Translations under genes and position numbers: made by a program
Source: a phage
DNA: 64,000 nucleotides
Direction: 5' to 3' (one strand)
Sequence record: OZ346219.1
Notes under the pieces: model-generated
The model's input: only the letters and a program-made list of their open reading frames with translations
Told to the model about the DNA's origin: nothing
Database searches by the model: none
Part shown: piece by piece, positions 1 through 64,000 of the stretch
How the letters are laid out: each line of letters begins with the position of its first letter
Position numbering within the stretch: the first letter of the stretch is position 1

Positions 1-32
1 CACCCAACACCCGCCATTATACACACTTTATC

Positions 33-2711
33 TTAAATGTCAAACAGGTCTGTAAGAGATGCCACTTTTTCATATTGCAGCTTTGCAGCCGTGGTAATGT
101 TCTCCAGTGGTTTGACGAAAGTCTTATTAAACAACAAAGGCCAGTCCAACCACTTCAACACCTCTGATTCAATTTCTGGAGGAATACGAGTACCAGACAA
201 CCAACCAAAACAGATTTCTCCAAACGGATTTCGATCTTTCAGCGGTACAATCATAACCTTCTCGCCTTCACGAATCGGATCTAGTCCGAATTTTCGAGCA
301 TTACGATTATAACACAATACACTCTTAACCGCATATGGACAACCCTTAATCGGATACCCGTTTGAATCGCTGTATTTCTGTAGGTTGTTTGCAGATGATA
401 CCGCAGCAACCTCAAGATAATCAAGTTTTCTAAATTCTTGCTCAAAAATACCGTAGTATTCCTGCAATGACTCTTCACCTTCCTGCAACATACGGCGAAT
501 ACATTCTTTCAGTGATTTCTGACATGCTTTAGGGGTGGAGCTACGTTGCGTTTCCAAGCCCATGATTTTTAGCTTAGGTTCAGCAAAGCGCGTTCCTTCC
601 ATATCCCAAACATTAAGAGCATAACGCTTTTTACCAGTCCAGAATCCACCGATACCCGCAGATTTCAATGGAGGACCAGCAATTGCCTCACGGTCCATAA
701 ACATCAAGTGCTCATAGTTGTTCATGTACTCGCATAACTCGCGATATCCCTTGTCGATAATAGGTTCCATTCGATGTTTACCGAAATTATCAAGGAAGTC
801 AACAAGTTTTTCGGTATCGTCGAAACGGTCTTCCCCGCCAACCTTATCAACAACATTGTTAACCAGCACATAAACGGAGTCAGTATCACAATAACGAACA
901 TATGCAAAATCGGTTGTTCCACAAAGCTCGTTTAAGTATTCGTTAATCTTACGCTCAATCCACTGAATTGCAAGCTGACCAAACAAGGTGATCGCACTAG
1001 CGTTACGGAGATCATAAAAACGGAATTTAGGATTCCCCAACGCACCATAAAGGGAGTTGATCAAAACTTTACGAGAAAGCTGGTTTGTATTGCACAAGAT
1101 CGACTCGTCTTTACATTCTTCCAGCAATTTCTCTAAGGCATCTTTACTTAATTCAGAAAGCATCGATTTAAACGCTTCATCAAAGTCGTGACGCACTTCA
1201 ACGCTATAGTTAATGGTTCCTCCATAAACATGATTTTCATCGTGTAGAATCGCTTTACAGAGTTCAGCATTGCGATCACATGCCAACATCATGTTTTTGT
1301 ACTGCTTACGCTGATCGAATACCTTTTTAATCTCAATCGGTACGATACCGTGAATATCTTTTCTATACATCCATCCGTTAGGCGAGCAAGAATACTCATC
1401 ACTCGGACGTGGTGCAGTTTTATTGATATACTCGTGCATCGGTGCAGCATCAAAAGATCCAGCGATTGTTTCAGGCGAAATATTAACCTGTCGAATAATA
1501 GATGGGTACAGACTTGTTAAGTCAAAGCTCATCATCCAACGGTAAGCATTCGGCACAGGTTCTTTTACGAATGCGCCTGGATACGTCTGCTTAGGCTGTA
1601 TCTTATTTTCCGGTACTACTTTACCCTCAGCTTTCAGAGATCCGAAGATAATAGCATCCCATACTTTCATCGGGTTATAAACATGGTTAAATTTAATCTT
1701 TGCATAGAAACATAGACTATACACAAGATCGATAAATCCACGCTTTTTATCAATCGCCAGCACACGATCAACGTCGCCGATGTTATAATCGATGTAAAGT
1801 TGATGGTTGTCATCACGCAATTTCTTTAACGGACCATCATAATCAACCTTACCGATTCCTGTCTCATATTCAGCAACATAATCTAATGCATATGTTGGTT
1901 GAGTCGTAAAGCTAAATTTCTTGTACAGGTCAATATAATCAAGGCTTTCGATCCCCATGATCGTAAATGCTTCACGCTCGTTGCCAAAATCATCCTGTGA
2001 GATTCGGGATTTAATCTTACCGCACGGGCTTAGACGGTTAGCGGTTCTACTTCCGAACTTATTACTGATACGTTTAATGATATATGGAATATCGAATGTT
2101 TCTGTGTTCCAGCCAGTGAAACCAACGGGTCGGTTTTCCTCAAAGAATCGGATGTATTCTAACAGCAATTCATCTTCTGTGTCATAGACGTTATAAACAA
2201 CGCGCTCTACAATATCAGGTCGAAGAATAGACTTGCTTGCTTCCCAGATTTCACCGTTTTTTCCTTTCAAATCAAATACAAAGAAACGATCATGTACGGA
2301 ATCATAATGCGTAATTGCATCGATAGGATATTTCGCTTCTTCTGGTTTAGGAAATTCCGGTGCAGTGACCTCGATATCAACCCATGCTACACGGATTTTA
2401 TTTCGGTCATATCGAATCTCGCCTTTATATGTATCGGACAGATAGGAGATGATAAAATCATCCATCCCTAGTGCCTCCTGCCCCATTTCTCCCATCTTTT
2501 TACGCCATTTGTTGGCCTCGTTCATAGAGGGGAATTTTTTAGCAATGCAAGGCTTGCCATAGATATCTTTATAATTCGTAACCATACCAGGCGCGGCATG
2601 ATGAAATAAAGTTGGCGTATATTCAACGTAACGCTCTTGTTCTTGTCCAGCATCATCAATATAACGCTCGTAGATCTTATCACCTACTCGCTCACATGAC
2701 AGAAAATACAT
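33..2711 (-). CDS. 43: DNA polymerase, family B (T4 gp43-like)
   Basis: 892 aa; N-terminus MYFLSCERVGDKIYERYIDD and blocks SLYPSIIRQVNISPETI, YCDTDSVYV match recalled T4/RB69 gp43; AGGAG 8 nt upstream of ATG at 2711 (track start 2741 is GTG); tail ...SLTDLFDI resembles the clamp-binding peptide. Confidence 0.95.
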   Translation of the reverse strand: MYFLSCERVGDKIYERYIDDAGQEQERYVEYTPTLFHHAAPGMVTNYKDIYGKPCIAKKFPSMNEANKWRKKMGEMGQEALGMDDFIISYLSDTYKGEIRYDRNKIRVAWVDIEVTAPEFPKPEEAKYPIDAITHYDSVHDRFFVFDLKGKNGEIWEASKSILRPDIVERVVYNVYDTEDELLLEYIRFFEENRPVGFTGWNTETFDIPYIIKRISNKFGSRTANRLSPCGKIKSRISQDDFGNEREAFTIMGIESLDYIDLYKKFSFTTQPTYALDYVAEYETGIGKVDYDGPLKKLRDDNHQLYIDYNIGDVDRVLAIDKKRGFIDLVYSLCFYAKIKFNHVYNPMKVWDAIIFGSLKAEGKVVPENKIQPKQTYPGAFVKEPVPNAYRWMMSFDLTSLYPSIIRQVNISPETIAGSFDAAPMHEYINKTAPRPSDEYSCSPNGWMYRKDIHGIVPIEIKKVFDQRKQYKNMMLACDRNAELCKAILHDENHVYGGTINYSVEVRHDFDEAFKSMLSELSKDALEKLLEECKDESILCNTNQLSRKVLINSLYGALGNPKFRFYDLRNASAITLFGQLAIQWIERKINEYLNELCGTTDFAYVRYCDTDSVYVLVNNVVDKVGGEDRFDDTEKLVDFLDNFGKHRMEPIIDKGYRELCEYMNNYEHLMFMDREAIAGPPLKSAGIGGFWTGKKRYALNVWDMEGTRFAEPKLKIMGLETQRSSTPKACQKSLKECIRRMLQEGEESLQEYYGIFEQEFRKLDYLEVAAVSSANNLQKYSDSNGYPIKGCPYAVKSVLCYNRNARKFGLDPIREGEKVMIVPLKDRNPFGEICFGWLSGTRIPPEIESEVLKWLDWPLLFNKTFVKPLENITTAAKLQYEKVASLTDLFDI

Positions 2712-2793
2712 AATATAAACTCCTTCACTTACGAAAGACACTCATTATAGGGGAATCGACTTAGTTTGTCAATACCCCTATCCCATCAGTATC

Positions 2794-3156
2794 TTATCGC
2801 CCGATCTGATATTTCTCGATCAGCGTCCACTCTTCTTTCTGTTTGAAAGACAGTACACGGAAATTATTAACTTCGGTAGTTTCAAAATCACTATCAATCA
2901 GGGTACACAGATTCCACTGCGCCAGAAGTTTTGCAATGTTATTACGGCGTAATTCATCTTCCCACGTCATTTTAACACTACGACCATCTAATTTCAACAA
3001 CTCCTTGAAATGAACGATGTAATAGCGCCCCTTCTTCTGGAGAATATGACAAGACTGATACAGTGTCTTGTCTCGATTGTTGGCAATGCCGCAGCGGGTT
3101 AAAGTCTCCTTAATTTTAAGGAAGTTTTCAGGACTAATCAAATTAATTTCAATCAT
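2794..3156 (-). CDS. regA: RegA translational repressor
   Basis: 120 aa; KETLTRCGIANNRDKTLYQSCHILQKKGRYYIVHFKE matches recalled T4 RegA; sits between 62 and 43 as in T4. Confidence 0.85.
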   Translation of the reverse strand: MIEINLISPENFLKIKETLTRCGIANNRDKTLYQSCHILQKKGRYYIVHFKELLKLDGRSVKMTWEDELRRNNIAKLLAQWNLCTLIDSDFETTEVNNFRVLSFKQKEEWTLIEKYQIGR

Positions 3157-3157
3157 T

Positions 3158-3736
3158 TTACCACCTTTCTATAATCTTTTTAAGTCGTTTCCTTTCTGTC
3201 TGATTCTTAGTAACACCCGCCAAAAGTTCATCGGTCGCATACGGTTTAATGTGCTTCAATAACTTGTCCATATATCCCTTTTCATTAGCCAAATCGAGAT
3301 AAAACCGGGCGTCATCCATATTTACACAATATGCTTTCGCCACTGCCATTAAAACCAATTTTTGGTCCAATTCTTCTGTTAGTTTAGCCCATTTACCGTA
3401 TCGTTTCCCCTTAGAAATACTCTGTAAGAGATAATCAAAATGCATTTGATCTGGGAGGCCATGACCGATTAAATTCATCACATACGCGCTATATAGGCAA
3501 TCTGCGTGCTGGGAAAGAGCGGTGTTAATCCATCTCTGGTTATATGCAGAATTGTTTCCCACATTAACGCGCTGTTTATCTAAGGTGATATGATCCATCA
3601 GAGCAAATAATGCATTGTCGGTTTTCTCGGTGAATGTATCCGCTAATTCAGACACCTTTTCCCAATCACGAGAGCGCCATGCAATTTCATGCTCGTTTAA
3701 TTGTGTATCATCTTCACCGAAAAATTGACCTAACAT
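3158..3736 (-). CDS. 62: Clamp-loader small subunit (gp62-like)
   Basis: 192 aa; KRYGKWAKL and C-terminal KRLKKIIERW match recalled T4 gp62; start overlaps gene 44 stop. Confidence 0.8.
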   Translation of the reverse strand: MLGQFFGEDDTQLNEHEIAWRSRDWEKVSELADTFTEKTDNALFALMDHITLDKQRVNVGNNSAYNQRWINTALSQHADCLYSAYVMNLIGHGLPDQMHFDYLLQSISKGKRYGKWAKLTEELDQKLVLMAVAKAYCVNMDDARFYLDLANEKGYMDKLLKHIKPYATDELLAGVTKNQTERKRLKKIIERW

Positions 3737-4710
3737 TATACGAACTCCAATTCAACCATTAATTGCATTAACAAAAAGACAATGTGAATCTCTTTATCAG
3801 CCGCGTGTGCAAACATCTGATTATTTTCACCGATAATCTCGGTCAGACGGATAATCGACGCTGGCTTAACTTGAGTATACAACTCATTATAAAGTTTCTT
3901 GACAAATTGAGCGTATGTATTGGTATATCGCGGTGCAAGTTTACGCACATTAGCAAACTGTTTAGTTTTAAGTGCTTCCACCACATCTGTTACTTCGGTA
4001 TTGCTACTTTCGATAACCATGCTCAATACGCCAGCATCAATTTTGCCATGTTTAGCGTAGCGATCCAAAAGTTTCATTACGCGCCGGAAGTCTGGGAAGT
4101 TCTGCTTAACCAGTTCCGCTAATACGCGCATTTCTTCTACTGGCACACCTTCTTTATCAAGAATTGCTTTACACCGGACGATCATTTCTTTCATCATGCG
4201 AAGCTGATCATCTTTAGTCGGAGATCCAAACGTGATGGGGTCAAATCGAGATCGTAACGCTGGGATAATACCTTCTAGATCGTTTGCTGTGATAATGAAT
4301 GTCACGTTGTTTGAGTATGCCTCAGAGAAACTACGCAAGTGTCTTTGAGCATCAGCTAGCCCCGCTCGGTCATACTCATCGATAATAACAACTTTGCCTT
4401 TTTCTCTTTTTTCTTCATCGAGTGATACACTCTGCGCAAAGCGTGTAATCTCATCGCGGATAAAATCAATCTTACAATCTGCGCCGTTAACAAACAGATA
4501 ATCAACACCCACATCTTCGCAAAGCGCCTTAGCAACGGTTGTTTTACCAGTACCTGGCGATGGGCTATGCAGGATCATAGAAGGGATTCGGCCTTGCTTA
4601 ACAATCTGCGCGAAGATCTTTTTATCTGCTTCCGGCAGAATACATTCAGAAATTGATTTCGGACGGTATTTCTGTTCCCACTGAAACTCATTTTCATTAA
4701 CACTCAGCAT
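3736..4710 (-). CDS. 44: Clamp-loader ATPase (gp44-like, RFC family)
   Basis: Walker A SPSPGTGKTT, Walker B VIIDEYD; aligns to recalled T4 gp44; ATG 4710 with GAGGTGA SD (track start 4725 is GTG). Confidence 0.9.
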   Translation of the reverse strand: MLSVNENEFQWEQKYRPKSISECILPEADKKIFAQIVKQGRIPSMILHSPSPGTGKTTVAKALCEDVGVDYLFVNGADCKIDFIRDEITRFAQSVSLDEEKREKGKVVIIDEYDRAGLADAQRHLRSFSEAYSNNVTFIITANDLEGIIPALRSRFDPITFGSPTKDDQLRMMKEMIVRCKAILDKEGVPVEEMRVLAELVKQNFPDFRRVMKLLDRYAKHGKIDAGVLSMVIESSNTEVTDVVEALKTKQFANVRKLAPRYTNTYAQFVKKLYNELYTQVKPASIIRLTEIIGENNQMFAHAADKEIHIVFLLMQLMVELEFV

Positions 4711-4776
4711 ATAATCACCTCTCACAAATTACATCATTAAAACGGGGAGTATTTTATACTCCCCACAAACATTATA

Positions 4777-5463
4777 TTAGTCGGTGTAGCTGGAGTCAAG
4801 GTCACACGCGATCATATAAGATACGGTTTCACTTGCCAGCCATACAGCCTTACGGCGAGTGAAGCTCAGTTTGTAATCGCCGAAGTCAGTAGCAACCAGT
4901 TTCATGTTATCTTTACGAATAAAGAAATGGAAGTCTGCGGTTCCGGTATATTCGCCCATGTCAAGACAAAACATCTCATTAGGATTATTTTTGTCAATCT
5001 CTTCCCAACCTTTGATCATCAGACGACCATCAATCGGAAGAAATTCAAGGCGGTCCACTTTAAGCTGATTGCTCATTTTCATAAGCTGTTTCAGATCGTC
5101 GTTGCTCAGTTCGTAATCTACATCGCTTGCAGGTGGAGTAACTCGGCCTTTCGGTGATACGATAGCAGCAGCACTAGCACCAGGATAATTAATTTTCAGA
5201 CGATCATTAGACACACGAATGTTTCCGGTGCGGTCATCAACCGTAATATCTGCTTCATCGCCTACCAGATTCAGAATACCCAAGAAAGAGTTAAGATCAT
5301 AGATCCCAATTTCGTGTTCCAGTTCTTGATTCAGAGTCGCTTCACCATATACAACGTTTGTCATGTTTTTGGTGATCAGGACGTTTCCTTTTTTCAGGAT
5401 GATACCTGGGTTAATAGCGGAAAAGTTTTTCAGGGTAGCAATGGTTTCTTTAGTCAGTTTCAT
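4777..5463 (-). CDS. 45: Sliding clamp (gp45-like)
   Basis: 228 aa, same length as T4 gp45; MKLTKETIATLKNF aligns to T4 MKLSKDTTALLKNF; ATG 5463 with AGGTGA SD (track start TTG). Confidence 0.9.
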   Translation of the reverse strand: MKLTKETIATLKNFSAINPGIILKKGNVLITKNMTNVVYGEATLNQELEHEIGIYDLNSFLGILNLVGDEADITVDDRTGNIRVSNDRLKINYPGASAAAIVSPKGRVTPPASDVDYELSNDDLKQLMKMSNQLKVDRLEFLPIDGRLMIKGWEEIDKNNPNEMFCLDMGEYTGTADFHFFIRKDNMKLVATDFGDYKLSFTRRKAVWLASETVSYMIACDLDSSYTD

Positions 5464-5493
5464 CAAATCACCTTTATCATGTTAATCAATTAA

Positions 5494-5871
5494 TTACGGG
5501 TTTACTTCGTGCTCATTTTGAATCTTTAGCATTCTTTCGATAAATTTTTTCTCGGCTTCCTTGTCGGATGAGTGAGTATACTTCAATCCAATGTAAGCTG
5601 TCAAGTATTGTTGCAGAGCATAGACAGTAACAGGATTCTTTGCGGTCTTTTTGCCGTCGAGATATACCAGATCACCACGAACATCAAACGCAAGTTTACG
5701 ACGAATCACATCATCAACAAATTTATCTAGGACAAAATACCACTCAATACATTCTATCCCGTGACGGTAGTTCATTACATCATTATCTTTGATATAGTCA
5801 AACGGAATATGACATAATTTACGATTTTGTAGGATGAATAGCATTTGTTCTTTTAAGCTCATACGTTTCAT
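5494..5871 (-). CDS. Hypothetical protein
   Basis: Track ORF; ATG 5871 follows stop of upstream gene; no motif recognised. Confidence 0.4.
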   Translation of the reverse strand: MKRMSLKEQMLFILQNRKLCHIPFDYIKDNDVMNYRHGIECIEWYFVLDKFVDDVIRRKLAFDVRGDLVYLDGKKTAKNPVTVYALQQYLTAYIGLKYTHSSDKEAEKKFIERMLKIQNEHEVNP

Positions 5872-5875
5872 TCCA

Positions 5876-6253
5876 TCACTTCCCATCAGCAATTGCGATC
5901 AGACGAGTTACTACTACGCTAGCGGCTTCAATCAGCAGTTCATCAGTGTCAATCTGATAACCCTTTTCGAGAATATCTTTACCTCGAATAGTTTTAGCAC
6001 CTTTAGCAATTGAATCATCGTAATACTTGCGCATTGCCGCGATCCATTCTTTTTGCACCATATCATCAATATGCGCGTACAGTTCAAAGCGTGCTTGCTG
6101 CGGGATAACCTTCATTTTAGCTTTCTCGCTTTCTGGCATTTGTAGTACCCACGCTTTACGGATCTTGTTCATTGCTCGGTCAAATTCGAGACTGGTTTTC
6201 TTGTTCTGAATGTCTGCTACAGTAATTTTAGCCAGGTTTGCGGAAGTAGTCAT
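5876..6253 (-). CDS. Hypothetical protein at the position of T4 rpbA
   Basis: 125 aa from ATG 6253 with GGAG SD; lies between 45 and 46 where T4 has rpbA; assignment positional only. Confidence 0.4.
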   Translation of the reverse strand: MTTSANLAKITVADIQNKKTSLEFDRAMNKIRKAWVLQMPESEKAKMKVIPQQARFELYAHIDDMVQKEWIAAMRKYYDDSIAKGAKTIRGKDILEKGYQIDTDELLIEAASVVVTRLIAIADGK

Positions 6254-6283
6254 AATATTAATCTCCAAAATAAAATCAGTATA

Positions 6284-6514
6284 TCACGTTCTAAAGTTTG
6301 TTGCAACCCCAGCATCAGGGTAATCAAGTTTATCAAAGTTGGGGACCAGCATAAACTCATGATGACGGCAAGACAACATTTTTGTTATGTCTTCATCGCT
6401 GTATATGCTGTTTTTCATATCCCCCATACTAACTACATATTCTTCACCGGAATATAGATTGATTAATGTATACAATTCTAACTCCGGCTGCGTTACTCTG
6501 TCAAATGTTAACAT
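6284..6514 (-). CDS. Hypothetical small protein
   Basis: 76-aa track ORF; ATG overlaps last codons of gene 46; weak SD. Confidence 0.3.
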   Translation of the reverse strand: MLTFDRVTQPELELYTLINLYSGEEYVVSMGDMKNSIYSDEDITKMLSCRHHEFMLVPNFDKLDYPDAGVATNFRT

Positions 6515-8183
6515 TCATTTCAGTGAATCGCCCACGTTTAACCATCTTGAGATGACGGCTAAAATCATCAGGGTTATGGTCACGATGGCTGATAATATAC
6601 ACGTTATCATCTAACTTGTCAATGATGGAATCAAGTGCTTTTACGCCCTGAACGTCCGTAGCCCCATCATAAATTTCGTCGAGTACCAACAAAGAAATAT
6701 TAGTACCAGATACTTTACCAGCAACATCACGCCATGTAAAGAGCATCGCAAGGTCAATACGTGCTTTTTCGCCTTGACTGAATGATGTATACGAAAACGA
6801 TTCACGCCCCCGTGATTTGATTGTTTCGTTAAACTCTTCATCTAGCGTAAAGATATAATCCGCTTCCATGATATCTAGATAATACGCAATCCGATCATTG
6901 AAATATGGAATATATTTCTTGACGATAGACGCCTTAACACCGGAATCTTTCAACATTTCTGTTACAAATCCACGGTGATATTTTTCAAGAACTAGCTTTG
7001 ATTTTTCATTAGTGATCTCTACCAGTTCGTGTTCCAGTTTAGCAAGTTCTTCGGAATTGTCAACCCTTTCTTTTTGCAATTCTTGCATTGCTTTCTGGAT
7101 CTGTTTAGCCCGACCTACAGATGCCGTTAAATTCGCTCTCTGTGACTCTATAGCGCGTTTAATTTCCAAGACCTTAGTTTGTGCTGTCTGGAAAGAATTG
7201 GCTTTCTCTGCGTATTCTACGCGTTTCTCGTCAATAAGAGACAGTTTATGTTCGGCTTGTGCTTTTTGTTCGCGTACAGCCTGATCATTACCCTGAATGA
7301 TCGGTTGTGTGCACGTAGGACAGATCCCGCCTTTCTCGTGCATATGGATAACACGGTCAAAGTTCTGGATCTGCGCACCAATCTGTGCGATAGCAGTATT
7401 AATTTTAGCCAATGCTGCGCTAGGATCTTCCGGCATAACAACAGCCAATAGCTCATCGGTCAAGCGCGTTTCTTCGGCTTTAAACGCTTTAGCTGATTCT
7501 ACTTCTTTCTCGTACATATTCTGCAAACGCTGTAGATTCTCGGCACTCGCCTTGCTAGCGTCTTCTATGTACTTTTTATGAGTGTTGATTTGTTGCTGAA
7601 CGTGATTAGCTTTCATTTCCTGCATTTGGATATTCTGGGTAATCTCGCGCACATACGCTTTATTCAGTTTATCCATTTCGCCTAGCGTAGCAATATCAAG
7701 CAAATCCTCGACCAGTTTACGGCGACCCGCTGCCGGAAGACTCATAAACGGAACATAACCAGCAGTGCCTAAAACAACGATCTGTTTAAAGCTGGCTAGG
7801 TTCATTCCTATGATACCTTCAAAATATTCCTGAAAGTCTTTGGTGCTTGCGCTCTCGTCGATCTTTTGACCGTCGCGATGCACTTCGAAGACTTCCGGTT
7901 TTTGACCACGTTTGATATAAAACTCTTTTCCGTCCAGTTCAAACCAGACTTCGACTAACAGTTTCTTTTTGTTGACGCTGTTAATCAATTGGCCTTTCTT
8001 GATACTACGAAACGGTTTACCGAACAACACAAAGCAAAGCGCCTCGATCATTGTTGATTTACCAGCACCGTTAACACCAGTGATTAGTGTCTTTTTGAAT
8101 CCGTCTAGCTGAATCTCAACAGGTTCAGCACCCACGCTCATTATATTTTGATAGCGCAAGGTTTTAAAATTTAACTTTGCCAT
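6501..8183 (-). CDS. 46: Recombination/repair ATPase (gp46-like, SbcC/Rad50 family)
   Basis: 560 aa, same as T4 gp46; N-terminal Walker A TGVNGAGKST, C-terminal LLVLDEIYDG; long aligned blocks to recalled T4 gp46; ATG 8183 with GGAGTGGA SD. Confidence 0.9.
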   Translation of the reverse strand: MAKLNFKTLRYQNIMSVGAEPVEIQLDGFKKTLITGVNGAGKSTMIEALCFVLFGKPFRSIKKGQLINSVNKKKLLVEVWFELDGKEFYIKRGQKPEVFEVHRDGQKIDESASTKDFQEYFEGIIGMNLASFKQIVVLGTAGYVPFMSLPAAGRRKLVEDLLDIATLGEMDKLNKAYVREITQNIQMQEMKANHVQQQINTHKKYIEDASKASAENLQRLQNMYEKEVESAKAFKAEETRLTDELLAVVMPEDPSAALAKINTAIAQIGAQIQNFDRVIHMHEKGGICPTCTQPIIQGNDQAVREQKAQAEHKLSLIDEKRVEYAEKANSFQTAQTKVLEIKRAIESQRANLTASVGRAKQIQKAMQELQKERVDNSEELAKLEHELVEITNEKSKLVLEKYHRGFVTEMLKDSGVKASIVKKYIPYFNDRIAYYLDIMEADYIFTLDEEFNETIKSRGRESFSYTSFSQGEKARIDLAMLFTWRDVAGKVSGTNISLLVLDEIYDGATDVQGVKALDSIIDKLDDNVYIISHRDHNPDDFSRHLKMVKRGRFTEMNVNI

Positions 8184-8427
8184 TAATCCACTCCGCAATC
8201 ACACATTCCATAATATTAAATGCTAACACATCTTCATCAATATTGTAAACACTTGCCGCCTTCACTTTAACTAGTGTGTCTCTGCGATCTGGCAACATGA
8301 TCACATAATCCAGTGTCGCCGGATCATATGTCATAAAGGGATCAACATAAATCCCTTTATTCAATGCCAGATATTCGCGAAGACCTTCTATAACCCTGTG
8401 TCTAAGGTAGGTCATCGATAGAATCAT
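8164..8427 (-). CDS. Hypothetical protein
   Basis: 87-aa track ORF; ATG overlaps upstream stop (ATGA). Confidence 0.4.
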   Translation of the reverse strand: MILSMTYLRHRVIEGLREYLALNKGIYVDPFMTYDPATLDYVIMLPDRRDTLVKVKAASVYNIDEDVLAFNIMECVIAEWINGKVKF

Positions 8428-8984
8428 TTTAGTTTATGTTCCTCTAAAAATTCTTCAATTTCACCTTGCAGGTCTTCCGCTTGCTGTTCCAGAATATCGC
8501 GAAATTCACCTACAGTCAAGCGGTAATCGCATTTCACCAGTCGATGCGGGAGAATATACCCTTTATACATTGTCTCTGACGCTTCCAGGAATACCCCACT
8601 ATGCATGACAGAGATCCAACCTGTTAACGTCAATGGAGTATTCGGAAAATAATACTTGCCGGATTGTTTCCACTGTACGAAAGCACCATATACAATCGGA
8701 TTATATTCACCAACCACACTCTTAATAATGGATTCTACTTTGTCTTTTACAAAGTCGCCAATGTCCATAGTTATCATCAACTCTTTTGGATTAATGATTT
8801 TAAGGTAACGACGGTAGCCGTCATCATACCACATCTTAACAACTGACCGATCAATATTCGCTTTCAGATAGCCATAGATCGGATTCTTGTAATATGATTG
8901 TTTTAGTGTGTATGTGTGCACCAATTTAATAAAATGTTCCATTACCAACAAATCAGAATCAGCCGCGACCATAGTCGTATTCAT
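8424..8984 (-). CDS. Hypothetical protein
   Basis: ATG 8984 with GAGGAA SD; track start 9008 lacks SD. Confidence 0.45.
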   Translation of the reverse strand: MNTTMVAADSDLLVMEHFIKLVHTYTLKQSYYKNPIYGYLKANIDRSVVKMWYDDGYRRYLKIINPKELMITMDIGDFVKDKVESIIKSVVGEYNPIVYGAFVQWKQSGKYYFPNTPLTLTGWISVMHSGVFLEASETMYKGYILPHRLVKCDYRLTVGEFRDILEQQAEDLQGEIEEFLEEHKLK

Positions 8985-9276
8985 AATATGTTCCTCGTTC
9001 AATCTCATATTGTTTCAGGTCTTCTAAAAGTTCATCCACTGCTTGTTTCAGCACATGACGCAGCGTAAAGTAATAGCTTTCATCAAATTCTATTTCCGCG
9101 CGAGGAATAGAACGAAACTTACACTTAACCGTAGTATCGGTGAGTCGCTTTTCGACCATCATCCGAACTTCTTCATGCTCTTTGGAATACCATACATCAA
9201 CGGAGATCCCCTTGCGTCGAGCAAACATAGGCAATGCCGCATTAAATTCCATTACCTTTTGTGCAAGTGTTTTCAT
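8959..9276 (-). CDS. Hypothetical protein
   Basis: 105-aa track ORF; TGGAGT SD; ATGA overlap with upstream stop. Confidence 0.45.
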   Translation of the reverse strand: MKTLAQKVMEFNAALPMFARRKGISVDVWYSKEHEEVRMMVEKRLTDTTVKCKFRSIPRAEIEFDESYYFTLRHVLKQAVDELLEDLKQYEIERGTYYEYDYGRG

Positions 9277-9524
9277 CGTACAGACTCCATAGATCCACGC
9301 GCAATAACATTCTGGGTAATATCAGCAACCTTACGGGATACGATGTTTGTTAGCCCATCTTTGGTGATATTTTCACGATCAAATGGGATTTCGTCATGAG
9401 TCCACAAACCATAGTTAGATCGAAATGATAGCATATACTGACCATCTCGCACAACCTCAAATACATGGATCTTAGTGAATTTCGATAAACCTTCGTTGAT
9501 TTCTTTCAATGCATTAGTAATCAT
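9273..9524 (-). CDS. Hypothetical protein
   Basis: ATG 9524 with TGGAGG SD (track start TTG). Confidence 0.4.
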   Translation of the reverse strand: MITNALKEINEGLSKFTKIHVFEVVRDGQYMLSFRSNYGLWTHDEIPFDRENITKDGLTNIVSRKVADITQNVIARGSMESVR

Positions 9525-9578
9525 AACAACCTCCAATCAATTTTTAGAGAGTATAACGGGGATTTCTCCCCGCGTCAA

Positions 9579-10604
9579 CTAACTTTTTGCGCTATTTACC
9601 TCGGCTAAAAGTTCATCAGAAATACGCTTGACCGCCGCAAGTTCTTCCGGTTCTAGGTTTTGTTCTTCCAGATATTCATAGACCATCTGAATAGTGCTTT
9701 TAACTTCAATAACACCTGTTTCCTGTGATGCGCTACTCTCCAGCTTATGGACCACTTTTAGCTTGTGTACAACGGCCTCTAAAGCGCTTTCTAACTTAGT
9801 TAACCCATTATCAGCGACCGTTGCGATAAGACGCACACTAAGCCCCTTAAAGCGTTCTACATCGATTTTATCATCTGACGGGTAAGTGATACGCACATGA
9901 TAAGTTTTGTCATTCTGGATAAACTCCTTTTTGTGTGTATCGGTATCGAATACCCAAAAACCACGCGGATCGTTTTCGTCACCAGCCGTTAGTGTGTATG
10001 GTGTACCAATATACGTTACGTTACCGCCATCACTGATAGTATGAAAGTGACCAGAAAACACTTCACGGTATTTCTTGAGGAAGTCCGCGCTATAACCTTC
10101 TGATTTTAGACCTTTATAGAAATAGTAACCGGACAATTCCCAATGGCCTACACAATATTCGCTGAATGAGTTTTGAATAAACTCTAAAATCTCTGATTTA
10201 TTGTCATCACAAAACCACGGGAACAGATCAAATGATACACCATCAAAGGTGACTGTTTCCGGTTTATCGATAACCTTAATGCAATCATACTGGCTTAACA
10301 CTTCACGCGGTGCGTTAGGCTGGATCTTGTTTCGTTTAAACATATCATGGTTCCCGACCGTGATATAACAAGTAATTCCAGCCTCTTCCAGTAATGGGAT
10401 GACCTTAGTACGGTTAAATTTCATGGTTTCATGGGTAATTGCTTTTCGGCAATCAAACCAATCCCCTGTTTGAATCCATGTCTTAATATTATGCTCTTTG
10501 GAGTATTCAACCGCCTTCTTGATGGTATCAAGAATATACTCATGCACCCACGGATCATCGCCACCGATACCAGTATGCAGATCACCTAAAAGCAAAATTT
10601 TCAT
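9579..10604 (-). CDS. 47: Recombination nuclease (gp47-like, Mre11/SbcD family)
   Basis: 341 aa; calcineurin-like phosphoesterase motifs LLLGDLH and VGNHD; size and position as T4 gp47; GAGGAAGAG SD. Confidence 0.9.
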   Translation of the reverse strand: MKILLLGDLHTGIGGDDPWVHEYILDTIKKAVEYSKEHNIKTWIQTGDWFDCRKAITHETMKFNRTKVIPLLEEAGITCYITVGNHDMFKRNKIQPNAPREVLSQYDCIKVIDKPETVTFDGVSFDLFPWFCDDNKSEILEFIQNSFSEYCVGHWELSGYYFYKGLKSEGYSADFLKKYREVFSGHFHTISDGGNVTYIGTPYTLTAGDENDPRGFWVFDTDTHKKEFIQNDKTYHVRITYPSDDKIDVERFKGLSVRLIATVADNGLTKLESALEAVVHKLKVVHKLESSASQETGVIEVKSTIQMVYEYLEEQNLEPEELAAVKRISDELLAEVNSAKS

Positions 10605-10694
10605 AGTCTCTTCCTCTCTTCGTTTTCGATGCTCTCACTATATCACAGAAAAATAAAAAGGGAAACCCCTTTCAGAGTCTCCCCTATAAAGCCA

Positions 10695-10982
10695 TTACAG
10701 CATACTTAATACCGTTTGCCGTGTACTAATCCACATAGCAGAAAGCAGTTCTGGCGTGTGTGGCTGTTTGTAGATATCACGTAACTTTCCGATAGCGTAG
10801 ATATACGCATCACGGTTATCATCGATGATAGCTTGTTCAGCCCACCGCTTAAGGCGTGCAATCTCTCGCGAGTTCTTACGCAAGATCTTTTCCGCTTTCT
10901 TAGCGGCTTTAGCCTCTAGTTCTGCTTGTACTTTGTCTACTTCATTCACTGCAATCTGGTCATGCTGTTCATCGTAAGTCAT
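10695..10982 (-). CDS. Hypothetical protein
   Basis: 95-aa ORF with AAGGA SD; occupies the 47-55 interval where T4 has a-gt. Confidence 0.4.
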   Translation of the reverse strand: MTYDEQHDQIAVNEVDKVQAELEAKAAKKAEKILRKNSREIARLKRWAEQAIIDDNRDAYIYAIGKLRDIYKQPHTPELLSAMWISTRQTVLSML

Positions 10983-10983
10983 G

Positions 10984-11217
10984 TTATTTTCCTTCTGGGA
11001 TATAGTCGATGATTAAAGAAAATTCATCTTCTGATACATTATAGCTATGTGAGATTGTACCCGTAAAGACCTCAAGATCCGGTGATTTGATATTGCACGG
11101 ATCGATAATCACCGGAACGCCGCAATCTCTCAAAAATAATTTGGCGAAATACGGCACAAGGTCAGTTTCAAACTCTGCTTCTTCCAGCAAACGGGAAATG
11201 TTAATTTTCAATCTCAT
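10984..11217 (-). CDS. Hypothetical protein
   Basis: 77-aa ORF; start overlaps 3' end of gene 55; weak SD. Confidence 0.35.
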
Positions 11218-11734
11218 AAAATTGGTCCAAGCTAGGCAATTCCTCGGTCAATACATCTTCAACCTTTGGCGCTTTCGGTTTATTGACCGATTCCTCGTAG
11301 TTGTTGATTTTATCGTAAATGTCCTGTATGAATGCCTCATCAGCAATCTGGCACATATCAGCGTCGCGTTCGTCATATACATGATGCACAAAATATTTGT
11401 ATTTTGCGGCTGTCGCTGTTCTCTCTTTTTTAATGCGCTGTACAAAAGCATTAAAGCACGCTTGCGTGATGTAAGCATGAGGATTTTTATACTTTGTCTC
11501 GTCAAAATTAATCAAACCCTTGACCGCCGCTTCGATTCCGTCGTCGATCATTTCTTCGCGCCACGTTTGACTATAACCAGAAAAGTTAAAACGACGTGAT
11601 AGATTTTTAGAGATTTGCATAATTGCTAGGCCGATTTGATCGCTCATTGGAACTTGCCGACCTTCTGCTGCAATTTGTTGTTTCCAACGGCAAATTTCTT
11701 CGTAAAGCTCTTTATTGTTTACATAATCAGACAC
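11201..11734 (-). CDS. 55: Late-transcription sigma factor (gp55-like)
   Basis: 177 aa; [42 protein letters not shown] and tail [11 protein letters not shown] match recalled T4 gp55; apparent GTG start with GAGGGTG SD. Confidence 0.9.
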
Positions 11735-11774
11735 TTCGCACCCTCGCTATTATTTAGGAAATAACCCTTTCGGG

Positions 11775-13244
11775 CTATTCCCCATTACCATTATACTTTC
11801 TTTGCTTAGTTATCCACACTCTAACCATCTCTACAGATTCGCCGTCAGACGGATCAAGAGTTTTTCCTTTTTTCTTCATGCGGTACTTAAATCCGTTAAA
11901 TCTTGCATTCTCTTGCTCGTTAAAGTCGAACATCTTTTTAAATGATTTTCGCCCTTTACGTTCACCACATTCTAGCGGAATCATTCGATCTGTTATTACA
12001 TTGGCATTAGGCAGAAACGTTTTTAGATAATCCACCAACGCCCAATCAGGAACATATAGATTAACATTCTCCTTGCTCTCGTTGTCTCTCAGGTTACAAC
12101 GCAAACATAATTGAAATGCTGGTTCCAGATAATCAGACACATGACGCGCTTTCAAAAACTCGTTTGTCGGGAGATCACAACTATTAGCAAGACCTTTTAA
12201 AATATCAATCTCCCATCGTTGAGGGTTAAAGCTGAACATCACAGCAACATTTTTATGATGAATGTAAGAGTTAAGACCATAAGACCCGTAAGGTATCCGC
12301 TCACCAATACCATTTGTACACGCTTCACGGTCCCGATTCACGGTATAAATGAAGTCATCGCCACATTCATTTTTAACCATATCAACAAGACGTTCAAAGG
12401 TATTGTTTGTTTCTGACTGGTGACGCGACCATCGTTCAGAGTCCGTCATAAGGATGATATTAACTCTATCTGTATTTTTATACTCTTTGAAATATAGTCT
12501 GGATTCTAGCGCACTCGGAACAAAATCGCAATTTGCATAGTATCGTAGATACTTCCCACTATATGTATCAAAGAGATTTGCACATGCTATCGTAACCTTT
12601 TTAAAGTCTCCCCACGTACCGTGTTTGTTATCGTTCAAGAAAACAATTTTCGACCCATTCTTCCGGTGTCCTTCGTTATGTTTTACCATAACGTTGATTT
12701 TCTTCTCTAATAACGCCTCATAAAGCCCTCTAAGAGAAGAATCGATCATATCAGTACCATCCTTCGCACTTTCTATCTTTTCTTTGATAGCGGCCTTCTC
12801 AGAGTCTTTTAGAACTAAGTTCTGTAGGCATTCCGATTCGTCGGCGATTGGTTCGCAATGCTTAGTGATAAGTTCAAGATTAGACTTAAACGGATACTCA
12901 TTAAATTCAACCAGTTGAGGAACTTCATCAATGTAAAGAGCATAATCACCAAACATTTTTGAACGTTCCATATTAGATAACGCTGTATGTGTAATGAATA
13001 TCACATCAGCACCATCTTTAACTGATTGCATTATCGACGCTTGCACTGTCTTAAGGCTTCTTAGTCTTGTGCTATCAATCAAGACAGCACGACCGCCCAT
13101 TCTTTTAAACTTATTGTAAGATTGTTCACTTAAAACACGAGATGGCGAAGCAATAACCGCTTTTTCTTTTGTCTCTAGGACGTGGGAAAGTATAGCATCA
13201 GTTTTCCCCGCCGCTGGCAATGCGATTAATGTTTCAATCTTCAT
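11775..13244 (-). CDS. P-loop NTPase of unknown function
   Basis: 489 aa; N-terminal LPAAGKTDA (Walker A-like) and ALYIDEVPQ (Walker B/DExx-like); AAGGG SD; I recall no T4 counterpart at this position. Confidence 0.6.
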   Translation of the reverse strand: MKIETLIALPAAGKTDAILSHVLETKEKAVIASPSRVLSEQSYNKFKRMGGRAVLIDSTRLRSLKTVQASIMQSVKDGADVIFITHTALSNMERSKMFGDYALYIDEVPQLVEFNEYPFKSNLELITKHCEPIADESECLQNLVLKDSEKAAIKEKIESAKDGTDMIDSSLRGLYEALLEKKINVMVKHNEGHRKNGSKIVFLNDNKHGTWGDFKKVTIACANLFDTYSGKYLRYYANCDFVPSALESRLYFKEYKNTDRVNIILMTDSERWSRHQSETNNTFERLVDMVKNECGDDFIYTVNRDREACTNGIGERIPYGSYGLNSYIHHKNVAVMFSFNPQRWEIDILKGLANSCDLPTNEFLKARHVSDYLEPAFQLCLRCNLRDNESKENVNLYVPDWALVDYLKTFLPNANVITDRMIPLECGERKGRKSFKKMFDFNEQENARFNGFKYRMKKKGKTLDPSDGESVEMVRVWITKQRKYNGNGE

Positions 13245-13531
13245 TAGAAACCCTTACGTCGTTCTTTCTGGCATTTCTTGATCATTTTATCAGAAATTTC
13301 GCGCTTAGGTGCAATCTCTTTCACACCGAAAGCACTAATGCCAAATTCAGAGAGAATATATTCAACCAACAATTCACGCACACGCGCTTTACCGATATTC
13401 ACGCCGTTATTTTTCAGATATGTCTGGCCTTCGACTTGCATCAGATCTAAATCTGCGTCGGTAATATTGATTTCTTCCATGCGCCCAAATCGAGAATAAA
13501 CCATGTGTGCGATTGCATTGTGTACTAACAT
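13244..13531 (-). CDS. Hypothetical protein
   Basis: ATG 13531 with GAGGAA SD (track start TTG). Confidence 0.4.
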   Translation of the reverse strand: MLVHNAIAHMVYSRFGRMEEINITDADLDLMQVEGQTYLKNNGVNIGKARVRELLVEYILSEFGISAFGVKEIAPKREISDKMIKKCQKERRKGF

Positions 13532-13552
13532 AATATATTCCTCACTCAAGAA

Positions 13553-13660
13553 TTACTTAATGATACTTACTTTACCAGATCCATGACAATGAGCGCAACA
13601 CCCATCACCACGCAATCCTGTTCCGTTACAGTGTTTACACTTCTTCAACGGTAAAGCCAT
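13553..13660 (-). CDS. 35-aa microprotein with two CxxCxGxG zinc-finger motifs
   Basis: Read by hand, below track cut-off: MALPLKKCKHCNGTGLRGDGCCAHCHGSGKVSIIK; DnaJ-type periodicity; no clear SD. Confidence 0.35.
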   Translation of the reverse strand: MALPLKKCKHCNGTGLRGDGCCAHCHGSGKVSIIK

Positions 13661-13700
13661 TATAGCAAATAAAGCAATAATGAATACCGAAACTAAATTC

Positions 13701-13970
13701 TCAATAATCATAAATCGCCCTCAGTTCTTTATAGCCTCCAATGTGCTCGTTGTCAATGAATATCTGGGGGTATACAAACCGGAGGCTCTTTGAGTTCAGC
13801 CTCCCCGCCAGTTCTTCAATCATATCACGGTCGGGAATAATGTCAACCCCGACCTGCTTGAATACTGGTTTAAGTGTATATGGAATACCCAGATCATCCA
13901 GTAGCTTCATTGCACTAATACAACCATAACAATGATAAGCCTCTTTCGGTATACCGTATATCTCGATCAT
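13701..13970 (-). CDS. Glutaredoxin/thioredoxin-like protein (NrdC/NrdH-like)
   Basis: 89 aa; active-site CYGC near N-terminus, C-terminal IGGYKELRAIY; AAGG SD. Confidence 0.7.
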   Translation of the reverse strand: MIEIYGIPKEAYHCYGCISAMKLLDDLGIPYTLKPVFKQVGVDIIPDRDMIEELAGRLNSKSLRFVYPQIFIDNEHIGGYKELRAIYDY

Positions 13971-14443
13971 TTCTCAGCCTTTAATCTTTCTAGTTCTTCT
14001 TCCAGTTCCTTGATCCGTTGGTCACGTTCAAAGTCACGCTGCAACTTAGTGGCGAATACTCGTTTAAACTGATTGTAATCATCGATTTTAAACACTTCTT
14101 CTTCGCCATAGCGACGCACAGAAACTTCGTAGTTATTGAAGAATTGTTGCATCATTGCTTCGGATGATAGTTCTGCTGATACTACTTTAAAATATTGATC
14201 TTCGGTAGGTGAAAACCAATTACAAGCATAAAGATAAACCTTTTCATTGTCTGGACACTGGTAAGCCTTACCATCGATTTCAATCACAGAAACATATTCA
14301 GGTATAGTAGATGAATCAATAGCTAAGACTTTAAACTGACGGTCCCCGATAAACTCGGAGATCACACGATTCGCATCACTGGTTGCAAAGGCTTTACGCG
14401 CTTGTTCGTTTTTCCACTGATAGGTCATGCCAACAACAAACAT
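13967..14443 (-). CDS. WEVGKTY-family paralogue (coiled-coil C-terminus)
   Basis: ATG 14443 with GAGG SD; MTYQWKNEQARKAF module; C-terminal KELEEELERLKAEK. Confidence 0.5.
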   Translation of the reverse strand: MFVVGMTYQWKNEQARKAFATSDANRVISEFIGDRQFKVLAIDSSTIPEYVSVIEIDGKAYQCPDNEKVYLYACNWFSPTEDQYFKVVSAELSSEAMMQQFFNNYEVSVRRYGEEEVFKIDDYNQFKRVFATKLQRDFERDQRIKELEEELERLKAEK

Positions 14444-14444
14444 A

Positions 14445-15269
14445 TTACCAACCTCGCTCTTTACCAATCAAAAATTCAACTTCACGACGTTTAATGTCTT
14501 CTTGAAGGTCTTTAATCTTCTGGCGATCTTGCATTATTTCGTCCATCTTGTCAAGTGCTGCGATGAAATCATCGAAACGTTCAAAGGTTTTACCTTCATT
14601 TGCTTCGCTAAATTTAACCATTGTCAGGCCATAACGACTACTAAACAGACGTTTCAACTGTCCAACGATCTTAGAATCAGTGGTTATAACTTCCAATTCT
14701 TCTACTTCACGAAAGAATTTTCTATCAGAATCAATAAACCAGCTAGTTCCTTTATGGTCGCTATCTTCGGTTGCACTCATTAGAGTATGGTCTTTACCAT
14801 CAATTTCAATTACATTAACTTGCCCACATAGACTAACATTTTTAACAGTAAAAGGTCTATAATTTATTGCTCGTGCAATAACATAATTAAGGTTAGATAC
14901 GTTTTCAGCATAATGACAGAAGTCGGTCATAGCATTCGCATCTTTCCAAGTATAAGTTTTACCAACTTCCCATTTCTGGGGAACTTCTTCAACTTCACGA
15001 AAGAATTTTCGATCGAATGGACTAAAGAAATATGTTGCAGTCCAAATGTCTTTTCCTGTAGCAGTTTTCGCCGTATGATAAACACCGTCTAGCTCTATTG
15101 CATTAATCCAACCGTTACCCTCGATCTCGATGATGGTAAATGGCTTGTCACCAATAGCTGCACTAATATCGCTGTTAAGTGGAGAAAGAACACCTTCTCC
15201 GTTAGTAATAAACTCAGTTTTAGAGTTTTCATCTTTCCAAGTGTAAGTTTTACCAATTTCCCATTTCAT
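14445..15269 (-). CDS. WEVGKTY-family paralogue, internally duplicated
   Basis: 274 aa; two copies of the ~95-aa module (MKWEIGKTYTWKD and QKWEVGKTYTWKD, each followed by DRKFFREVEE); AAGGGG SD. Confidence 0.55.
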   Translation of the reverse strand: MKWEIGKTYTWKDENSKTEFITNGEGVLSPLNSDISAAIGDKPFTIIEIEGNGWINAIELDGVYHTAKTATGKDIWTATYFFSPFDRKFFREVEEVPQKWEVGKTYTWKDANAMTDFCHYAENVSNLNYVIARAINYRPFTVKNVSLCGQVNVIEIDGKDHTLMSATEDSDHKGTSWFIDSDRKFFREVEELEVITTDSKIVGQLKRLFSSRYGLTMVKFSEANEGKTFERFDDFIAALDKMDEIMQDRQKIKDLQEDIKRREVEFLIGKERGW

Positions 15270-15281
15270 AATATATTCCCC

Positions 15282-15746
15282 TTAACCGATTTTATCAAGT
15301 TCGTTTAATGCTTTCTCTGCTTCCGGTATAGCTTGCACCCTTTCCGGCATTTTGTCAAGAAAATCTTTCAACTCTTCAAAACTGGAGATATGACGCAAGG
15401 CATTAGCACCGATAGCCGCATGTGATTTGCATTCAAAGCGAATTTTATAATTATCCATAGCCAATTTGAGAAGATCAATTAGTTTAGATTCTTCTGGAAT
15501 AATAATTTCTTCAAATCTGCTACGGTCGTGACACAGAAACCAACAATATAGACCTACATCGGTTGAACTCATATAAGTTCCATCATGAAGATATACAGAT
15601 CGCACGTATCCTTTTTTCGCATCAACCGACGCAACTTTAAACGGTAATCTCAGATATTTCAAATAATCAACATCATACCATTTAAAAAATTGTTTTGCAT
15701 CTTTTACATCTTTCCACGCATAGGTCTTACCAACTTCCCATTTCAT
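15282..15746 (-). CDS. WEVGKTY-family paralogue
   Basis: ATG 15746 (MKWEVGKTYAWKD) 7 nt after upstream stop. Confidence 0.5.
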   Translation of the reverse strand: MKWEVGKTYAWKDVKDAKQFFKWYDVDYLKYLRLPFKVASVDAKKGYVRSVYLHDGTYMSSTDVGLYCWFLCHDRSRFEEIIIPEESKLIDLLKLAMDNYKIRFECKSHAAIGANALRHISSFEELKDFLDKMPERVQAIPEAEKALNELDKIG

Positions 15747-15750
15747 AATA

Positions 15751-16278
15751 TCATCTCTCATTTTTGATACGTGATTCTAATTGGATCATACGGTCGCGCG
15801 TTTGCTTATATTCTCGGATAGCACCGATCCGGCTAGGCATACCATCCAGTACGCTCTTAATACCTTCTAGGGTAGTGATTTTAGCAATGCTATTATGTAA
15901 CCCCATCTTATCGATCAACTGAATGTCGTAGGCTTCCATAAGCAGACCCAGGAGTTCTAAAGTTAGGTCTTCTTCTTTTTCTTCCGATTCTGGAATCTTA
16001 GGTTCAATAGTAACTTCGGTAAAGAAACGACGCTCACCAGACCAAAACCACACACCGGAACAGCCAATAGGGGATTCTTTTAACGTCATAGAGTCGTAAC
16101 CACTTCCGATAATAGTAATTTCTCTAACATCACCATCATCGTCAATGTCTTCTACCATAAACGGGCGACCAGCCAACAGGTCCACAATACATCTGTTAAT
16201 AGACGACGAAAATTTAGTCAGTTCGGCTTTCGACGCTTCACATTCAATCTTGTAAGTTTTACCAACTTCCCATTCCAT
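15751..16278 (-). CDS. WEVGKTY-family paralogue
   Basis: ATG 16278 (MEWEVGKTYKIE) with GAGGTGA SD overlapping nrdG stop. Confidence 0.5.
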   Translation of the reverse strand: MEWEVGKTYKIECEASKAELTKFSSSINRCIVDLLAGRPFMVEDIDDDGDVREITIIGSGYDSMTLKESPIGCSGVWFWSGERRFFTEVTIEPKIPESEEKEEDLTLELLGLLMEAYDIQLIDKMGLHNSIAKITTLEGIKSVLDGMPSRIGAIREYKQTRDRMIQLESRIKNER

Positions 16279-16288
16279 AATAATCACC

Positions 16289-16792
16289 TCAAATAATTTT
16301 CACTGGAATACTATTAACAATCTTGTATTGTACTTGATTGTCAGACCCCCGCCACGGCTTCTTCGTTGGCATATCTTTAATATAACGCCCATCGATGAAC
16401 ATGTCAACAGATTCTACAATTTTTCTTTGCTCATCATTCAATTGGTCAAGGGTATAACCAGACCATAGCCAAATATCTTTATTTGGCATCCATGATTTTA
16501 CTTCATCGATGATCCGCTGTACACCCTTTAAATTGCGTTTATACAATGGATCGCCACCTAAGAATGTTAGTCCCTGAATAAAATCAGGTCTAAGCAGATC
16601 CAGAATCAATCCCATTGTATCATCGGTGAATGGTTCCCCGTTCTTAGGATTGAGTAGGCTAGCATTAAAGCAACCATCACATGCGTGTGAACATCCGGTA
16701 ACGTAAAGGGAGACTCTCACTCCCTCACCGTTAACCATATCACAATCTTTAATATCGGCATAGCGTAGTTTGCCGTATGTATCAGAACTCAT
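16289..16792 (-). CDS. nrdG: Anaerobic ribonucleotide reductase activating protein (radical SAM)
   Basis: CSHACDGC cluster near N-terminus typical of NrdG; adjacent to nrdD as in T4; ATG 16792. Confidence 0.85.
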   Translation of the reverse strand: MSSDTYGKLRYADIKDCDMVNGEGVRVSLYVTGCSHACDGCFNASLLNPKNGEPFTDDTMGLILDLLRPDFIQGLTFLGGDPLYKRNLKGVQRIIDEVKSWMPNKDIWLWSGYTLDQLNDEQRKIVESVDMFIDGRYIKDMPTKKPWRGSDNQVQYKIVNSIPVKII

Positions 16793-16934
16793 ATTCAATT
16801 ACCCCGAACTCGTTTACAATCTGCGCTTTATAGTAACCACCGCGAGATGCTAATAGATAAGCTGGGCTTAGGTATTCGTATTCACGGATTTCTACTTGTG
16901 CGTTTTCAGTTTCCCAAATCAGTAAAGTCCACAT
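16782..16934 (-). CDS. Hypothetical small protein (50 aa)
   Basis: ATG 16934 with AGGAGAATCAAAT leader, directly downstream of promoter 16977-17005. Confidence 0.35.
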   Translation of the reverse strand: MWTLLIWETENAQVEIREYEYLSPAYLLASRGGYYKAQIVNEFGVIEYEF

Positions 16935-16976
16935 ATTTGATTCTCCTGTAAAGTTGTATCTCGTCTTGATGAATAT

Positions 16977-17005
16977 AGTATAGGGGATCTCGCGATCCCC
17001 GTCAA
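16977..17005 (-). promoter_or_regulatory. Sigma70-like early promoter with stem-loop spacer
   Basis: Minus strand TTGACG-GGGATCGCGAGATCCCC-TATACT; 17-nt palindromic spacer. Confidence 0.55.
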
Positions 17006-17009
17006 GCAT

Positions 17010-17537
17010 TTATTTTAAATTTTTTCGAATGTAGTCAGACCATTCCTTCCCTGTCAGTTCGGTCCCATTCTGGAAACTGAAATATTCATACGGCATCGAG
17101 TCAAGATAAAACAGGATCATACATCGCGCCATATAATACCAATCACGATTAAAGTAAACTACGTTATCGCCAGTACCATCAGCACCTTTATCATAACCAT
17201 CGCGGGTACGGGCGACCCATTGAATAGTATCATTTTTCTCACGGATCGTAACAGGTTCCCAATATCCAGCACATCCAGCATGACCACACGAACAAGTAAG
17301 GAAATATTGTCCTTTTGCTTTGTTGTCGTCCCATTCACGATGGATTGGTTCGATCTCGTGAAACAGTGCTAAGCAATCATGATTATGCAACACTGGCTTA
17401 CCATCAATCAATGCATGGAATGTATACAAACGACCCGTAGACAAATAGCTATCCTCACGCTCAACCAGTTCAATAGCAATCTTTTTAGCTCGTTCTTTGT
17501 GTCGTTGTGCTTTACGCTTACGGTTTAATGATTTCAT
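17010..17537 (-). CDS. Hypothetical protein
   Basis: ATG 17537 with GAGGTGA SD; basic N-terminus, Cys/His-rich middle. Confidence 0.45.
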   Translation of the reverse strand: MKSLNRKRKAQRHKERAKKIAIELVEREDSYLSTGRLYTFHALIDGKPVLHNHDCLALFHEIEPIHREWDDNKAKGQYFLTCSCGHAGCAGYWEPVTIREKNDTIQWVARTRDGYDKGADGTGDNVVYFNRDWYYMARCMILFYLDSMPYEYFSFQNGTELTGKEWSDYIRKNLK

Positions 17538-17554
17538 ATTCACCTCACACATTA

Positions 17555-18094
17555 TCAAAGGTCGCGATATAGTACATTATGAAAATGAGAACTTGCATTA
17601 CCAATATTGTAGATAATAAATTCTTCATCCGGCGCTTGCGCTACAAATTGAGTATGAGCAACCGCCACAACCTTAAAAATACGATCCGTGATCTTGTGTT
17701 TAATTTCTGCCCCTACTTCCATAGGAACATATTCATTTGTTTCTGTTTCAGTCGCAAAACAGCCATCTTCTTCATAAGCACGAACAAATCGATCGCAATC
17801 AGTACGCTTAACAAATTCAAGAGTATACAATTCTCGTGAATTGTCGGTATAGACCAATACAGAATTATTATGATAGCGAATCACATACAGGTTATTATCA
17901 TCGTCAATTACGCAAAAGCTACGGATTCCTTCGCCTTTACTCCAGCAGATATTAACCACCGTTCCTCTAATAAAAAAACTTTCCTTTAAATTAAAACTAG
18001 TCAATGTGCTAGCGTGCATTTTAACAACAACACCATCGCCAATTTCCAGTTTACGAAGTTTAACTTCTTTGTTCAGTACACAAAACATCATCAT
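17555..18094 (-). CDS. Hypothetical protein
   Basis: 179-aa ORF; GAGAGGA SD; first gene after promoter 18124-18151. Confidence 0.45.
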   Translation of the reverse strand: MMMFCVLNKEVKLRKLEIGDGVVVKMHASTLTSFNLKESFFIRGTVVNICWSKGEGIRSFCVIDDDNNLYVIRYHNNSVLVYTDNSRELYTLEFVKRTDCDRFVRAYEEDGCFATETETNEYVPMEVGAEIKHKITDRIFKVVAVAHTQFVAQAPDEEFIIYNIGNASSHFHNVLYRDL

Positions 18095-18123
18095 GTTGTC
18101 CTCTCGTTGTTTTCGATGTGAGC

Positions 18124-18151
18124 ATTATACATTAGCTAATCATGTTGTCAA
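18124..18151 (-). promoter_or_regulatory. Sigma70-like early promoter
   Basis: Minus strand TTGACA-N16-TATAAT immediately after the nrdD terminator. Confidence 0.6.
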
Positions 18152-18159
18152 CACCCCAA

Positions 18160-18190
18160 AACGAAAAAGCCGACCCTTTCGGATCGGCTG
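18160..18190 (-). terminator. Rho-independent terminator after nrdD
   Basis: Minus strand GCCGATCCGAAAGGGTCGGC then TTTTTCGTTTT. Confidence 0.65.
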
Positions 18191-18194
18191 AAAT

Positions 18195-20057
18195 TTACAT
18201 GTGCTTAACGCGGTTTACCATCTCGGAGTGTTTCCCGTGGTTGAATGGACGCAGATCAACAGATCCAAGATATCCACTAACGCGACGGATAACATTCATC
18301 TTTTCCAGATTGTCATTACCGCAATCAGGACAAACAAAACCAGACTCGGTCGCTCTCATTTCCTTAGTAGATCCGCATACATGACATACATCAGAAGGAG
18401 TATTAACACCGAAGTAGTGCAATTTATCCATTGCATAGTCTACTACAGTTTCAAGACCTTTCAGGTTGTTTTTCATGTCTGGGAACTCAACATAAGAGAT
18501 CATGCCACCGGACGCCAGCCAGTGATAATCTTTCTCAAAGTCAATTTTCTCAAATGGAGTGACTTTCCGGTCTACGTCAAGGTGGAATGAGTTGGTGTAC
18601 CAGTCTTTATCGGTAGCACCCTTAACAATACCAAATTGCTCTCGGTCCAGTCGATTAAATCGATAGCAAAGGCTCTCGGCTGGAGTGCCGTAAAGACTAA
18701 ACCCAAGTCCGGTTTCGTCCTTCCATTTTTCAGTATAATGACGCAAGATCTTAAGAATATGTTTACCGTATCGCTGCGCATCTTCCGAATCAAACGGATG
18801 AACACCAAACAGGACGCTCAATACCTCATGTAAACCAATATATCCAAGAGAGATACTAGCGCGACCATCTTTCAACACTTCCAAAATTTCATCGTTTTGA
18901 TGAATACGGAAAAACGCACCTTCGGTATACAGCACCGGAGCAACATTGGCTTTAGCCCCTTTTAAAGCGTCTACGCGACTCATGAGCGCATCAAAGCAAA
19001 TAGGCATACGATTGGCTAGCTCTTGTTCGAATAGCTCAATTCTGCGCATTACAGACGCTTTACCAGCACGACGCGCGGCAATAAGGGCAATACGCGGAAG
19101 ATTCAGGGTCACAACACCCAAGTTATTACGTCCGTCTAATACTTCTTCGCCTTTCTCATTATGCCACACACCCAGGAAGCTACGACAACCCATCGGGCTA
19201 ACCGGAACACTAGATCCGGTGATACTACGGTTATTCTTCGCAGAGATATAATCAGGGTAAAGACGCTTACTAGAACATTCCAATGCAAGTTGCTTAATGT
19301 CGTAGTTCGGATCTTCCGGTTTAAGGTTTAATCCTTCTTCTAAGAACATCACCAGCTTAGGAAACACCGGAGTGATACCATCTTTACCTAAACCTTTAGT
19401 TCGAACGTTCAGGATCGCTTTCTGAATCAGTTTTTCTTCCCAGCTAGTACCCATACCAAAGGTTAAAGTCACAAAAGGCGTTTGACCGTTGGTGGAGAAC
19501 AAAGTGTTGATTTCATATTCCAACGCTTGATACCCGTCTAAAGTTTCTTTTTCTGTCTTCTCTTGTGCATAGAGAGTATCAGCTTTGATTCCGTAGGTTT
19601 CGGCATCAGCAAGGTGTTTATGATATGTTTTCTCAACATACGGTGCTAACACCTGATCGATGTTTGCGATTGTGGTCCCGCCATATTGATGACTTGCCAC
19701 CTGTGCGATAATTTGAGCGGTTACAGCACAAGCAACGCCGATTGATTTCGGACTTTCGATTTGTGCGCTACCCAATTTAAAACCATTCTCTAACATGTCT
19801 TTGAGATTAACAAGACAGCAGTTAGTAAACGGCATAGCGGGTGCATAATCCATATCATGATAATGAATGTCACCGTCTACATGCGCTTTATAGATGTGCT
19901 CAGGTAACACGGTTTTAGCAATCTGTTTAGACACAGCACCAGCAATCAGATCTCGACGTGTCGGGAATGTTCGCGCGTCTTTGTTCGCGTTCTCTTTGCT
20001 TACTTCGTTTTCTTTACCCGTTGCGATCTCTGTAATGTCTTTGATTAGTTTTTCCAT
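18195..20057 (-). CDS. nrdD: Anaerobic ribonucleoside-triphosphate reductase (class III)
   Basis: 620 aa; C-terminal CPDCG zinc site and glycyl-radical region (RVSGYLG); uninterrupted; AGGTGA SD. Confidence 0.95.
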   Translation of the reverse strand: MEKLIKDITEIATGKENEVSKENANKDARTFPTRRDLIAGAVSKQIAKTVLPEHIYKAHVDGDIHYHDMDYAPAMPFTNCCLVNLKDMLENGFKLGSAQIESPKSIGVACAVTAQIIAQVASHQYGGTTIANIDQVLAPYVEKTYHKHLADAETYGIKADTLYAQEKTEKETLDGYQALEYEINTLFSTNGQTPFVTLTFGMGTSWEEKLIQKAILNVRTKGLGKDGITPVFPKLVMFLEEGLNLKPEDPNYDIKQLALECSSKRLYPDYISAKNNRSITGSSVPVSPMGCRSFLGVWHNEKGEEVLDGRNNLGVVTLNLPRIALIAARRAGKASVMRRIELFEQELANRMPICFDALMSRVDALKGAKANVAPVLYTEGAFFRIHQNDEILEVLKDGRASISLGYIGLHEVLSVLFGVHPFDSEDAQRYGKHILKILRHYTEKWKDETGLGFSLYGTPAESLCYRFNRLDREQFGIVKGATDKDWYTNSFHLDVDRKVTPFEKIDFEKDYHWLASGGMISYVEFPDMKNNLKGLETVVDYAMDKLHYFGVNTPSDVCHVCGSTKEMRATESGFVCPDCGNDNLEKMNVIRRVSGYLGSVDLRPFNHGKHSEMVNRVKHM

Positions 20058-20070
20058 TGTATCACCTATG

Positions 20071-20092
20071 AAAAAGCGGGATTTCTCCCGCT
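20071..20092 (-). terminator. Rho-independent terminator upstream of nrdD
   Basis: Minus strand GCGGGAGAAATCCCGC then TTTTT. Confidence 0.55.
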
Positions 20093-20101
20093 CGTTGATA
20101 G

Positions 20102-20596
20102 TTATTTTACCAGTTCTGCTAATTCTTTTTCTTTAGCTTCTAGTTCAGCTTTAAGCTGTTTAATCTCTTGTCGCTTCTTATTAGCGGCTTCCTGCTTACT
20201 ATTTCGGATAACCTGATCTAGATACAACTCCCAATCCTGAATATTTTTGATAATGTATCCGTCAACATTAATTGGTCGGAGATTCAGTACAGCTTCCAGT
20301 TTAGTCGCAAAAACTTTAATTGCTGGCGTGAAGTATTCATATTCGTTATCTTCAAACCAATAACCTAGACTTGCATTATCAATACGAAGACGAAGTTCAA
20401 GATCAAGGTCTTTATCTTCGGTGTAAAGATCTTTCACCTGACCCAGCGAACTAACAACAACTTTAAAACGAATTTTATCTACACCACCAAACACATCAGT
20501 AAGTATACCAGCAATTGAGCTATTAGCGCAAGATTGGTCGCTGAATGCGTCAAGGTTTTCTTTAGTTACAGTATACCAAACATCTTGTACCCACAT
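20102..20596 (-). CDS. WEVGKTY-family paralogue (coiled-coil C-terminus)
   Basis: 164 aa; resembles 13967-14443 (FATKLEAV / FATKLQRD; KQLKAELEAKEKELAELVK); driven by promoter 20628-20656. Confidence 0.5.
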   Translation of the reverse strand: MWVQDVWYTVTKENLDAFSDQSCANSSIAGILTDVFGGVDKIRFKVVVSSLGQVKDLYTEDKDLDLELRLRIDNASLGYWFEDNEYEYFTPAIKVFATKLEAVLNLRPINVDGYIIKNIQDWELYLDQVIRNSKQEAANKKRQEIKQLKAELEAKEKELAELVK

Positions 20597-20627
20597 AATA
20601 TAATCCTCTCGTTGTTTAGATGGGAGT

Positions 20628-20656
20628 ATCTTACTACTCCCGTTTCATCATGTCAA
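20628..20656 (-). promoter_or_regulatory. Sigma70-like early promoter with stem-loop over -10
   Basis: TTGACA-N17-TAAGAT; GGGAGTA/TACTCCC inverted repeat spans the -10. Confidence 0.5.
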
Positions 20657-21219
20657 GCGTTAAATGACTTTTGGATCTCTTTCAGTTCAGCTACTTTATC
20701 GGCGCTGAATTTAGCGTAGGTATCATGTCGAATAATTTCACTTTCAAGAAAGGTTTCCAGCCGAGATCTATTTTCAATAAGGAACTCTTTCAGGTCTTCC
20801 GCGTTCTTGATAAAGATTTTATTGTCGGTAATGTCATCTTCAATCGCAAAGGAGATAGAGCGAACTTTACCAAACAAGTTAATCAGATCTTCCAGAGATT
20901 CTTCTTTCTTAACTGGTTTCATTTCTTCAAACTGCTTTTTAGTGATGCGTTTAAAGTATTTGCGCTCGCTTGCATCAATCATGATTGACGCACCCTCATA
21001 ATCATGAGTTTCTACCAAATACACTTTACCCATAACATTAACCGTAAGAACTTTAAAGCCCCTGTGAAGCACACCATACAGGAACTTGTTATGTTGTGGG
21101 TAGCGTTTAACAAATTCCTCTGCGGACTCAGCATTACGGAAAGTGTAATAACGACCTCGTTCAAAAACAGCATCAGTTGAAGACTTAACCGGATACAATT
21201 TATACGTTTTCTGTACCAT
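20653..21219 (-). CDS. WEVGKTY-family paralogue (divergent)
   Basis: ATG 21219 with GAGGATTATATT leader; same three-part architecture as 15751-16278. Confidence 0.45.
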   Translation of the reverse strand: MVQKTYKLYPVKSSTDAVFERGRYYTFRNAESAEEFVKRYPQHNKFLYGVLHRGFKVLTVNVMGKVYLVETHDYEGASIMIDASERKYFKRITKKQFEEMKPVKKEESLEDLINLFGKVRSISFAIEDDITDNKIFIKNAEDLKEFLIENRSRLETFLESEIIRHDTYAKFSADKVAELKEIQKSFNA

Positions 21220-21233
21220 AATATAATCCTCTA

Positions 21234-21506
21234 TCATTTCACTAATTGAACAGCACGGAACAGAATGCGCTCACACGGAAGCAGCATAAATTCCCAACGC
21301 GGATCAAAGTCTTTAGCGGTGTATGTTTTCCCATCAACCGAGATTTCACTTACATAACCAACAGGTGACACTTTAAGAACAGTAAACCCATTCTTGATGA
21401 CTTCGTAGGTATCTTTCACCCCTTCGTATTCATCATCTAAGAAGTCTTTATGTGCTTGCTCAGATTTAAAAACATAGGCAACACCGGATTTAAACATCTT
21501 ACGCAT
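21234..21506 (-). CDS. WEVGKTY-family N-domain-only paralogue
   Basis: ATG 21506 with AAGGAGAATCAACA leader; VDGKTYTAKDFDPRWEF. Confidence 0.4.
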   Translation of the reverse strand: MRKMFKSGVAYVFKSEQAHKDFLDDEYEGVKDTYEVIKNGFTVLKVSPVGYVSEISVDGKTYTAKDFDPRWEFMLLPCERILFRAVQLVK

Positions 21507-21537
21507 TGTTGATTCTCCTTCTTGATTAGATGGGAGT

Positions 21538-21566
21538 ATTTTACTACTCCCATTTCTTATTGTCAA
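21538..21566 (-). promoter_or_regulatory. Sigma70-like early promoter with stem-loop over -10
   Basis: TTGACA-N17-TAAAAT; same GGGAGTA/TACTCCC hairpin as 20628-20656. Confidence 0.5.
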
Positions 21567-21569
21567 CTA

Positions 21570-22043
21570 CTATCTTAATCTTTGTATGAATTGTTTCTTA
21601 TACTTCTTCGTGATCTCTTCTCTTGTATCAGCGTCACAATAATCGAAACCTTCTGCGTCCATAATAGCAACCATCTCCGCGCGTGTCAAGCGTGAAAATC
21701 GTTTTACTTTATCAACAGCATATTGAGGATGTAAATGATTGTTGGTGTAGTCTCCTTTGATGTAATTAACATAGTTTGTAGCCCAAACAACGAAATCAGC
21801 ACCTAAAGCACCAACACCAAACCGTTTAAAGTCTCCGGTCAACGATCCTTCTAGGCGGTTGCAACACGAATGAAGCAATCCCCTTACGCGGCCTTGCCCT
21901 TTCCCATCTAGATCGTGGTCGTGGTCAAGATGGTTTTTGCTCATATCCTCAAAAAGTGGCAATTGACAAAGGGGGCAAATGCCCCCCTGTTTTTCGAATA
22001 GTTCTTGTTTGTACTCTTTAGCACTCTTAGCAGTCAGTAACAT
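21570..22043 (-). CDS. 49: Endonuclease VII (Holliday-junction resolvase)
   Basis: 157 aa from ATG 22043, same length as T4 endo VII; CPLCQ...HLDHDHDL...KVRGLL and C-terminal KKQ..R.L match recalled T4 gp49; GGAGGGTGA SD. Confidence 0.85.
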   Translation of the reverse strand: MLLTAKSAKEYKQELFEKQGGICPLCQLPLFEDMSKNHLDHDHDLDGKGQGRVRGLLHSCCNRLEGSLTGDFKRFGVGALGADFVVWATNYVNYIKGDYTNNHLHPQYAVDKVKRFSRLTRAEMVAIMDAEGFDYCDADTREEITKKYKKQFIQRLR

Positions 22044-22067
22044 AAATTCACCCTCCAAAGAAGGTAT

Positions 22068-22349
22068 TTAACCATTAATCTTGTTTTTGACTACAAAGGA
22101 TCGGAACTCATCAAAACCACCGATATAATCACCATCATAGAAAATCTGCGGCATGGTGGCAATAACTTCTACCCCTGCGCGATCCTGAATATCGGCAATG
22201 ATAGAATCAATCTTTACCGGACGACCGTTTTCGTCCACACCATCATTAACCGGAATGTAGATGTAAGGGATCTTACGCGATTCACAAAGGCGCTTTGCAT
22301 TCTGGCAATACTTACAGTTGTAACCTTCAAAACCAAAAATTTCTACCAT
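22068..22349 (-). CDS. Glutaredoxin-like protein
   Basis: CKYC active site, C-terminal GDYIGGFDEF; ATG 22349 with GAGGTAT SD. Confidence 0.7.
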   Translation of the reverse strand: MVEIFGFEGYNCKYCQNAKRLCESRKIPYIYIPVNDGVDENGRPVKIDSIIADIQDRAGVEVIATMPQIFYDGDYIGGFDEFRSFVVKNKING

Positions 22350-22357
22350 GTTATACC

Positions 22358-23170
22358 TCAATCTACGTTAGTTACATAAACTTCTTGTGTATCAGAAGAC
22401 TTGCCACCTGAACGATCTAGGCAATAGGTCTTATTCAACAGGACGCAGTTTAAATCATTCCGCTTGATAAAGTCAAGAAGATGATCATTTACCTTTCCCT
22501 TATGATGTGTGACATTACTTATACCAAACTGAAAACCACGCGCCATAATAGATTCTACCCACTGATAGAATTTAATCTCTTCCTCGTCACTCCAGAACTT
22601 ATTATATTCCGCAGAAGTGATAAGGTACGGCGGGTCCAAATAAACGAAATCACCTGGCAAGATCTCGATCTCGTCATAACGACCAGACGTAAAACTGATT
22701 CGACCGTCTTTGTTTTCTTCCTTAAAATTCAGGACACGCTCTACCGCGTTTTCGTTAAAAGTCCGGCGACCAAAATTAGCATTAAATTCGCCCTTCCTGT
22801 TATGACGGTTAATGTTGCTAAAACTGTGCTGAATCAGAACAAACAGAGATAGCGGATCTGGATTCTCATTATACTTCTTACGGAATGCCATGTAAGCATC
22901 TTTATCATCACGAGACAAACCATTTTCGGCAATAATCCTCTTGATCATAAAAACCGGATCAGGACACTCATCAATGACCTTGTAAGCGTCAATTAAGCGG
23001 TGATCATAGTCATTAGCCAGCACATCCCCTTCGACGTACAGAGACACGCTCAAGCCACCACAAAAGGCATCGACAAAGCGGTTATAGTGCTTAGGGAAAT
23101 ACTTACTAACACCAGGCAATAACTTTTCCTTATTGCCCGTATAGGGAATTAAACCTAATGCTTTCTTCAT
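22358..23170 (-). CDS. dam: DNA adenine methyltransferase (Dam-like)
   Basis: 270 aa; FVDAFCGGLSVSL (motif I) and DFVYLDPPY (motif IV); aligns to recalled T4 Dam. Confidence 0.9.
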   Translation of the reverse strand: MKKALGLIPYTGNKEKLLPGVSKYFPKHYNRFVDAFCGGLSVSLYVEGDVLANDYDHRLIDAYKVIDECPDPVFMIKRIIAENGLSRDDKDAYMAFRKKYNENPDPLSLFVLIQHSFSNINRHNRKGEFNANFGRRTFNENAVERVLNFKEENKDGRISFTSGRYDEIEILPGDFVYLDPPYLITSAEYNKFWSDEEEIKFYQWVESIMARGFQFGISNVTHHKGKVNDHLLDFIKRNDLNCVLLNKTYCLDRSGGKSSDTQEVYVTNVD

Positions 23171-23604
23171 TATCCCTTCCTCAAATAAGTTCTTTCAATT
23201 TCTACCAGTTCGAAAAATTCTTCCCAATCACACGGAAAATTGCAGTTTCCAAAATGGTCTTCATTGTAAAGTTCTTTACCGGATGGCAACTTAATATCTG
23301 TTACAGTATACCAACCGCAACAATCGCAATCACCCTCAGCAACAGAAACTTTCGTAGGAATTTGCATCATTGCAAGATACAAAGGCACGTCGGACTGTTC
23401 AAAGATCATGTAACCTTCATGGTCAAACGAAACAAAATTATCATCACCCAAAAAAGGGATATAGTGGTCATAGTCAGTAACAGGTTGACCGTGTAATTCC
23501 CATTCTACAATATTAATCTTACCGCTAAAAGTGATACCCATCATATCAACCATAAAATGGGTATCATCGATGTAAATCTTACTAGGAGTTGGATAAACCA
23601 TCAT
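23170..23604 (-). CDS. Hypothetical protein (Cys-rich)
   Basis: 144-aa ORF; GAGGATTATATT leader; CDCCGW and CNFPC. Confidence 0.45.
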   Translation of the reverse strand: MMVYPTPSKIYIDDTHFMVDMMGITFSGKINIVEWELHGQPVTDYDHYIPFLGDDNFVSFDHEGYMIFEQSDVPLYLAMMQIPTKVSVAEGDCDCCGWYTVTDIKLPSGKELYNEDHFGNCNFPCDWEEFFELVEIERTYLRKG

Positions 23605-23611
23605 ATAATCC

Positions 23612-23905
23612 TCATATCTCAGAGAATAGAATCTCTGTTAATCGTACTGACTGCTCTCTGAATGTTAGCGTATACTCGAAAGGAAAGTCAACACCTAATT
23701 TCATAAGAGAATAGCCTACCGCCTCTTTATGCTTGTCTGTTAGGGCAATCCTAACCAATTCCCGTTGAATCTCTTTAGGCGGTGAATGGATAGTAACACG
23801 GGTATCATGTAATGTCCAGTCACCATTTCGAATTAAGATTAACGGTTTATCATCATTGAAGATCACCGACCCCTTTCCGGTCGGTGAGTGTTTTATACTA
23901 ATCAT
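23612..23905 (-). CDS. Hypothetical protein
   Basis: ATG 23905; overlaps upstream stop; no SD. Confidence 0.35.
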   Translation of the reverse strand: MISIKHSPTGKGSVIFNDDKPLILIRNGDWTLHDTRVTIHSPPKEIQRELVRIALTDKHKEAVGYSLMKLGVDFPFEYTLTFREQSVRLTEILFSEI

Positions 23906-24119
23906 CAAATTCTAAGAAATATTCTGGAACGATATAACCGTTAAAGTCATTACACTTATAAAAATGTGGTGCATTTAATGCTGGATGAGCATTAGTAAAG
24001 AGTTTACCCTCTAGAAACAGAATGTAATTAATAGGTCTAATACCTACAGAATCAGGGTCTAAACCTTTTTCTTTCAGTTCAGCCAGCGTTAAAACTCGTC
24101 CAGATCGTAACTTAGCCAT
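23898..24119 (-). CDS. Hypothetical protein
   Basis: 73-aa ORF; AGGGGT SD. Confidence 0.35.
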   Translation of the reverse strand: MAKLRSGRVLTLAELKEKGLDPDSVGIRPINYILFLEGKLFTNAHPALNAPHFYKCNDFNGYIVPEYFLEFDD

Positions 24120-24405
24120 GATTTACCCCTAATTCATCAAGATTATGTCGCAGCATTTCAGAGTATTTTTCTACTTCCTTGATCTTAGTGTGGATCTCCA
24201 CGATCTCATCTTCACTATCAGATAGTTTAATGGCAATAGCGAGCGTGCTTTTACCAGCTTTCATAGTCTCTTTCCGTTCAACCAATAGATCCGCGTGTTT
24301 CAATAGCAATTCTTCACGTCGAACATAAGCGACGGTCAAAGCCTCATCAGCGATTTCTAAAGCATTTTCAGCGACACCAACAACCATTTTACGAGTAGAC
24401 AGCAT
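24112..24405 (-). CDS. Hypothetical protein
   Basis: 97-aa ORF; GAGGTGA SD. Confidence 0.4.
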   Translation of the reverse strand: MLSTRKMVVGVAENALEIADEALTVAYVRREELLLKHADLLVERKETMKAGKSTLAIAIKLSDSEDEIVEIHTKIKEVEKYSEMLRHNLDELGVNHG

Positions 24406-24419
24406 AAATTCACCTCACA

Positions 24420-24728
24420 TTATTTCACGTTAACGCCGTTATCAATCCAGCCGACGCTATTTGGTTTAACAGTTTTACCATAGGATGCATACTTAATCAA
24501 GCATGGTTTAACATCATTATCAAATCTTCCTAAACGTACTCCCAAATCAGGAATATCCATGTATGCGGCTTTATATCCCCATGTGCCATATTCAGAATCA
24601 ATCTCAACCGGACGGCCTTTAAAAGCATACACTACACCGTGACGGTCAACGATAACATAGCAATAACCAGCCGGAAGATACACAGTTTAGCCGTAAACTT
24701 TAACTGGAGTAGCAGAAGAGATAAACAT
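24420..24728 (-). pseudogene. Small gene interrupted by an in-frame TAA at codon 14
   Basis: ATG 24728 with GAGGATTATATT leader; reads MFISSATPVKVYG-TAA-TVYLPAGYCYVIVDRHG... in one frame; track ORF 24420-24683 starts at GTG 3 nt after the TAA. Confidence 0.4.
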
Positions 24729-24798
24729 AATATAATCCTCACATCGTTCATTTGATGCGGTCATTATATGATAACCGCATTTTCATGTCAACAGTTTT

Positions 24799-25137
24799 TT
24801 AAAAATCTTCTTCCGGTTTATATCGACCGTCATCGACTGGTTTTGGACTGAATCCTTTATGCGTGCGCGGCTTCGCTTCCGGTTTACCAGCAATCATCAA
24901 ACCAAAACATTTCAGCCCCTTATAACACATAACAATATCAACCACGGTCCACGTTATAGGCCAGACGATTGCAGCAATACAAAATGCTCCTGTATCGACC
25001 TCTTTGGTGTCCTTGTCGAATCTGGCATACAAGCAGAATACTAGATACGAGATCATTGCACCAGTAATCCAGATATAAAGTACATTAACAATATCTTGTG
25101 TTGTCAAATTGTCCTCCTTACATGTCTTGCAGTGCAT
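24799..25137 (-). CDS. Hypothetical membrane protein
   Basis: Hydrophobic helices (IVNVLYIWITGAMISYLVFCLY, AFCIAAIVWPITWTVV); start uncertain (track 25173 is TTG; ATG at 25161 or 25137). Confidence 0.35.
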   Translation of the reverse strand: MHCKTCKEDNLTTQDIVNVLYIWITGAMISYLVFCLYARFDKDTKEVDTGAFCIAAIVWPITWTVVDIVMCYKGLKCFGLMIAGKPEAKPRTHKGFSPKPVDDGRYKPEEDF

Positions 25138-25396
25138 AAAAGCATTTTTCTTCGTAGTCATAGAAAATGTCAAAGTATGCTTTTTCTACATACTCGCCAT
25201 TGATCCAAGCGGCAGTAACAATCAGAGTGGTCCAGGTAGATCCGCTCTCAACGGTAAAGGTTTTAATACCCAGCTTCGCTGCCAAGTCGAACGCAAACCG
25301 GACGCAACCACGACAGGAAGTGATGTTGGAAGTTTTGATTTTAAAGCCACCGCGAGTTTTAGAAATTTCTACTTTAGCGAAAGACAGGTTGCTCAT
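25118..25396 (-). CDS. Hypothetical protein
   Basis: ATG 25396 with AAGGAGAATCAAA leader downstream of promoter 25439-25467. Confidence 0.4.
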   Translation of the reverse strand: MSNLSFAKVEISKTRGGFKIKTSNITSCRGCVRFAFDLAAKLGIKTFTVESGSTWTTLIVTAAWINGEYVEKAYFDIFYDYEEKCFYALQDM

Positions 25397-25438
25397 TTTG
25401 ATTCTCCTTAAGAAAGTGTGTTTCGTTTTGATGTGTGT

Positions 25439-25467
25439 AGTATAGGGGATCACCGATCCCCTGTCAA
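25439..25467 (-). promoter_or_regulatory. Sigma70-like early promoter with stem-loop spacer
   Basis: TTGACA-GGGGATCGGTGATCCCC-TATACT. Confidence 0.55.
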
Positions 25468-25483
25468 CAACTTTTTTATGATT

Positions 25484-25738
25484 TTAGTGAATTAACTCTA
25501 CACCAAAATGAGGCACAGAGAACGCCTTACAAAACACATATTCATCATGTTTAGGAATCGCCCCTAACCGCTCTATTTCGCTCGCTAACACTATAAACTG
25601 TTTATCTGGTGCATATGCCTTGCGTGCTTCAACAACGCACGGAAAACGCGTTTTAGAGAGTTCTGGATAGTTTTCCGAATCCAGCAGGACAATGAATACC
25701 CTGTTACATTGATTGTAGAATCCTGTTTTTGATTTCAT
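25484..25738 (-). CDS. Hypothetical protein
   Basis: ATG 25738 with GAGGAA SD inside upstream gene end. Confidence 0.4.
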   Translation of the reverse strand: MKSKTGFYNQCNRVFIVLLDSENYPELSKTRFPCVVEARKAYAPDKQFIVLASEIERLGAIPKHDEYVFCKAFSVPHFGVELIH

Positions 25739-26042
25739 CAAGTTTTCCTCTCAGTACAATTCGTGAAATCTTCCCTTCATGATTTCGTTGGTTCTTGTCT
25801 TCACAGTTTACCCATTCAACAAGGTCTTTACCTAACTCGAAAGCCCATTCTCGGTCCTGCTTTACGTTTTGTAGGTATGGACTTTCTGACACTCTACGAA
25901 GTGATGTTGTCGTAACAAGAATGATCTCAGGAATGGTCGGATGTTCTTTTCCATATACAATAGGACGCGAGTCACTATCAATACCTTGTAAGAAGGTGTA
26001 TCCTGAATCACTTAGAATCATATACTTTTTCATTTCACACAT
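25704..26042 (-). CDS. Hypothetical protein
   Basis: ATG 26042 with GAGGAA SD; overlaps upstream stop by 1 nt. Confidence 0.4.
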   Translation of the reverse strand: MCEMKKYMILSDSGYTFLQGIDSDSRPIVYGKEHPTIPEIILVTTTSLRRVSESPYLQNVKQDREWAFELGKDLVEWVNCEDKNQRNHEGKISRIVLRGKLDEIKNRILQSM

Positions 26043-26299
26043 CACAGTTTCCTCAACCAGTTATTAAAGCTAGCAAACCATGATGCTTTTCGTGCTTCTT
26101 TTACTTTATGTGCACGTAAACCACTGAAACACCATTCATAATCATCACTGAAACATGATTCAACAGGAACACCCGCATTTCGTAGTTCTCTGGTCTTTAT
26201 CATGAATCCTTGACATAATGGGCGACCTTCAACAATGATAGGAAGTTTAACTTTTTCCATGAAAGTATACCCAGCACGGTCAATAATTTCAATCTTCAT
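26042..26299 (-). CDS. MKIEIID-family small protein
   Basis: MKIEIIDRAGYTFMEKVKLPIIVEGR; GAGGATTATATT leader; paralogue of 26318-26515 and 28632-28853. Confidence 0.45.
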   Translation of the reverse strand: MKIEIIDRAGYTFMEKVKLPIIVEGRPLCQGFMIKTRELRNAGVPVESCFSDDYEWCFSGLRAHKVKEARKASWFASFNNWLRKL

Positions 26300-26317
26300 A
26301 ATATAATCCTCAATTAG

Positions 26318-26515
26318 TTATACCGCCCAGGCTTCATTTGCACGAAAACACCATTCATATTCAGGAAAATAACCTTTAATTGGTACGCCAGCTTTTTGTA
26401 GTTCCTGCGTTTCTACAAGATAATCAAGCCCATAACGACGACCTTCCACGATGATAGGAAGTTTAACGCCATTCATGAAAGAAAATCCACCGTCATCAAT
26501 AATTTCAATTTTCAT
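26318..26515 (-). CDS. MKIEIID-family small protein
   Basis: MKIEIIDDGGFSFMNGVKLPIIVEGR; GGAG SD. Confidence 0.45.
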   Translation of the reverse strand: MKIEIIDDGGFSFMNGVKLPIIVEGRRYGLDYLVETQELQKAGVPIKGYFPEYEWCFRANEAWAV

Positions 26516-26759
26516 TTACATTGTCTCCATAGATCTTTCCAGCAATATCAATTTCACCAGCGCGAACATCTAGGATAAGATGCGGTAGGTGTATGCAGTT
26601 TTCCCACCCTACGCGCTTCATTTCTGAAACAGTGACGTAAGCCCATCCGTTCGCTGTAATAAAGTCTACTTCAACCTTGAGAGGAAAGCAAGACTTTTCT
26701 ATGTCTTCGAATCCGATAATGTGTTTTGTCGTTGAATATGGAATATATCCGGTGATCAT
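26505..26759 (-). CDS. Hypothetical protein
   Basis: 84-aa ORF; GGAG SD; ATGA overlap with upstream stop. Confidence 0.4.
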   Translation of the reverse strand: MITGYIPYSTTKHIIGFEDIEKSCFPLKVEVDFITANGWAYVTVSEMKRVGWENCIHLPHLILDVRAGEIDIAGKIYGDNVNEN

Positions 26760-27217
26760 TTTGTGATCTCCTTATACTCAACACACCATAAGCGGGTAGC
26801 CCATGATAAACGCTCATAACGCTGGCAGAAATCGGACCATAGATATTGTGCACCGTTCGGCATAGTTGAAATATGCGTTTTCTCTCCAACTTTCACGAAA
26901 GAAGTATTCGATTTTGTGATCTCGACCGGAGTATATCCGAAAGCGGGTTCCAAGCCAACATCTGAACTAAATGCCAATTTAACAGAATTTGTTTTTCTGA
27001 CCGCTGTCCGGTTTCCTTCTGGGTATAGTACAGCAGGTTTAGCGCCTAAGCGGATAAACTCAGTGTTTTTAATAAACAGAATATCATGATAACCGTCATA
27101 TTCCGACACTTCCATAGTAACAGGAAAATCGACATGTGCTAAACCTGGTAGATCTCGCATATCATGAAAGGTCGCCATCAACTTTTTCATTCTATATTCC
27201 TCACTCTTCTGTTTCAT
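26756..27217 (-). CDS. Hypothetical protein
   Basis: 153-aa track ORF. Confidence 0.4.
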   Translation of the reverse strand: MKQKSEEYRMKKLMATFHDMRDLPGLAHVDFPVTMEVSEYDGYHDILFIKNTEFIRLGAKPAVLYPEGNRTAVRKTNSVKLAFSSDVGLEPAFGYTPVEITKSNTSFVKVGEKTHISTMPNGAQYLWSDFCQRYERLSWATRLWCVEYKEITK

Positions 27218-27398
27218 TTCTTTTATATGGTACTATAACAGGATTAATACAGCAAGCACCAATTACGTTATGAGCACCACAATTTAAGCATTTATAATCA
27301 TGGAACTTATTAAGGAATCGCCCGAACTCATAACCGACTAGCGCCGCATGTACTTGAGTCTCGATCTCATCCATATCAGCCAATGTTTTAACCTTCAT
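27201..27398 (-). CDS. Hypothetical small Cys-containing protein
   Basis: ATG 27398 with GAGGATTATATT leader; CLNCG...ACC. Confidence 0.4.
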   Translation of the reverse strand: MKVKTLADMDEIETQVHAALVGYEFGRFLNKFHDYKCLNCGAHNVIGACCINPVIVPYKRNETEE

Positions 27399-27408
27399 AA
27401 TATAATCC

Positions 27409-27699
27409 TCAAATTGTAGTTTTGCGAAGATGGTCATTACATGCTTTTAATGCATCGGTCGCGGTGTCATAGCGAGTATTATCATAGCACCAATAACCAT
27501 CTGTCAACTGATAAATTAATCCATCCTTTTTAGCTTCGATGAAAGATAACTCTTTGAAAGTTTCTACTTTCTTTGCTGATAATCCACGGTCACGGCGCTT
27601 ATAGAGTTTAGCCAAAATGCGTTCAGCTTGTTCCTCTTTATCACCAGACAGATCCCAGATGATGTTTCGGATATGCTTGATTAATTGTTCAGTGGTCAT
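27409..27699 (-). CDS. Hypothetical protein
   Basis: ATG 27699 with AAGGAGAATCAAAG leader downstream of promoter 27729-27756. Confidence 0.45.
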   Translation of the reverse strand: MTTEQLIKHIRNIIWDLSGDKEEQAERILAKLYKRRDRGLSAKKVETFKELSFIEAKKDGLIYQLTDGYWCYDNTRYDTATDALKACNDHLRKTTI

Positions 27700-27728
27700 C
27701 TTTGATTCTCCTTAGTTGGTATGCGTGC

Positions 27729-27756
27729 ATTATAGCATTGTGATTATCTTTGTCAA
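27729..27756 (-). promoter_or_regulatory. Sigma70-like early promoter
   Basis: TTGACA-N16-TATAAT after terminator 27771-27795. Confidence 0.6.
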
Positions 27757-27770
27757 CACCCAAAAACAAA

Positions 27771-27795
27771 AAAGGCTACCCCGAAGGATAGCCCA
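27771..27795 (-). terminator. Rho-independent terminator after the Gly-rich gene
   Basis: Minus strand GGGCTATCCTTCGGGGTAGCC then TTTTTTGTTTTT. Confidence 0.6.
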
Positions 27796-27800
27796 TAAAA

Positions 27801-28577
27801 TTACACGCGAGCACCGTAGATCGTGCCTACTTTATCCCAGCGAGGGGCATTACCAGTAACAGCTTTACCCGCAGCACCACCGTTATATTCTGTACCGTTC
27901 CCCTGAGTATTACATCTTCCTCCAGCAGCACCAACGTTACCGCCCGCACCACCTGTATATGCACTAAGAGACCCCTTACCAACAGATCCTTTACCCGGAG
28001 CGGAAATGGAGCCAGCGGTTGCACCAGAACCCATATTAGAGGAAGACCCGGCAGCACCGAATGGGCGACCACCGCCGCCACCAAATACTAGTCGACCCCT
28101 GTTACCGCCGCCACCGCCACCACCGCCGCCAGCGATAGCACCGTTATTTGTAATTCGTAGACGTGTACCGATAGCGTTATTGATTGCGTTTCCACCAGCA
28201 GCGCCAGCAGCGTTACTACCACCATTACCCCCACGTCCGTAGACAGTCACACCGGAGTTAATGATCAATGTTACATATTCGTTTGTTAACGAGCTAGGGA
28301 AGTCAAGACAAGGAACGCCAGTAGATTGGGAAACAATATTACCTGTGATAGTAATTACTACCGGAGTAGATCCTTGTGCTTTCATCCAGTTAATAAGAGT
28401 GTCTTTATTGTAAGAGTTACTAGCACCAATGCTATAATGAATCTCTTTAGAACGTCCGACCATTGCTGACATATACGCCGGACGACCTAAGCGAACAGCT
28501 TGCATTGCGGCGCTCATCCACCGTTGACCAGTCTCGGACACAGCAGATGATCCTACCCATCCAGAAGATATTGCCAT
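27801..28577 (-). CDS. Glycine-rich protein of unknown function
   Basis: 258 aa; ~120-aa N-domain then ~140 aa of Gly-rich low complexity (GGGGGGGGGNRGRLVFGGGGG); GAGGAA SD; locally GC-rich. Confidence 0.55.
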   Translation of the reverse strand: MAISSGWVGSSAVSETGQRWMSAAMQAVRLGRPAYMSAMVGRSKEIHYSIGASNSYNKDTLINWMKAQGSTPVVITITGNIVSQSTGVPCLDFPSSLTNEYVTLIINSGVTVYGRGGNGGSNAAGAAGGNAINNAIGTRLRITNNGAIAGGGGGGGGGNRGRLVFGGGGGRPFGAAGSSSNMGSGATAGSISAPGKGSVGKGSLSAYTGGAGGNVGAAGGRCNTQGNGTEYNGGAAGKAVTGNAPRWDKVGTIYGARV

Positions 28578-28631
28578 AAAATTTCCTCACAAGAAAAGCC
28601 CCAATTAAGGGGCATTGATTGATAATATTAC

Positions 28632-28853
28632 TTAGATGACCTCTGCTTCACCATCCAGGAAGAAAGACCATGTTTTGTTAGGATAGCGAAGCGCCCATGA
28701 TTCAGCAGTTTTAACACCCGCTTCGAACAATTGACGGCTGGTTACTTTAGCCATACCATCTTCGATGGCAACGTTTTCAATAATCATCGGGTACTTAGCG
28801 CCACGCATGAAACCGAAACCAGCGGAAGATTTGATAATTTTAACAGTTGCCAT
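28632..28853 (-). CDS. MKIEIID-family small protein (divergent)
   Basis: MATVKIIKSSAGFGFMRGAKYPMIIENV; TAGGAGAATCAAAA leader downstream of promoter 28895-28923. Confidence 0.45.
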   Translation of the reverse strand: MATVKIIKSSAGFGFMRGAKYPMIIENVAIEDGMAKVTSRQLFEAGVKTAESWALRYPNKTWSFFLDGEAEVI

Positions 28854-28894
28854 TTTTGATTCTCCTAGAAAGTGTATCTCGTTTCGATGGGTGT

Positions 28895-28923
28895 ATTATG
28901 CAATAACACCGGATCGCTGTCAA
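28895..28923 (-). promoter_or_regulatory. Sigma70-like early promoter
   Basis: TTGACA-N17-CATAAT followed by conserved leader ACACCCATCGAAAC. Confidence 0.55.
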
Positions 28924-28940
28924 CACTTTCTAAGAAATTT

Positions 28941-29225
28941 TTAAACTAATCGAATATAGCCCAGAATTTCAGCACTTTTAGCCAGATCTAAAACTTCCCA
29001 TTCAAGGTCTCCATAGTCATAATTTGCAACCATCAACTGACCATTTTTCATGCAGCAATCATGAGAGAAAATTTGCCCCGCATAAACTACGATAGTGATA
29101 AACTTTCCTGATTCTGGCGGTGTGGAAGACAAAGCGACCATATGACCATTCAGCTTAGTCACCAGTGATGGAACAATAAAATTCGGGCTTACCTTAATAC
29201 CGTTAAATTCGTTTGTGTCTTTCAT
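28941..29225 (-). CDS. Hypothetical protein
   Basis: 94-aa track ORF. Confidence 0.4.
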   Translation of the reverse strand: MKDTNEFNGIKVSPNFIVPSLVTKLNGHMVALSSTPPESGKFITIVVYAGQIFSHDCCMKNGQLMVANYDYGDLEWEVLDLAKSAEILGYIRLV

Positions 29226-29572
29226 GCCAGACCTCGCAAAATACTAATAGCATAATCATGCTGGTTATTCATAATATCAATTGCATTGTGATAACGAGCT
29301 AAACCATCAAGGATAAATTCTTGTTTATCCTGTTTCAGTTTGGTATCACGCGCAGCCATAAGAGCATCAAGAACAGGTCCAAAGTGATTATCTAATTCAT
29401 CTTCGGTTGCAATATTTCCTATTGCCTCGTCGATCCGTGATTCTAATGCTTGCTTTTCGTTGATCACTTGCTGGGTATATTCCAACACATCAAGAATATC
29501 GCGGGTAACGTCGCCATGATAAGGTATTCCCGCATGAAGGTGATCAATTAGTCGTTGAATGTCAATGTTCAT
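29222..29572 (-). CDS. Hypothetical protein
   Basis: 116-aa track ORF. Confidence 0.4.
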   Translation of the reverse strand: MNIDIQRLIDHLHAGIPYHGDVTRDILDVLEYTQQVINEKQALESRIDEAIGNIATEDELDNHFGPVLDALMAARDTKLKQDKQEFILDGLARYHNAIDIMNNQHDYAISILRGLA

Positions 29573-29907
29573 TTGTAACCCTCCTCTGAAAGCACATCCC
29601 AGATCGTTGAGTCAAGGTGCATTAAATTCCACATAATAGAGTCATAACTAACGAAGCCAGAAGTAAAAATTACATCACACTGGCGATAGGTCTTATGAAA
29701 ATCGGTGGCTGTCTCTGCATCAATAGGCATATCGTCACCGGAAAGCACCAGACATTTAAGAATCATAACTCTGTTAGCCGTTGGCGCTTGCTTAGTCTTT
29801 TCAGCATATTTTTCGATGATCCGTTTTGCCTTTTCTTCTTTGATACGTCCAGACCAAATCCGGTTTCGGTATTGATTCATAATAATTTCAATCACATCAT
29901 TTTGCAT
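29569..29907 (-). CDS. Hypothetical protein
   Basis: 112-aa track ORF. Confidence 0.4.
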   Translation of the reverse strand: MQNDVIEIIMNQYRNRIWSGRIKEEKAKRIIEKYAEKTKQAPTANRVMILKCLVLSGDDMPIDAETATDFHKTYRQCDVIFTSGFVSYDSIMWNLMHLDSTIWDVLSEEGYK

Positions 29908-30106
29908 TCTTCACGGTCTCCATAATGGTTTTGTAAGCCAGTTTAAGATGATCACCGAAAAACTTTGCGGTGTTACCCTTCGGATCGCGGAGCATGGTTT
30001 CTACGATCTCATCGGCAGCAACAATTTCTCCTTTCTTTGCTGCATGTTCTACCATATACTTCAAAGTTTCTTCGGAAGCAAGTGCTGCGGCTACTGGATT
30101 AATCAT
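29897..30106 (-). CDS. Hypothetical small protein
   Basis: AAAGGAGAATCAAAA leader downstream of promoter 30136-30164. Confidence 0.4.
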   Translation of the reverse strand: MINPVAAALASEETLKYMVEHAAKKGEIVAADEIVETMLRDPKGNTAKFFGDHLKLAYKTIMETVKNAK

Positions 30107-30135
30107 TTTGATTCTCCTTTGTTGTCGATGTGTGC

Positions 30136-30164
30136 ATTATGATATACCCTATTCCGGTTGTCAA
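30136..30164 (-). promoter_or_regulatory. Sigma70-like early promoter
   Basis: TTGACA-N17-CATAAT after terminator 30172-30200. Confidence 0.55.
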
Positions 30165-30171
30165 CACCTAA

Positions 30172-30200
30172 AAACGAAAAAGCCACCCTTTCGGATGGCT
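30172..30200 (-). terminator. Rho-independent terminator
   Basis: Minus strand GCCATCCGAAAGGGTGGC then TTTTTCGTTTTT. Confidence 0.65.
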
Positions 30201-30433
30201 TTTGATTATATTTTATTCACGTCCATTTGTATAGTAGTGTTTGAATCGACCTTTGCTAAACTAGTTAAACATAGTAACCAATTCACCATCCCTTTCCAAT
30301 GATAACCCTTCCTCGTCTTAGACGGGTCTTCCGATTCGGCAGTAATTGAACACGCGAAAGTATGAGGAAGCCAAATAGTTGTGTTAATGCTAGTATTCTT
30401 TTACTTCTGGTATGCATCCCACGGTGACTAACA

Positions 30434-30832
30434 TTAAGACAGTCGAGTGAGTTTATAAATTGTTTTAAAACATAGAGCTTTGATATCGTCTAAAACGCTC
30501 TGTAACGAGCTATCAACATCATTATAAATCTCACTAGCCATTTGCGTTAACTCTTGCAAATAGGCAATTTCGCTAATCTCCTTGCGGACGACCAACGTTG
30601 GCTGATAACGACCAGTGATCCCAATATTGGTTTCAGTGAAATCATCAACCAATTCTTGCATTTCAAGATAGAACTCTTCTAGAGCCTTATGTTTTGCATA
30701 AGATCCAGGACCAGTTACCCCAAAATGCGCAGAATGCATATAAGTAACACTCATCAGACATTCACCGATAAAGCGGTCAACTTTATTAGCTTTCCCCTCT
30801 TCGGACGTCTTTAGAAAATCAATGAATTTCAT
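30434..30832 (-). CDS. Possible Dps/ferritin-like protein
   Basis: 132 aa from ATG 30832 (GGAGAA SD); YMHSAHFGVTGPGSYAKHKALEEFYLEMQELVDDF resembles the Dps helix-A/B signature (AHWNMRG..F..HE....); call is motif-level only. Confidence 0.35.
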   Translation of the reverse strand: MKFIDFLKTSEEGKANKVDRFIGECLMSVTYMHSAHFGVTGPGSYAKHKALEEFYLEMQELVDDFTETNIGITGRYQPTLVVRKEISEIAYLQELTQMASEIYNDVDSSLQSVLDDIKALCFKTIYKLTRLS

Positions 30833-31121
30833 GTTCTCTATTCTCCATATTATGCAACATAACAAACTGTTGTGCGGCATATTCCCCCATAATAAAACAC
30901 TGCTTAGAATCCATACATTTACTACGAGCATACATCTTCATAATATGGGCATGAAATTTCTGGCTGGTTTCAATGGAAGGAGATATTTTGTTTACATATA
31001 CTATCATTGCACCGTCGAAATAATCAGTAAAGTCACCAGTTGGATCATATTGATCAGCACTGACACTTCCGACCGCAGTCAAGCATATTGCCGCTGTTAG
31101 AGTTTTACGAATAAATGACAT
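30819..31121 (-). CDS. Secreted/periplasmic small protein
   Basis: 100 aa; N-terminal signal-peptide-like MSFIRKTLTAAICLTAVGSVSA; overlaps next gene start by 14 nt. Confidence 0.4.
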   Translation of the reverse strand: MSFIRKTLTAAICLTAVGSVSADQYDPTGDFTDYFDGAMIVYVNKISPSIETSQKFHAHIMKMYARSKCMDSKQCFIMGEYAAQQFVMLHNMENREHEIH

Positions 31122-31189
31122 AAGTCATTCCCCCAGATTTAAAATATTCAGTTATATTTATAATCTGGGGCTTTATTTATGATTAACTC

Positions 31190-31786
31190 TTAGTTGGTAG
31201 TGCCATCAATAAAATGTTTACGGCACACAGAAACATATTTATCCTCTGCACCAACTTCGATTTGAGCACCATCGCGAATAACATTACCCTCTTTATCTAC
31301 ACGAAGGACCATTGTTGCTTTCTTGCCACAATGACAAATACCCTTCATTTCGACCAGTTTATCAGCAAATGCCATCAATGCCGCAGATCCTTCAAATAGA
31401 TTGCCCTGAAAGTCAGTGCGAAGGCCATAGCACAGTACAGGGATATTTGCATCATCAACAAGCGCACACAAGCCTAAAACATGCTCTTTAGTCATAAATT
31501 GGGCTTCATCTACAAATACAGCATCAGGACGCCAGAGATCTGGTCTACGCTTACCTAACGATTCACGATAAACCAAGTCGAAAAGATCATCCGATTCCGT
31601 GAAGGTGATTGCGGGAGCACTTAGACCAATTCGTGAAACAACTTCACTTTCTGAATCTCGATTATCAATCGCTGGCTTAAGAATTAATACTCGCATATCA
31701 CGTTCGGTATAGTTATAAGCACTTTGTAACAGAGAAGTTGATTTGCCAGCGTTCATAGATGCATAGTAGAAATATAGTTGCGCCAT
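31190..31786 (-). CDS. tk: Thymidine kinase
   Basis: 198 aa; P-loop MNAGKSTSLL, VDEAQF, CHCGKKA zinc site; aligns to recalled T4 Tk; GGAG SD. Confidence 0.9.
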   Translation of the reverse strand: MAQLYFYYASMNAGKSTSLLQSAYNYTERDMRVLILKPAIDNRDSESEVVSRIGLSAPAITFTESDDLFDLVYRESLGKRRPDLWRPDAVFVDEAQFMTKEHVLGLCALVDDANIPVLCYGLRTDFQGNLFEGSAALMAFADKLVEMKGICHCGKKATMVLRVDKEGNVIRDGAQIEVGAEDKYVSVCRKHFIDGTTN

Positions 31787-32079
31787 TAATTAATCTCCAA
31801 AAATCCAGCAAGACCTAAACCGATATAAGTCCAGATACAAAGGAAAAAGAAGCAAACACCCATAGCAAAGATAAATCCGCGTAGTGTCTTTGGATAACCT
31901 ACCCAATATTCCCGACCATCTTCTAACCGGATCAACTTATTGCCTTGCGAGTCCATATCAACTACAACATGTTTATTTCGAGATTGCAATAGATATTGTT
32001 TTACAATCTCTACACCCGACATAATAACAATAACGAAAATAAAAATCCACACAACAAGATTAATGATAGTCTCAAGCAT
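31786..32079 (-). CDS. Hypothetical membrane protein
   Basis: 97 aa with two hydrophobic helices. Confidence 0.4.
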   Translation of the reverse strand: MLETIINLVVWIFIFVIVIMSGVEIVKQYLLQSRNKHVVVDMDSQGNKLIRLEDGREYWVGYPKTLRGFIFAMGVCFFFLCIWTYIGLGLAGFLEIN

Positions 32080-32314
32080 TTTCTATCACCTCCACCCAAT
32101 CAGGCGTTTCCTGAAAGACTCCTTCGCCTTCATGATGGTCGCAACCTTTATTGCTGCAATACATCCACCAATCCCACATTCCCCACGGTAAACGCTGCAT
32201 ATCGTCGTTACAGCAAGTGAAGATGATAGGCCAACCACATCTAACACATCGGCAGTTTTCTTTCATGTGAGCGGTATTAGGCTTCTTCATAGATGACTCC
32301 AATATAATCGACAT
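32072..32314 (-). CDS. Hypothetical Cys/Trp-rich protein
   Basis: 80-aa track ORF; CRCVRCGW...CCND...CSNKGCDHH. Confidence 0.35.
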   Translation of the reverse strand: MSIILESSMKKPNTAHMKENCRCVRCGWPIIFTCCNDDMQRLPWGMWDWWMYCSNKGCDHHEGEGVFQETPDWVEVIENA

Positions 32315-32517
32315 TTACATTTAGGGCAATGCGGTTCTTTAATATAATACCCGTCTGTCTTTGGAACACTAACAGGAGCGGTTTTTATATTGTATTCGGT
32401 GAAACAACGAAAACAAGTTACGTTTTCTACAGACTGACGTTTCACCCAATCACCGGAATATAGATCATTTTTATTTGTCATATTCAACCACCACAATGTT
32501 AATGTCTGGAGTAGCAA
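32287..32517 (-). CDS. Hypothetical zinc-ribbon-like protein
   Basis: 76-aa track ORF; CFRCF...CPKCKC. Confidence 0.35.
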   Translation of the reverse strand: MLLQTLTLWWLNMTNKNDLYSGDWVKRQSVENVTCFRCFTEYNIKTAPVSVPKTDGYYIKEPHCPKCKCRLYWSHL

Positions 32518-32926
32518 TATTAATGATCTCTTCTACACATTCCCACTCAAGGCCACCGATACCGCAACCGATTTTAGGAATATAGAAAGGCTGTATAGCA
32601 CCCTCAAAAACATCATTGAGAGACTCAAATCCTTTCAGGATAGCACCATATTCAGCATTTGGACCCGGTCGGAATTGGGTATAGAGATTCACCCCGCACC
32701 AGTTATAACCATTAACTTGATGCGTCCAGACACTAAACCCACCCAGCTTTTCGACCTTACCGCGAGAAGTTTGCTTGTCAATCTCTAACGCTTGCGGGAA
32801 CTCTTTCGCGATCTTCGCAGCAATACCAGCACCCATAGTATGAAAACAATTACAACCATGAATTAAATGACCGTTTCCTTGTTTAAACAGGGCGATGAGA
32901 TCGCCCTTTACAGTATCAATAATCAT
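32471..32926 (-). CDS. Macro-domain protein (ADP-ribose binding/hydrolase fold)
   Basis: 151 aa; IIDTVKGDLIALFKQGNGHLIHGCNCFHTMGAGIAAKI parallels the macro N-terminal signature (V.GDIT...VNAAN...GGGVDGAI); C-terminal PKIGCGIGGL parallels the P-loop-like IGTGVYG; GAGAGG SD. Confidence 0.55.
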   Translation of the reverse strand: MIIDTVKGDLIALFKQGNGHLIHGCNCFHTMGAGIAAKIAKEFPQALEIDKQTSRGKVEKLGGFSVWTHQVNGYNWCGVNLYTQFRPGPNAEYGAILKGFESLNDVFEGAIQPFYIPKIGCGIGGLEWECVEEIINIATPDINIVVVEYDK

Positions 32927-32941
32927 AATATAAACCTCTCA

Positions 32942-33301
32942 TTAGTCACGGGAAGACAACCCAGCCATAAAACGGCTTAACAGTGTGTCGCGATAAGCAA
33001 AGCATAATTGCTTATCAGGGGCAGTATCACACAGGTTACGTTTTGTTTTAGCAAAGCTGGCAATACTCAGATCCCACGCTCGATTTTTTCGTTTTTCGTC
33101 TCGACCTTGTTTGTATGCTTCATCAAGTTCGAGCGCGATAAAATCACTACACATGTTATCATCATCACAGAAAGTTTTAATGATCTTTTTGTTGATCTCA
33201 AATCCTTTGTATTCAAACTTTGGATAAGGGCGCTCATTACTAGCAAGCGCACCAGCAGAGAACATCATAGCAATCATAGCAATTATTGTCAACTTTTTCA
33301 T
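32942..33301 (-). CDS. Secreted/periplasmic protein
   Basis: 119 aa; signal-peptide-like MKKLTIIAMIAMMFSAGALAS; GAGGAA SD. Confidence 0.45.
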   Translation of the reverse strand: MKKLTIIAMIAMMFSAGALASNERPYPKFEYKGFEINKKIIKTFCDDDNMCSDFIALELDEAYKQGRDEKRKNRAWDLSIASFAKTKRNLCDTAPDKQLCFAYRDTLLSRFMAGLSSRD

Positions 33302-33308
33302 ATATTCC

Positions 33309-33899
33309 TCAATAGCGTTTAGTCTTAAGAATGCCTTTACTCTTTAGATGGTTAGCCTTTTTTAGTACGTCATCAGCATAACCTAATCCGGCTTTATAGT
33401 TCCATCCAGCATTGTAAGAAGCTAGCGCGAGTCGGATATTACCGTTTCGAACATCCAGCCAGTATGCTAACTCATCCATCGCGTAGAATGCAGAAACCTC
33501 GCGATTCATGATAAAGTTGATAGTCTGGCGATCACTCATTTTAACACCGCGCTTTGCATTTTTCGCTTTCACCGTTTTAAGGTAATTTTGAAATAATCCA
33601 TAAGCATGATGATTTTTCTTTGGTGCTAAGTTTGCACCCGCGCTTGATTCTTGCCATGCGATACCCGCCAGGATGTGACCTAAACCCTTTCCGTTATAGC
33701 GAATATTCGGATGGTCCTTTTTCAACTTACCGCTTTTCTCGAATTGTTCGCCGTATTGATAGGCGAAATGTAAATTATCTAGTTGGTGTGCTGTAAAGTT
33801 GTCTATCGGCGCTTTTTTGATCGGTGCGCTAGTCGATGCGTGTGTAGCACCAACGGCTAGTGACAGACTCAATACTATCGCTTTTAGAACTTTTAACAT
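33309..33899 (-). CDS. Lytic transglycosylase (SLT domain) with signal peptide
   Basis: 196 aa; signal-like N-terminus; SLT motifs IAWQESS, YGLFQ, SYNAGWN; AGGAGA SD. Confidence 0.65.
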   Translation of the reverse strand: MLKVLKAIVLSLSLAVGATHASTSAPIKKAPIDNFTAHQLDNLHFAYQYGEQFEKSGKLKKDHPNIRYNGKGLGHILAGIAWQESSAGANLAPKKNHHAYGLFQNYLKTVKAKNAKRGVKMSDRQTINFIMNREVSAFYAMDELAYWLDVRNGNIRLALASYNAGWNYKAGLGYADDVLKKANHLKSKGILKTKRY

Positions 33900-33984
33900 T
33901 AATTTCTCCTGTTTGGCTTAACTTTCTGATTCCATAATATAGCCATATCACCAGAAAGTCAAGCATTATTTTAACCAATCTCCA

Positions 33985-34407
33985 TTATTGGTCTACCTTC
34001 AAAACAACAGCCGACATTTTACCCGCCAGTCGTTTTGGATTCTCTATAATCATTCGGCAGCATAGACCGTGATATGGCTTACCCTCTTCGATTAGATCTA
34101 CTGTCATCCCGATCCACATGTTACCGTCAGTAATTTCTAATCGATTCGGTCGGTCTTCCATTTTCAGGAAGTCGAAGATCTCCGGCAAACGAGTTTCTAT
34201 CTTATTGAATAGTTCCATTGTCTTATGTTCATCGATATGACGATCGGTTAGACGGTCGATCATATGCGGACTAAAGCGAATGAAAATATACTCACCATAA
34301 CCATCATTCAAGCACTTTTCTTTGATCTTCGCATTGGTTTTGCGCATTTCGGTTTCGAAGAATCTACGCAGCTTACTACGGCGAACATGTACGTTAATTG
34401 TTTCCAT
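33985..34407 (-). CDS. Hypothetical protein
   Basis: ATG 34407 with AAGGA SD. Confidence 0.4.
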   Translation of the reverse strand: METINVHVRRSKLRRFFETEMRKTNAKIKEKCLNDGYGEYIFIRFSPHMIDRLTDRHIDEHKTMELFNKIETRLPEIFDFLKMEDRPNRLEITDGNMWIGMTVDLIEEGKPYHGLCCRMIIENPKRLAGKMSAVVLKVDQ

Positions 34408-34411
34408 TTTA

Positions 34412-34747
34412 TTATCCTTTCTTAAACAAATTGCGAATCCAGTATACAAACGGGATTTCTTTAAACTTGAATTTCTCTATAGTTAATTCTTTAGTAGCAA
34501 GATGAATACCATAAGCATCATGTGTCACGATATGCCATTTTCTATAGTCCAAATGTGAACAACCGTCTGGATCTAGGTTAATAAGAGTTTCTCGCTCACT
34601 AGGATTATTTTTCCACAATTTTGTAATAGGATCGCACATAATTCGACCTAGCGTACCATGAATAATCTCACAACGGTAAAGTTTTCCAGCAGTGAGATAG
34701 GCGCACCCGTCATAGTCGGTATAAACAAACACTTCTTTAACACTCAT
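34412..34747 (-). CDS. CSHL-family protein (long form)
   Basis: ATG 34747 with AAGGAG SD downstream of promoter 34776-34804; DPDGCSHLDYRKWHIV. Confidence 0.4.
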   Translation of the reverse strand: MSVKEVFVYTDYDGCAYLTAGKLYRCEIIHGTLGRIMCDPITKLWKNNPSERETLINLDPDGCSHLDYRKWHIVTHDAYGIHLATKELTIEKFKFKEIPFVYWIRNLFKKG

Positions 34748-34775
34748 TTTAATACTCCTTTGTTTCGATGGGGGT

Positions 34776-34804
34776 ATATTACTACCCCCGTTTTGTTGTG
34801 TCAA
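34776..34804 (-). promoter_or_regulatory. Sigma70-like early promoter with stem-loop over -10
   Basis: TTGACA-N17-TAATAT; GGGGGTA/TACCCCC hairpin. Confidence 0.5.
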
Positions 34805-35065
34805 CTACTTTTTCAAGATTTTTTTAATTGCGTTCCAAAGACCTTTATTCTCAGGTTGTTTTGGTTCTTCGATCAGTGTCCAGGTTCGACCGTCTAAGTG
34901 TGCGCAATTTTTAAGACAAATAAAAATCTGGTGTCCTTTATCATCACGGATATAACCACTATTCGCAAATCTTTCATGTGGTGTATATTCATACAGTGTA
35001 TTTGGTGTAATATACTTGCGGTTACTATAAGGTGTCATCACATACATCATGGTACTAACTCCCAA
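34805..35065 (-). CDS. CSHL-family small protein
   Basis: 86-aa track ORF; KNCAHLDGRTWTLI. Confidence 0.4.
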   Translation of the reverse strand: MGVSTMMYVMTPYSNRKYITPNTLYEYTPHERFANSGYIRDDKGHQIFICLKNCAHLDGRTWTLIEEPKQPENKGLWNAIKKILKK

Positions 35066-35241
35066 CGATCACCGCGAAGATGAGAACATCCACCATCAAG
35101 AAGGATCGTAATACGATAACCTATATCATCTTTGATGTAACCGATTGTCGGTGGATTTTCGTAGTCTCGTGTCGGGGTAAAATCATACATCTTTCCTGGC
35201 GTAATATCTTGTCCTTTATTGCTATTGGTATAAACTTTCAT
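35047..35241 (-). CDS. CSHL-family small protein
   Basis: 64-aa track ORF; DGGCSHLRGDRWELV. Confidence 0.4.
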   Translation of the reverse strand: MKVYTNSNKGQDITPGKMYDFTPTRDYENPPTIGYIKDDIGYRITILLDGGCSHLRGDRWELVP

Positions 35242-35262
35242 TTTCTTAATCTCCTATATTAA

Positions 35263-35709
35263 CTAACCACGGGTATAGTGTTCCAGAACAACGGTCAGAT
35301 GAATATATTCTAATAAATCTTTCCAAAAGTCAACATCTGGTTCTTCCGGCATACCGTTTTTCTTTGCCTCTTCACGAGCGAGTTTAACCCGCTCGTAGAG
35401 ATCTTTCAATTCTTCCCGCACATTATCAAAGGTTCTTTCTCCTAACTTACACGCTAAAATAGAAGAACGTCGCGCGAGCGGGAATTGTAGATCACCTGTC
35501 TGATAGATTTCAAGTAGCTGATAACCAACACGCAGAGCATGAGAAAGATCTTTCCAGTTACTGAAATACTTTTCAGATTTGGCTACCTGCTTTTTGAGAT
35601 AGCCAGACAAACCCCACATACCAACATGATAGAATTTATCTCGATGTGTTCGGATGTATTCCCATTCTCTGGAGGATTCAATCAACATGTTACTAGGAGC
35701 GTGCACCAT
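35263..35709 (-). CDS. Hypothetical protein
   Basis: 148-aa track ORF; no SD at either candidate ATG; 5' end overlapped by HNH gene. Confidence 0.35.
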   Translation of the reverse strand: MVHAPSNMLIESSREWEYIRTHRDKFYHVGMWGLSGYLKKQVAKSEKYFSNWKDLSHALRVGYQLLEIYQTGDLQFPLARRSSILACKLGERTFDNVREELKDLYERVKLAREEAKKNGMPEEPDVDFWKDLLEYIHLTVVLEHYTRG

Positions 35710-36140
35710 GTCAATTTAGCCATGTGATGCATTTCACCCCAACATTTATTAAGACCTGTCTCTTTAGCATGAATGAGATTTTCAGATTTGCTAGTCCATT
35801 CCAAATTATACAGGTCAAAATTTCTTTTGTTTCCATCCTTATGATTCACTTCCGGCAAATTATAAGGATTCGGTATAAACGCAACAGCAAGAACTCTATG
35901 CATATTTAAAGTTTGCTTTATTCCTAACGGTCGGTTACGAACAGTAAACTTTGCATAGTTGTTAGTCTCAGGAATCCATATAGAAATAAGATTACCGCTT
36001 TTCTTATTCCTGATTTTACCATAAGAACTAACTTCAAACAAGTCTATCGGGTGAAAATAATCAATAACTTTCCACTCTTCATCATGGTCATCACAATATC
36101 GTTTCACATCATACCCTCTTCTATAAAAACTTAAAAACAT
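35682..36140 (-). CDS. HNH homing endonuclease
   Basis: VNHKDGNKRNFDLYNLEWTSKSEN HNH core; ATG 36140 without SD, directly after terminator 36151-36183. Confidence 0.75.
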   Translation of the reverse strand: MFLSFYRRGYDVKRYCDDHDEEWKVIDYFHPIDLFEVSSYGKIRNKKSGNLISIWIPETNNYAKFTVRNRPLGIKQTLNMHRVLAVAFIPNPYNLPEVNHKDGNKRNFDLYNLEWTSKSENLIHAKETGLNKCWGEMHHMAKLTWCTLLVTC

Positions 36141-36150
36141 AATATCAGAT

Positions 36151-36183
36151 TTTATAGAAAAGGGCAACCCCTAAAGGTTGCCA
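36151..36183 (-). terminator. Terminator after the peptidase gene
   Basis: Minus strand GGCAACCTTTAGGGGTTGCC then CTTTTCT. Confidence 0.5.
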
Positions 36184-36189
36184 CATAGT

Positions 36190-36579
36190 TTATTTTGGAT
36201 CTTGGTATTTGCTGTGTGGTAGCTGAAAATGAACACCGTCTTTAAACGATACCCAATCCCCACCCCATTCAACAGGAACACCCAATTCTCGACCAGCTTG
36301 TTTAAATGCATCAGCGATCATGCGGTAGTATTTCATGTTCCATGTATCCTTATCTTTCGGATACGCCACAACGTCAACCGCGAAACCGTGAAGATGACGA
36401 GATTTCATAGTCTTAGATTTACCTTCCGCAACATATTTCTTTTGCGTTTCTAGACTACGCACACCTTCCGTAATACCAAAATCGACCGGAGTCAGTTCTA
36501 ATGCACGATGAACGACTTTTACCAGGTCTGGATGTACACCAACAAGCCGATCTTTGCTTCTTTGAGATAATTTAAACAT
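36190..36579 (-). CDS. L-alanyl-D-glutamate peptidase (M15-type endolysin candidate)
   Basis: 129 aa; SKDRLVGVHPDLV and HLHGFAVDV typical of zinc D-Ala-D-Ala carboxypeptidase/VanY-like phage endolysins; AGGGGGTGA SD. Confidence 0.7.
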   Translation of the reverse strand: MFKLSQRSKDRLVGVHPDLVKVVHRALELTPVDFGITEGVRSLETQKKYVAEGKSKTMKSRHLHGFAVDVVAYPKDKDTWNMKYYRMIADAFKQAGRELGVPVEWGGDWVSFKDGVHFQLPHSKYQDPK

Positions 36580-36607
36580 TATTCACCCCCTTTGTGAGTG
36601 ATAATAT

Positions 36608-36799
36608 TTAGATTCCGGCGATCCTGCATAGAGTTCTTGTATTAGCACCAATAAGGATAGCATTAACGACAACCATTCCCCAATCAACCCACTGATTATT
36701 ATAAATGCTAAACCCGTTTGCAAGACCAAATACAAGCATTCCGGTACACATACTCAGAGCAATAATCAACATCACGGTAAAACCAAATGCAAATCTCAT
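36608..36799 (-). CDS. Small membrane protein
   Basis: 63 aa, two predicted TM helices; AAGGA SD. Confidence 0.4.
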   Translation of the reverse strand: MRFAFGFTVMLIIALSMCTGMLVFGLANGFSIYNNQWVDWGMVVVNAILIGANTRTLCRIAGI

Positions 36800-36800
36800 A

Positions 36801-37016
36801 TTATTTTCCTTTTCTCTGTTTACGTTTATAAAAGTAATACATTACCTCATCGCGTCCAGTGACCCAACATGCTATGGCAGTAAACAGGTTTACAATTCCC
36901 AACACACCTACGGATGCGGCGCTGTCAACAGACATAGGAACAGTAAAGGCCATAGCTAACATAGCAACACCACAAATGACATTAAGCACCATTATAATAA
37001 GACCGAAGAAAACCAT
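36801..37016 (-). CDS. Small membrane protein
   Basis: ATG 37016 with GGAGG SD; hydrophobic core, basic C-terminus. Confidence 0.4.
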   Translation of the reverse strand: MVFFGLIIMVLNVICGVAMLAMAFTVPMSVDSAASVGVLGIVNLFTAIACWVTGRDEVMYYFYKRKQRKGK

Positions 37017-37018
37017 TG

Positions 37019-37210
37019 TCAATCCTCCGACACAAGAAAACCAACAATCACGCCAGTGATAATACATGATGCGCCGCTAATAAGACAACCCGCGCCAAGT
37101 GATTCCCACCAGATCAGAGAAGCGACAATAACACAGAATCCCCAGACTACCGCAATCACAACATAGGCAAGGGTCGCCCAAAACATATATTTGTTCATAA
37201 TAAATCCCAT
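37019..37210 (-). CDS. Small membrane protein
   Basis: 63-aa track ORF; start uncertain (37210 or 37198). Confidence 0.35.
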   Translation of the reverse strand: MGFIMNKYMFWATLAYVVIAVVWGFCVIVASLIWWESLGAGCLISGASCIITGVIVGFLVSED

Positions 37211-37383
37211 TCACCAAACAAATAAGAAAAAAGCCATATCAACAGAAACGAGGCAATTGATCCGGCAAGCAAAATGATATTAGAGAATCCGCCGTCTATC
37301 CAGGCGACAAAACAGAATACGCCAGTATAGAAGCATAAACCCAGTACAAAGCATACTATAAGCAACCATAGACAAAACGCCAT
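37195..37383 (-). CDS. Small membrane protein
   Basis: 62-aa track ORF, hydrophobic. Confidence 0.35.
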   Translation of the reverse strand: MAFCLWLLIVCFVLGLCFYTGVFCFVAWIDGGFSNIILLAGSIASFLLIWLFSYLFGEWDLL

Positions 37384-37605
37384 AGAAAGCCCTCCAGTGA
37401 GCTAATTTAGTGCGGGTAGTACATTACCCTACCCGTATTGTTAATCAACGCAGAGCTTCTTCTAGCGCGATCCCAAACCATCCACAAACAACGCCCATAC
37501 AGACAGCTACAAGAAGATTCATTCTCTCTTTAGGGATCATTGCAATCATAACAACAACCATACAGAAAGCCATTACCATTGAAGTTAACATTTGTTCAAC
37601 CATTA

Positions 37606-37944
37606 TCACACCTTTAAAGTCATAGACGCATAAACATTAATGCCAGGCCAGTTAGGATCGCAATTATACTCAACATCCCACAAATAAAGCGGTTTAGATG
37701 TATCAGCCAAGTTTTTAAAATCTTCCACCCACATTTCAAGGCTATATGATGGATAAACTAGGCTATCATATCCGCCGTAACGTTGGCCTACTGGTCGGTC
37801 AGTAAAAACTACCTCAAGATCCGGTAATTCTTTTTCAAGGATAACCGCCAGCGCATAAATCAGACGGTCTTCCTTGTTACGCTGCCGAAGGACCGTTGTC
37901 AGTTGGTTTTTCTGGTTCACTAGCAAGCACCTCCACATTTTCAC
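37606..37944 (-). CDS. Hypothetical protein
   Basis: 112-aa track ORF; overlaps upstream ORF by 68 nt, start uncertain. Confidence 0.3.
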   Translation of the reverse strand: MKMWRCLLVNQKNQLTTVLRQRNKEDRLIYALAVILEKELPDLEVVFTDRPVGQRYGGYDSLVYPSYSLEMWVEDFKNLADTSKPLYLWDVEYNCDPNWPGINVYASMTLKV

Positions 37945-38197
37945 AGAATGAAATTTTCACAGACACAATTTTACCATAAGTGAAGAATGAATATACATTA
38001 TCGAGATATTCAACGTCGCCTACAATCACATCAAACTGCGGATCAGCAACCGCCGCAACATATTCTACCAGTTCATCAAGAGAATGCAACTTAATTTCAT
38101 CAATTCGGCTGTATTTGGTTGCATCTTTAATTTTAAAACCACGTTCTTTCAGTTTGTCAATCAGAATTTCACGCGGAGTTTCAAACAGTTTGCTCAT
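37877..38197 (-). CDS. Hypothetical protein
   Basis: 106-aa track ORF. Confidence 0.35.
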   Translation of the reverse strand: MSKLFETPREILIDKLKERGFKIKDATKYSRIDEIKLHSLDELVEYVAAVADPQFDVIVGDVEYLDNVYSFFTYGKIVSVKISFCENVEVLASEPEKPTDNGPSAA

Positions 38198-38218
38198 AAT
38201 ATAATCCTCACATTAAAT

Positions 38219-38419
38219 CTAAAATTTGTTAACGACGAATTGCATAATTAGACTAATCACAAACATTGCAAACCAAGTATAAATGCAACAGATAAAAGCT
38301 ACATACAATTCAATCTGGTCAGAGAATACACCGGGTAAAAGCATTAGCAAAATAACAACAGTAAAGACGCTAGCGATACCCGCAACAAAACCAATATCAT
38401 TTTTACTAATCGTCATCAA
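38219..38419 (-). CDS. Small membrane protein
   Basis: 66-aa track ORF, hydrophobic. Confidence 0.35.
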   Translation of the reverse strand: MMTISKNDIGFVAGIASVFTVVILLMLLPGVFSDQIELYVAFICCIYTWFAMFVISLIMQFVVNKF

Positions 38420-38625
38420 GTCACCGTTTTGTAAAGAAACACAATAAAATCCAAGACAAGAAAGACAGTGTAAATGATCATCGTCAAGACAGTAAACACT
38501 GTCAAATTTTCATCGTTAGTTAATTCATAGTCGCCCATCCATACAATCACAAGATATAGCATTGAAAGAATGGAAGCACCTACGAAGTTAAAAAACATAT
38601 TCTTGAGCGTCATATTAACAACCAT
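38416..38625 (-). CDS. Small membrane protein
   Basis: 69-aa track ORF, hydrophobic. Confidence 0.35.
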   Translation of the reverse strand: MVVNMTLKNMFFNFVGASILSMLYLVIVWMGDYELTNDENLTVFTVLTMIIYTVFLVLDFIVFLYKTVT

Positions 38626-38797
38626 CGCGGCTTAAGTCAACAGCAATTGCATACAGCATAATGAATATGCTAGCAGATCCGAGAATCAATACACCCTCAC
38701 ATTTTGAAACTCGCTCATCAAAATGTAACATTATCCATCCGAGGATGTTAAAGGCGCAGACCGCGCCTATGTTCGCTAACCAATTAATCTTTTTCAT
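38615..38797 (-). CDS. Small membrane protein
   Basis: 60-aa track ORF, hydrophobic. Confidence 0.35.
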   Translation of the reverse strand: MKKINWLANIGAVCAFNILGWIMLHFDERVSKCEGVLILGSASIFIMLYAIAVDLSRDGC

Positions 38798-38805
38798 AAT
38801 ATACC

Positions 38806-39132
38806 TTAGAAAGAAACAGTTTTCAAGAAATCCAGATTTTCAGTGCCGAAAACAGAAAAGTAGTGTTTTCCTTTTTCGGTTTTAGAGAAAGCGATTGTCT
38901 TCTCTACATGGTGACGGAAGCCAGACAGACGATCACCCAGGTCAAGGCGGCAAGCGTAAGTAGTGCCGTTTTCGAAAGTAACCTCGATTTGAGTTTTGTC
39001 ATATTCGCTTTCATAGGCTTTTGCTGCCGCGTCCTGTGCTTTACGCTCGAAGTCTTCGAAGTGGAATACTTCGTTTGCGTTAGCGAATACAGAAGATTCA
39101 GAGAAGATAACTTTAACAGATACTGGTTTCAT
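38806..39132 (-). CDS. Hypothetical protein
   Basis: 108-aa ORF; AAGGAGTATCAAA leader downstream of promoter 39175-39203. Confidence 0.45.
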   Translation of the reverse strand: MKPVSVKVIFSESSVFANANEVFHFEDFERKAQDAAAKAYESEYDKTQIEVTFENGTTYACRLDLGDRLSGFRHHVEKTIAFSKTEKGKHYFSVFGTENLDFLKTVSF

Positions 39133-39174
39133 TTTGATACTCCTTAGTAGTTCGTGTTTCGTTTCGATGGGTGT

Positions 39175-39203
39175 ATTATGCTATACACCCTATCGCGTGT
39201 CAA
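39175..39203 (-). promoter_or_regulatory. Sigma70-like early promoter
   Basis: TTGACA-N17-CATAAT plus conserved leader. Confidence 0.55.
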
Positions 39204-39211
39204 CAACTTTT

Positions 39212-39400
39212 TTAGTCTTTTTTCAAAATTTTTAAGGCAGTTTCTACAGCACCTTTCCAACCCTCCCACATAATGGACATAGTAATGAAGTTAAAGCACC
39301 CGCAGGAATCAACCTTTTTAGAGATAAACCATTCAACAAATCCTTCGCTCATACCATGCTCTTTAGCGGATTCGCGTAATTGTTCAATTTGGTCTTCCAT
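39212..39400 (-). CDS. Hypothetical small protein
   Basis: 62-aa track ORF. Confidence 0.35.
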   Translation of the reverse strand: MEDQIEQLRESAKEHGMSEGFVEWFISKKVDSCGCFNFITMSIMWEGWKGAVETALKILKKD

Positions 39401-39409
39401 AGTATCACC

Positions 39410-39610
39410 TCAACACTTAACATTATTCAAACGATTTTGAAAGTACATATAGCAAGCATAATTTTGTTTTGGCTGTACCGTATCAGATAGACACGCTTTT
39501 GCAGCCTCGCGGTCCGATGGATCTACACCCTCAGCTTTAAGTAATGCTAAAATCTGGTTATAGCGTACTCTTAGCTGTACTAATGGTTTCTCTCCCATAA
39601 AACCCTCCAA
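39410..39610 (-). CDS. Hypothetical small protein
   Basis: 66-aa track ORF. Confidence 0.35.
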   Translation of the reverse strand: MEGFMGEKPLVQLRVRYNQILALLKAEGVDPSDREAAKACLSDTVQPKQNYACYMYFQNRLNNVKC

Positions 39611-39838
39611 TTAAAGTTGTTCTGCAATGTATGCGGTGCATTTGCGGAGTTTAGCCATAGCACCACCTTTCATGTCGCTTGCACCTACAAGGTTCATGAT
39701 CTCTAAGCGATCAGCCGGATTCAGTCTAGTAGCCCAGATCTGGTTAGCCAGTTCCATTTTACCCATCTGCGGTTCCATCTCAAACAGTTCGCGCTCAAAG
39801 TCGATAATTTCTTTTGCTGCGTCTTTAAAGTTAATCAT
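39611..39838 (-). CDS. Hypothetical small protein
   Basis: GGGAGAATCAAA leader downstream of promoter 39868-39896. Confidence 0.4.
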   Translation of the reverse strand: MINFKDAAKEIIDFERELFEMEPQMGKMELANQIWATRLNPADRLEIMNLVGASDMKGGAMAKLRKCTAYIAEQL

Positions 39839-39867
39839 TTTGATTCTCCCGTTTCGTTGATGGTTGT

Positions 39868-39896
39868 ATTGTAGGGGAGTTATCCTCCCCTGTCAA
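39868..39896 (-). promoter_or_regulatory. Sigma70-like early promoter with stem-loop spacer
   Basis: TTGACA-GGGGAGGATAACTCCCC-TACAAT. Confidence 0.55.
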
Positions 39897-39904
39897 CACT
39901 TTTA

Positions 39905-40090
39905 TCAGAAATATGCAATATAGTTTGCCAGTCCTACAGAGTCATCATTCGGCATTGCTTTTACTGCCAGTTCAAACCCTGCTTCAACTTTCTGTTTAGC
40001 GGATTCTTCGTTATAACCCCAGATTACCAGAATAGCTACTACGTTTTCTTTGCTTACTGCTTTCAGTGCTTTAGTGATGCGACGTGCCAT
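39905..40090 (-). CDS. Hypothetical small protein
   Basis: ACGGAGAATCAAATT leader downstream of promoter 40137-40165; begins MARR. Confidence 0.4.
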   Translation of the reverse strand: MARRITKALKAVSKENVVAILVIWGYNEESAKQKVEAGFELAVKAMPNDDSVGLANYIAYF

Positions 40091-40136
40091 AATTTGATTC
40101 TCCGTTTAAGAAAGTGTGTTTCGTTTCGATGGGTGT

Positions 40137-40165
40137 ATTATGCTATAGGCCGGATCTGGTGTCAA
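40137..40165 (-). promoter_or_regulatory. Sigma70-like early promoter
   Basis: TTGACA-N17-CATAAT after terminator 40187-40218. Confidence 0.55.
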
Positions 40166-40186
40166 CAACTTTTTTAAAAAAATTTT

Positions 40187-40218
40187 AGGCAATAAAAAAG
40201 CCACTCCGAAGAGTGGCT
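40187..40218 (-). terminator. Rho-independent terminator
   Basis: Minus strand GCCACTCTTCGGAGTGGC then TTTTTTATT. Confidence 0.65.
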
Positions 40219-40366
40219 TATAGGGAAGGTAGCGAATCTTCCTTGTCTCCAACCTGCTAGCGGCCTAGCAAGTTAATGCTTTAGCGTACCGGATCGCCCA
40301 TACGCCGCAATAAATGCGGCTAGGTGACGTCCAAATCATTCTAACCGCGCTGTCTTTAGTTCACTA

Positions 40367-40585
40367 TTATTTATATCGCTTTCTATCGCGACGTTTTTGG
40401 TCTTCTTCCTTGATAGAGTTAAATGCATCAAAAAGACACATGACACTAATAATAAACATAACCGTATTTTCTACGATATCCCACGGCTTCGCATCAGTAC
40501 AGATCCCCCAAACGGTAAGAAATGCAAATAAGGCAGAAGAGATCACAAGAATGATACTTGCTAAGATATAAAAAGTCATTTTCAT
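40367..40585 (-). CDS. Small membrane protein
   Basis: 72-aa track ORF, hydrophobic, basic C-terminus. Confidence 0.35.
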   Translation of the reverse strand: MKMTFYILASIILVISSALFAFLTVWGICTDAKPWDIVENTVMFIISVMCLFDAFNSIKEEDQKRRDRKRYK

Positions 40586-40776
40586 GGTTTTACCTCAATT
40601 CTTCGATATTCATCACACATCCACGCAGTAAGCAAGAATCCCAGCACATAAGAAACAAAATACGTTAATGCTTCTTCTGGTTTCGTGCTATGTATCATCA
40701 GTAAACCAGCGAGAACGGTCTTAACAATTACATTTAAAATAATTAGCCACGCAAATAATTTCATCGTTTGCCCCAT
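40582..40776 (-). CDS. Small membrane protein
   Basis: 64-aa track ORF, hydrophobic. Confidence 0.35.
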   Translation of the reverse strand: MGQTMKLFAWLIILNVIVKTVLAGLLMIHSTKPEEALTYFVSYVLGFLLTAWMCDEYRRIEVKP

Positions 40777-41000
40777 TTCGGTCGAGTCTTTTCAAACTTA
40801 TACATTCCGTAACAATCTCGAATCATCCACGTAACAAGAGCACCAGTCAACACAGACAATACACAGAAGAAGTAAAACGGTCCGGTTGCATTATCAACAT
40901 GAGCAAGCCAGGTAAAGAAAACACATGCTAAGAATGTAAAGAACATCATAAAACACAAGAAAGCAAAATATTTTATGCTACTCATAGCGCCACCATACAA
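40761..41000 (-). CDS. Small membrane protein
   Basis: 79-aa track ORF, hydrophobic. Confidence 0.35.
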   Translation of the reverse strand: MYGGAMSSIKYFAFLCFMMFFTFLACVFFTWLAHVDNATGPFYFFCVLSVLTGALVTWMIRDCYGMYKFEKTRPKWGKR

Positions 41001-41088
41001 CAGATCATAAGAAAACCAAACGCAATAAGAATTGCATCAAATTTAGTGAACTCAGGTCCACCTATCAACATCATTCGTTCTATTTCGT

Positions 41089-41286
41089 TCATAGCGTACA
41101 AAGCCATTTAAAAGCACCACATAAAGCGATCAAAAGACTAGGTATAAACGAGATTACAACAAGACCAAAAAAATCATCTAAGGTAACACCGGAATAGCTA
41201 CCTACTGTAACAACACCGATCATCAGACACAGAAAGAAAACAAATGCAAGCATAAACAAAGTATTGCTAAACAGTTTAGTGATCAT
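41089..41286 (-). CDS. Small membrane protein
   Basis: ATG 41286 with GTGGGGTG SD (track start 41331 overlaps upstream gene by 56 nt). Confidence 0.35.
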   Translation of the reverse strand: MITKLFSNTLFMLAFVFFLCLMIGVVTVGSYSGVTLDDFFGLVVISFIPSLLIALCGAFKWLCTL

Positions 41287-41479
41287 TAGACACCCCACGA
41301 CGATCAATTTCAAAAACTTTTTTATCATCAACGAAGCATGTCACAACTGCCTCGTTGACTTCCGCAAATTGTTGTGTTACCCACTTAAGGTCAGAGCGAA
41401 ACAATGTTCTATTAATAACAAATGTTTTACCGCTCTTATCCTTACCCATAAATTTTGCTTTAACCATATCAAATTCCAT
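41276..41479 (-). CDS. Hypothetical small protein
   Basis: 67-aa ORF; AAGGTGATA SD overlapping upstream stop. Confidence 0.4.
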   Translation of the reverse strand: MEFDMVKAKFMGKDKSGKTFVINRTLFRSDLKWVTQQFAEVNEAVVTCFVDDKKVFEIDRRGVSNDH

Positions 41480-41488
41480 ATTATCACC

Positions 41489-41647
41489 TTATTTGCTAAT
41501 CGCTAAACCCAATCCGAAGAGAGCACCCGATGCTACAGTATACCCGAAAGTTTCAAAGGCAGTAAAGATATCTAAGCCACCAGCTAACAGAGTTGCAGTA
41601 AACAGAGTACCAGCTACGAACATAAAAGTTTTACCGATAAATTTCAT
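41489..41647 (-). CDS. 52-aa membrane microprotein
   Basis: Read by hand, below track cut-off: MKFIGKTFMFVAGTLFTATLLAGGLDIFTAFETFGYTVASGALFGLGLAISK; AAAGGAGAATCAAA leader downstream of promoter 41679-41707. Confidence 0.4.
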   Translation of the reverse strand: MKFIGKTFMFVAGTLFTATLLAGGLDIFTAFETFGYTVASGALFGLGLAISK

Positions 41648-41678
41648 TTTGATTCTCCTTTCGTTTGTTTGTTGGGGT

Positions 41679-41707
41679 ATCTTACTACCCCCGTTTCATG
41701 TTGTCAA
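41679..41707 (-). promoter_or_regulatory. Sigma70-like early promoter with stem-loop over -10
   Basis: TTGACA-N17-TAAGAT; GGGGGTA/TACCCC hairpin. Confidence 0.5.
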
Positions 41708-41713
41708 CTATTT

Positions 41714-42088
41714 TTAAGAATATTTTACTTCGTCTACAATGTCTTTCATGACATTGATTTCCATTCCGGTCAGAACACGTTGGAACATGTGCTGAACATA
41801 CGCTTTCAGATATTCATTTGATGGCTTGCTATCAAAAGTCTTTTTAGTGTAGTAGTCATCACCGAAAGCTACTGTAATTACATTTTCGTCGTCGTTCCAA
41901 GCGATATAAGCAAATTTGCCGTTATCCCAGAAGCGAGCACTAATTGCTACTTTTGTTGAATCGAATCCTACTTCGCTGTGAGATTCAAGAACTACTTGCG
42001 TGCCAGTTTCTTTATGAATGTAGTAGCGGGATACTAAGTCAAAGTTACGGGTGTAGTGACATTCGAATTTATCTTTAAACAACATCAT
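41714..42088 (-). CDS. Hypothetical protein
   Basis: 124-aa ORF downstream of promoter 42127-42155. Confidence 0.45.
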   Translation of the reverse strand: MMLFKDKFECHYTRNFDLVSRYYIHKETGTQVVLESHSEVGFDSTKVAISARFWDNGKFAYIAWNDDENVITVAFGDDYYTKKTFDSKPSNEYLKAYVQHMFQRVLTGMEINVMKDIVDEVKYS

Positions 42089-42126
42089 TTTTGATTCTCC
42101 TAAGTGTGTTTCGTTTCGATATGTGC

Positions 42127-42155
42127 ATTATGCTATAGTCGTTTATGGTTGTCAA
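42127..42155 (-). promoter_or_regulatory. Sigma70-like early promoter
   Basis: TTGACA-N17-CATAAT after terminator 42166-42195. Confidence 0.55.
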
Positions 42156-42165
42156 CACCTAAAAA

Positions 42166-42195
42166 CAAAAAACCCCGAAAAATTTTTCGGGGTAT
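42166..42195 (-). terminator. Rho-independent terminator
   Basis: Minus strand ACCCCGAAAAATTTTTCGGGGT then TTTTTGTTTTT. Confidence 0.65.
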
Positions 42196-42199
42196 AGAA

Positions 42200-42664
42200 T
42201 TACAGTTTGGTCGTCCACTCCAGGTCTAGATCTTCGACATACTCATGAGATCGGACAATCTCTAAATCGAACTCTAGGTCAGTACCAAATTTACGCGCAC
42301 CAACATCATAAGAAAGCGTGATATGCGGTACATATTCAGGATAATCCCACGTCGCACCTAAAGCAGTGCCTATATCGTGTCTGAATTGCATGTAGTCGCT
42401 TTCAAATGCCAACACAAGCGCATTAGTACCGGATTGAGTTTCAAACACTTTAAGATGGCATAGAGAGCCTAAAAACTTTTCACCCTCTTCTGGTATAAAC
42501 GGAACATAGACACGAGAATATAAGATAGTGCTATGCAGTTTATCACGAGGAACGGCATTAGGCAGATCGTAGAACTCCTGCAATTTTTCAATGCGGTCTA
42601 GTGTATCCTCAGTGAATTTAACCGCCGCATATGTACCTTTAACGGATTCTCTAAACGGGGTCAT
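42200..42664 (-). CDS. 2H-phosphoesterase-like protein at the position of T4 57B (Acb1-like candidate)
   Basis: 154 aa from ATG 42664 (GGAGG SD); two H-x-T/S-x motifs (LHSTIL, PHITLS) ~70 aa apart; sits 57B-57A-1 as in T4. Confidence 0.55.
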   Translation of the reverse strand: MTPFRESVKGTYAAVKFTEDTLDRIEKLQEFYDLPNAVPRDKLHSTILYSRVYVPFIPEEGEKFLGSLCHLKVFETQSGTNALVLAFESDYMQFRHDIGTALGATWDYPEYVPHITLSYDVGARKFGTDLEFDLEIVRSHEYVEDLDLEWTTKL

Positions 42665-42666
42665 AA

Positions 42667-42918
42667 TCAAGCCTCCGTGATCAGTTCTACTTCCTCTTCC
42701 GCTGCGTCGTCTTTAGGGAGAAGTGCTTTCACTTCTTCGACAATAGCATCAAGGGAAACAGTCCCGTTTTCGTCTGGCTGAATACCCAGAATGCGTACCA
42801 GTTCCATCAATACACACTCACGATCTTTCAGTTGGCCTTCTAAGAATGCGGCCTTTTCTTGAGTGTCAAACAGACGTACTTTCAGGACATTAATCATTTG
42901 TTCATGCTGATTGGACAT
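42667..42918 (-). CDS. Small acidic coiled-coil protein at the position of T4 57A
   Basis: 83 aa from ATG 42918 (AGGAG SD); heptad-like N-terminus, acidic tail DDAAEEEVELITEA; positional assignment. Confidence 0.5.
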   Translation of the reverse strand: MSNQHEQMINVLKVRLFDTQEKAAFLEGQLKDRECVLMELVRILGIQPDENGTVSLDAIVEEVKALLPKDDAAEEEVELITEA

Positions 42919-42950
42919 ATTCACATCTCCTACTTGTTGATAACTTTTTA

Positions 42951-43607
42951 TTAAATGTTCGCGAGAATCGCGCTTTCAAATTCTTCTAATGTACCATTAT
43001 TTATGATAATGGTTTCACCGTCAATAGGCAAAATTCCTTTTTCGGTGGAGTGAGTAGATACAATACCAGTATCACGCTGAATATGCAACACCTTAGCACC
43101 CATAGCACGCATGAGAGCAATTTCAATAGGCTGACGCACATCAACCACTACAAAATACCCTTCTTCATTTTTGCGCTTCATAAACTCATCCACAAAGAGA
43201 TTACACCAATAAAGCGGATTGATCAAGTTAACCATTATATCAGTACCGAGAGTGGTTAACATGAGACGAATAGACCAGACGTTATTATGTTTTTCTCCGA
43301 TCTCATTAACAACCTTGTAAATCTCAGCCAGACGATCACAAGTAAAGGAACTACCGCCATACTTCGAATCTAGCATAAGCAGACACTGAATAAACCACTT
43401 ATGCGCGGTATATGTATCAATACCTAGATCGGCTTCTCTGTCACGCCCTAACCCATCAAAGTCAAGATAAGTCAGACCTAAGTCTGGTTGACATTCGCAT
43501 AAGATTTCTTTGATCGGTGCTGCCAGTTGATAACTATGTCCATCAATTATTAACGCGGCAGTGTCTTTTCCTACTCGCTTTTTACCACAAAGTGCAATCA
43601 GTTTCAT
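42951..43607 (-). CDS. 1: Deoxynucleoside monophosphate kinase (gp1-like)
   Basis: 218 aa; P-loop MKLIALCGKKRVGKDTAA aligns to T4 gp1 MKLIFLSGVKRSGKDTTA; also LMRAMGAKVLHIQR and C-terminal NNGTLEEFESAI; AAGAGG SD. Confidence 0.85.
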   Translation of the reverse strand: MKLIALCGKKRVGKDTAALIIDGHSYQLAAPIKEILCECQPDLGLTYLDFDGLGRDREADLGIDTYTAHKWFIQCLLMLDSKYGGSSFTCDRLAEIYKVVNEIGEKHNNVWSIRLMLTTLGTDIMVNLINPLYWCNLFVDEFMKRKNEEGYFVVVDVRQPIEIALMRAMGAKVLHIQRDTGIVSTHSTEKGILPIDGETIIINNGTLEEFESAILANI

Positions 43608-43622
43608 TATATAAGCCTCTTA

Positions 43623-44213
43623 TTACTTTCTAAAAGCAGGGTGCATAGCTTTAATACCTTCCACCCGCTGACGATCCGCCGCCTGAATTGCTGGGCGAGG
43701 AACGATCAGTTGACCATCACGTTCAATGCTCATTGTTTTAAAGGGAAGAATTGCAGTACACACCAGAGATTCATGCATATCATCGGTGTATGTTAACTCA
43801 AGTTCCCCCAATTGTGAACACCAACAACCATAAAAGTTAAAAGTGCACACAATGTTACGTCGTTCGTTGTCCATCATGTGAACTTGAACGGCTTCCGGCA
43901 TTGAATCCTTCCACGCAGTGGAGTTACCGTTATTGTAGTCTACTATAGAAAGCATCCATGTGTAAAGGTTTAGATAGCTTTCCAAATGCTCATCGACAAT
44001 AAACCGGACTACCAACGGGTCAAACTCCACATGACTAGACGGATAATCAGCGACCGCCAAACCATATTGACCAGCAACTTGCTTAGTCGGTGGAATGGTT
44101 ATAGCAGGAAGTGTAACACCTTGAGCATTTAAAGTAAAGCCTTTTGTTAGCTGTCCATCTGGAATATTGATCTGCCAGTTGCTAGGGTTAGCATAGTTAA
44201 AGAGATTAGACAT
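43623..44213 (-). CDS. Putative tail completion/sheath stabiliser (gp3-like by synteny)
   Basis: 196 aa; GAGGAA SD; lies between gene 1 and the gene-2 candidate as in T4; late-promoter-like AATAAATA upstream; no sequence-level confirmation. Confidence 0.45.
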   Translation of the reverse strand: MSNLFNYANPSNWQINIPDGQLTKGFTLNAQGVTLPAITIPPTKQVAGQYGLAVADYPSSHVEFDPLVVRFIVDEHLESYLNLYTWMLSIVDYNNGNSTAWKDSMPEAVQVHMMDNERRNIVCTFNFYGCWCSQLGELELTYTDDMHESLVCTAILPFKTMSIERDGQLIVPRPAIQAADRQRVEGIKAMHPAFRK

Positions 44214-44234
44214 TACTGATTCCTCAAATGAAAA

Positions 44235-44242
44235 TATTTATT
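44235..44242 (-). promoter_or_regulatory. Possible late promoter for the gene 3 candidate
   Basis: Minus-strand AATAAATA, one mismatch to TATAAATA, ~20 nt upstream of ATG 44213. Confidence 0.3.
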
Positions 44243-44250
44243 AACAATTG

Positions 44251-44275
44251 TCGCTTTGCGACGTGCCGTAGGCAC
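44251..44275. promoter_or_regulatory. Two adjacent short palindromes in a divergent intergenic region
   Basis: TCGCtttGCGA and GTGCCgtaGGCAC between divergent genes 43623-44213 and 44403-44657. Confidence 0.3.
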
Positions 44276-44402
44276 TGACTACTTTTTAACCGAAACAAAT
44301 TTTTATTATTCTAAAGATCTTTCTTCGTTTTGGTTATGTTTTAACCAATAACTATATTTTTATACAGTAATAAATAAAACGGGTACTATACGAGGACTTC
44401 TT

Positions 44403-44657
44403 ATGACAGAAGACATTTTGTTAAAACTCTATGATCGTCTGGATAACGAATTAGCAACATTGCGGGGTGAAGTTCTCTATTTGTCTAAATGCAATACAGA
44501 TCTGCTTAAGCAGATTGCAGAAAGGGATGATCAAATAAAATCCCTTTCAGGTGCATTACGTGATCGCGACAAGGCATTAGAGATTTTACAGCGTGTTACC
44601 AATAAGGAAGAATTAAAAGACTTCTTACATGGTTATGCTCATGCTATCGATCTATAA
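44403..44657 (+). CDS. Hypothetical coiled-coil protein
   Basis: 84 aa; only plus-strand gene inside the minus block; GAGGA SD; ends at bidirectional terminator 44657-44690. Confidence 0.4.
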   Translation: MTEDILLKLYDRLDNELATLRGEVLYLSKCNTDLLKQIAERDDQIKSLSGALRDRDKALEILQRVTNKEELKDFLHGYAHAIDL

Positions 44658-44690
44658 TAAAAAAGCCCGTCAATGACGGGCTTAATTTTT
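44657..44690. terminator. Bidirectional rho-independent terminator
   Basis: AAAAAAGCCCGTCAATGACGGGCTTAATTTTT; serves plus gene 44403-44657 and minus gene 44689-45741. Confidence 0.65.
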
Positions 44691-45741
44691 AATATGTATC
44701 AGCTAATTTAATTATGTTATCAAGTTCCGTGATTGGTAAAGTTTCTGTGTATCCATCTTTCAACATGGATTTATCAACAACGCCACAATGATAAGTTCTC
44801 TTTATTTCCTTTTCAAGTTCCCACGGAATCCAGCCATCAACACTTTGTTTGACGTAAACAAGTTTGTGAACAAACTTAGATTTCTGCATATGTTGTTTCA
44901 TTCTGGTTTCCGGTAATTCATTGGTTACACCAAACTTTATAAATTTATCATCTAACGTCTGGATATAAAAATATCCCATCTCAGATGGACGATAGCCAGA
45001 AGAACTACATTTCGGACACCCTTTAGCATTTCTGTTGAACGTACAATATCTTACGGAAAATTCTGCATCATGTTTTGTACATTTAAGTTTTATCCATGAA
45101 TTTGCAGTACCTATCCATTCACCATCGACACCTATATATTCATACCCTAACTTTTTACATTTATCTTCTATTCTAGATAGTGCATCTTCCACGGGAACGA
45201 CATATTCCATCTTAAATTGTTCAGCCGCGCATTTCTTACAACCACATGTACCATGATTTTTAAAATCAAAGAACTTTGTATTCTTCCAAATATGGTCATG
45301 TTTCTTGCATCTAAGAATCATCTTAGTAATTTGTGATTTCCACCCACCAACAAATCCCAAAAATTCATAATCAAGATCTTTACATTTTTCTTCAATGAAT
45401 TTGGTTGCTTCCTCTTCTGTCATAACTCCCCTACATTGAGGGCAACCAACAATAACCTTTTTAGCATAGAAACTATTACTGGAAACATCATAGACAGATC
45501 CATGCTTATTGCATTGGATAACAGATCTAGTCAATTTTCCTTTCCATTCTCCAGAAAATCCTAAAAATGTATGGTCGACAAGTTTACACCTCTCAATAAC
45601 TTTGTCCGCAAATTCTCTAGGAGATTTTGTTACTTTGTTTACTCTGTATTCTATTTCTTCCGGTTGACGAAGATCATAAACGTGGGGATTGCTCCCCACG
45701 GAATTAATATTAAGCATCCTTCCACACCTTCCTTGCATCAT
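44689..45741 (-). CDS. GIY-YIG/T5orf172-like nuclease-domain protein with three tandem Cys-rich repeats
   Basis: ATG 45741 (AAAGG SD; track start 45819 overlaps upstream gene); three ~60-aa repeats F.EKC..L.YEFLGF.GEWKG...C.KH...GCP.C then C-terminal GYFYIQTLDDKFIKFGVTNELPETR; sits between the gene 3 and gene 2 candidates. Confidence 0.5.
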   Translation of the reverse strand: MMQGRCGRMLNINSVGSNPHVYDLRQPEEIEYRVNKVTKSPREFADKVIERCKLVDHTFLGFSGEWKGKLTRSVIQCNKHGSVYDVSSNSFYAKKVIVGCPQCRGVMTEEEATKFIEEKCKDLDYEFLGFVGGWKSQITKMILRCKKHDHIWKNTKFFDFKNHGTCGCKKCAAEQFKMEYVVPVEDALSRIEDKCKKLGYEYIGVDGEWIGTANSWIKLKCTKHDAEFSVRYCTFNRNAKGCPKCSSSGYRPSEMGYFYIQTLDDKFIKFGVTNELPETRMKQHMQKSKFVHKLVYVKQSVDGWIPWELEKEIKRTYHCGVVDKSMLKDGYTETLPITELDNIIKLADTY

Positions 45742-46531
45742 AGTTTTTACCTTTAGAAACAAATTTATATGTGTTAAGGTAGATAATATTGCTCCAGTCT
45801 TTCGGGCTAATCTCAACAAGTTTTGTTTTAATGTGTCCAGGTAGATATGCTTTGATCATGTGATCACTTCCACGCATACCTTTTACATCGCTCCATTTGA
45901 TTTTTAAGCGTGTTTTATTGCTCAAGGTAGGAGTAGATGCATATTGCTTTAAAAGTGCCTCTAAAAACTGCTGACGGGCTTTAGGCGTTACATAGTGTAA
46001 GTTAAGACCCAGCATTACAGTATTACCCGCCTTTGTCTTAGAATCACCCAGACAAATGATCAGCGGGAAAACATCCCAATATGGCAAAGTGTCTTTATAC
46101 TTCGCATCATACATAAAGGTATAGATTCGCCCTACTTGCGGTTTTACAATCTGGTGTCCCTTTATTCCCGCTTTTATTGTTTTAGTAAACCACTCCTGTG
46201 ATTTTTCTTTAGGACGACTCTTTGATACAGCACGCATAGACGCACGAAAATCATTAATCATCATCATTGCGCGTTGCTGCTTATTGAGACCCTTTGCTCC
46301 TTTCCCTTTTAGTTTTTCAACTTCTATTGCTGTTTTAATTTCGCTGGCATAACGAGACATACTTTTAGTGAAAGTCGCATAGGCTATTCCCTTAGAATCT
46401 GCAAATGCTTTAGCTGTCATACCTTTGGCTTTTGCTTTCGCAAATTCTACACCCAATTCGACCCACTGTTTAGACTTTCGTTTTTGGGGAGACGGCTTTT
46501 CGTCTTCTGTGATTATTTCAAATACGCTCAT
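45710..46531 (-). CDS. Putative DNA end-protector (gp2-like by synteny and size)
   Basis: 273 aa (T4 gp2 is 274 aa), strongly basic; GAGGATAATATT leader; position between gene 4 and gene 3 candidates. Confidence 0.5.
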   Translation of the reverse strand: MSVFEIITEDEKPSPQKRKSKQWVELGVEFAKAKAKGMTAKAFADSKGIAYATFTKSMSRYASEIKTAIEVEKLKGKGAKGLNKQQRAMMMINDFRASMRAVSKSRPKEKSQEWFTKTIKAGIKGHQIVKPQVGRIYTFMYDAKYKDTLPYWDVFPLIICLGDSKTKAGNTVMLGLNLHYVTPKARQQFLEALLKQYASTPTLSNKTRLKIKWSDVKGMRGSDHMIKAYLPGHIKTKLVEISPKDWSNIIYLNTYKFVSKGKNYDARKVWKDA

Positions 46532-46542
46532 AATATTATCCT

Positions 46543-47016
46543 CTATTTGTTAAGACCTTTAAAGCCAAACACTTTCTTTAATGCATGTTCGGTGATGATC
46601 TTAAACTCCATGTTATGCTTTTGGCATAATTTCACGGCAGCTAACCATTTTTCAGTATTTTTTGTGTATGTCCATACTTCATGCATATATCGTTGCTTTG
46701 TCTTCGCGGTCATTCTTTTTGGCTTTTCCGGTGGCCTTGTCTCTTTAGCTGGTTTAACTTCCCATAAATGCTCCTTGCCATCATCAAACTTAACGTAAAA
46801 ATCCATAAAGTATCTGTGTCTTTTCCCGTCTGTTGATGACTCATAAGGAATTACTACGGTCTCAGATCCCCATTTTGCAACTCTAGGATTGCGGTCTAAA
46901 AATTTCATTATATGTAATTCCCAACTTGACCTGTAGACGATTTTTTTCAGGTCGCCTTTATACTTCTCCGGGTTTTCAGGTCTATATTTACCCTTATATG
47001 TGTTGCAATTACCCAT
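46543..47016 (-). CDS. Putative head completion protein (gp4-like by synteny); PD-(D/E)xK-like motif
   Basis: 157 aa (T4 gp4 ~150 aa); AAGGTGG SD; FMDFYVKF...HLWEVKP resembles a D...E.K nuclease motif. Confidence 0.45.
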   Translation of the reverse strand: MGNCNTYKGKYRPENPEKYKGDLKKIVYRSSWELHIMKFLDRNPRVAKWGSETVVIPYESSTDGKRHRYFMDFYVKFDDGKEHLWEVKPAKETRPPEKPKRMTAKTKQRYMHEVWTYTKNTEKWLAAVKLCQKHNMEFKIITEHALKKVFGFKGLNK

Positions 47017-47711
47017 TATACCACCTTCTTCTTGCAGTTGTCACCATGCCATCTAACATAATTTCCCTGATTGGCTGTTTTTCCACAATGAGGACAGGTG
47101 AAATACGGACGAGACTTTGACAATTCACTATATTTTTGTTTCATTTCTGGCGTGTTATGAATACGTTTCCATTTCTCTACGTTTTCTTGTGACAACTTTC
47201 TACCCTTACCCGCTTTAGAGATGTTGTCTCTCCATTCTTGTGTAATTTCTCTTGACGCAATATTTCTTTTATGTTCTTCTGTAAACACTCTACCTTTTAA
47301 TGAAGCAGATAATTTCTGTCGATGTTCCTCAGATAATTTAATTCCTTTTCTCTTTCCTTTAGTTGCTTCTGATATTCTGCGTCTAGTCTCTTCGGATCTT
47401 TTTCTTCCTGTATGAAATTTTCTTGAAGTCTCGACCGCAAGTTTTCTTACCCACTCAAATTGTTTATTGTTATAGTTGGTAGACCCCATCAATATTTTCG
47501 CCGCATGTACAATTCCGTGATGTGTTGGATGCATTTTTGCTAAAAGTTGATGAGCAACAAAATGTTCAGACCCCGTTAACTCAACTATATTTTCTGGACT
47601 ATCATCACCTCCCATACAACGAGGAATAATATGATGTTTTTCTTTATATCCTTCAAGCGTTCTATGCTTTGCGCGTTCAATTAATCGATCATAATGTTTT
47701 TGATAGTCCAT
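47016..47711 (-). CDS. HNH homing endonuclease (Mob-like) with basic repeat region and zinc finger
   Basis: 231 aa; HHIIPRCMGGDDSPENIVELTGSEHFVAH HNH core; repeated basic G[KR]..SEEH[KR] motifs; C-terminal CPHCG; divergent from gene 53 and shares its leader through a 14-bp inverted repeat. Confidence 0.75.
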   Translation of the reverse strand: MDYQKHYDRLIERAKHRTLEGYKEKHHIIPRCMGGDDSPENIVELTGSEHFVAHQLLAKMHPTHHGIVHAAKILMGSTNYNNKQFEWVRKLAVETSRKFHTGRKRSEETRRRISEATKGKRKGIKLSEEHRQKLSASLKGRVFTEEHKRNIASREITQEWRDNISKAGKGRKLSQENVEKWKRIHNTPEMKQKYSELSKSRPYFTCPHCGKTANQGNYVRWHGDNCKKKVV

Positions 47712-47769
47712 TTTAGCACCCTTTATTATAAATACATAATACTATTTATCAATTGAGGGTGCTAAAATG
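47709..47769. repeat. Perfect 14-bp inverted repeat containing both divergent start codons
   Basis: 47709-47722 CATTTTAGCACCCT and 47756-47769 AGGGTGCTAAAATG; includes HNH ATG (47711, minus) and gene 53 ATG (47767, plus); flanks late promoter. Confidence 0.7.
47727..47734 (+). promoter_or_regulatory. T4-type late promoter (TATAAATA) for gene 53
   Basis: Exact TATAAATA ~33 nt upstream of gene 53 ATG. Confidence 0.55.
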
Positions 47770-48321
47770 CTCTTTTCTTTCTTCCCTGCCATTGAATACA
47801 ACGGCAAGATGATTACTGACATTGTGCGCAATTACCGCGCATATTTCAACGCAATAATTTCTGATTATAACATACAAACATATTACATTCAAGGGAGTCC
47901 ACGACCGGAACAAGTTGCATATGAAGTATACGGAAACCAACAACTTTATTGGATCTTGCTGATGCTTAATGACGTATACGATCCGTTCCATGACTGGATC
48001 ACCGATCAAGAGACAGCATATGAATCAGCCGAACAGCGATATGCAAATGTAGGAGGAAATCAAGTATTATACCACGTTGATATTGACGGAAACAAGTATT
48101 GGAATCTTACCGAATATCCGAAAGGATCAAGCAATTGGTATGATAAAGGGGATATTCATCATCGTCATTTGCAGTTTCAAGGTGCACTATCGGCAGTAGA
48201 CACACTGGAAGATGCGATTCTCCGCAATGAGGAACGACGCAAGATCAAGATCATAGATCCTACACAAATTAAACAATTTATTAACGCATTCATTCGAGAA
48301 ATGGAAAAGGCTGATGTGTAA
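47767..48321 (+). CDS. 53: Baseplate wedge protein gp53
   Basis: 184 aa; MLFSFFPAIEY, YYIQGSPRPE, QLYWILLMLND, VDTLEDAIL align to recalled T4 gp53; late promoter TATAAATA at 47727-47734. Confidence 0.9.
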   Translation: MLFSFFPAIEYNGKMITDIVRNYRAYFNAIISDYNIQTYYIQGSPRPEQVAYEVYGNQQLYWILLMLNDVYDPFHDWITDQETAYESAEQRYANVGGNQVLYHVDIDGNKYWNLTEYPKGSSNWYDKGDIHHRHLQFQGALSAVDTLEDAILRNEERRKIKIIDPTQIKQFINAFIREMEKADV

Positions 48322-48332
48322 GGTGATTAATT

Positions 48333-50132
48333 ATGCTAATGTTTAATAACTCCGTTAAATGGTTTACCGGAATTGTAGAAAACAGGGAAGACCCGTTAAT
48401 GCTGGGGCGTGTTCAGGTTAGGATTCATGGTATACATCCCTCGCTATCCGCGCACGGTGACATTCAAGGTCTTCCAACAGAAGATCTATTATGGATTACG
48501 CCAATACAAGATATTACAAGCGCGGCGATCTCCGGTATAGGTCAAAGCCCTACTGGTATTGTTGAAGGTTCAATGGTATTTGGTTTGGCTTTAGATGAAC
48601 GTTATTTAAACTGCGTTATTCTGGGTACTATTGCCGGACAATATACAGAGAAACCACTCACTACAGAAGGTTTTTGCGACCCTTCTGGTGCATATCCTCG
48701 TTATATTGGTAATGATGTTAATATTCTTGCTCGTGGCGGTATTAACCCAGAAACCGGACAAACAACAAAACCTGATAGTGTCTATATTCGAGATGAAAAC
48801 ACTGGAGTTGCAGTAAATCCAGACGACGAGCCATTAGACCAAATTCCGGTTGATGATAATCCTGATTTTACAATAGAAAAAATGCTGCGGGGCGATGAGG
48901 GATATCGCGAGAAATGGTATCTTGATTCAGAAGGATATCCGACAATAGGCATCGGGCATTTGATCATTTATAAGAAAACCAGTGATCTTGGTATTATCAA
49001 TAATGAACTTTCTAAGCTGGTAGGGCGTGAAGTTACAAACGGAAGACTTACCGCCGAAGAAGTTAGTAAAGTATTTGCTGACGATATAGAAAAGACTCGT
49101 CGTGATATGCGCAAACATCCACGAATTGCACCTGTCTATAATAAATGTAATGCCTCACGTCGTATGGCATTAGAAAATATGGCGTTTCAAATGGGTGTTG
49201 GAGGATTGGGTAAATTTAAGAATAGTCTTGCTGCGATGTTAGCGGAAGAATGGAAACAAGCCTATGATGGATTACGTCAATCGGTATGGGCTAACCAAAC
49301 TCCAGGACGCTCCAGCCGTGTTTCTAAAATTATTTTAACTGGTAACTTAGAATCATATGGCGTAATTGCTCCAAAGAAAGAGGAATCAATTTCGGATGAT
49401 CCGCGAGCACGTTTGAGAAATGCCCGTATTGCTGCCTATAAGACGCAGAGAGCAGAAGAAGACCCAGAAGCACCGTTTACCCCACAAGACACACGAATCA
49501 TGTTTAAAGAGCCTAAGAGTTCGTATTCTGCGAGGTATCCTTATAACCATGTGTACGAGTCAGAGAGCGGTCATATTATCGAGATTGATGATACTCCTTC
49601 TCATGAGCGATATCATCGCAAACATCCTTCTGGTACATTTGAAGAAACCAGACCGGACGGAACGAGGGTAGAAAAGATTGAAGGCGATGATTATCTGATC
49701 GTTAAACAAGGCCGGAAAGTAAACGTTAAGGGTAATTTGCAAGTTGTTGTTGAAGGTGACGCGCAAGTTTATTATATGGGTAATGTGATGCAAACCGTTG
49801 ATGGTAACGTCACGGAATTTATTCGTGGTAATGTTAATCAGACCGTTGAGGGTACAGCTAATATGCATGTTGTAGGTGATGTTACCGCTCAACTTGACGC
49901 TAATTTAACGGCTAATGTCAAGGGTAATGCTGAATTAATGATCGAGGGCAACACTACCGAAACAATTAAAGGTAACTATGATTTAACCGTTGAGGGTAAT
50001 TTTAATATGACCGTCAATGGCACTAAATCAGATCAGGTTAATGGTGACTGGTCCCGTAATTGTGGTGCAAGCGTTAAAGATATTGCATCTGGTACAGTTA
50101 AAATTGATGGTAGCCGTATTGATCTTGGGTGA
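48333..50132 (+). CDS. 5: Baseplate hub/tail lysozyme gp5
   Basis: 599 aa; OB-fold N-terminus, lysozyme motif EGYPTIGIGHL, C-terminal beta-helix repeats; AAGGTGA SD. Confidence 0.9.
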   Translation: MLMFNNSVKWFTGIVENREDPLMLGRVQVRIHGIHPSLSAHGDIQGLPTEDLLWITPIQDITSAAISGIGQSPTGIVEGSMVFGLALDERYLNCVILGTIAGQYTEKPLTTEGFCDPSGAYPRYIGNDVNILARGGINPETGQTTKPDSVYIRDENTGVAVNPDDEPLDQIPVDDNPDFTIEKMLRGDEGYREKWYLDSEGYPTIGIGHLIIYKKTSDLGIINNELSKLVGREVTNGRLTAEEVSKVFADDIEKTRRDMRKHPRIAPVYNKCNASRRMALENMAFQMGVGGLGKFKNSLAAMLAEEWKQAYDGLRQSVWANQTPGRSSRVSKIILTGNLESYGVIAPKKEESISDDPRARLRNARIAAYKTQRAEEDPEAPFTPQDTRIMFKEPKSSYSARYPYNHVYESESGHIIEIDDTPSHERYHRKHPSGTFEETRPDGTRVEKIEGDDYLIVKQGRKVNVKGNLQVVVEGDAQVYYMGNVMQTVDGNVTEFIRGNVNQTVEGTANMHVVGDVTAQLDANLTANVKGNAELMIEGNTTETIKGNYDLTVEGNFNMTVNGTKSDQVNGDWSRNCGASVKDIASGTVKIDGSRIDLG

Positions 50133-50140
50133 GGTAACTA

Positions 50141-50707
50141 ATGGTTGAAATTCTTCCGATGAGTTCAAAATTGGAGGATATCAGCGAGCGAGAAATCTTT
50201 GAGGTGGTGTTCTCTTATAAAGCAACGCCACCGGATGCAAATACCACATACACGATTAAAGAGTTTAAGATCAGCGAGTATCGCCCTAATAAGGGCGTTA
50301 CCGTTGAAGAAACTAAAATATCTGGTGAGTATCGGGATAGTTTTTCGCTTGGCGCGGATTCTCTTAAATATATAACGAAAGATCGAATTAAAAAATCTGC
50401 CGGAAGTTTTGATGATTTACCAGATCCAACTACCGCAGATCTATATTATTTTAACGCTCCTACACGTCTACAGGAGGTTTATACTTATAAAGTCACCCTA
50501 ACCTATATCCAATCTGTTTCAGAGTCTTCTGGTGGTTCTGGTGAAGGAAATAGTGGTGGTTCCAATAGCCGAGAGGGTGCTGGTGAAACTAATCCGCCTC
50601 CGGTAGTAACCGAACACACAATAGAGAAAGTTTATACTCAAACCGTTTTTGGAAATTGGGATGAGTGGGCGCAGCAACTAAGAGATTATGTACATAGGGG
50701 TGTTTAA
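50141..50707 (+). CDS. Hypothetical protein at the position of T4 5.1
   Basis: 188 aa; GAGGT SD; Ser/Gly-rich linker; positional only. Confidence 0.45.
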
Positions 50708-51000
50708 TGGCTGGATTATCCTACGATAAAGCTAAAACTACAGGGCACGGAAACTACCCACCTACGGTAATTAATGCAACTCAATCTAAGGTATTTGTTG
50801 AGGGTATCCCTGTATTAGTCGAAGGAGACCCAATTACACCACATACAAAAACAACAAAGCCTTATGATACACACGGGGGAACTACGGTCGCCAGTACCCC
50901 GAAAGTATTTGTTACCGGAAAGAAAGCAATTCAAATGGCAGATCGTATTAGCTGTGGCGATACCGTCGCTATGGCATCACCGAAGGTATTCATAAAATGA
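50707..51000 (+). CDS. 5.4: PAAR-like baseplate spike tip (gp5.4-like)
   Basis: 97 aa, size of T4 gp5.4; [18 protein letters not shown] and [19 protein letters not shown] are PAAR-like; immediately after gene 5. Confidence 0.7.
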
Positions 51001-52901
51001 CAAAGCAAAAGATTACACAAATTCCTGATATTTTTAATGCTGCTACATTCGATGAAATTAAAAGCGCATTAACAGACTGGATGAGAAACCAGGAAGAATT
51101 TAAAGATTTTGATTTTAATGGTGCTGGTATTAACGTATTGATGGACTTGCTCGCATATAACACTCTGTATATTCAGCAATTCGCTAACGCCGCGCTATAT
51201 GAATCTTTTATCAGAACGGCAATTAAGCGTAGTTCAGTTGTTCAAGCCGCGCAAGATTTAGGATATTTGCCAGCAAGTAAAACTAGTGCATCGACTACAA
51301 TTATGTTGCACGTAACACATCCGCGAAATCCGGCAAGTATTCGAATCCCACGAGGAACTAAATTTATTGCAAGTGTGGATCGCCAGACTTCTTACCCGTT
51401 TGTGACTACAGAAGACGTTGTGAGCGTTTTAGGTTCAAATGGTTTATATACGCCTATGCTTAAAGTCGCACAAGGTCGTATTGTTCGTACAGAAATGTTA
51501 TTTGATCCGAAGAAACAAATTCTGATCCGCGATCCTGATATTGACCGCGCTCAGGTTAAGTTGTGGGTAGATGGTGCTGAATGGAAAGACTGGACGCGAG
51601 AAAGTATTGTTAATGCAACTGGCGCTAGTAATATTTTCTATATGCGTGAAACCGTAGACGGACATACTGAAATTTTCTTTGGTGAGGGTGAATCAACTTT
51701 ATCTGCCGCTGGCGGTGCACTGGAAGCAAATTATATTGGTGGACTTAAGCCGTCAACTGGTGCTAATATTGTTATCGAATATATCAGCACTAAAGGCGCG
51801 GAAGCAAACGGTTCAGTTAATTTCACATACGCGGATACATTGGCATCAATTTCTATTGTTAAAATTATTGAGAATCCGACAAATGATCGTGATTATGTCG
51901 GTGCAGATGGTGGTGGTGATCCTGAATCAATCGAACGTATCCGTGAACTTGCTCCGGTAATGCGTGAATCTCAGCGTCGTTGTGTGACTGCTTCCGACTA
52001 TGAGGCTTTTGTGTCTAGCCGTTTTGGTAGTATTGTTCAGGCGGTACAATGTTTCACCGACCGAGAAAAACCGGGTTATGCTTTTGTTGCTGTTAAGCCT
52101 AAATCTGGCTTGCGCTTGACAACCGTTCAAAAAGAAGATATGCGGGATTATCTGGCAAAATATAACCTTGCCCCTATCACGCCGAGCATCATTGACCCTA
52201 ACTATCTGTATATTAAACAGAATATTAAAGTTTCCTATTCAATCAACGACTTGTCAGAATCAGAGCAGTGGTTGCGCGGTGCGGTTATTGATCAGATTGA
52301 TGCATATTATACCGACGAAGTGGAAATTTTTAACCAGACCTTTAGTAAGTCTAAAATGCTTGCGCGTATTGACAAAGCTGATGTATCTGTGATAGGTTCT
52401 AGTGCAGAAATCGAGATGGTGCGAGAGATCGACAACTTCTATAAAGCACCGATGGCTGGAATCAAGTTTTTAAACCAGTATAAGAGCGGAATCAAGTCTA
52501 GTTCATTCAACTTCGAAAAGGACGACAAGCAATATCCAATCCATTATGTAAGTACAGAAATGAACAAAGAATCCGGTTTAGCTAAATTGCTGGTTGGACC
52601 TTTCCCTGTTGATTCTACAATCGCTTTACCGCACTATTCCGGCACTGATTTTGATAAAGAGGTTATTGACGGGGCGGACCTATACTTTGAGGTTGGAGAG
52701 GTTCAGCATTATGACGACCTTATTTCATGGGATCTGGGTAAACTGAATATCAATAGCGATCGCTTTACTGGTTCATATATTGAGTTGACAGCTAAACCGA
52801 TTGCTGATAACATCTTTACTAAAGACGGTTCTTTGATCGTGTTTGAAAACGATCTCCGTCCTCAGTACACAACTATTAGTCTGGAGGCAATTGCTCAATG
52901 A
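50997..52901 (+). CDS. 6: Baseplate wedge protein gp6
   Basis: 634 aa (T4 gp6 ~660); position between 5.4 and 7; start overlaps upstream stop. Confidence 0.8.
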
Positions 52902-55900
52902 TTAAAGCGCCTAGTGTAACTAGCTTGACAATAGAAAAATTGTCTGCTAATCAGGCGTATATCACATGGGATGACGTAGGCGAAAACTTCTTTTATTTTG
53001 TGGAGTTAGCCGAAACCAGAACACGAGACGGGGAGATCATCCCCGTCGATGAGTTAAGCTGGGTAAACCTGGGATATACTGCCGAACAAAACTGGTTTGA
53101 GGATAAAAACCTTTTTCCAGAATATTATTACAAGTTTCGTGTAGCAGTAGCCGCAGAAGGATTTGAACAAAGTAAATGGGTTGAGACAGAAGAGTTTCAG
53201 ACATTTAAAACAAACGCATATAATTTTTCTATGATGCGAGAGTTCAACCTTGCAAACGAGTTTATAAAGGAAAAATTTACATACGATAATCGAGAGTATG
53301 TCAAGTTTAATACTGACCTGATTCAAGCATCATTGATGAAGGAAGATTTTGTCTTTAGTCCTGAATATGCAAACATGACAAATATCTCAAACTACATTGT
53401 AGTTGATGAGAACTTTCATGAAATACAGGACCACATAGAAAAAGTTTGTACTGATATAAACCGCACTATGTTAGCGGAAATGAACGGTGTTTTGTACCTT
53501 TTCGAACGGTTCCAGCCGATCGTGAAAGTGTCAAATGATAAAGGCCAATCATGGAAAGCATACAAGGCTTTTAATGACCGTGTAGGCAATCCAGTTTCCC
53601 GTACATGCGTTTATCAGTCTAAAACCACTACTTACGTTTTAGGATATGATCGAATCTTTTACGGACGACAAGCGAGCGATACTCGATGGAGAGCGGACGA
53701 TGTTCGATTTAGTGATGATACGATCACTTTTGCAAAGGTCGGTGACGAAAACGATTTAGGCTTTGACGTTGAGGTCTTTGGTGTATTTTCCAGATTAACA
53801 GGTGATACCACAAAATACGCCGAAGCTATGGCGTGTAGTGATGACTATTTGTGGGTTGGTGCTAAAGATGTTATTCGCAGGATTCGTCTTAAGAATACTC
53901 CTGTTGATACCGTACAGGGTTCGCCTACGTTTGGAGAAAAAATATTCGATCCTGATGTTATCCGAGTAACAGGAAATGATAAAGCTGTCATTCAGAAAAT
54001 GGATGTGATCGACGGTAAATTGCTTGTATTTGTTACGGGTGAAGTTAAACAGCGTTATCAAGATCCAACTAAACCAGAAAACGTTGTTCCGTCAGATGAT
54101 GCTGGTGTATACTTAATAGGGAGTGATGGTCTGTCTTTTCAGAGAGTATTTGGCAACACTCCGCAGGAAAGGGAATATATTCAGCATGGGTTCAGTAATA
54201 TGTCAACCAATGGTGATGAGGTGTTCATAAGCCATTATAATCATCACTTCGAAAGCATTTTACCTGATCCAGAAACTGCCGAGAAATATGAATTGGGCGA
54301 AGCTGTAAAATATTCTCAGGAGCCAACTTATCTAACTGATAAGAAAATACATCAAACTACTTTCAGAGCAAGTTATGATGATTTGCGTATTTGGGAGTTA
54401 GGACCGCAAGCGTATTATAACGAGGCTGATTATACATGGATGCGTCGAAACGGTGTCCGTGTGTGGATCACAAATGATAATCGCCCGTTGGTTGTTTATC
54501 CAGAGGTTATCTATACTCAAGAAGTTGATACGTCTGGCATTCTTGACCAAAATAGGGTCAACCGAGAAGTTTATGATAAAGGGACCGTGACCTGTTATCT
54601 TAACAATGTTAAATTTGAAGGATTCAAACAATATGCATCCGGTGTAATGTTCCATAAAAACACAGGAGAGATCATAGGATTCTATCAATTTAATTATCGT
54701 GTTCGTGATCAGGTTGGTGTATATTGGAAACCTACAAATGTAGCATTTGTTGCTGAATTGCAAAATCAGGTTCGAGAGGTTCCCTGGGTTCCGGTTCACT
54801 ACGATCGAGAGCAAGATCCAGATTTGCGGCCTTTACTGAATAAGATGACGCCGGATAGCTTTTTACTTGAGAACGAAAATTTCAGAAAATTCTCTGAATA
54901 TTATCTGCAATTCTTAAGCGATGGTTCAGGAACATATTATAATAAACTAAAAAATCTGATTAAAAACAAATATCCACGCGAGAAAGATGCATATGAGTAT
55001 CTTTGGTCAGAGATGAACAAACGAAACATATATGCAGATAAAAACAAGCGAGATGCGGTAGTAAGATTCTTTGAATCCCGCAAATCAGATTTTTATTCCA
55101 CTAAGGGTGTGGAGGCTTCTTATAAGTTCTTGTTTAAGTTACTTTATAATGAAGATGTGGAAATTGAGGTTGAATCACAAGCCGGACTAGAGTATGATAT
55201 TGTTGTTAGTTCAACGAACATTGACGAGGATATCGTAGGTCGCACGATTTATACTCCGACCGGACGGGCTAACGTGACTTACCTTGAAAGGGAATATGAA
55301 GGTGGTCGCCTACGCTGGCGAGTAACCATTCATAACCTGATCGGGCGGTTCGAAGAAGGTCAAGTGATCAAATCAGAGAAAACAGCGTTTGAAGGGATGA
55401 TCCTTGTTGGTGTTCGTGGTAAAGAGTTGTTGAGTAGTTCAATCGACTATATCAACCGCTCACGAAGCCAATACACCATGAAGATTAAAAGTGCATTGCC
55501 AGTTTCGCGCTATGCAAATGATGTAATGCGATTCGTTCATCCTGTCGGCTTTGGGTTTATCGGTGTTACCCTGCTTACAATGTTCATTAACAGCGGGTTA
55601 AGCATGAAGCACACCGAGACTATAATTCAATCTCTGAAAAATTATAAGTTTGACAGCGGATTGCCTAGCGTGTATCCTGATCGGGTGGCAGACCTTGACG
55701 TTGACGGAAACATTAAGAAAGACCCGCTTACCGGAAAAGCATTATATTTGACTTCACCTTTAATTGGTGAAGAATTTCCGGTTCCCCCTGAATATGATCA
55801 GGAGAACAGCGAATTGTTCCACGGACTTAAAGCAAGCGAACGAAGATTTGCAATGAGTCCACTGTTTGACCAGTCGGCGGTAACATTCTCTATGTTCCGT

Positions 55901-55984
55901 GAACTTGTGGATAAACGGTTGAAGGATAATATAGGGAATCCACGCGATCCGAAGAATCCGACACAGAGGAAAATTAATGGCTAA
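52898..55984 (+). CDS. 7: Baseplate wedge protein gp7
   Basis: 1028 aa (T4 gp7 ~1032); position between 6 and 8. Confidence 0.8.
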   Translation: MIKAPSVTSLTIEKLSANQAYITWDDVGENFFYFVELAETRTRDGEIIPVDELSWVNLGYTAEQNWFEDKNLFPEYYYKFRVAVAAEGFEQSKWVETEEFQTFKTNAYNFSMMREFNLANEFIKEKFTYDNREYVKFNTDLIQASLMKEDFVFSPEYANMTNISNYIVVDENFHEIQDHIEKVCTDINRTMLAEMNGVLYLFERFQPIVKVSNDKGQSWKAYKAFNDRVGNPVSRTCVYQSKTTTYVLGYDRIFYGRQASDTRWRADDVRFSDDTITFAKVGDENDLGFDVEVFGVFSRLTGDTTKYAEAMACSDDYLWVGAKDVIRRIRLKNTPVDTVQGSPTFGEKIFDPDVIRVTGNDKAVIQKMDVIDGKLLVFVTGEVKQRYQDPTKPENVVPSDDAGVYLIGSDGLSFQRVFGNTPQEREYIQHGFSNMSTNGDEVFISHYNHHFESILPDPETAEKYELGEAVKYSQEPTYLTDKKIHQTTFRASYDDLRIWELGPQAYYNEADYTWMRRNGVRVWITNDNRPLVVYPEVIYTQEVDTSGILDQNRVNREVYDKGTVTCYLNNVKFEGFKQYASGVMFHKNTGEIIGFYQFNYRVRDQVGVYWKPTNVAFVAELQNQVREVPWVPVHYDREQDPDLRPLLNKMTPDSFLLENENFRKFSEYYLQFLSDGSGTYYNKLKNLIKNKYPREKDAYEYLWSEMNKRNIYADKNKRDAVVRFFESRKSDFYSTKGVEASYKFLFKLLYNEDVEIEVESQAGLEYDIVVSSTNIDEDIVGRTIYTPTGRANVTYLEREYEGGRLRWRVTIHNLIGRFEEGQVIKSEKTAFEGMILVGVRGKELLSSSIDYINRSRSQYTMKIKSALPVSRYANDVMRFVHPVGFGFIGVTLLTMFINSGLSMKHTETIIQSLKNYKFDSGLPSVYPDRVADLDVDGNIKKDPLTGKALYLTSPLIGEEFPVPPEYDQENSELFHGLKASERRFAMSPLFDQSAVTFSMFRELVDKRLKDNIGNPRDPKNPTQRKING

Positions 55985-56972
55985 TGAAAATAGTGTGATC
56001 TATCGCTCAATCATTACTAGTAAATTCAGAACGGAAAAACTTCTGAATTTCTATAATTCTGTAGGCGATGGGGCAAATCAAATTACAATTTATGGAACGT
56101 TTGGACGTTCGGAGCCGTGGTCAGAAAACGAAAAAGAGGTGGGCTTTGCCCCACCTTATCCGACCGATTCAACGGCTGGTGTTGTTGACATGTGGACCCA
56201 TATGATGGGGGCGGTTAAGATTAACAAATCACTTCTTGATGCGGTTATCCCTCGTAAAGATTGGGGTGATACCGGACAGGATAACCCGCGCACATTCTTT
56301 ATCAATGACATTGTTGTTGTCAACTCAGCACCATATAACCGAACTGATGTTGGTAGCGGCTGGATGGTGTATCGCGTAACCGATGTTCCTGATCGCGGTT
56401 ACTGCTCGATTTCAAGCATTGACGCTAAAGTAGAGTGTTTGAAGTTGGGCGGAAAGTGGACACCAACTCATGAATCAATCGCGCCACCAGTCGGGAAAGG
56501 CGATTCTATTGATATGGGTGACGGATATCGTTGGGAATATCTGTACACAATTCCACCTGATGCGGCGATCAACCGTTGCACCAATGAACATATTGTTGTA
56601 CCGTTCCCCGATGAACTGCGACAAGATCCGGCGCGTTGGGGCTATGACAATGTGATCACCTGGTATAATGACTATAATCTGCTTTATCGGCTGAAAGTAG
56701 TAACTTTGCGTTTTCAGGCTTATATGGACTCTGCGCAATTCCCAACTACCGCGTTAGTGGGTAATACTGGTTTCCGTCAGTTAAGCATTATCCTTAACCC
56801 ATTGGAAAAGAAAGCACGCCCTAGCGATCCAGACGTTAAAGCGGTCAAAGATAAGTACCGACCGCAAGACTTAGAGCCACACTCAGGCGAAATGATCTAC
56901 ATGGAAAACCGACAACCTATCGTTCGGTCATTAGATCAAACAGAACTTGTTTCTGTATTGTTTGAGTTCTAA
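55977..56972 (+). CDS. 8: Baseplate wedge protein gp8
   Basis: 331 aa; VIYRSIITSKFRTEKLLNFYNS, GFAPPYPTDS, CLKLGGKWTP, HSGEMIYMENR align to recalled T4 gp8. Confidence 0.9.
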   Translation: MANENSVIYRSIITSKFRTEKLLNFYNSVGDGANQITIYGTFGRSEPWSENEKEVGFAPPYPTDSTAGVVDMWTHMMGAVKINKSLLDAVIPRKDWGDTGQDNPRTFFINDIVVVNSAPYNRTDVGSGWMVYRVTDVPDRGYCSISSIDAKVECLKLGGKWTPTHESIAPPVGKGDSIDMGDGYRWEYLYTIPPDAAINRCTNEHIVVPFPDELRQDPARWGYDNVITWYNDYNLLYRLKVVTLRFQAYMDSAQFPTTALVGNTGFRQLSIILNPLEKKARPSDPDVKAVKDKYRPQDLEPHSGEMIYMENRQPIVRSLDQTELVSVLFEF

Positions 56973-56985
56973 GTGTATGATTTAA

Positions 56986-57016
56986 AAGCCAATTCTAGAG
57001 AGTTGGCTTTTTCTAT
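56986..57016 (+). terminator. Terminator after gene 8
   Basis: AAGCCAATTCTAGAGAGTTGGCTTTTTCTATTTT. Confidence 0.55.
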
Positions 57017-57024
57017 TTTGGGTG

Positions 57025-57052
57025 TTGACAATCTTGTCTGATAAGGTATAAT
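57025..57052 (+). promoter_or_regulatory. Sigma70-like early promoter inside the late baseplate operon
   Basis: Plus strand TTGACA-N16-TATAAT then leader GCTCACATCTAAACAACGGAGGA, same family as the leader at 18124-18151. Confidence 0.6.
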
Positions 57053-57081
57053 GCTCACATCTAAACAACGGAGGATAAATT

Positions 57082-57339
57082 ATGGCACGTCGTAAATTTA
57101 CAGATAATTGTGAAGCAATTCAGGTATCCCCTTGCGGTTGGGATGTGATCGCGAACGGTGAAAAGATCGGAGAGATCATCGATCATACTCATTCATCACT
57201 AGCCGATTACACCGATGAACTATGGGAGGGTATCAACTTCATGAATGACACTAAACGATTCAAGACTATCGACGAAGCTATCTATTTTGTGTATAATCCA
57301 ACTTTCGGTATGTGGGGAACTAGAAAATGGCACGCGTAA
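57082..57339 (+). CDS. Hypothetical protein (cassette ORF 1)
   Basis: 85 aa; GGAGGATAAATT SD; begins MARR. Confidence 0.45.
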   Translation: MARRKFTDNCEAIQVSPCGWDVIANGEKIGEIIDHTHSSLADYTDELWEGINFMNDTKRFKTIDEAIYFVYNPTFGMWGTRKWHA

Positions 57340-57659
57340 ACATTAAACTACACTACACAATGGGTAAAGCTAAGTTCCCAATGCAAAAGCATTACTATGG
57401 TCTACGTGCACAAGATCCAAAACTCTATGGTACTCATTGGTTTTGTAAACATGATAACCAATGGCACACATACGAAGAAATGCACGAGATGATGAAACAG
57501 GGTATTGAATTGAGTTATTCTAATTATGACCATCGTATAACTTGCATTCGAAAATTGAAACGATGGATTCGTAAGAATCCGCAATTTAAAAACTTTGTGT
57601 TCTTTATGTCTCATGTTTATTTGGGACATAGCGTTACCGTCACAGCAAAGGTTAAATAA
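57327..57659 (+). CDS. Hypothetical protein (cassette ORF 2)
   Basis: 110 aa; basic, His/Trp-rich; overlaps ORF 1 by 13 nt. Confidence 0.45.
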   Translation: MARVNIKLHYTMGKAKFPMQKHYYGLRAQDPKLYGTHWFCKHDNQWHTYEEMHEMMKQGIELSYSNYDHRITCIRKLKRWIRKNPQFKNFVFFMSHVYLGHSVTVTAKVK

Positions 57660-58498
57660 TGGCACGACTTTCTAAACAAGAACAAAAATTACACGATCGG
57701 GTGATGGAGTTGATTAATTCAGATCGCCCATTGACATATGAAGAAAAAGAATTTTGCTATAATAACTATCATGGCGATGGTCTAGGCGGTTCAGGTGCAT
57801 TCTTTACCCCAGAAGGGCTTGCACGGGATTTTACCATCGATGCACATTGCACAGGAAAAGTATTAGATCTTTGTGCTGGGATCGGTCGCTTATCTTTTTG
57901 TATGTTACATCGTTGTAAGCCAGAAAAGATCGTATGCATCGAACTCAATCCAGAATTTGCGCGGATTGGCAAGCGACTATTACCGGAGGCAGAATGGATC
58001 ACCAGCGATGTATTCGAATTTGAGTCAAACGAAAAATTCGATGTGGTGATCAGCAATCCACCCTTCGGGAAAATCAATACAACCGACACAAAGGATGTAT
58101 TTGAGTACACTGGCGGTGAGTTTGAATTTAAGGTTATGACGCTAGGGCAAAAGTTTGCTGATGTTGGCTATTTTATTGTTCCTGTGGGTTCCGCTGGTTT
58201 TGCTTATTCCGGCAGACCTTATTATGACGGGACCATGAAGTCTAATAAATATCTAAAATGGAGCAAACAAACTGGTTTGGTGACTTATGCCGGATGTGGG
58301 ATCGATACATCAATCTATCGCGATGAATGGCACAGTACCAACGTTTTAACAGAAGTGGTTGAGGTTCGGTATTACGAGAAAGAAGCCGTAGAAGCGCCTA
58401 AATCACGCCCTAACGAACAAATAGAAGAAAGTAAGGAGATTACCTTACCGAAACAGGAAAGCGAGTCTGGGACGCTCTCAGATTTGTTTGACATTTAA
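57659..58498 (+). CDS. N6-adenine methyltransferase-like protein (gamma-class motif order) with clamp-binding-like tail
   Basis: 279 aa; motif X GAFFTPEGLARDF, motif I VLDLCAGIGRL, motif IV ISNPPFG; tail ...TLSDLFDI nearly identical to gp43 tail ...SLTDLFDI. Confidence 0.7.
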   Translation: MARLSKQEQKLHDRVMELINSDRPLTYEEKEFCYNNYHGDGLGGSGAFFTPEGLARDFTIDAHCTGKVLDLCAGIGRLSFCMLHRCKPEKIVCIELNPEFARIGKRLLPEAEWITSDVFEFESNEKFDVVISNPPFGKINTTDTKDVFEYTGGEFEFKVMTLGQKFADVGYFIVPVGSAGFAYSGRPYYDGTMKSNKYLKWSKQTGLVTYAGCGIDTSIYRDEWHSTNVLTEVVEVRYYEKEAVEAPKSRPNEQIEESKEITLPKQESESGTLSDLFDI

Positions 58499-58501
58499 TT
58501 A

Positions 58502-58529
58502 TAAGCCGTCCTTGTGGGCGGCTTTTTTG
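58502..58529 (+). terminator. Terminator closing the methyltransferase cassette
   Basis: AAGCCGTCCTTGTGGGCGGCTTTTTTG. Confidence 0.6.
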
Positions 58530-58538
58530 TATGTATTT

Positions 58539-58546
58539 TATAAATA
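58539..58546 (+). promoter_or_regulatory. T4-type late promoter (TATAAATA) for gene 9
   Basis: Exact TATAAATA ~28 nt upstream of gene 9 ATG, just after cassette terminator. Confidence 0.55.
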
Positions 58547-58573
58547 ATACATCATAACATGAGGAATTAAACA

Positions 58574-59428
58574 ATGGCACAAGTTCCAAAGAAAAGAATA
58601 GACACAGGTACTGTCGGCAATCCATCGACTGGCGATATCTTATATGATGGTGGTAATAAAATTAACGATAACTTTGATTCAATATATGACGCATTTGCTG
58701 ATCAGCGGTTTAAAGACGTAGACCACGGAGTGGGAAGAATGGTTATTCATGCAACCGGATACTATCAGAAGCATCCACGTCAAAGCTACGCGGGTTCCGC
58801 TGTTGAGATTGGGAGTCTACACGATATCGATACAACTCAAGGCGCACTTATTGCTATTCTACCTAAAGCAAAGGTCGGCGAGGGTGTTGTATTCATAAAT
58901 AGTAACGGTAGCCTTTCAACGACGACACCGCTCAATATTCGAACTCAAGCAGGTGATTCTATTAGCGGTTATTCCGGTGATGCTACAATAACACAACCAT
59001 TTTCAAAAGTCACTGTTTGGTGTACTGCCGTTGAAGGTAGTCGCGTAACATGGCGATTGGGTATCGAAAGTATGTTTACCGATACAACAACGCCATTAGA
59101 TAAAACAGTTAACGTAACTGGAGTAGCAACAAACGTTGCTATTGCCGCAAAAACAGAATATGTTTCCATCAAATTATTAACTACCGCTAGCAATACATCC
59201 GGTTCAAAAATGCGTTCAAGTGAAACGCTACTGATGATTGATTCTAAAGCCGGAAAAGTTTATGCGACGGAATATGCAGTTTTGCAGAAGACAGAAGATG
59301 AACTATACACGGTTCGTTATTTCATCGGTTCCGGCGATAAAGTATATGCAGAGTATAAGGCTACTGGCGAAAATATTCGTTTAGCAGTTAAAGCCGTAGA
59401 CACTATTAAAATCGGGGTTGCTACATGA
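58574..59428 (+). CDS. 9: Baseplate wedge / long-fibre attachment protein gp9
   Basis: 284 aa; KKRIDTGTVGNPSTGDILYDGGNKIN, HATGYYQKH, FINSNGS, KIGVA align to recalled T4 gp9; late promoter TATAAATA at 58539-58546. Confidence 0.85.
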   Translation: MAQVPKKRIDTGTVGNPSTGDILYDGGNKINDNFDSIYDAFADQRFKDVDHGVGRMVIHATGYYQKHPRQSYAGSAVEIGSLHDIDTTQGALIAILPKAKVGEGVVFINSNGSLSTTTPLNIRTQAGDSISGYSGDATITQPFSKVTVWCTAVEGSRVTWRLGIESMFTDTTTPLDKTVNVTGVATNVAIAAKTEYVSIKLLTTASNTSGSKMRSSETLLMIDSKAGKVYATEYAVLQKTEDELYTVRYFIGSGDKVYAEYKATGENIRLAVKAVDTIKIGVAT

Positions 59429-61227
59429 AACAATTAATTAATATCGGTAACGTTGTTGATGACGGTACAGGTGATTATCTAAGAAAAGGCGGTCAAAAGA
59501 TTAATGACAACTTTTCTGAACTTTATACTAAGCTGGGGGATGGTGATATCCCTCATGCATCCGGCGCGTGGAAAACTCACACACAACCAGTATTAAAACC
59601 AAATTTTGGTGATGCATGGGCGATTAATACAACGAACAACGCTGTTTCTGTTGAATTGCCTAAAGGAAGCGCGAGCGATTATAATAAAACAATTAAACTT
59701 CGTGATGTTTGGCGCTCATGGGCTGCACATAACGTAACGTTGAAGCCAGCACAAGGTGATACCATTAAGGGATCTCCAATCGACCGTGAGTTGTATAAAG
59801 ATTTCATGGATGTTGAATTGGTTTATTGTGCGCCTGGACGTTGGGAATATGTCGAAAATAAACGAGTAGATACTATCACCACTTCCGATTTAAGCACAGT
59901 CGCTAAGGAAGTTTATATTGCAACCGAAGGACAAACAGACTTCCCTAATGTGTTTGGTTCCAATACTTACAATATTCGAAATGTTGAAGTGTATTATCGC
60001 GGTAACTTGCTTTATTATGGCAAGGATTTAACCGATGATTCTAACTATGGTTCAATCGGTGAAAACGGTGATATTGTTCCTCTGGACGGTAAAAGCATTA
60101 AATTACGCTTCCCTTGTTCGGCGGGTGATACCATTCAAATCATCACTTATATGGACGGTATCGCATCCTTCCGGTCAAGCTATATTACTCATACAATCCG
60201 CGTTTATGAAACAGGAATGACCACTTTGGAATCCATCCCTGGTGAAGTTTGGGTCGGTGAACTTGCTAATAAGAAAGAGTTTACTAATGCTGAATTAGGC
60301 GTAAGTAAGCGAGATCTTATTAATCCAAATTCATTTGAATTGCTGATCAACGGCACACAAATGATTAAAGCGGGTGATGCGGATTTACCTTCCTTTATTT
60401 GTGAAGGTGCTGACGGTGAAACGGAAGAAAGCTGCGTACTTGCTGGCGGTCAATGGGTGGAATCTGGTGAAGATTATTCATTAATGTTTGACGAAAACAG
60501 CGTGGTGACTGGTATTAAATTATCTAAAGCACTAGATAACCGAGACACTATCACAATTCGCTGGTTTAATAATGATATCGGAACATTAATGGAATGGGAC
60601 GGTGTAGGCGGTATTAAAGAAAAAGCAGATAAAATCTATCTTAATAACGAAGATGAAGTTACTCTGACAAATCGAATTGAATATACCGATTTCCAGAATC
60701 CAAGCCAAGCAACTAAACGCCCAATGGAAGATTATACAGGTCGTGTGATGGATATCTATTCCATCTTTGATATTTTCCATCCTATAGGCACAATTTATGA
60801 AAACGCGCATAACCCAGCTAACCCGGCGACATATATGGGAATTGGTACATGGGTACGTTATGCGGAAGGAGAATTTCTGGCTGGTTGGTCTTCTGACGCA
60901 AGCGATCAAAACTTCGCACTAAACAACAACGATCTTGATACACATGGTCAACCTACACACACCGCAGGTGGTAACGGTGGTGATGTTGCATACCAGATCA
61001 AGAAAAATATGATTCCTGAATTACAGAGCAACGATCGAGTTCTTGTAAAAGATGATAACGGAAATATTATTATCGGTGGTTGTCAGGTAGACCCTGATGC
61101 AGTAGGTCCAGCGTTTACCAAATATCGAGAAGATAATGTTAAGGTTAATCAGGGAAATACCGATCCATCAATGATGGGTATTCTTCCTCCATACAGAACT
61201 GTCTATCGTTGGCTAAGGGTAGGTTAA
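59425..61227 (+). CDS. 10: Baseplate wedge protein gp10
   Basis: 600 aa (T4 gp10 ~602); position between 9 and 11. Confidence 0.8.
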   Translation: MKQLINIGNVVDDGTGDYLRKGGQKINDNFSELYTKLGDGDIPHASGAWKTHTQPVLKPNFGDAWAINTTNNAVSVELPKGSASDYNKTIKLRDVWRSWAAHNVTLKPAQGDTIKGSPIDRELYKDFMDVELVYCAPGRWEYVENKRVDTITTSDLSTVAKEVYIATEGQTDFPNVFGSNTYNIRNVEVYYRGNLLYYGKDLTDDSNYGSIGENGDIVPLDGKSIKLRFPCSAGDTIQIITYMDGIASFRSSYITHTIRVYETGMTTLESIPGEVWVGELANKKEFTNAELGVSKRDLINPNSFELLINGTQMIKAGDADLPSFICEGADGETEESCVLAGGQWVESGEDYSLMFDENSVVTGIKLSKALDNRDTITIRWFNNDIGTLMEWDGVGGIKEKADKIYLNNEDEVTLTNRIEYTDFQNPSQATKRPMEDYTGRVMDIYSIFDIFHPIGTIYENAHNPANPATYMGIGTWVRYAEGEFLAGWSSDASDQNFALNNNDLDTHGQPTHTAGGNGGDVAYQIKKNMIPELQSNDRVLVKDDNGNIIIGGCQVDPDAVGPAFTKYREDNVKVNQGNTDPSMMGILPPYRTVYRWLRVG

Positions 61228-61228
61228 T

Positions 61229-61873
61229 ATGATTTCTAAAACACGTTCAAAAGCTAGTGTATTTTCCAGCGATGCGGCGTTTATTTCATACGATCCAGGA
61301 TCGAAAGATCCTGTTATCGGTGGTTCTCGTCCAATTGGTGGCGTTAATGTCGATCAATCAAGAAAAGGTTCCTATGTAAACAACGTTCAATCTGCAATTG
61401 ATGACCTTTATTCATTGTCAATGATCCGAATTGGTGATGTGTTGGTTACAACCAACTCAACTCCACCACAAGCCGCAGGACAGATTGAAACTCTGTCATT
61501 TTCTGGTTCTGTTAACAATCAGCATAATCCAGACGCAAACAAAGTATTAATTGATGTTTTGGGTTATCCATTTATTGTTGATGTTGGGTCTTCCGGCGTT
61601 TCTCTATGTGAGAAAGTAACGGAAAAATTTACCGAACTAATGAATAAAAACATTATGTTCAAAGAAGTAAAAAGAAAAGGAAGTAGCAACGACCAATTAG
61701 AAATTCATTATATCGATTCTCTTGAACACCCACCAACCGATATTAACAAGTACGGAATTACAATCACAGGAAATGTTGATTCTCCTGCTCGTGTTGGTTA
61801 TGGTTCATGGTCTCGAATGGGTACAGAAGAGAAATTTGGAACTACCCTATATTATTTCAAACGTATTGCATAA
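61229..61873 (+). CDS. 11: Baseplate wedge / short-fibre attachment protein gp11
   Basis: 214 aa (T4 gp11 ~219); position. Confidence 0.8.
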   Translation: MISKTRSKASVFSSDAAFISYDPGSKDPVIGGSRPIGGVNVDQSRKGSYVNNVQSAIDDLYSLSMIRIGDVLVTTNSTPPQAAGQIETLSFSGSVNNQHNPDANKVLIDVLGYPFIVDVGSSGVSLCEKVTEKFTELMNKNIMFKEVKRKGSSNDQLEIHYIDSLEHPPTDINKYGITITGNVDSPARVGYGSWSRMGTEEKFGTTLYYFKRIA

Positions 61874-61884
61874 GGTGATGTATA

Positions 61885-63285
61885 ATGGCAAACAATACTA
61901 TTAACCATGTAAAAGACGATGCTCAATACGTCAAGTTTAACCCTGTAAATGATTGGCCTCAAAGCATTACCAACGTACAAGCGGCTTTAGCCGCTATTAA
62001 TGGCTTTGCCGTAAATGGATTACCGGACGCTACGGAAGATACAGCCGGGATCGCTGCAATCGCAACTCAGGAAGAAGTAAACGACGGCACTGTAGACAAT
62101 AAGATCGTGACTCCAAAAACACTAGCTGTTAAAATGTCACGTCCAGATGCTACAAAAGAAGTAAAAGGCATTACCCGATTTGCCACGATGGAAGAATCGC
62201 TGCAAGAGAGCAACGAGAACATGGCAATCGGTCCAGACACACTAAACCATTACTTCACCACTAAAAAGGCGTCAGAGAGCGTTCAGGGGACTATTAAGAT
62301 ATGTTCTCTTGAGGCGGCAAAGATTGGCAGTGATGACACAATGGCAGTAACACCGAAAAAGATGCACACTGCCATTGCACAGATTGTGCCGGGATTAATT
62401 CCAGATCAAAACACAGCAACCGAAAGCGCACAGGGTTTAGTTCAGTTAGCAACTAATGCGCAGGTTTTACAAGGCCAGATTCGAGAAGGTTTTGCAATTA
62501 GCCCTTATGCATTTGCAAATGCTCGCGCCAATGAGAATCAGGCGGGTACTGTTAAGATCGCCAGCCAGTCACAGATGAATGCTGGTTCAGATGATACTGT
62601 AGTTGTTTCTGCTAAGAAGTTTGCAAGCACTAAGGCAACAACGTCTCAATACGGCATTGTTAAACTACGAGACACCGTAGGAAGTGAGGCTAACGCTGCA
62701 CTATCAGCAAATGCTAAGGTTCTTCCTAGCACTGGCGGTACGGTAAGCGGAAACGTCTATAAAGGTTCAAACTCAGACGGCAACCAGTTTGTTACTAAAA
62801 ATGAATTAGCGAATCACGCAATGCCAATTGGTGGTATTATCCTTTCTGGATTCAATGCCGATCGAGGTGACTTTCTGATCTGTAATGGTCGTTCACTGAA
62901 TAAAAATCAATATCCGCAATTATTTTCTGCGATTGGTTATACCTTTGGTGGTTCAGGTGACAATTTTAATCTTCCTGATATGCGCGGTTTAGTTGCTCGT
63001 GGTTGCGATCATGGAAGAAACCTTGATCCAGGTCGTCGATTTGGTTCTTATCAAGAAGACGCAATGCAGAGAATTACTGGTAAATTCCCTGTAGCTGACC
63101 GCTGGCGCGGTTGGTATGGTGGAGCATTTACCGCACAGCGCGGTCAATGGAGCACGAACTATAAAAACGGTGGTGGTGATGATTGGGGCTCTACTGTTAA
63201 CTTTGATTCAGGAAGATCCGTAAGAACGGCTAACGAGACTCGCGTCAAGAGTCTGGCATTAAACTATATCATAAGGGTGCGCTAA
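61885..63285 (+). CDS. 12: Short tail fibre protein gp12
   Basis: 466 aa (shorter than T4 gp12); position between 11 and wac; Gly-rich C-terminal region. Confidence 0.75.
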   Translation: MANNTINHVKDDAQYVKFNPVNDWPQSITNVQAALAAINGFAVNGLPDATEDTAGIAAIATQEEVNDGTVDNKIVTPKTLAVKMSRPDATKEVKGITRFATMEESLQESNENMAIGPDTLNHYFTTKKASESVQGTIKICSLEAAKIGSDDTMAVTPKKMHTAIAQIVPGLIPDQNTATESAQGLVQLATNAQVLQGQIREGFAISPYAFANARANENQAGTVKIASQSQMNAGSDDTVVVSAKKFASTKATTSQYGIVKLRDTVGSEANAALSANAKVLPSTGGTVSGNVYKGSNSDGNQFVTKNELANHAMPIGGIILSGFNADRGDFLICNGRSLNKNQYPQLFSAIGYTFGGSGDNFNLPDMRGLVARGCDHGRNLDPGRRFGSYQEDAMQRITGKFPVADRWRGWYGGAFTAQRGQWSTNYKNGGGDDWGSTVNFDSGRSVRTANETRVKSLALNYIIRVR

Positions 63286-64000
63286 TGATTGAACAATTAA
63301 ACATCCACGAGATCCCACATGTTGACGGTGTACCAAGCGAAGGACAGCACCGTATTAACTGGATCAAGAATGGCGAATGTTTAAGCGCAGCAACGACACA
63401 GACTGGCAATGACGGGACGCTTAACCGCGCCCCTGTTGCAATTCAAGAAAACGTTGCACGCGTAAACGAAAACGCAAAATCAACCGTCGCTAAAGTTAAC
63501 GAGGTTGTAACGGCGGTTAACGATATTAAAACAACTTTAGGGGTAATTTCTGACGGAAGTATCATTGATGTGGTTAACCAGACTGTCGCAAAAGTTGAAT
63601 CCGTCGAAGATAACTTAGGAGAAACAGCAAGAACTCTACAAACAACGGTAGACGCTGTATCAGAACTTAACGTCAAGATTGGTGATCGCCCCGCTGCCGA
63701 TCCGAGCACAAGAACAATCTATGATGACATTTCTTTCATCAAACAAGAAATGGGTTCTTATCCTAACTTTAATATCAATGGTTCCCCTGATGCTGGCAGT
63801 TCCGGTTCTGGCATCAAATACCGAGTTATTCAGAATACCGCAGCATTAAATGACCACGGTCGCCGAATCGTTCAGCTTGAAAACGACTGGCAAGATTCTG
63901 ACGTAGGCGAGTTAACAAAACAAGTTAACAAAATGCGCAGTGAGATCGGCGACACGTCTCTTGCAACACAAGAAAATGTGTATGTTCGTCTCCGCACCAA
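63285..64000 (+). CDS. wac: Fibritin (wac), 5' part; continues beyond window
   Basis: ATG 63285 overlaps gene 12 stop (TAATG); HEIPHVDGVPSEGQHRINWIKNGE aligns to recalled T4 Wac N-terminus; no stop before window end. Confidence 0.75.
   Translation, partial: MIEQLNIHEIPHVDGVPSEGQHRINWIKNGECLSAATTQTGNDGTLNRAPVAIQENVARVNENAKSTVAKVNEVVTAVNDIKTTLGVISDGSIIDVVNQTVAKVESVEDNLGETARTLQTTVDAVSELNVKIGDRPAADPSTRTIYDDISFIKQEMGSYPNFNINGSPDAGSSGSGIKYRVIQNTAALNDHGRRIVQLENDWQDSDVGELTKQVNKMRSEIGDTSLATQENVYVRLRT

Follow-up and report, generated by a model that had tools for sequence, protein, structure and literature searches.

A symmetric control module between divergent late genes 4 and 53 of a Krischvirus phage, probably older than the HNH endonuclease gene that starts within it

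Introduction

Why should a putative homing endonuclease gene and a baseplate gene, oriented away from each other, begin with the same initiation signals in mirror image? The question is raised by a 64,000-nucleotide stretch of DNA (sequence record OZ346219.1; hereafter the window) from an RB49-like phage of the genus Krischvirus, in which a minus-strand HNH gene encoding 231 amino acids (47016..47711) and plus-strand gene 53, encoding the baseplate wedge subunit (47767..48321; Pfam Phage_gp53, E=1e-58), start in opposite arms of an inverted repeat. Downstream of the HNH gene on the minus strand lies an intact gene 4 (46543..47016), which encodes a head completion protein of 157 amino acids (Pfam Tn7_TnsA-like_N, E=4e-21) homologous to the annotated gp4 of RB49 and T4. 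Free-standing endonuclease genes are often promoter-less cassettes relying on upstream phage promoters (PMC2988022), and several late genes of T4 are controlled by RNA hairpins that hide the ribosome binding site and carry a late promoter in the loop, including genes e, soc, 49, I-TevI and segB, with a further case in Aeh1 mobE (PMC3014915, PMC2988022).

The inverted repeat and its promoters

The left arm, CATTTTAGCACCCT (47709-47722), and the right arm, AGGGTGCTAAAATG (47756-47769), form a perfect 14-bp inverted repeat, bearing out the coordinates and complementarity given in a preliminary description of the locus, as well as the placement of both gene starts within the arms; the spacer measures 33 bp (47723-47755) rather than the 34 bp reported there. 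Each arm holds the Shine–Dalgarno sequence (SD) and start codon of one gene. The left arm, read on the minus strand, comprises an SD (AGGGTG), a spacer and the ATG, serving the HNH gene here (its ATG is the reverse complement of 47709-47711) and gene 4 in relatives that lack the HNH gene; the right arm carries the SD, spacer and ATG of gene 53 on the plus strand. Complementarity between the arms runs out to 19 nt at 89%. No other perfect inverted repeat of at least 12 bp with a spacer of up to 60 bp occurs in the 64-kb window, and first-order Markov simulations gave an expectation of 0.05 per window for 14 bp, with any such repeat in 3 of 100 simulations; an origin by chance is excluded. A search of the same window found no second site with fewer than two mismatches to the 14-mer.

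The spacer contains the T4-type late promoter attributed to it earlier, TATAAATA at 47727-47734 on the plus strand, which is the late-promoter box of gene 53 with a predicted +1 near 47740. A late-promoter-like box of the leftward HNH-4-2 transcription unit, GATAAATA (47743..47750, minus strand; predicted +1 near 47737), precedes the HNH ATG by 31 nt. The late box occupies positions -13 to -6, of which position -13 is poorly conserved in RB49 (PMC1524935). The window has 12 ATAAATA sites, eight of which fall 21-79 nt upstream of an ORF start on the same strand, and no such box was found inside the HNH ORF on either strand. Given the T4-type late promoter in the spacer, expression of the HNH gene is probably tied to late transcription, so that this half of the proposal that the palindrome couples the endonuclease to late transcription or is a cleavage site appears sound; a cleavage site is unlikely, the same sequence being present in genomes with and without the HNH gene. 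Sigma-70-like matches in the spacer (11/12) probably reflect no more than the AT-richness of the late boxes and are discounted, since the regional promoter count is not above that of shuffled sequence (30 vs 24.1 +/- 4.7).

Conservation of the module in Krischvirus

The two start codons delimit a 61-bp quasi-palindrome (47709..47769), present in 59 phage records: it is identical over its full length in 41, differs by one mismatch in 14, and carries a 1-nt insertion in the left arm in 4. The HNH gene accompanies the module in 6 of the 59 records, and in those without it gene 4 starts in the left arm. MIZ2 and Brandy are HNH-positive phages, whereas Phi1 is an HNH-less Krischvirus. Phages W115 and G2494, both HNH-less, have the same 14-bp arms as the window with the gene 4 start in the left one, and the arms of RB49 differ from the repeat of the window by one mismatch. 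Symmetry-breaking polymorphisms within Krischvirus comprise a C/A change in the right arm (C at 47762 being A in RB49, ELT4, Skers and ELT3, with no compensating change) and an extra T in the left arm; they stand uncompensated in 18 of 59 records, which argues against strong selection for perfect pairing.

These comparisons bear directly on the suggestion that the palindrome arose when the inserting HNH gene made an inverted copy of the gene 53 initiation region, a reading that draws on the identical 14-nt initiation regions of the two genes and is now effectively refuted: the palindrome is found in the 53 records that lack the HNH gene, with its left arm used by gene 4, the intergenic spacer measures 55 bp in HNH-positive and HNH-less genomes alike, and comparable palindromes of other sequence occur in HNH-less T4-like lineages. 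The preliminary description had held that this copying would be refuted by the same repeat in HNH-less phages with gene 53 as its sole user; the repeat does occur in such phages, essentially as stated, save that its left arm there serves gene 4 and gene 53 has a partner.

We consider it very probable that the inverted repeat is an older, two-fold symmetric control module of the divergent late genes 4 (leftward) and 53 (rightward), ancestral in Krischvirus and predating the HNH gene, and that a promoter-less HNH cassette replaced the 5' end of gene 4, thereby inheriting its late promoter, SD and start codon. Read from gene 4 to gene 53, the module would consist of the gene 4 start codon and SD, the gene 53 late promoter, the gene 4 late promoter, and the gene 53 SD and start codon, the two predicted promoters being interleaved.

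The HNH gene and the recoded 5' end of gene 4

In the HNH protein, NUMOD3 repeats and a Cys motif at the C-terminus accompany the HNH motif. The protein matches the profiles PHROG 655 'homing endonuclease' (E=1e-64), phrog_12434 'HNH endonuclease' (E=1e-10) and, over the gathering score, Pfam NUMOD3 (E=6.7e-7); its matches to Pfam HNH, HNH_4 and HNH_5 stay below threshold (E 0.01-0.07). Residues H26, H27, N41, H50 and H54 are invariant in an alignment of five homologues, and alignment of the HNH homologues also reveals a conserved C-terminal motif, C..C...RWHG.NC, of CxxC...C pattern. A sequence search against solved structures returned nothing meaningful. The gene is sporadic, occurring in 6 of about 60 Krischvirus records, and lies between conserved genes, outside any intron or intein; flanking identity is 98.7-99% in the records that carry it and 91-99% across the shared parts of those that do not. 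By these sequence features it is a free-standing Mob-like HNH homing endonuclease gene of putative activity. Its next-closest homologues are 61-71% identical, and no donor of the cassette came to light, a search of IMG/VR yielding nothing between 71% and 99% identity to the HNH protein.

The first ~39 codons of gene 4 (46900..47016, minus strand) are recoded. Comparison of the window with RB49 and W115 gave 34-35 mismatches in about 117 bp (~30%) over this segment and about 1% elsewhere, and the segment is about 70% identical to all other Krischvirus alleles. It is strictly linked to the HNH gene, being found in the six HNH-positive records only. Co-conversion goes along with homing (PMC2988022), and the recoded segment may be a co-conversion tract, a cleavage-resistant allele of the target, or both.

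Gene 4 has acquired a new initiation region, AAGGTGGTATAATG (47014..47027, minus strand), within the 3' end of the HNH gene, whose stop codon TAA overlaps the gene 4 ATG (TAATG); this stop/start overlap implies translational coupling of gene 4 to the HNH gene. Although AAGGTGGTATAATG matches AGGGTGCTAAAATG at 11 of 14 positions, we make no case for a diverged duplicate, ordinary similarity among initiation regions being sufficient: 17 sites in the window lie within three mismatches of the 14-mer, most of them ending in ATG like gene starts.

The HNH ORF and the recoded first 39 codons of gene 4 together form a cassette (46900-47711, minus strand) that stands in place of the 5' end of gene 4, its right junction falling within the old ATGG. 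An example of the cassette junction sequence is GGTGGTATAATGGGTAATTGCAACAC.

A plausible course of events follows from this arrangement. A promoter-less Mob-like cassette, made up of the HNH ORF and, behind it, a gene 4 5' end of foreign or recoded sequence, would have replaced the first ~117 bp of gene 4; with the right junction inside the old ATGG, the HNH gene would have come into the late promoter, SD and start codon of gene 4, and through these inherited signals would mirror the start of gene 53. Transcription of gene 4 would now run through the HNH gene, and its translation would be coupled at the TAATG stop/start overlap, using an SD that lies within the 3' end of the HNH gene. The endonuclease gene may have spread by double-strand-break repair, with a candidate target in the conserved 5' end of gene 4.

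Homologues in the same position in other genera

In four other genera, Tegunavirus, Gaprivervirus, Tulanevirus and Jiaodavirus, HNH homologues (52-61% identity) occupy the position immediately upstream of gene 4. Within Tegunavirus, the HNH-positive phage TG1 and an HNH-less locus (L057) have the same left arm, which points to the same capture of a start codon in that genus. In Aeromonas phage 25, a homologue sits upstream of gene 4 in a setting that has neither gene 53 nor a divergent junction, and PM2 holds a decayed copy of the HNH gene.

The Aeromonas phage 25 arrangement weighs against the palindrome being a recognition or cleavage site of the HNH protein, or an operator for its autorepression, a reading that we regard as improbable. 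The right junction of the cassette does abut the left arm, and endonucleases of the I-TevI type bind operators overlapping their own late promoters (PMC2988022); as a cleavage site, however, the palindrome would give no discrimination between self and target, being the same in HNH-positive and HNH-negative genomes, which differ instead in the 5' end of gene 4.

A history in which T4-like phages originally had the HNH gene at this site and lost it many times over, as opposed to a gain by a minority of Krischvirus, is comparably improbable. Homologues in the same slot in five genera and the decayed copy in PM2 favour such a history, which would nevertheless require the gene 4 ATG to be restored at exactly the same nucleotide in many lineages. 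It also accords poorly with an HNH-linked gene 4 segment that is ~30% divergent in genomes otherwise ~99% identical to HNH-less relatives; a divergent segment in near-identical genomes is the signature of a recent import.

The region between genes 4 and 53 across T4-like phages

Throughout the T4-like phages, the region between genes 4 and 53 is a quasi-palindrome at the sequence level, built on invariant divergent ATAAATA boxes: ATAAATA and TATTTAT (plus strand) are present at the box positions in 23 of 23 aligned regions. Fourteen of 37 distinct T4-like regions fold at z <=-4, with differing arm sequences. Similarity between the two arms of a genome exceeds that of arms paired across lineages (1/20,000 permutations) by an indel-tolerant arm alignment; this replaced an ungapped, ATG-anchored comparison of both initiation regions in 32 lineages, in which, confounded by 1-nt indels, similarity over 14 nt was not significant (p about 0.22) and that over the last 6 nt was marginal (p about 0.011). 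RNAalifold, applied to a MAFFT alignment of 23 intergenic regions that was not structure-aware, recovered the invariant ATAAATA/TATTTAT pairs only, with no covariation. The arms drift independently in one clade (L027, L029, L032, L037 and L041), and those of T4 have little similarity past the promoter boxes and SD cores.

RNA folding at the strand-switch point

RNAs crossing the whole module have computed folding energies of -27.9 kcal/mol (minus strand) and -28.4 kcal/mol (plus strand), with z of -7.0 and -8.1; none of 200 shuffles folded as well, and in the computed fold the SD and AUG of the read-through RNA fall within the stem. In RNAs begun near the predicted +1 in the loop, the initiation region is unpaired (z about -0.2). 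Late transcripts would begin at ~47740 (+) and ~47737 (-), inside the loop, leaving their initiation regions open, and an RNA crossing the whole module on either strand would form a hairpin of ~-28 kcal/mol burying SD and AUG, with the potential to silence read-through or antisense RNA.

The module marks the place in the window where gene orientation switches, with no co-oriented gene upstream on either strand, and any read-through RNA would consequently have to be antisense RNA. On the minus strand within gene 53 there are sigma-70-like consensus matches only (47892->47864, 10/12 with TG), and no minus-strand terminator-like site was found from 47770 to about 50740.

Discussion

The persistence of symmetry beyond the promoter boxes admits two accounts that we judge about equally likely: that the hairpin gates translation of read-through or antisense RNA, or that the symmetry is a tolerated by-product of interleaved boxes, SDs and arm homogenisation. 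Under the second, which may well be correct if somewhat short of an even chance, perfect symmetry has no function of its own; interleaved ATAAATA boxes and two SDs yield a quasi-palindrome, templated correction or gene conversion between the arms extends it to the start codons, and each arm is kept as a working initiation region. Quasipalindrome template switching has reportedly been described in T4 by Ripley. The uncompensated polymorphisms of Krischvirus, the independent drift of arms in one clade and the weak arm similarity of T4 are consistent with this account, as are the want of co-oriented upstream genes to supply read-through RNA and the restriction of strong arm similarity to scattered lineages, which suggests episodic homogenisation. 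It is opposed by the excess of within-genome over between-lineage arm similarity, by the identity of the full 61 bp in 41 of 59 records, and by an arrangement that fits the documented T4 control design point for point.

The gating of read-through or antisense RNA by the hairpin, in the manner of T4 genes e, soc, 49 and I-TevI and of Aeh1 mobE, is a serious but still tentative possibility. In common with these systems, a stable predicted stem takes up the SD and AUG in its 3' arm, and the late promoter is placed so that late transcripts would be without the 5' arm. In contrast to them, the 5' arm is here the antisense of the divergent neighbour's initiation region, so that a symmetric control would act on both strands; there is no evident co-oriented upstream transcription unit, the polymorphisms are uncompensated, and the control belongs to gene 4, the endonuclease having merely inherited it.

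A more ambitious proposal, which we think doubtful as a whole, is that the module between genes 4 and 53 is a bidirectional translational gate at the main strand-switch point of the genome. Each ribosome binding site would double as the anti-ribosome-binding-site of its neighbour and a crossing RNA would be silent both ways (with possible termination of the plus-strand RNA as well, at the U-rich gene 53 start), the arms being matched by concerted evolution in several T4-like lineages and one arm repeatedly captured by Mob-like HNH genes. If so, capture of the gene 4 arm would give HNH genes late-only expression at no cost, and precise loss of the HNH gene would be costly because gene 4 depends on it for expression.

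The HNH protein resembles those of T4 mobA-E and Aeh1 mobE in its N-terminal HNH motif followed by NUMOD3 repeats, and T4 has five places homologous to the gene, at up to about 39% identity. As in the Mob family, distribution is patchy among near-identical phages, the gene is a promoter-less cassette on a phage promoter, and a divergent, co-conversion-like tract adjoins it (PMC2988022). Unlike the T4 Mob genes, it lies directly upstream of gene 4, in a slot that is empty in T4, and takes a phage SD and start codon at the nucleotide, with an essential gene coupled behind. The T4 region between genes 4 and 53 has the same gene order and orientation, with back-to-back TATAAATA boxes that make up a 12-nt palindrome between the SDs; its symmetry ends at the promoter boxes and SD cores, whereas that of Krischvirus is perfect through SD, spacer and start codon.

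The locus is a tidy but ordinary example of selfish-gene settlement in T4-like phages, and leaves the current understanding of homing endonucleases and of T4 gene control unchanged. It offers a testable case in which a selfish gene appears to have entered at the start codon of an essential gene, taking its promoter, SD and ATG, so that essential gene 4 would be left reliant on read-through and coupled translation while the cassette carries a recoded stretch of its probable target. The conserved 5' end of gene 4 is a candidate target of repeated homing in five or more T4-like genera, and the region between genes 4 and 53 provides a compact natural system for asking whether symmetric initiation regions silence antisense transcripts.

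Origin of the inverted repeat

The HNH gene (231-aa ORF, 47711 to 47016, minus strand) and gene 53 (start 47767, plus strand; Pfam Phage_gp53, E=1e-58) each begin within one arm of a perfect 14-bp inverted repeat, as the preliminary description held and re-reading of 47016-47770 confirmed. The left arm CATTTTAGCACCCT (47709-47722) and right arm AGGGTGCTAAAATG (47756-47769) are exact complements, reach 19 nt if two mismatches are allowed, and enclose a spacer that does contain the late-promoter box TATAAATA (47727-47734), with a measured length of 33 bp rather than the 34 bp first given. The repeat is not a chance occurrence, since no other perfect inverted repeat in the 64-kb window combines arms of ≥12 bp and a spacer of ≤60 bp, against 0.05 14-mer inverted repeats expected per window from first-order Markov simulations; no further copy of the 14-mer with fewer than two mismatches was found in the window.

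The region is matched by ∼60 Krischvirus phages (RB49-like, T4-type), of which six records carry the HNH gene (PTE-Eco09, ELT4, MIZ2, MIZ3, MIZ6 and Brandy); the remainder match over a length shorter by ∼695 bp, in which gene 4, a head completion gene, faces gene 53 directly. Junction alignment showed that in the HNH-less phages W115 and G2494 the 14-bp arms are identical to those of the window and the 55-bp intergenic spacer is unchanged. Gene 4 takes its SD and ATG from the left arm there, and the right arm of RB49 has one mismatch. The 61-bp start-to-start region (47709-47769), used as a query, was found in 59 records (41 identical over the full length, 14 with one mismatch, four with a 1-nt insertion), 53 of them without an HNH gene. 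As these HNH-less records share the region, with the left arm serving gene 4, the palindrome is older than the endonuclease gene and constitutes the divergent gene 4/gene 53 control region, and the proposal that the HNH gene duplicated the gene 53 start on insertion is refuted. A role as the HNH cleavage site, also suggested previously, is unlikely, the palindrome being identical in HNH-bearing and HNH-less genomes, which differ instead in the 5′ end of gene 4.

Start-codon capture and the divergent gene 4 flank

Divergence between the window and both RB49 and W115 is ∼1% throughout, except at 46900-47016, where gene 4 codons 1 to ∼39 abut the HNH gene and 34-35 mismatches (about 30%) occur. 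This gene 4 variant is restricted to the six HNH-bearing records, every other Krischvirus allele having 70-75% identity to it; on the opposite side of the insertion, the match to HNH-less phages resumes at ATG(G). With a divergent tract on one side and identity resuming on the other, the unit that sets HNH-bearing genomes apart from HNH-less ones is 46900-47711, comprising the HNH ORF and a gene 4 5′ end that is foreign or recoded. The right junction of this unit falls within the old gene 4 start codon, so that the HNH gene uses the former SD and ATG of gene 4 and hence mirrors gene 53. The HNH stop shares nucleotides with the gene 4 ATG (TAATG), preceded by an SD-like AAGGTGG, and no ATAAATA box was found within the HNH ORF; gene 4 transcription would thus now depend on passage through the endonuclease gene.

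Comparison of window 46600-47016 with relatives (G2494, locus L003; JEP8, Whisky, KMB43, ELT3, FL04 and JK32) separates at least 3-4 Krischvirus gene 4 allele classes (RB49-type, G2494-type, JK32-type and HNH-linked), which may be footprints of past endonuclease-driven gene conversion. The G2494-type allele contains a ∼400-bp divergent tract, and shares the N-terminal residues RPENPEKYKG and SWELHI with the HNH-linked allele.

A second ORF, of ∼350-376 aa, lies between genes 3 and 2 (44689-45819, minus strand, probable start near 45741); it matches PHROG 681 ‘endonuclease’ (E=2e-79) and, in Pfam, CapR homology domains (E=1e-14). The ORF is missing from RB49, W115 and G2494, where this place lacks any minus-strand gene, but PTE-Eco09 has one; the adjacent 3′ end of gene 2 (45700-45800) has 22 mismatches to these three HNH-less phages, against ∼1% elsewhere. 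The ORF has the appearance of another insertion of the endonuclease type, accompanied by a divergent flank of its own.

Relationship to Mob-like endonucleases

The inserted gene is placed by its sequence with the Mob-like free-standing HNH homing endonucleases: its product matches PHROG 655 ‘homing endonuclease’ (E=1e-64), features NUMOD3 repeats above the Pfam threshold, and keeps the HH...N...H residues and C-terminal Cys motif of its homologs, with weak matches to Pfam HNH models. Homologs occur in >1,100 phage records, including five places in T4 (up to ∼39% identity), and ∼41%-identity copies adjoin nrdA, the mobE position in T4. The nearest homologs outside Krischvirus (52-61% identity) immediately precede gene 4, in the same orientation, and come from four genera: Tegunavirus (TG1, locus L005), Gaprivervirus (UPEC07), Tulanevirus (Aeromonas phage 25) and Jiaodavirus (KpV477, locus L008). 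In Aeromonas phage 25 the second neighbour is gene 5.1 in place of gene 53, indicating that the constant partner is gene 4, not the palindrome. The left arm is identical up to the start codon in TG1 and the HNH-less Tegunavirus locus L057, and the same capture took place there. T-even free-standing endonuclease genes are often promoter-less cassettes relying on upstream phage promoters, can carry signals required by the downstream gene, and spread with co-conversion of flanks (PMC2988022), a description that the HNH gene fits.

In another lineage (IMG/VR T4-like contigs L025 and L031) the slot before gene 4 is filled by a more distantly related Mob-like HNH gene (41% identity), and the sequence beside its start codon is unlike that of HNH-less relatives L026 and L028; invasion of the slot has thus occurred on more than one occasion, and capture was not always exact at the start codon. 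Gene 4 is disturbed in frame near codons ∼17-35 in other genera with the homologous HNH gene: TG1 (2196-2640 of L005) has one frameshift, and the annotated gene 4 product is 117 aa long and truncated at the N-terminus; in KpV477 (2190-2640 of L008) the frame is shifted for ∼14 codons across the conserved GDxxKITYRSSWE motif; and in PM2 (locus L049) both genes are in pieces. These disturbances suggest either an endonuclease target in this conserved stretch or a dispensable gp4 N-terminus, and may alternatively reflect sequencing error.

A divergent late-promoter module

From 56 T4-like loci around gene 53 gathered from IMG/VR, 37 distinct start-to-start regions, gene 4/gene 53 or HNH/gene 53, were obtained. 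All 23 well-aligned regions have ATAAATA on the plus strand and a minus-strand ATAAATA, read as TATTTAT, both without variation, between variable flanks. Of the 12 ATAAATA sites in the window, eight precede an ORF start on their own strand by 21-79 nt. Late promoters of T4 have TATAAATA from -13 to -6, position -13 showing poor conservation in RB49 (PMC1524935). Together these features argue for two interleaved, divergent late promoters, each adjoining the SD of the opposite gene, an arrangement that yields a quasi-palindrome by itself; the T4 region reads CAT-TGGATTCTCC-TTATAAATAGAT-A-ATATATTTATAA-ACAGGAGGGCCC-ATG. Symmetry goes further in several lineages, with differing sequences (locus L027, CATAGTGCCTCC...GGAGGCACTATG; TG1, 19 nt at 95%), folding z-scores are ≤-4 in 14 of 37 regions, and the two arms of one genome resemble each other more closely than do pairs assembled across lineages (1/20,000 permutations, indel-tolerant comparison).

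Another divergent pair of AATAAATA late-promoter-like boxes lies at 44241 (minus) and 44370 (plus), in the interval separating gene 3 from a small plus-strand ORF. A bidirectional terminator-like hairpin, AAGCCCGTCAATGACGGGCTT, comes after it at 44663-44683.

Hairpin gating or neutral symmetry

A box at -13 to -6 would place the late transcript starts near 47740 (plus) and 47737 (minus), within the loop, and RNAs begun there fold with unpaired initiation regions (z about -0.2). RNA crossing both arms folds at -27.9 kcal/mol (minus strand, z -7) or -28.4 kcal/mol (plus strand, z -8), burying SD and AUG. The same anatomy characterises the hairpin/late-promoter device documented for T4 genes e, soc, 49, I-TevI and segB and for Aeh1 mobE (PMC3014915, PMC2988022), with the difference that here each initiation region is the anti-initiation region of its neighbour. 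A U-rich run, CUCUUUUCUUUCUU, lies immediately 3′ of the hairpin (47770-47790, plus strand) and encodes the conserved gp53 N-terminus MLFSFF; the long stem and U-run resemble an intrinsic terminator for rightward read-through (antisense) RNA, which late RNA begun in the loop would escape.

Gating by this hairpin is a tentative reading, somewhat less likely than not, given the strand-switch position, uncompensated polymorphisms and independent arm drift. This junction is where the window switches strand, so RNA crossing both arms would have to be antisense, for which promoter support is at the level of consensus matches, with no excess in the region over shuffles. Strong sigma-70-like matches comprise TTGATA-16-TATAAT (11/12, 47752 to 47725, minus) in the spacer, with a predicted start that falls in the HNH/gene 4 arm, within its SD; one at 47700-47729 (plus); a 10/12 match with extended -10 (47892 to 47864, minus), antisense within gene 53; and an 11/12 match (47044 to 47015, minus) overlapping the HNH stop and gene 4 start. 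The symmetry is broken by two Krischvirus polymorphisms, C/A at 47762 in the right arm and one additional T in the left arm, which in 18 of 59 records have no compensating change, and the arms drift independently in one clade. The C/A variation spans loci L146 (ELT4, HNH-bearing), L147, L148 and L001, in both HNH-bearing and HNH-less backgrounds, and RB49 record OZ035808 has C where reference RB49 records have A; the A variant (GGTGAT) is a better fit to the 16S rRNA 3′ end. The main rival to gating is a neutral origin, in which promoter boxes and SDs seed a quasi-palindrome that templated correction, a mechanism known from T4 mutagenesis studies, occasionally perfects.

By taking the gene 4 arm, the endonuclease would have gained late-only expression signals; the proposed link between the HNH gene and late transcription is plausible, yet inherited from gene 4. 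The locus is best described from its sequence as a Mob-like homing endonuclease gene set in a conserved symmetric late-promoter module and, such free-standing endonucleases being already known, would represent a further example with a particularly neat start-codon capture.

Follow-up and report, generated by a model that had tools for sequence, protein, structure and literature searches.

The island that separates the baseplate genes 8 and 9 in the phage DNA analysed here (a stretch of 64,000 nt, termed the window; the phage is a Krischvirus, a coliphage of the RB49/Phi1 type) is best read as an insulated early transcription unit with two modules, one of which, a predicted minimal N6-adenine methyltransferase, would dock on the gp45 sliding clamp; to this explanation as a whole we assign a probability of about 0.55. 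The island itself is ordinary for the T4 family: it is an accessory module bounded by a PeSL (promoter-early stem-loop) and already annotated in GenBank. Its most informative feature is the clamp-type C-terminus of the methyltransferase, which was absent from the initial annotation of this DNA; the elements listed there were all recovered at the positions given or a few bases off (Table 1).

Table 1. Features of the gene 8/9 island and of functionally related genes in the window.
Feature	Position	Strand	Remarks
Gene 43, DNA polymerase	33..2711	-	Pfam DNA_pol_B; last 8 codons (36-59) encode SLTDLFDI
Gene 45, sliding clamp to which the methyltransferase tail would dock	4777..5463	-	Pfam gp45-slide_C, 3.5e-14
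Gene 55, late sigma factor	11201..11734	-	C-terminus matches the clamp-tail pattern
Dam, D12-class N6-adenine DNA methyltransferase	22358..23170	-	Pfam MethyltransfD12, 5.7e-30
Gene 8, baseplate wedge subunit	55977..56972	+	Pfam Phage-Gp8, 1e-143; 66% identity with T4 gp8
Stem-loop terminator with T-run, stem-loop half of the PeSL	56984..57019	+	12-bp stem, 4-nt loop
Sigma70-type early promoter TTGACA-N16-TATAAT, promoter half of the PeSL	57025..57052	+	12/12 consensus
Shine-Dalgarno GGAGGA	57070..57075	+	6 nt ahead of the ORF1 ATG; read from sequence
ORF1, 85 aa, ORFan, phrog_16603	57082..57339	+	confined to Krischvirus and Vequintavirus; domain and PDB searches without a match
ORF2, 110 aa, ORFan, phrog_12630	57327..57659	+	13-nt overlap with the end of ORF1
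Methyltransferase ORF, 279 aa	57659..58498	+	
Methyltransferase catalytic core, aa 1-240	57659..58378	+	conserved N-terminal two-helix extension; motifs X, I, IV
Disordered acidic/polar linker, aa 241-271	58379..58471	+	pLDDT < 50 for residues 246-273
C-terminal tail TLSDLFDI with stop codon, putative gp45 clamp-interacting peptide	58472..58498	+	gp43-like
Stem-loop terminator with T-run closing the early unit	58503..58530	+	9-bp stem, 6 G-C pairs
TATAAATA, T4-type late promoter motif, putative	58539..58546	+	28 nt ahead of the gene 9 ATG
Gene 9, baseplate wedge tail-fibre connector	58574..59428	+	Pfam T4_gp9_10_N, 1.4e-40

The upstream late unit ends with gene 8, which is parted from gene 9 by a 1.6-kb insert consisting of a terminator, a promoter, three coupled ORFs, a second terminator and the motif TATAAATA. 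The first hairpin (56984-57011; -14.3 kcal/mol, z = -3.0) lies between the stop codon of gp8, 12 nt away, and the -35 box, at a distance of 13 nt; the second one (58503-58524) was calculated at -15.9 kcal/mol (z = -3.8). Perfect TTGACA-N16-TATAAT sites are strongly over-represented in the window (six versus 0.14 expected), and the island promoter is the sole 12/12 match within 52.5-62 kb. A common layout is shared by this promoter and those at 18124(-) and 27729(-): a stop codon is followed by hairpin, T-run, TTTTGGG(G)TG, TTGACA...TATAAT and a GC(T/A)C(A/G)CAT leader; the kinship of the leader with those of minus-strand early genes, proposed in the initial annotation, is thus confirmed by the flanks of both sites. 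In the GenBank annotation, both terminators are present in the records of GEC-3S and TB34 and the promoter in that of GEC-3S. An Rfam scan of positions 56800-58700 yielded chance-level matches only, far under the gathering scores.

This regulatory design is of a known kind, the PeSL cassette of RB49/phi1 (Arbiol et al. 2010, PMC2839356; Comeau et al. 2014, PMC4122927): the succession of stop codon, stem-loop terminator, T-rich stretch, near-perfect sigma70 promoter, Shine-Dalgarno sequence and ATG next to non-core genes is found in both, and the island shows the near-perfect promoter (12/12; spacer N16, against about N17 in the type), the upstream hairpin and the flank kinship with 18124(-) and 27729(-) by which such a cassette is recognised. 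For other PeSLs, promoter and terminator activity has been demonstrated in vivo by lacZ fusions, and a few of them have been noted in the interior of virion modules, with neighbours of unknown function (PMC2839356). The present cassette differs in that the 8/9 junction is unnamed in the main text of that study, in its location on the plus strand within the late block, and in the presence of a further terminator and of a late-promoter motif downstream; with these, the whole island is insulated, an arrangement that is also kept in a sister lineage (contig L028). A fresh late promoter for gene 9 had been postulated, a claim that stands in part: the motif TATAAATA is present at the position concerned. 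However, the bare octamer is no more frequent in the window than by chance (4 copies versus approximately 6 expected) and was consequently dropped as statistical evidence; it is therefore its position alone that argues for a late promoter, placed so that it would restart late transcription of genes 9-12.

The comparison of the 8/9 junction across T4-type genomes revealed the insert in 59 of 59 Krischvirus records, where it has been annotated since RB49; genes 8 and 9 are adjacent in T4 (63-bp gap; as stated in the initial annotation), in Lw1 (10 bp) and in Aeromonas phage 60AhydR15PP (9 bp). In the sister-lineage contig L028 (gp8 89% identical), the junction is occupied by hairpin, TTGACA-N16-TATAAT, methyltransferase, hairpin, TATAAATA and gp9, with ORF1 and ORF2 missing. 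The view of the island as an acquired module in a late structural operon is therefore to be retained for a lineage-specific insert in the baseplate block, equipped with its own promoter, terminators and late motif, but not as a peculiarity of this phage; a recent acquisition by the latter is ruled out, since the cassette is fixed across the genus.

The three island ORFs are linked by overlapping stop and start codons, and all three begin with ATGGCACG, as had been pointed out before; these starts account for three of the four copies in the window. One predicted transcription unit with overlapping codons and the common ATGGCACG start would suit a single three-component system (the initial annotation had treated the three ORFs as one module), in which, for example, ORF1 and ORF2 might serve as specificity or regulatory subunits of a methyltransferase that has no target-recognition domain of its own. 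The distribution of the genes speaks against it: in Vequintavirus FV3, ORF1 and ORF2 are adjacent with the same overlapping junction and without the methyltransferase, and the latter occurs alone at the 8/9 junction of L028 and, again without ORF1/ORF2, in some 240 further phage records as well as in many prophages, while no ORF1/ORF2 homologues were detected outside Krischvirus and the rV5-like phages (Vequintavirus), to which the pair is restricted. Because pair and methyltransferase occur apart, they do not constitute a single system; the cargo comprises two separable modules, the translationally coupled ORFan pair ORF1-ORF2 and the methyltransferase, and a joint three-gene system, rejected on these grounds, is left with a very low probability.

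Regarding the pair itself, the earlier statement that neither protein contains a recognisable motif was substantiated: searches of Pfam, NCBIfam and PADLOC gave no match except that ORF2 hit WWE below threshold (E 0.06), sequence comparison with the PDB produced nothing or noise, the PHROGs hits are families of unknown function only, and among 5.8 billion proteins near-identical phage copies were the only matches. The AF2 model of ORF2, computed from a 4-sequence alignment, is of low confidence (pLDDT 60.9), and a Foldseek comparison of it with the PDB retrieved nothing with E < 1. Within the genus, two alleles of ORF2 exist that diverge in a patch at approximately 57300-57560, a variation of the type known from host-interaction or anti-defence genes. 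As a speculative aside, the two occurrences of ATGGCACG at positions 57082 and 57659 may perhaps represent a microhomology junction at which ORF1-ORF2 were inserted before the methyltransferase start, which fits the gene arrangements of L028 and FV3.

The 279-aa protein is predicted to be a minimal, orphan amino-methyltransferase of the gamma type with the motif order X-I-IV acting on N6 of adenine. The motifs named in the initial annotation were all located (FFTP, residues 48-51; DLCAGIG, 70-76; NPPF, 133-136), and G74, G76, N133 and P135 are invariant among 144 aligned family sequences; its further claim of a second methyltransferase in this phage proved correct as well, the Dam gene being encoded on the minus strand. 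According to the AF2 model, one Rossmann-type domain of about 240 aa is followed by a disordered tail. A target-recognition domain was not found: the alignments to M.TaqI, M.BseCI and HsdM span only the catalytic domains of these enzymes. Neither a cognate nuclease nor other system genes are present beside the methyltransferase, which adjoins the ORFan pair and genes of the baseplate; the homologues in prophages are likewise solitary. An identity as PrmC/HemK (release-factor glutamine methyltransferase), the protein name in several GenBank records, was rejected (TIGR03534: 36.6 bits versus a cut-off of 199.1). The gene is under purifying selection; its codon differences to the GEC-3S homologue amount to 21 synonymous and 5 nonsynonymous ones.

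As to the substrate, DNA or RNA, the lines of evidence do not all point in the same direction. An RNA methyltransferase of the METTL5/RsmC/Erm kind, acting early on host rRNA or tRNA, would be in keeping with the minimal size and missing target-recognition domain, with RsmC and PH1948 as the best PDB sequence matches, with the name "Predicted RNA methylase" that one JGI source gives to a homologue, and with HPLC/MS of TB34, a Krischvirus that has this cassette as well and that showed no detectable modified DNA (PMC13390438). That study, however, reported on cytosine derivatives only and never mentions adenine methylation; at most, its result argues against dense, non-specific adenine methylation, and in the literature searched (a limited collection, so that absence is no proof) no Krischvirus adenine methylome was found. 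Furthermore, the best profile match is the DNA methyltransferase mad2 (1.9e-17), with models of Type II methyltransferases ranking next, whereas models of RNA and protein methyltransferases score weaker (1e-6 to 1e-9) and PH1948 and Ta1320 are weak sequence matches only (7e-4 and 5e-3). In the fold comparison METTL5 is similar, but M.BseCI, HsdM and M.TaqI lie within 2 Z units of it. As the C-terminal clamp motifs and the replication-module neighbourhoods described below fit only a DNA-associated enzyme, an action on RNA is considered improbable.

The methyltransferase ends in ...GTLSDLFDI and gp43 of the same phage in ...ASLTDLFDI: 6 of the 8 terminal positions are the same and the other two are Ser/Thr swaps (the Dam C-terminus, ...VYVTNVD, is without such a tail). 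Among 310 stop-to-stop segments of at least 60 aa in the window, the loose tail pattern was matched only by three proteins, gp43, gp55 and the methyltransferase, and by two frames on the wrong strand. In T4, the clamp peptide of gp43 is SLDFLF (PMC12746103), and the tails of gp43, gp55 and gp33 are interchangeable clamp-binding epitopes (PMC2988020). A short helix is predicted in the methyltransferase tail (AF2 model); the linker that precedes it is missing from prophage homologues of 236-242 aa. Judged by its sequence, the polymerase-like tail suggests that the methyltransferase rides the replication clamp and methylates newly made DNA.

The similarity could also have arisen otherwise. Gene 43 and the methyltransferase gene share their final 14 nt (TGTTTGACATTTAA), which include the TTGACA that constitutes, within the gene 43 end, the -35 box of a PeSL; given this overlap and the fact that PeSLs mediate shuffling (PMC2839356), the Krischvirus tail could have come by PeSL-associated recombination. 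It might accordingly be a neutral by-product without any clamp role, attached to an orphan DNA adenine methyltransferase that diffuses freely like Dam, the more so as many homologues function without any tail: 45 of the 144 aligned representatives have none or fewer than 9 extra residues, including those of the Aeromonas T4-type phage AS-zj, of phiM12 and of enterobacterial prophage edges. Since about a third of the representatives lack it, the tail is not needed for catalysis. Nevertheless, a comparison of three Krischvirus sequences (window, GEC-3S, TB34) showed no difference in linker or tail, and the tail is retained in a 68%-identical homologue despite a different linker. Hydrophobic-acidic tails of the same type and differing sequence are present in the independent T4-type lineages KP15 (gp43 ...SLNDLFGDW, methyltransferase ...SDLFTFTIE), Miller (gp43 ...SLNTLFGDDW, methyltransferase ...QNLFTFTIE), POP12 and L028 (methyltransferase ...TLDFVDFSEI).

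Outside the T4 type, it is the bacterial beta-clamp motif that is found at the C-termini of the homologues, enriched about 40- to 200-fold: of the 98 family representatives whose tail comprises at least 9 aa, 26 have the canonical form in their last 15 residues (controls: 0.12 and 0.70), and 55 have this motif or an LF near the C-terminus. A homologue of a lambdoid phage, encoded beside the O/P replication genes, ends with QQLDLFGEAA, which corresponds to the beta-clamp motif. The gene neighbourhoods are those of replication and mobile-element maintenance in general: gp41/gp61 (Miller), O/P/NinB, SSB, ParAB/relaxase and RusA/replication initiator. In view of the recurrent tails and the motif enrichment, a by-product tail on a freely diffusing enzyme is regarded as unlikely.

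A tail close to identical to that of the polymerase might also compete for the clamp pockets, in that gp45 serves replication as processivity factor and late transcription as activator, with one pocket shared by its ligands (PMC2988020); the protein would then modulate replication or clamp-activated late transcription, with methylation being secondary. A pure competitor, though, could do without an intact methyltransferase, which disfavours this proposal in the face of catalytic residues that are invariant family-wide (N133, P135, G74, G76) and of the purifying selection on the gene; its probability is put at a minimal level.

According to the preferred reading of a clamp-docked methyltransferase in an insulated island, the hairpin terminator of the PeSL would halt late read-through out of gene 8, and host RNA polymerase would transcribe the island from the consensus sigma70 promoter right after infection; the second terminator would bar this early transcription from gene 9, and TATAAATA would then restart late transcription. 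In the methyltransferase, a core without target-recognition domain is tied by a disordered linker of about 30 aa to the gp43-mimicking TLSDLFDI, a combination that would allow docking on gp45 clamps that have been loaded onto phage DNA in replication. The docked enzyme would methylate adenines of newly made DNA, and docking would lend the presumably weakly DNA-binding protein local concentration and processivity. The likely benefit would be that a phage with unmodified cytosines is shielded from host restriction at sites outside those of Dam (GATC); such a putative anti-restriction role is plausible and bears on phages of this kind, e.g. the RB49-type therapy phages. If the tail binds the clamp, it would explain how an enzyme without a DNA-recognition domain finds its substrate, would add a new client class to the gp45 and beta-clamp tool-belts, and would enable mobile elements to methylate their own replicating DNA over the host chromosome.

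More tentatively, and at slightly less than even odds, the comparison points to a widespread family in phages and plasmids: minimal N6-adenine methyltransferases without target-recognition domain that may be delivered by sliding clamps, with the tail apparently swapped to fit the clamp of the respective element (the gp45 type in phages resembling T4, where the tail of the phage's own polymerase is copied, and the QLxLF beta type in plasmids and temperate phages). If this holds true, self-methylation would be coupled to replication and would mark and protect only the DNA copied by the element's replisome.

Among known systems, the orphan Dams of T4-type phages (D12 class) are comparable as SAM-dependent N6-adenine enzymes of lytic phages with no nearby cognate nuclease and predicted early expression. 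In contrast to these, the island enzyme is of the gamma type (X-I-IV with NPPF) and combines a minimal core lacking a target-recognition domain with a clamp-type tail. METTL5, an enzyme acting on RNA, requires TRMT112. The phage protein shares with METTL5/PH1948 (18S rRNA m6A) only 16-24% identity, with no family-level sequence match, and differs additionally by its conserved N-terminal two-helix extension and the clamp-type tail.

The clamp peptides of gp43, gp55 and gp33 resemble the island tail as hydrophobic-acidic peptides at the extreme C-terminus behind a flexible linker; the bearer of the latter is, however, a methyltransferase, a class not among the gp45 ligands named in the reviews consulted (PMC2988020, PMC9690074), and its binding is putative. 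The bacterial beta-clamp clients use the motif QL[SD]LF or Q-phi-x-[LM]-[FL] (PMC11139829), and MuC of phage Mu uses the beta clamp (PMC12867686); the exact motif is found at the C-terminus of the 26 representatives counted above, e.g. that of the lambdoid phage, whereas the tail of the window methyltransferase is of the gp45 and not of the beta type. The words methyltransferase and methylase are absent from a 2024 beta-clamp review, and no clamp-binding methyltransferase of bacteria or phages was found in the literature searched, a limited collection in which absence is not proof. The sole methyltransferase partner mentioned in the clamp reviews searched is the eukaryotic Dnmt1 with PCNA, with no bacterial or phage one listed (PMC9690074). 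DNMT1 methylates cytosine at C5 instead of adenine at N6, belongs to an unrelated family, uses another clamp and is not encoded by a virus or mobile element, so that the relation is one of analogy only. In both cases, a short clamp-binding motif brings, or in the phage would bring, a DNA methyltransferase to newly replicated DNA (PMC9690074); if the reading is true, the clamp-delivered family would represent the prokaryotic and viral counterpart of DNMT1-PCNA.

The island between the baseplate genes 8 and 9 is a real feature of this Krischvirus genome: the terminator, sigma70-like promoter, three ORFs and second terminator described in the initial annotation were all found by hairpin folding, a 12/12 promoter match and ORF coordinates, and its idea of a unit insulated between two terminators was judged right (see table). 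Both terminators are pre-annotated in the GenBank records of the Krischviruses GEC-3S and TB34, the promoter in that of GEC-3S. Over 56700-58800, identity is 99.8% with Escherichia phage W115 and 95-99% with RB49, Phi1, JSE, GEC-3S and further Krischviruses. The island promoter is the sole 12/12 match in 52.5-62 kb and one of six perfect TTGACA/TATAAT promoters in the window (0.14 expected); the remaining five are oriented toward minus-strand early genes, two of them bracketing gene 43 (DNA polymerase gp43), an arrangement likewise reported for RB49 and phi1 (Arbiol et al. 2010). The proposed leader family is borne out by the flanks that the promoters at 57025, 18124(-) and 27729(-) have in common: stop codon, hairpin, T-run, TTTTGGG(G)TG, -35...-10 and a GC(T/A)C(A/G)CAT leader. 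The common start sequence of the three ORFs was also recovered, as three of the four copies of ATGGCACG in the window are at the start codons of ORF1 (85 aa), ORF2 (110 aa) and the methyltransferase (279 aa). The octamer TATAAATA assigned to gene 9 is present and shows no enrichment across the window, so that its position is what points to a late-promoter role.

Features of the island and of related loci in the window
Feature	Coordinates	Strand	Remarks
gp8, upstream flank			Pfam Phage-Gp8, 1e-143
Upstream hairpin + T-run	56984-57011		-14.3 kcal/mol, z = -3.0
Promoter TTGACA-N16-TATAAT	57025-57052		12/12 match
ORF1	57082-57339		stop overlaps next start
ORF2	57327-57659		stop overlaps next start
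Methyltransferase ORF	57659-58498		start overlaps ORF2 stop
Methyltransferase gene end	58472-58498	plus	compared with gene 43 end
Downstream hairpin	58503-58524		-15.9 kcal/mol, z = -3.8
TATAAATA, putative late promoter	58539-58546		supported by position
gp9, downstream flank			T4_gp9_10_N, 1e-40
ATGGCACG copies (starts)	57082, 57327, 57659		
ATGGCACG, fourth copy	40083	minus	
Gene 43	33-2711	minus	
Gene 43 end with promoter	16-59	minus	
Perfect TTGACA-N15-18-TATAAT promoters	16-43, 2744-2772, 18124-18151, 24763-24791, 27729-27756	minus (all)	face early genes
Dam	22358-23170	minus	as initially annotated

The element 56984-57052 carries every sequence feature of the promoter-early stem-loop (PeSL) family, and the cassette is, by its sequence, of this known regulatory type. 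Approximately 50 PeSLs, each joining a stem-loop terminator to a near-perfect sigma70 promoter, were described in each of RB49 and phi1; both activities were demonstrated for other examples, and termination was proposed to keep early transcription from running on into late virion genes (Arbiol et al. 2010, PMC2839356). A few PeSLs lie within virion modules, beside genes of unknown function (PMC2839356; see also PMC4122927).

The insert is no general T4-type trait: genes 8 and 9 are adjacent in T4, as stated in the initial annotation (63-bp gap), and nearly abut in the Pseudotevenvirus Lw1 (10 bp) and in Aeromonas phage 60AhydR15PP (9 bp), which has the closest gp8 outside Krischvirus. Since ORF1 and the methyltransferase were present at an identity of at least 90% in 59 of 59 records with a Krischvirus-type gp8, the view of an inserted module holds for the lineage and fails for the strain: the cassette is fixed in the genus. 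In L028, a metagenomic contig of a sister lineage (gp8 identity 89%), gp8 and gp9 are separated by, in this order, a hairpin, TTGACA-N16-TATAAT, the methyltransferase (64% identity), a second hairpin and TATAAATA; ORF1 and ORF2 are absent, which makes the insulated methyltransferase the older insertion.

ORF1 and ORF2 are confined to Krischvirus and the rV5-like Vequintavirus phages (58-70% identity); in the latter they are adjacent, with the same overlapping junction and no methyltransferase nearby. In consequence, the reading of the three ORFs as one system was not upheld, as the modules occur separately in Vequintavirus and L028; from its sequence, the cargo is best described as two modules, ORF1-ORF2 and the methyltransferase. 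The initial failure to recognise a motif in either ORF was matched by domain, defence-library and PDB searches that returned nothing, almost no homologues were found among 5.8 billion proteins, and the AF2 model of ORF2 was of low confidence with no fold match. The genus has two ORF2 alleles, in 39 and 20 records: a sharp-edged patch (~57300-57560) has 57-60% nucleotide identity to GEC-3S within surrounding DNA of 97-100%, which suggests allele replacement or diversifying selection. The Vequintavirus ORF2 is closer to the GEC-3S/RB49 allele. The ORF1-ORF2 segment lacking in L028 is bordered by copies of ATGGCACG (57082 and 57659), and the repeats may represent a microhomology junction from insertion at the methyltransferase start codon; in the Vequintavirus FV3, the ORFs start with ATGTCACT (ORF1) and ATGGCACA (ORF2).

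The methyltransferase family was present in 299 phage records. In Miller (RB43-like) and KP15 the gene lies between the gp41 helicase and gp61 primase genes; further members occur in Aeromonas, Sinorhizobium, Dickeya and Brevibacterium phages, and in enterobacterial prophages as the last gene at the prophage edge, with no nuclease seen beside these copies. The best profile match was DNA methyltransferase mad2 (1.9e-17), the nearest solved fold METTL5. The label “release factor glutamine methyltransferase (prmC)” in KY683735, MN850615, MN850574, MT478991, MN655998 and MN709127 was rejected as a propagated misannotation (36.6 bits versus a cut-off of 199.1). In some homologues, those of Dickeya phage JA29 (MH460461 197502-198671) and the family representatives P0125, P0127 and P0137, an additional C-terminal domain (120-145 aa) takes the place of the short tail; the JA29 extension resembles part of another methyltransferase.

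The methyltransferase ends in ...ESGTLSDLFDI and gp43 in ...EKVASLTDLFDI; when all 310 stop-to-stop segments of at least 60 aa in the window were screened with a loose pattern for such tails, the hits were limited to the methyltransferase, gp43, the late sigma factor gp55 and two wrong-strand frames. The T4-type proteins gp43, gp55 and gp33 bind the sliding clamp gp45 through hydrophobic-acidic C-termini that are interchangeable as epitopes (PMC2988020), and the T4 peptide 892-SLDFLF-897 inserts as a one-turn helix into the hydrophobic pocket of the clamp (PMC12746103). The tail sequence differs by lineage (KP15: gp43 ...SLNDLFGDW, methyltransferase ...SDLFTFTIE; Miller: ...SLNTLFGDDW and ...QNLFTFTIE; methyltransferases of POP12, ...MEFTFKIE, and L028, ...TLDFVDFSEI), and a third of the family representatives lack a tail, Aeromonas phage AS-zj and phiM12 among them. 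Gene 43 and the methyltransferase gene finish on the same 14 nt (TGTTTGACATTTAA), and 21 of their final 27 nt are identical. Because the final codons of gene 43 (...CTG TTT GAC ATT TAA) include the -35 hexamer of the PeSL promoter 16-43, PeSL-associated recombination may have grafted the polymerase tail onto the Krischvirus methyltransferase; no -10 box follows the methyltransferase copy. The Krischvirus RNase H (Phi1 rnh, 15764-16708, outside the window) begins with MTYNPFTKTTATLNDFFDD... and thus has a clamp-tail-like TLNDFFDD at its N-terminus.

When 1.84 billion representative proteins were searched with a profile, 1051 matched; 143 of the top hits were aligned, and 98 of these were tailed (at least 9 residues beyond the catalytic core). 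The clamp-binding motif (Q-phi-x-[LM]-[FL] or Q-phi-x-[LM]-x-[FL] within the last 15 residues, PMC11139829) was found in 26 of the 98 tailed members (controls: 0.12 for random core windows, 0.70 for shuffled tails), the motif or LF near the end in 55. A lambdoid-phage homologue adjoining the O and P replication genes ends in QQLDLFGEAA, the bacterial beta-clamp motif QL[SD]LF, and lambdoid phage replication should use the host clamp; neighbourhoods of tailed members include an SSB gene and a ParAB/relaxase plasmid region. Many beta-clamp-type tails finish in small hydrophobic residues (...LFGAAA, ...LFEIAA, ...LLAA, ...LMAA; family alignment), resembling ssrA-like degradation tags that could couple clamp binding to turnover.

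In the model that we infer from the observed sequence features and their distribution, host RNA polymerase would use the PeSL promoter for early transcription of the island, the two terminators would shield it from the late baseplate units, and transcription of gene 9 would start afresh at a late promoter of its own. By the onset of replication the methyltransferase would be on hand, its polymerase-like tail would dock it on gp45, and the docked enzyme would methylate adenines of clamp-loaded, newly replicated phage DNA, clamp docking making up for the absent DNA-recognition domain. Given the canonical cytosines of TB34 (PMC13390438), a plausible benefit of the extra methylation would be protection from host restriction at sites other than the GATC of Dam. 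HPLC/MS detected no modification in TB34 DNA, the report covering cytosine derivatives and giving no adenine data (PMC13390438). The 99.96% identical phage SAP contains hydroxymethyl- and glucosylmethyl-cytosine, left unexplained by the authors, no synthase or glucosyltransferase gene being known in the genus (PMC13390438).

Literature searches turned up no bacterial or phage methyltransferase reported to bind a clamp, and the words methyltransferase and methylase are absent from a 2024 beta-clamp review (PMC11139829). What is new is a minimal adenine methyltransferase with a polymerase-like, putative clamp tail, which has its counterpart in the beta-clamp motifs found across the family: a clamp-tailed enzyme of this kind would represent a variant, open to testing, of the orphan methyltransferases of phages.

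Follow-up and report, generated by a model that had tools for sequence, protein, structure and literature searches.

Sliding clamps serve as "tool-belts" for polymerases, repair enzymes, and transposases, and in T4 and Mu they serve transcription factors as well. Clients of the bacterial beta clamp that carry its binding motif include Pol II, Pol IV, DnaE, Hda, MutS/L, and the phage Mu protein MuC. DNMT1, a large C5-cytosine maintenance methyltransferase, has a PIP box (QxxLxxFF) in its N-terminal region. Dalrymple et al. reportedly described the bacterial beta-clamp-binding motif as QL[SD]LF in 2001, and in 1999 Shamoo and Steitz are said to have crystallized the RB69 polymerase tail peptide on RB69 gp45 (1B8H). 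The T4 proteins gp55 and gp33 bind gp45 via a C-terminal LDFL motif, and gp45 is common to gp43, gp33, and gp55 (PMC9690074). The PCNA-binding motif of Dnmt1 raises the methylation of PCNA-bound DNA (PMC9690074). The available text of Fomenkov et al. 2020 (PMC7736820) associates the plasmid methyltransferases M.EcoGIX and M.BceJIII with Pol I and speculates that the sliding clamp may be an intermediary. In full-text searches of the literature, we found no methyltransferase described as a gp45 partner and no report of a clamp-binding motif on a bacterial or phage DNA methyltransferase.

The window analyzed here is a stretch of 64,000 nucleotides (nts) of phage DNA (OZ346219.1). It encodes the counterpart of RB49ORF143w, which has been entered only as "Methyltransferase small domain" (PMC1524935). 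The gene and its parts are as follows.

57659 to 58498, + strand: methyltransferase (MTase) ORF, 279 aa, counterpart of RB49 ORF143w
57659 to 58393, + strand: folded catalytic core of the MTase, aa 1 to 245, as modeled by AlphaFold2
58394 to 58471, + strand: Glu/Ser/Lys/Pro-rich low-complexity linker of the MTase, aa 246 to 271, predicted disordered and fast-evolving
58472 to 58495, + strand: putative gp45 clamp-interaction peptide TLSDLFDI at the MTase C-terminus, followed by the stop codon (58496 to 58498)

The MTase is 95 to 99.6% identical in 56 Krischvirus records and 90 to 95% identical in 3 more. It has Pfam matches to MTS, Methyltransf_25, and Eco57I, and it matches phrog_3820, "DNA methyltransferase" (E = 3e-117), whose profile spans aa 1 to 250 only. 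AlphaFold2 modeled the core with a pLDDT of >90 across most of aa 1 to 245 and a pTM of 0.81, and Foldseek returned generic class I methyltransferases, among them M.TaqI, CamA, and HsdM. SAM-binding motif I (VLDLCAGIG) and motif IV (NPPFG) are both present and are invariant in a 45-sequence alignment; invariant across the MTase family are C72-A73-G74-I75-G76 of motif I and N133, P134, F136, and G137. Judged by motif I, motif IV, and the predicted fold, the MTase is a class I SAM-dependent amino-methyltransferase (N6-adenine/N4-cytosine type, NPPF). The NPPF/NPPY amino-methyltransferases matched by sequence or fold also include rRNA and protein-glutamine enzymes. The best sequence matches of the MTase are weak, with RsmC, PrmC, and HemK among them. 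A search for a close homologue in the PDB found none (the best was RsmC, E = 5e-4), and an NCBIfam search gave sub-threshold HemK/RsmC-type matches only. None of the PDB, NCBIfam, and Foldseek matches assigns a substrate.

Past the core, aa 248 to 279 were modeled with a pLDDT of <50 and without secondary structure. A first-pass annotation of this DNA had described the linker as acidic and Ser-rich, and its sequence bears this out: it is acidic and rich in Ser, Pro, and Lys (YEKEAVEAPKSRPNEQIEESKEITLPKQESESG). The codons from 58472 to 58498 are ACG CTC TCA GAT TTG TTT GAC ATT TAA, which read T-L-S-D-L-F-D-I-stop. Both the AlphaFold2 model and the end of the PHROG profile at about aa 250 place this motif on a flexible segment outside the folded domain. 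On its predicted disordered linker, the tail behaves as a short linear motif.

The window also encodes the proposed docking partner of this peptide, together with other proteins that use the same clamp in T4.

33 to 2741, - strand: gp43 DNA polymerase (Pfam DNA_pol_B and exo domains); its last 8 codons, 36 to 59, read SLTDLFDI, a clamp-binding tail of known type
3158 to 4725, - strand: clamp loader, gp62 (3158 to 3736) and gp44 (3736 to 4725), collinear with Phi1 genes 62 and 44
4777 to 5463, - strand: gp45 sliding clamp, proposed docking partner (Pfam gp45-slide_C and DNA_PPF)
11201 to 11734, - strand: gp55 late sigma factor (phrog_234, E = 7e-63), with a second, looser clamp-type tail

The gp62 and gp44 genes were called via the Phi1 annotation, at a constant offset of 15938. 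The gp45 protein matches the RB69 clamp (1B77/1B8H) with E = 8e-42 and T4 gp45 (1CZD) with E = 4e-40. A cognate gp45 clamp and gp44/62 loader are therefore encoded in the same genome as the MTase. The C-terminus of gp43 is ...QYEKVASLTDLFDI, and it aligns residue-for-residue with the RB69 polymerase tail, ...EKKASLFDMFD(F). The MTase and gp43 tails, which are as the first-pass annotation gave them, are identical at 6/8 positions and differ by two S/T swaps. The gp43 of Providencia phage PSTCR6 ends in ASLSDLFDI, the last 7 residues of which are the same as in the MTase (7/7).

To score such tails, we used a PSSM made from the gp43 tails of other T4-like phages (91 unique sequences, with relatives of at least 80% identity left out). 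T4-like polymerase tails form one coherent family, [ST]-L-x-D-[LMIF]-F-[DG]-[FIM]. The MTase tail scored 15.2 to 15.5 bits, which gives an exact P of about 7e-7 per random 8-mer C-terminus, or ∼2e-4 per genome of ∼280 proteins; the cognate gp43 tail scored below it, at 14.1 to 14.5 bits. Among 1650 to 1809 ORFs, the runner-up C-terminus reached 6.3 to 9.0 bits, and the MTase ranked first among the non-polymerase ORFs. By this measure, a hydrophobic motif of the polymerase type stands at the extreme C-terminus of the MTase. It had been claimed that no other protein in the window ends this way, and indeed only the MTase and gp43 match among the 309 stop-to-stop ORFs of at least 60 aa. The same two are the only matches in a Krischvirus genome-equivalent made up of the window and the remainder of phage Phi1 (1650 ORFs, each 40 aa or longer). 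The C-terminus of gp8 (...SVLFEF) was considered as a clamp motif and rejected; gp8 is a structural protein, and this end scored only ∼4 bits.

The first-pass annotation had also stated that the MTase tail "copies" the polymerase tail. As a peptide motif the resemblance is real, but copying is not seen in the DNA. The 3′ ends of the two genes are identical at 22/30 nts, their differences include the synonymous pairs CTT/CTC, GAC/GAT, and CTG/TTG, and there is no similarity upstream; thus, an origin of the tail by recent gene conversion or copying is unsupported.

A scan of viral contigs for close relatives of the MTase yielded 3 loci. In P0002, whose MTase is 69% identical to that of the window, 176/240 core residues (73%) and 10/31 linker residues (32%) are identical versus 7/8 in the tail. 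For L023 the values are 96% for the core, 77% for the linker, and 8/8 for the tail. Thus, among these orthologues the motif is kept (7/8 to 8/8) against a diverging linker. The MTases of the metagenomic relatives P0003 and P0004 (62% identical) occupy the same slot between gp8 and gp9, and their tails are degenerate (2/8 and 5/8 by alignment) but still polymerase-tail-like: P0003 ends in TLDFVDFSEI, P0004 ends in SLSMFDI, and the likeness is to polymerase tails of the T4 type (TLDFLFG) and the RB69 type (SLFDMFDF). The P0004 sample also holds a Krisch-like polymerase, P0271, that ends in ASLSDLFDF; this pairing is by sample, the P0003 and P0004 contigs stopping short of gp43.

Other T4-like phages differ. 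The MTases of sister genera that are also gp45 users (RB43, RB16, KP15, and Phynn) have another conserved tail, [LF][FT]F[RT]IE, which differs from the tails of their own gp43, gp33, and gp55. Pairing MTase with polymerase tails in RB43 and KP15 revealed no copying (NLFTFTIE / DLFTFTIE versus gp43 SLNTLFGDDW / SLNDLFGDW). The RB43-type FTFRIE was rejected as a gp43-like tail, scoring -4 to -13 bits on the PSSM. No such tail was found in the MTases of Aeromonas phages CC2 and 65, phiM7, a Vibrio straboviral phage, or the closest enterobacterial prophage copies. Conservation of the tail in homologues, for which the first-pass annotation had called, therefore holds for close relatives (8/8) and P0002 (7/8) but not for the RB43/KP15 type, which has another tail, or the Aeromonas phage copies, which have none. 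By these comparisons, the only T4-like phages with a gp43-type MTase tail are those of the Krischvirus-like clade. Because homologues without the tail exist, clamp tethering is not required for enzyme function.

Three ORFs, the MTase gene among them, make up a cassette that lies inside a late gene cluster, with gp8 on one side and gp9 on the other. The features around it are listed here.

56984 to 57011, + strand: intrinsic terminator 3′ of gp8 (12-bp stem, T-run), closing the upstream late unit
57025 to 57052, + strand: sigma-70 promoter TTGACA-16-TATAAT, 12/12 matches, driving the cassette
57082 to 57339, + strand: small cassette ORF, 85 aa (phrog_16603, unknown function)
57327 to 57659, + strand: small cassette ORF, 110 aa (phrog_12630, unknown function)
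58503 to 58524, + strand: intrinsic terminator at the cassette end, 5 nt past the MTase stop (9-bp stem, 6 GC pairs, TTTTTT)
58539 to 58546, + strand: T4-type late promoter TATAAATA for gp9
58574 to 59428, + strand: gp9 (Pfam T4_gp9_10_N)

The two small ORFs are variable in relatives, being absent in L012 and replaced by one 154-aa ORF in L014. Because a perfect sigma-70 promoter precedes the cassette and a dedicated terminator closes it, early expression by unmodified host RNA polymerase is probable. Methylation had been proposed to be coupled either to the replication fork or to late-transcription complexes. With the cassette probably early, coupling to replication is favored over coupling to late transcription.

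Tails that point to a clamp are common in the MTase family at large. Q..LF, the pattern of the bacterial beta-clamp motif QL[SD]LF, occurs within the last 12 residues of 30/140 family representatives versus 6/1809 control ORF C-termini and 0/2769 core windows (Fisher P = 3e-30). The shorter LF occurs in 46/140 representatives versus 6.4% of the control, and 19 proteins end exactly in LF. The family tails, at or a few residues from the C-terminus, are QLSLF, QLTLF, QLALF, QxDLF, and similar, and many members end in Q[AQPL]DLF[GSA].... Examples with a beta-clamp motif are P0122, P0124, P0127, P0150, P0216, and Rhizobium phage EVB_057; the contexts of Q..LF members include a lambdoid phage with O/P replication genes, an integrase/relaxase element, and a ParAB/relaxase plasmid. 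The MTase of Rhizobium phage RHph_TM3_3_14B ends in SPQLSLFGDAA, and this phage encodes its own Pol III beta subunit (DnaN) in the same module. The MTase tail thus appears to be matched to the clamp of each replicon, QL[SD]LF for the beta clamp and gp43-like for gp45.

From these distributions, enzymes of this family probably travel on the replication clamp, methylating freshly replicated DNA. The clamp motifs, together with the presence of other DNA MTases alongside these genes on mobile elements, lead us to infer that DNA, rather than RNA or protein, is the putative substrate. We lean slightly toward a broader proposal, that clamp-tethered orphan DNA MTases are a widespread unrecognized class on phages, plasmids, and integrative elements, in which a tail motif on a disordered linker has been swapped to fit the clamp (QL[SD]LF for bacterial or phage-encoded DnaN, gp43-like for gp45) and methylation would be physically coupled to replication. 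Adjoining these genes is a second, unrelated N6_N4 MTase family that has QxD[LM]F-type C-terminal motifs; the principle may therefore extend past one family.

For the window itself, we give a probability of about 0.78 to the reading that TLSDLFDI-COOH is a gp45-docking short linear motif of the T4-like polymerase type, held on a disordered linker of ∼30 residues, and that the early MTase methylates nascent phage DNA from the clamp as one case of a family-wide design. The tethering of the MTase to the clamp, first suggested from the tail alone, gains support from the comparative tests: the fit to the tail consensus, the RB69 alignment, the conservation of the tail against the predicted disordered linker, and the beta-clamp motifs of the family. 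The physical binding of the MTase to gp45 is putative.

The proposed sequence of events would begin with early transcription of the cassette from its own sigma-70 promoter. The MTase tail would then dock on gp45 trimers, which gp44/62 would load at primer-template junctions and nicks and which would remain on newly replicated DNA. The disordered Glu/Ser/Pro-rich linker of ∼30 residues would keep the motif off the catalytic core. With three sites per gp45 trimer, the MTase could share a ring with the polymerase or take orphan clamps, and once tethered it would slide on nascent phage DNA, methylating it during synthesis. The DNA of RB49-group phages is canonical and unmodified (PMC8056088). Methylation of nascent DNA would probably shield such an unmodified-cytosine, RB49-type genome from host restriction, an anti-restriction purpose that is itself presumed.

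The first alternative explanation concerns the clamp that is bound. The tail might be a slightly degenerate QxDLF descendant that binds the host E. coli beta clamp (DnaN), instead of or besides gp45. Family members commonly have the Q[AQPL]DLF[GSA] type of ending, the window tail has S-D-L-F, and few substitutions separate the two motif types. Furthermore, the nearest relatives of the core are enterobacterial prophage MTases (55 to 61% identity), which suggests that the gene came from a beta-clamp-using element. The D-L-F core is common to gp43-type tails and beta-clamp motifs, and because of this, sequence alone is no proof of which clamp is bound. We nevertheless consider binding to DnaN improbable. 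The leading Gln of the beta-clamp motif is missing, and neither the pentapeptide Q-[LFAV]-x-L-F nor its hexapeptide variant was found in the window MTase, in which the spacing also differs. The match to the cognate gp43 extends outside the D-L-F core, to [ST]-L at -8/-7 and D-I-COOH at -2/-1, and the MTase tail outscored gp43 itself on the gp43-tail PSSM. Finally, replication in T4-type phages relies on a phage-encoded clamp and loader, and the window has the genes for both.

If gp45 is the partner, binding could serve regulation and not targeting: by competing for clamp sites with gp43, gp33, or gp55, the MTase would modulate either replication or the late-transcription switch. These three proteins have gp45 in common (PMC9690074), the gp55 tail in the window is related, and MuC of phage Mu, when overexpressed, titrates the beta clamp (bioRxiv 10.1101/2025.01.04.631326). 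However, the family has kept its catalytic motifs intact and without variation, clamp motifs are found at the same tail position on many non-T4 elements without a gp33/gp55 system, and the tail-less homologues fit an accessory targeting device, all of which make a regulatory role very improbable. It is also very unlikely that the tail is unrelated to clamps (a degron, a packaging signal, or a mark for some other replisome protein that recognizes the polymerase tail) or is a functionless remnant of chance or recombination: RB43-type homologues have a different conserved tail there, so the position can host other motifs, but chance is excluded at ∼2e-4 per genome, the tail is kept while the linker diverges, a DNA identity of only 22/30 nts with synonymous changes argues against a recent recombination scar, and in roughly one-fifth to one-third of the lineages in the family, beta-clamp motifs arose independently at this position, which specifically indicates clamps.

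If docking on gp45 for methylation is true, the enzyme would be brought to each nascent stretch of DNA with no three-dimensional search, and in a phage with unmodified DNA, genome methylation could be quick enough to stay ahead of host restriction. The family would also offer a clean natural case of a short linear motif swap that followed a change of clamp, from beta to gp45, within one enzyme family. Krischvirus phages serve as therapeutic candidates. Because of this, and because anti-restriction capacity shapes host range, the MTase may matter for phage therapy and engineering.

Like gp43, gp33, and gp55 of T4/RB69, the MTase has a hydrophobic [ST]-L-x-D-[LM]-F-[DG]-[FI] motif at the extreme C-terminus of a flexible tail. 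Unlike those gp45 clients, it is a methyltransferase and not a polymerase or transcription factor, and its binding to gp45 is putative. Its homologues on a lambdoid phage, a plasmid, integrative elements, and a Rhizobium phage resemble Pol II (QLGLF-COOH) in having a terminal QL[SD]LF-type motif, whereas the window MTase has no Gln, a six-residue spacing (L-S-D-L-F), and a tail of the gp43 type. As the available description of M.EcoGIX and M.BceJIII has it, these too are orphan MTases on mobile elements with activity tied to replication, as proposed here for the window MTase; that description makes their link via Pol I, perhaps with another host protein, and mentions no clamp motif on these MTases, whereas the window MTase bears a putative clamp motif itself.

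The closest functional analogue is DNMT1-PCNA, in which a short clamp-binding peptide (the PIP box) brings a DNA methyltransferase to new DNA, as is putatively the case for the window MTase. In contrast to DNMT1, the window MTase is small, belongs to the NPPF-type amino-methyltransferases, and has its putative viral-clamp motif at the C-terminus, and neither a C5-MTase Pfam domain nor a PIP-box sequence was found in it. By this comparison the two enzymes are evolutionarily unrelated, and their likeness is convergent and functional only. If the proposed docking is true, the window MTase would be a prokaryotic/viral counterpart, reached by convergence, of the replication-coupled methylation of DNMT1-PCNA.

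The window comes from a Krischvirus, an RB49/Phi1-like T4-type phage, and its gene order starts with gp43, passes the genes for the clamp and its loader, gp46/47, gp55, and an extended early region, and reaches the baseplate genes gp5 to gp12. The first-pass annotation had proposed that a methyltransferase (MTase) encoded here ends in a copy of the clamp-binding peptide of the DNA polymerase, gp43. Both C termini were confirmed: the 279-aa MTase ORF (57659..58498, plus strand) closes at 58472..58498 with T-L-S-D-L-F-D-I-stop, and gp43 (33..2741, minus strand) ends ...QYEKVASLTDLFDI. The late sigma factor gp55 (phrog_234; 11201..11734, minus strand) likewise has the C terminus ascribed to it. 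A regular-expression scan of 309 stop-to-stop ORFs of ≥60 aa found the ending L.DLFDI only in gp43 and the MTase, as had been claimed. The description of the tail as a copy stands for the peptide and fails for a fresh duplication of DNA: 22 of the last 30 nt are shared, with synonymous differences, and the upstream sequences are dissimilar.

The tail match is highly nonrandom. The C-terminal gp43 fragments that we gathered from across the T4 superfamily form a coherent family of tails (for example, ASLSDLFDI, ASLADLFDF, ATLFDMFDF, STLDFLFG, SLEDIFGF, and SLEDLFDF). On a log-odds matrix built from 91 unique gp43 last-8-mers, with relatives at ≥80% identity left out, the MTase tail scored 15.2 to 15.5 bits and the window's own gp43 14.1 to 14.5. 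Among the 1809 six-frame ORFs of every locus retrieved, it was outscored only by another polymerase, and the best other nonpolymerase score was 9.0; when the window was combined with the remainder of Phi1 to represent a complete Krischvirus genome (1650 ORFs of ≥40 aa), the runner-up reached 6.3. A random C-terminal 8-mer would score at least as high as the MTase tail with an exact probability of 7e-7, or ∼2e-4 per genome. The last seven residues of the MTase are those of gp43 of Providencia phage PSTCR6, which ends ASLSDLFDI. Formation of the T4 holoenzyme reportedly needs the gp43 C terminus (Berdis et al. 1996). The RB69 polymerase, ...AAKLDYEKKASLFDMFD(F), aligns column for column with the C terminus of the window's gp43, and the proposed docking partner is also encoded here:

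4777..5463, minus strand: gp45 sliding clamp, matching RB69 clamp entries 1B77/1B8H (E = 8e-42)

Entry 1B8H is reported to be the RB69 clamp with bound polymerase C-terminal peptide (Shamoo and Steitz 1999).

Several other C termini were noted. We rejected gp8 (55977..56972, plus strand; ...LVSVLFEF) as a clamp-tail candidate: it scored only ∼4 bits and is a structural protein, so the resemblance is probably coincidental. A gp8 relative (L014 2558..3550) ends ...LVSVIFDF. The Krischvirus DNA ligase (Phi1 gene 30; L005 9834..11330) ends ...TVKEVFDV, weakly like the DLFDI tail at 4.7 bits. A 108-aa LPD25-domain protein (PF18840, phrog_14916; 38806..39132, minus strand) ends ...GTENLDFLKTVSF, and its T4-type LDFL clamp motif six residues before the C terminus suggests that it may be another gp45 client. 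A second annotated Krischvirus DNA methyltransferase (Phi1 ORF189, 238 aa, early region; L005 2998..3714) ends ...AVFEANKDL, without a clamp-type tail. In one Krisch-like phage (L015 7879..11020, metagenome ERZ27260015) gp43 lies in two ORFs of 496 aa and 339 aa, ∼630 bp apart with a 55-aa ORF between them; many of the protein database's gp43 C-terminal matches are "gp43B" pieces of ∼390 aa.

The MTase protein is 95 to 99.6% identical in 56 Escherichia/Shigella phage records and 90 to 95% identical in three more; RB49, Phi1, Cognac, and GoldenSnicker are among these phages. Pfam hits (MTS, Methyltransf_25, Eco57I) identify a small methyltransferase domain of class I, and PHROGs gives phrog_3820, "DNA methyltransferase," whose profile spans residues 1 to 250 only. 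A 45-sequence alignment shows no variation in motif I (LCAGIG) or motif IV (NPPFG), and from this alignment AlphaFold2 predicted a confident core (pTM, 0.81), with residues 248 to 279 at pLDDT <50 and devoid of secondary structure. No close relative has a solved structure, and the matches are weak (RsmC, PrmC/HemK, and M.TaqI among them), so homology does not assign the substrate. The sole mention found of the RB49 counterpart, ORF143w, gives it as "Methyltransferase small domain" (PMC1524935).

We compared relatives with the MTase by region: core (aa 1 to 240), linker (aa 241 to 271), and tail (aa 272 to 279). In a close relative (L023) the core is 96% identical, the linker 77%, and the tail 8/8; in a 69%-identical homologue (P0002) the values are 73%, 32%, and 7/8 (TLTDLFDI). 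Retention of the tail while the linker falls to 32% identity is the signature expected of a functional short linear motif ending a rapidly evolving spacer. Two metagenomic relatives end in GSLSMFDI (P0004, 62% identical over the alignment) and KTLDFVDFSEI (P0003), like the known polymerase-tail variants SLFDMFDF and TLDFLFG. The sample containing P0004 also holds a Krisch-like polymerase ending ASLSDLFDF, a pairing that is circumstantial only. The nearest core relatives of the Krischvirus MTase are tail-less enterobacterial prophage MTases (55 to 61% identity), which suggests that the gene was acquired horizontally and then gained or converted a tail fitting its new replisome.

A cassette of three ORFs, the MTase gene being the final one, separates gp8 from gp9, both late baseplate genes:

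56984-57011: intrinsic terminator behind gp8
57025-57052: perfect promoter, TTGACA-16-TATAAT
between this promoter and the MTase: two small ORFs of unknown function
58503-58524: second terminator, 3' of the MTase
58539: late promoter TATAAATA for gp9

With its own promoter and flanking terminators within a late gene cluster, the cassette is an autonomous and presumably early transcription unit, and the MTase would then be present in time for DNA replication. Metagenomic Krisch-like relatives carry the MTase in the same gp8-gp9 slot with different small ORFs.

An exhaustive profile-free search gave 150 family representatives at ≤50% identity, with a complete core in 140; 46 representatives stop ≤8 residues past the core (no tail), and 94 have longer tails. 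Q..LF occurs in the last 12 residues of 30/140, versus 6/1809 C termini of six-frame ORFs (not curated proteins) and 0/2769 windows of 12 residues drawn from the cores of the family itself (Fisher P = 3e-30; the representatives are not strictly independent phylogenetically, although their linkers share neither length nor sequence). LF is present in the last 12 residues of 46/140, versus 6.4% in controls, and is the exact C terminus of 19 family proteins. These tails (among them ...SQLSLFDAA, ...QEQLTLF, and ...SQLALF) match the bacterial beta-clamp-binding motif, reportedly QL[SD]LF (Dalrymple et al. 2001); Pol II ends in QLGLF. The Q..LF-tailed members lie on replicons that use a beta clamp, as in the following examples:

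P0119, ...QQLDLFGEAA: lambdoid phage that encodes cI, Cro, O, P, and NinB
P0150, ...KKQLTLF: integrated element that encodes an integrase and a relaxase
P0127, ...EQLSLFDAP: phage-like contig
P0216, ...PQLSLFA: plasmid with ParA/ParB and relaxase
EVB67_057 of Rhizobium phage RHph_TM3_3_14B, ...SPQLSLFGDAA: temperate phage; the early module with the MTase also encodes a Pol III beta subunit of the phage's own

The beta subunit (sliding clamp) gene of the Rhizobium phage (L029 7892..8962) shares its module with two LF-tailed MTases. By sequence, then, the family's C terminus repeatedly bears a predicted clamp-binding peptide, and in the Krischvirus clade, whose phages supply their own gp45, this peptide is of the gp45 type.

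An unrelated N6_N4 adenine MTase (PF01555) adjoins the family MTase at L029 15206..16003 (EVB67_056) and L010 6922..7746. Among its closest homologues (P0390-P0509), 86/120 carry Q.D[LM]F at a distance of exactly 10 residues past the last conserved helix, the same type as the beta-clamp motif QADMF of E. coli DnaE, and half of them have a second [LM]F motif near the C terminus (PADMFAANDN, PASLFAANDN); the control rate is 6/2711. Orphan MTases on mobile elements may often carry clamp motifs, a lead only, as these PF01555 sequences are all >62% identical. In L010, the element with P0150, a small ORF upstream of the MTase (212 aa stop to stop) ends ...FAGPQQLMLF, which is beta-clamp-motif-like.

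Homologues from RB43, RB16, KP15, and Phynn-type phages, which use gp45, are 45 to 50% identical to the window's MTase and carry a Pro/Glu-rich linker, but their C termini share a motif of another kind, [LF][FT]F[RTV]IE (NLFTFTIE, DLFTFTIE, ELFTFRIE, ENFTFRIE, and ATFDFRIE). The group includes the MTases of RB43 (L001 18258..18992) and KP15 (L006 7139..7915) and proteins P0097, P0103, P0104, P0106, P0110-P0112, P0114, P0117, and P0120. The motif is unlike the same phages' gp43 (SLNTLFGDDW, SLNDLFGDW), gp33 (TLDDFM), and gp55 (TLEMFL) tails, and RB43/KP15-type MTase tails have negative scores against the gp43 matrix. Hydrophobic residues alternate in the motif, which suggests that it acts by beta-strand addition. 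A recognizable tail motif is lacking from the MTases of Aeromonas phages CC2 and 65, Sinorhizobium phage phiM7, Yersinia phage fHe-Yen9-04, a Variovorax phage, and a Vibrio straboviral phage. Tethering would therefore be an accessory that the enzyme can do without.

In every respect open to comparison the tail resembles a gp45 client peptide, and we regard the MTase as a putative client; we put the probability that the tail functions in gp45 binding at roughly 0.78. Several independent comparative lines support the clamp tethering first proposed for this protein and would extend it to a family-wide pattern. From the sequence evidence, early transcription from the cassette promoter would yield the MTase, whose flexible linker would let the C-terminal peptide enter the hydrophobic pocket of a gp45 subunit that gp43 uses. 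By analogy with gp43/gp33/gp55 and DNMT1-PCNA (both reviewed in PMC9690074), the MTase might share the ring with the polymerase or take orphan clamps, since gp45 is trimeric and clamps remain behind the fork and at nicks. One-dimensional sliding would bring the core to nascent duplex DNA, making methylation faster and more complete. The likely benefit would be escape from host restriction, because RB49-group phage DNA is canonical and unmodified (PMC8056088).

In the full-text literature covered, which lies mostly outside subscription journals, we came across no phage or bacterial methyltransferase described as having a clamp motif. These MTases would be a new class of sliding-clamp clients, whose motif is matched to the clamp of the replicon. 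The window's MTase tail is not a canonical beta-clamp motif, although many of its homologues have one. MuC of phage Mu shows that the beta-clamp motif is indeed put to use by phage proteins. The closest prokaryotic precedent is that of replication-associated plasmid MTases copurifying with Pol I; the authors of that work suggest that another host protein may be an intermediary and point out that the sliding clamp is an interaction partner of Pol I (PMC7736820). The closest functional analogue of the MTase tail is the PIP box of DNMT1.
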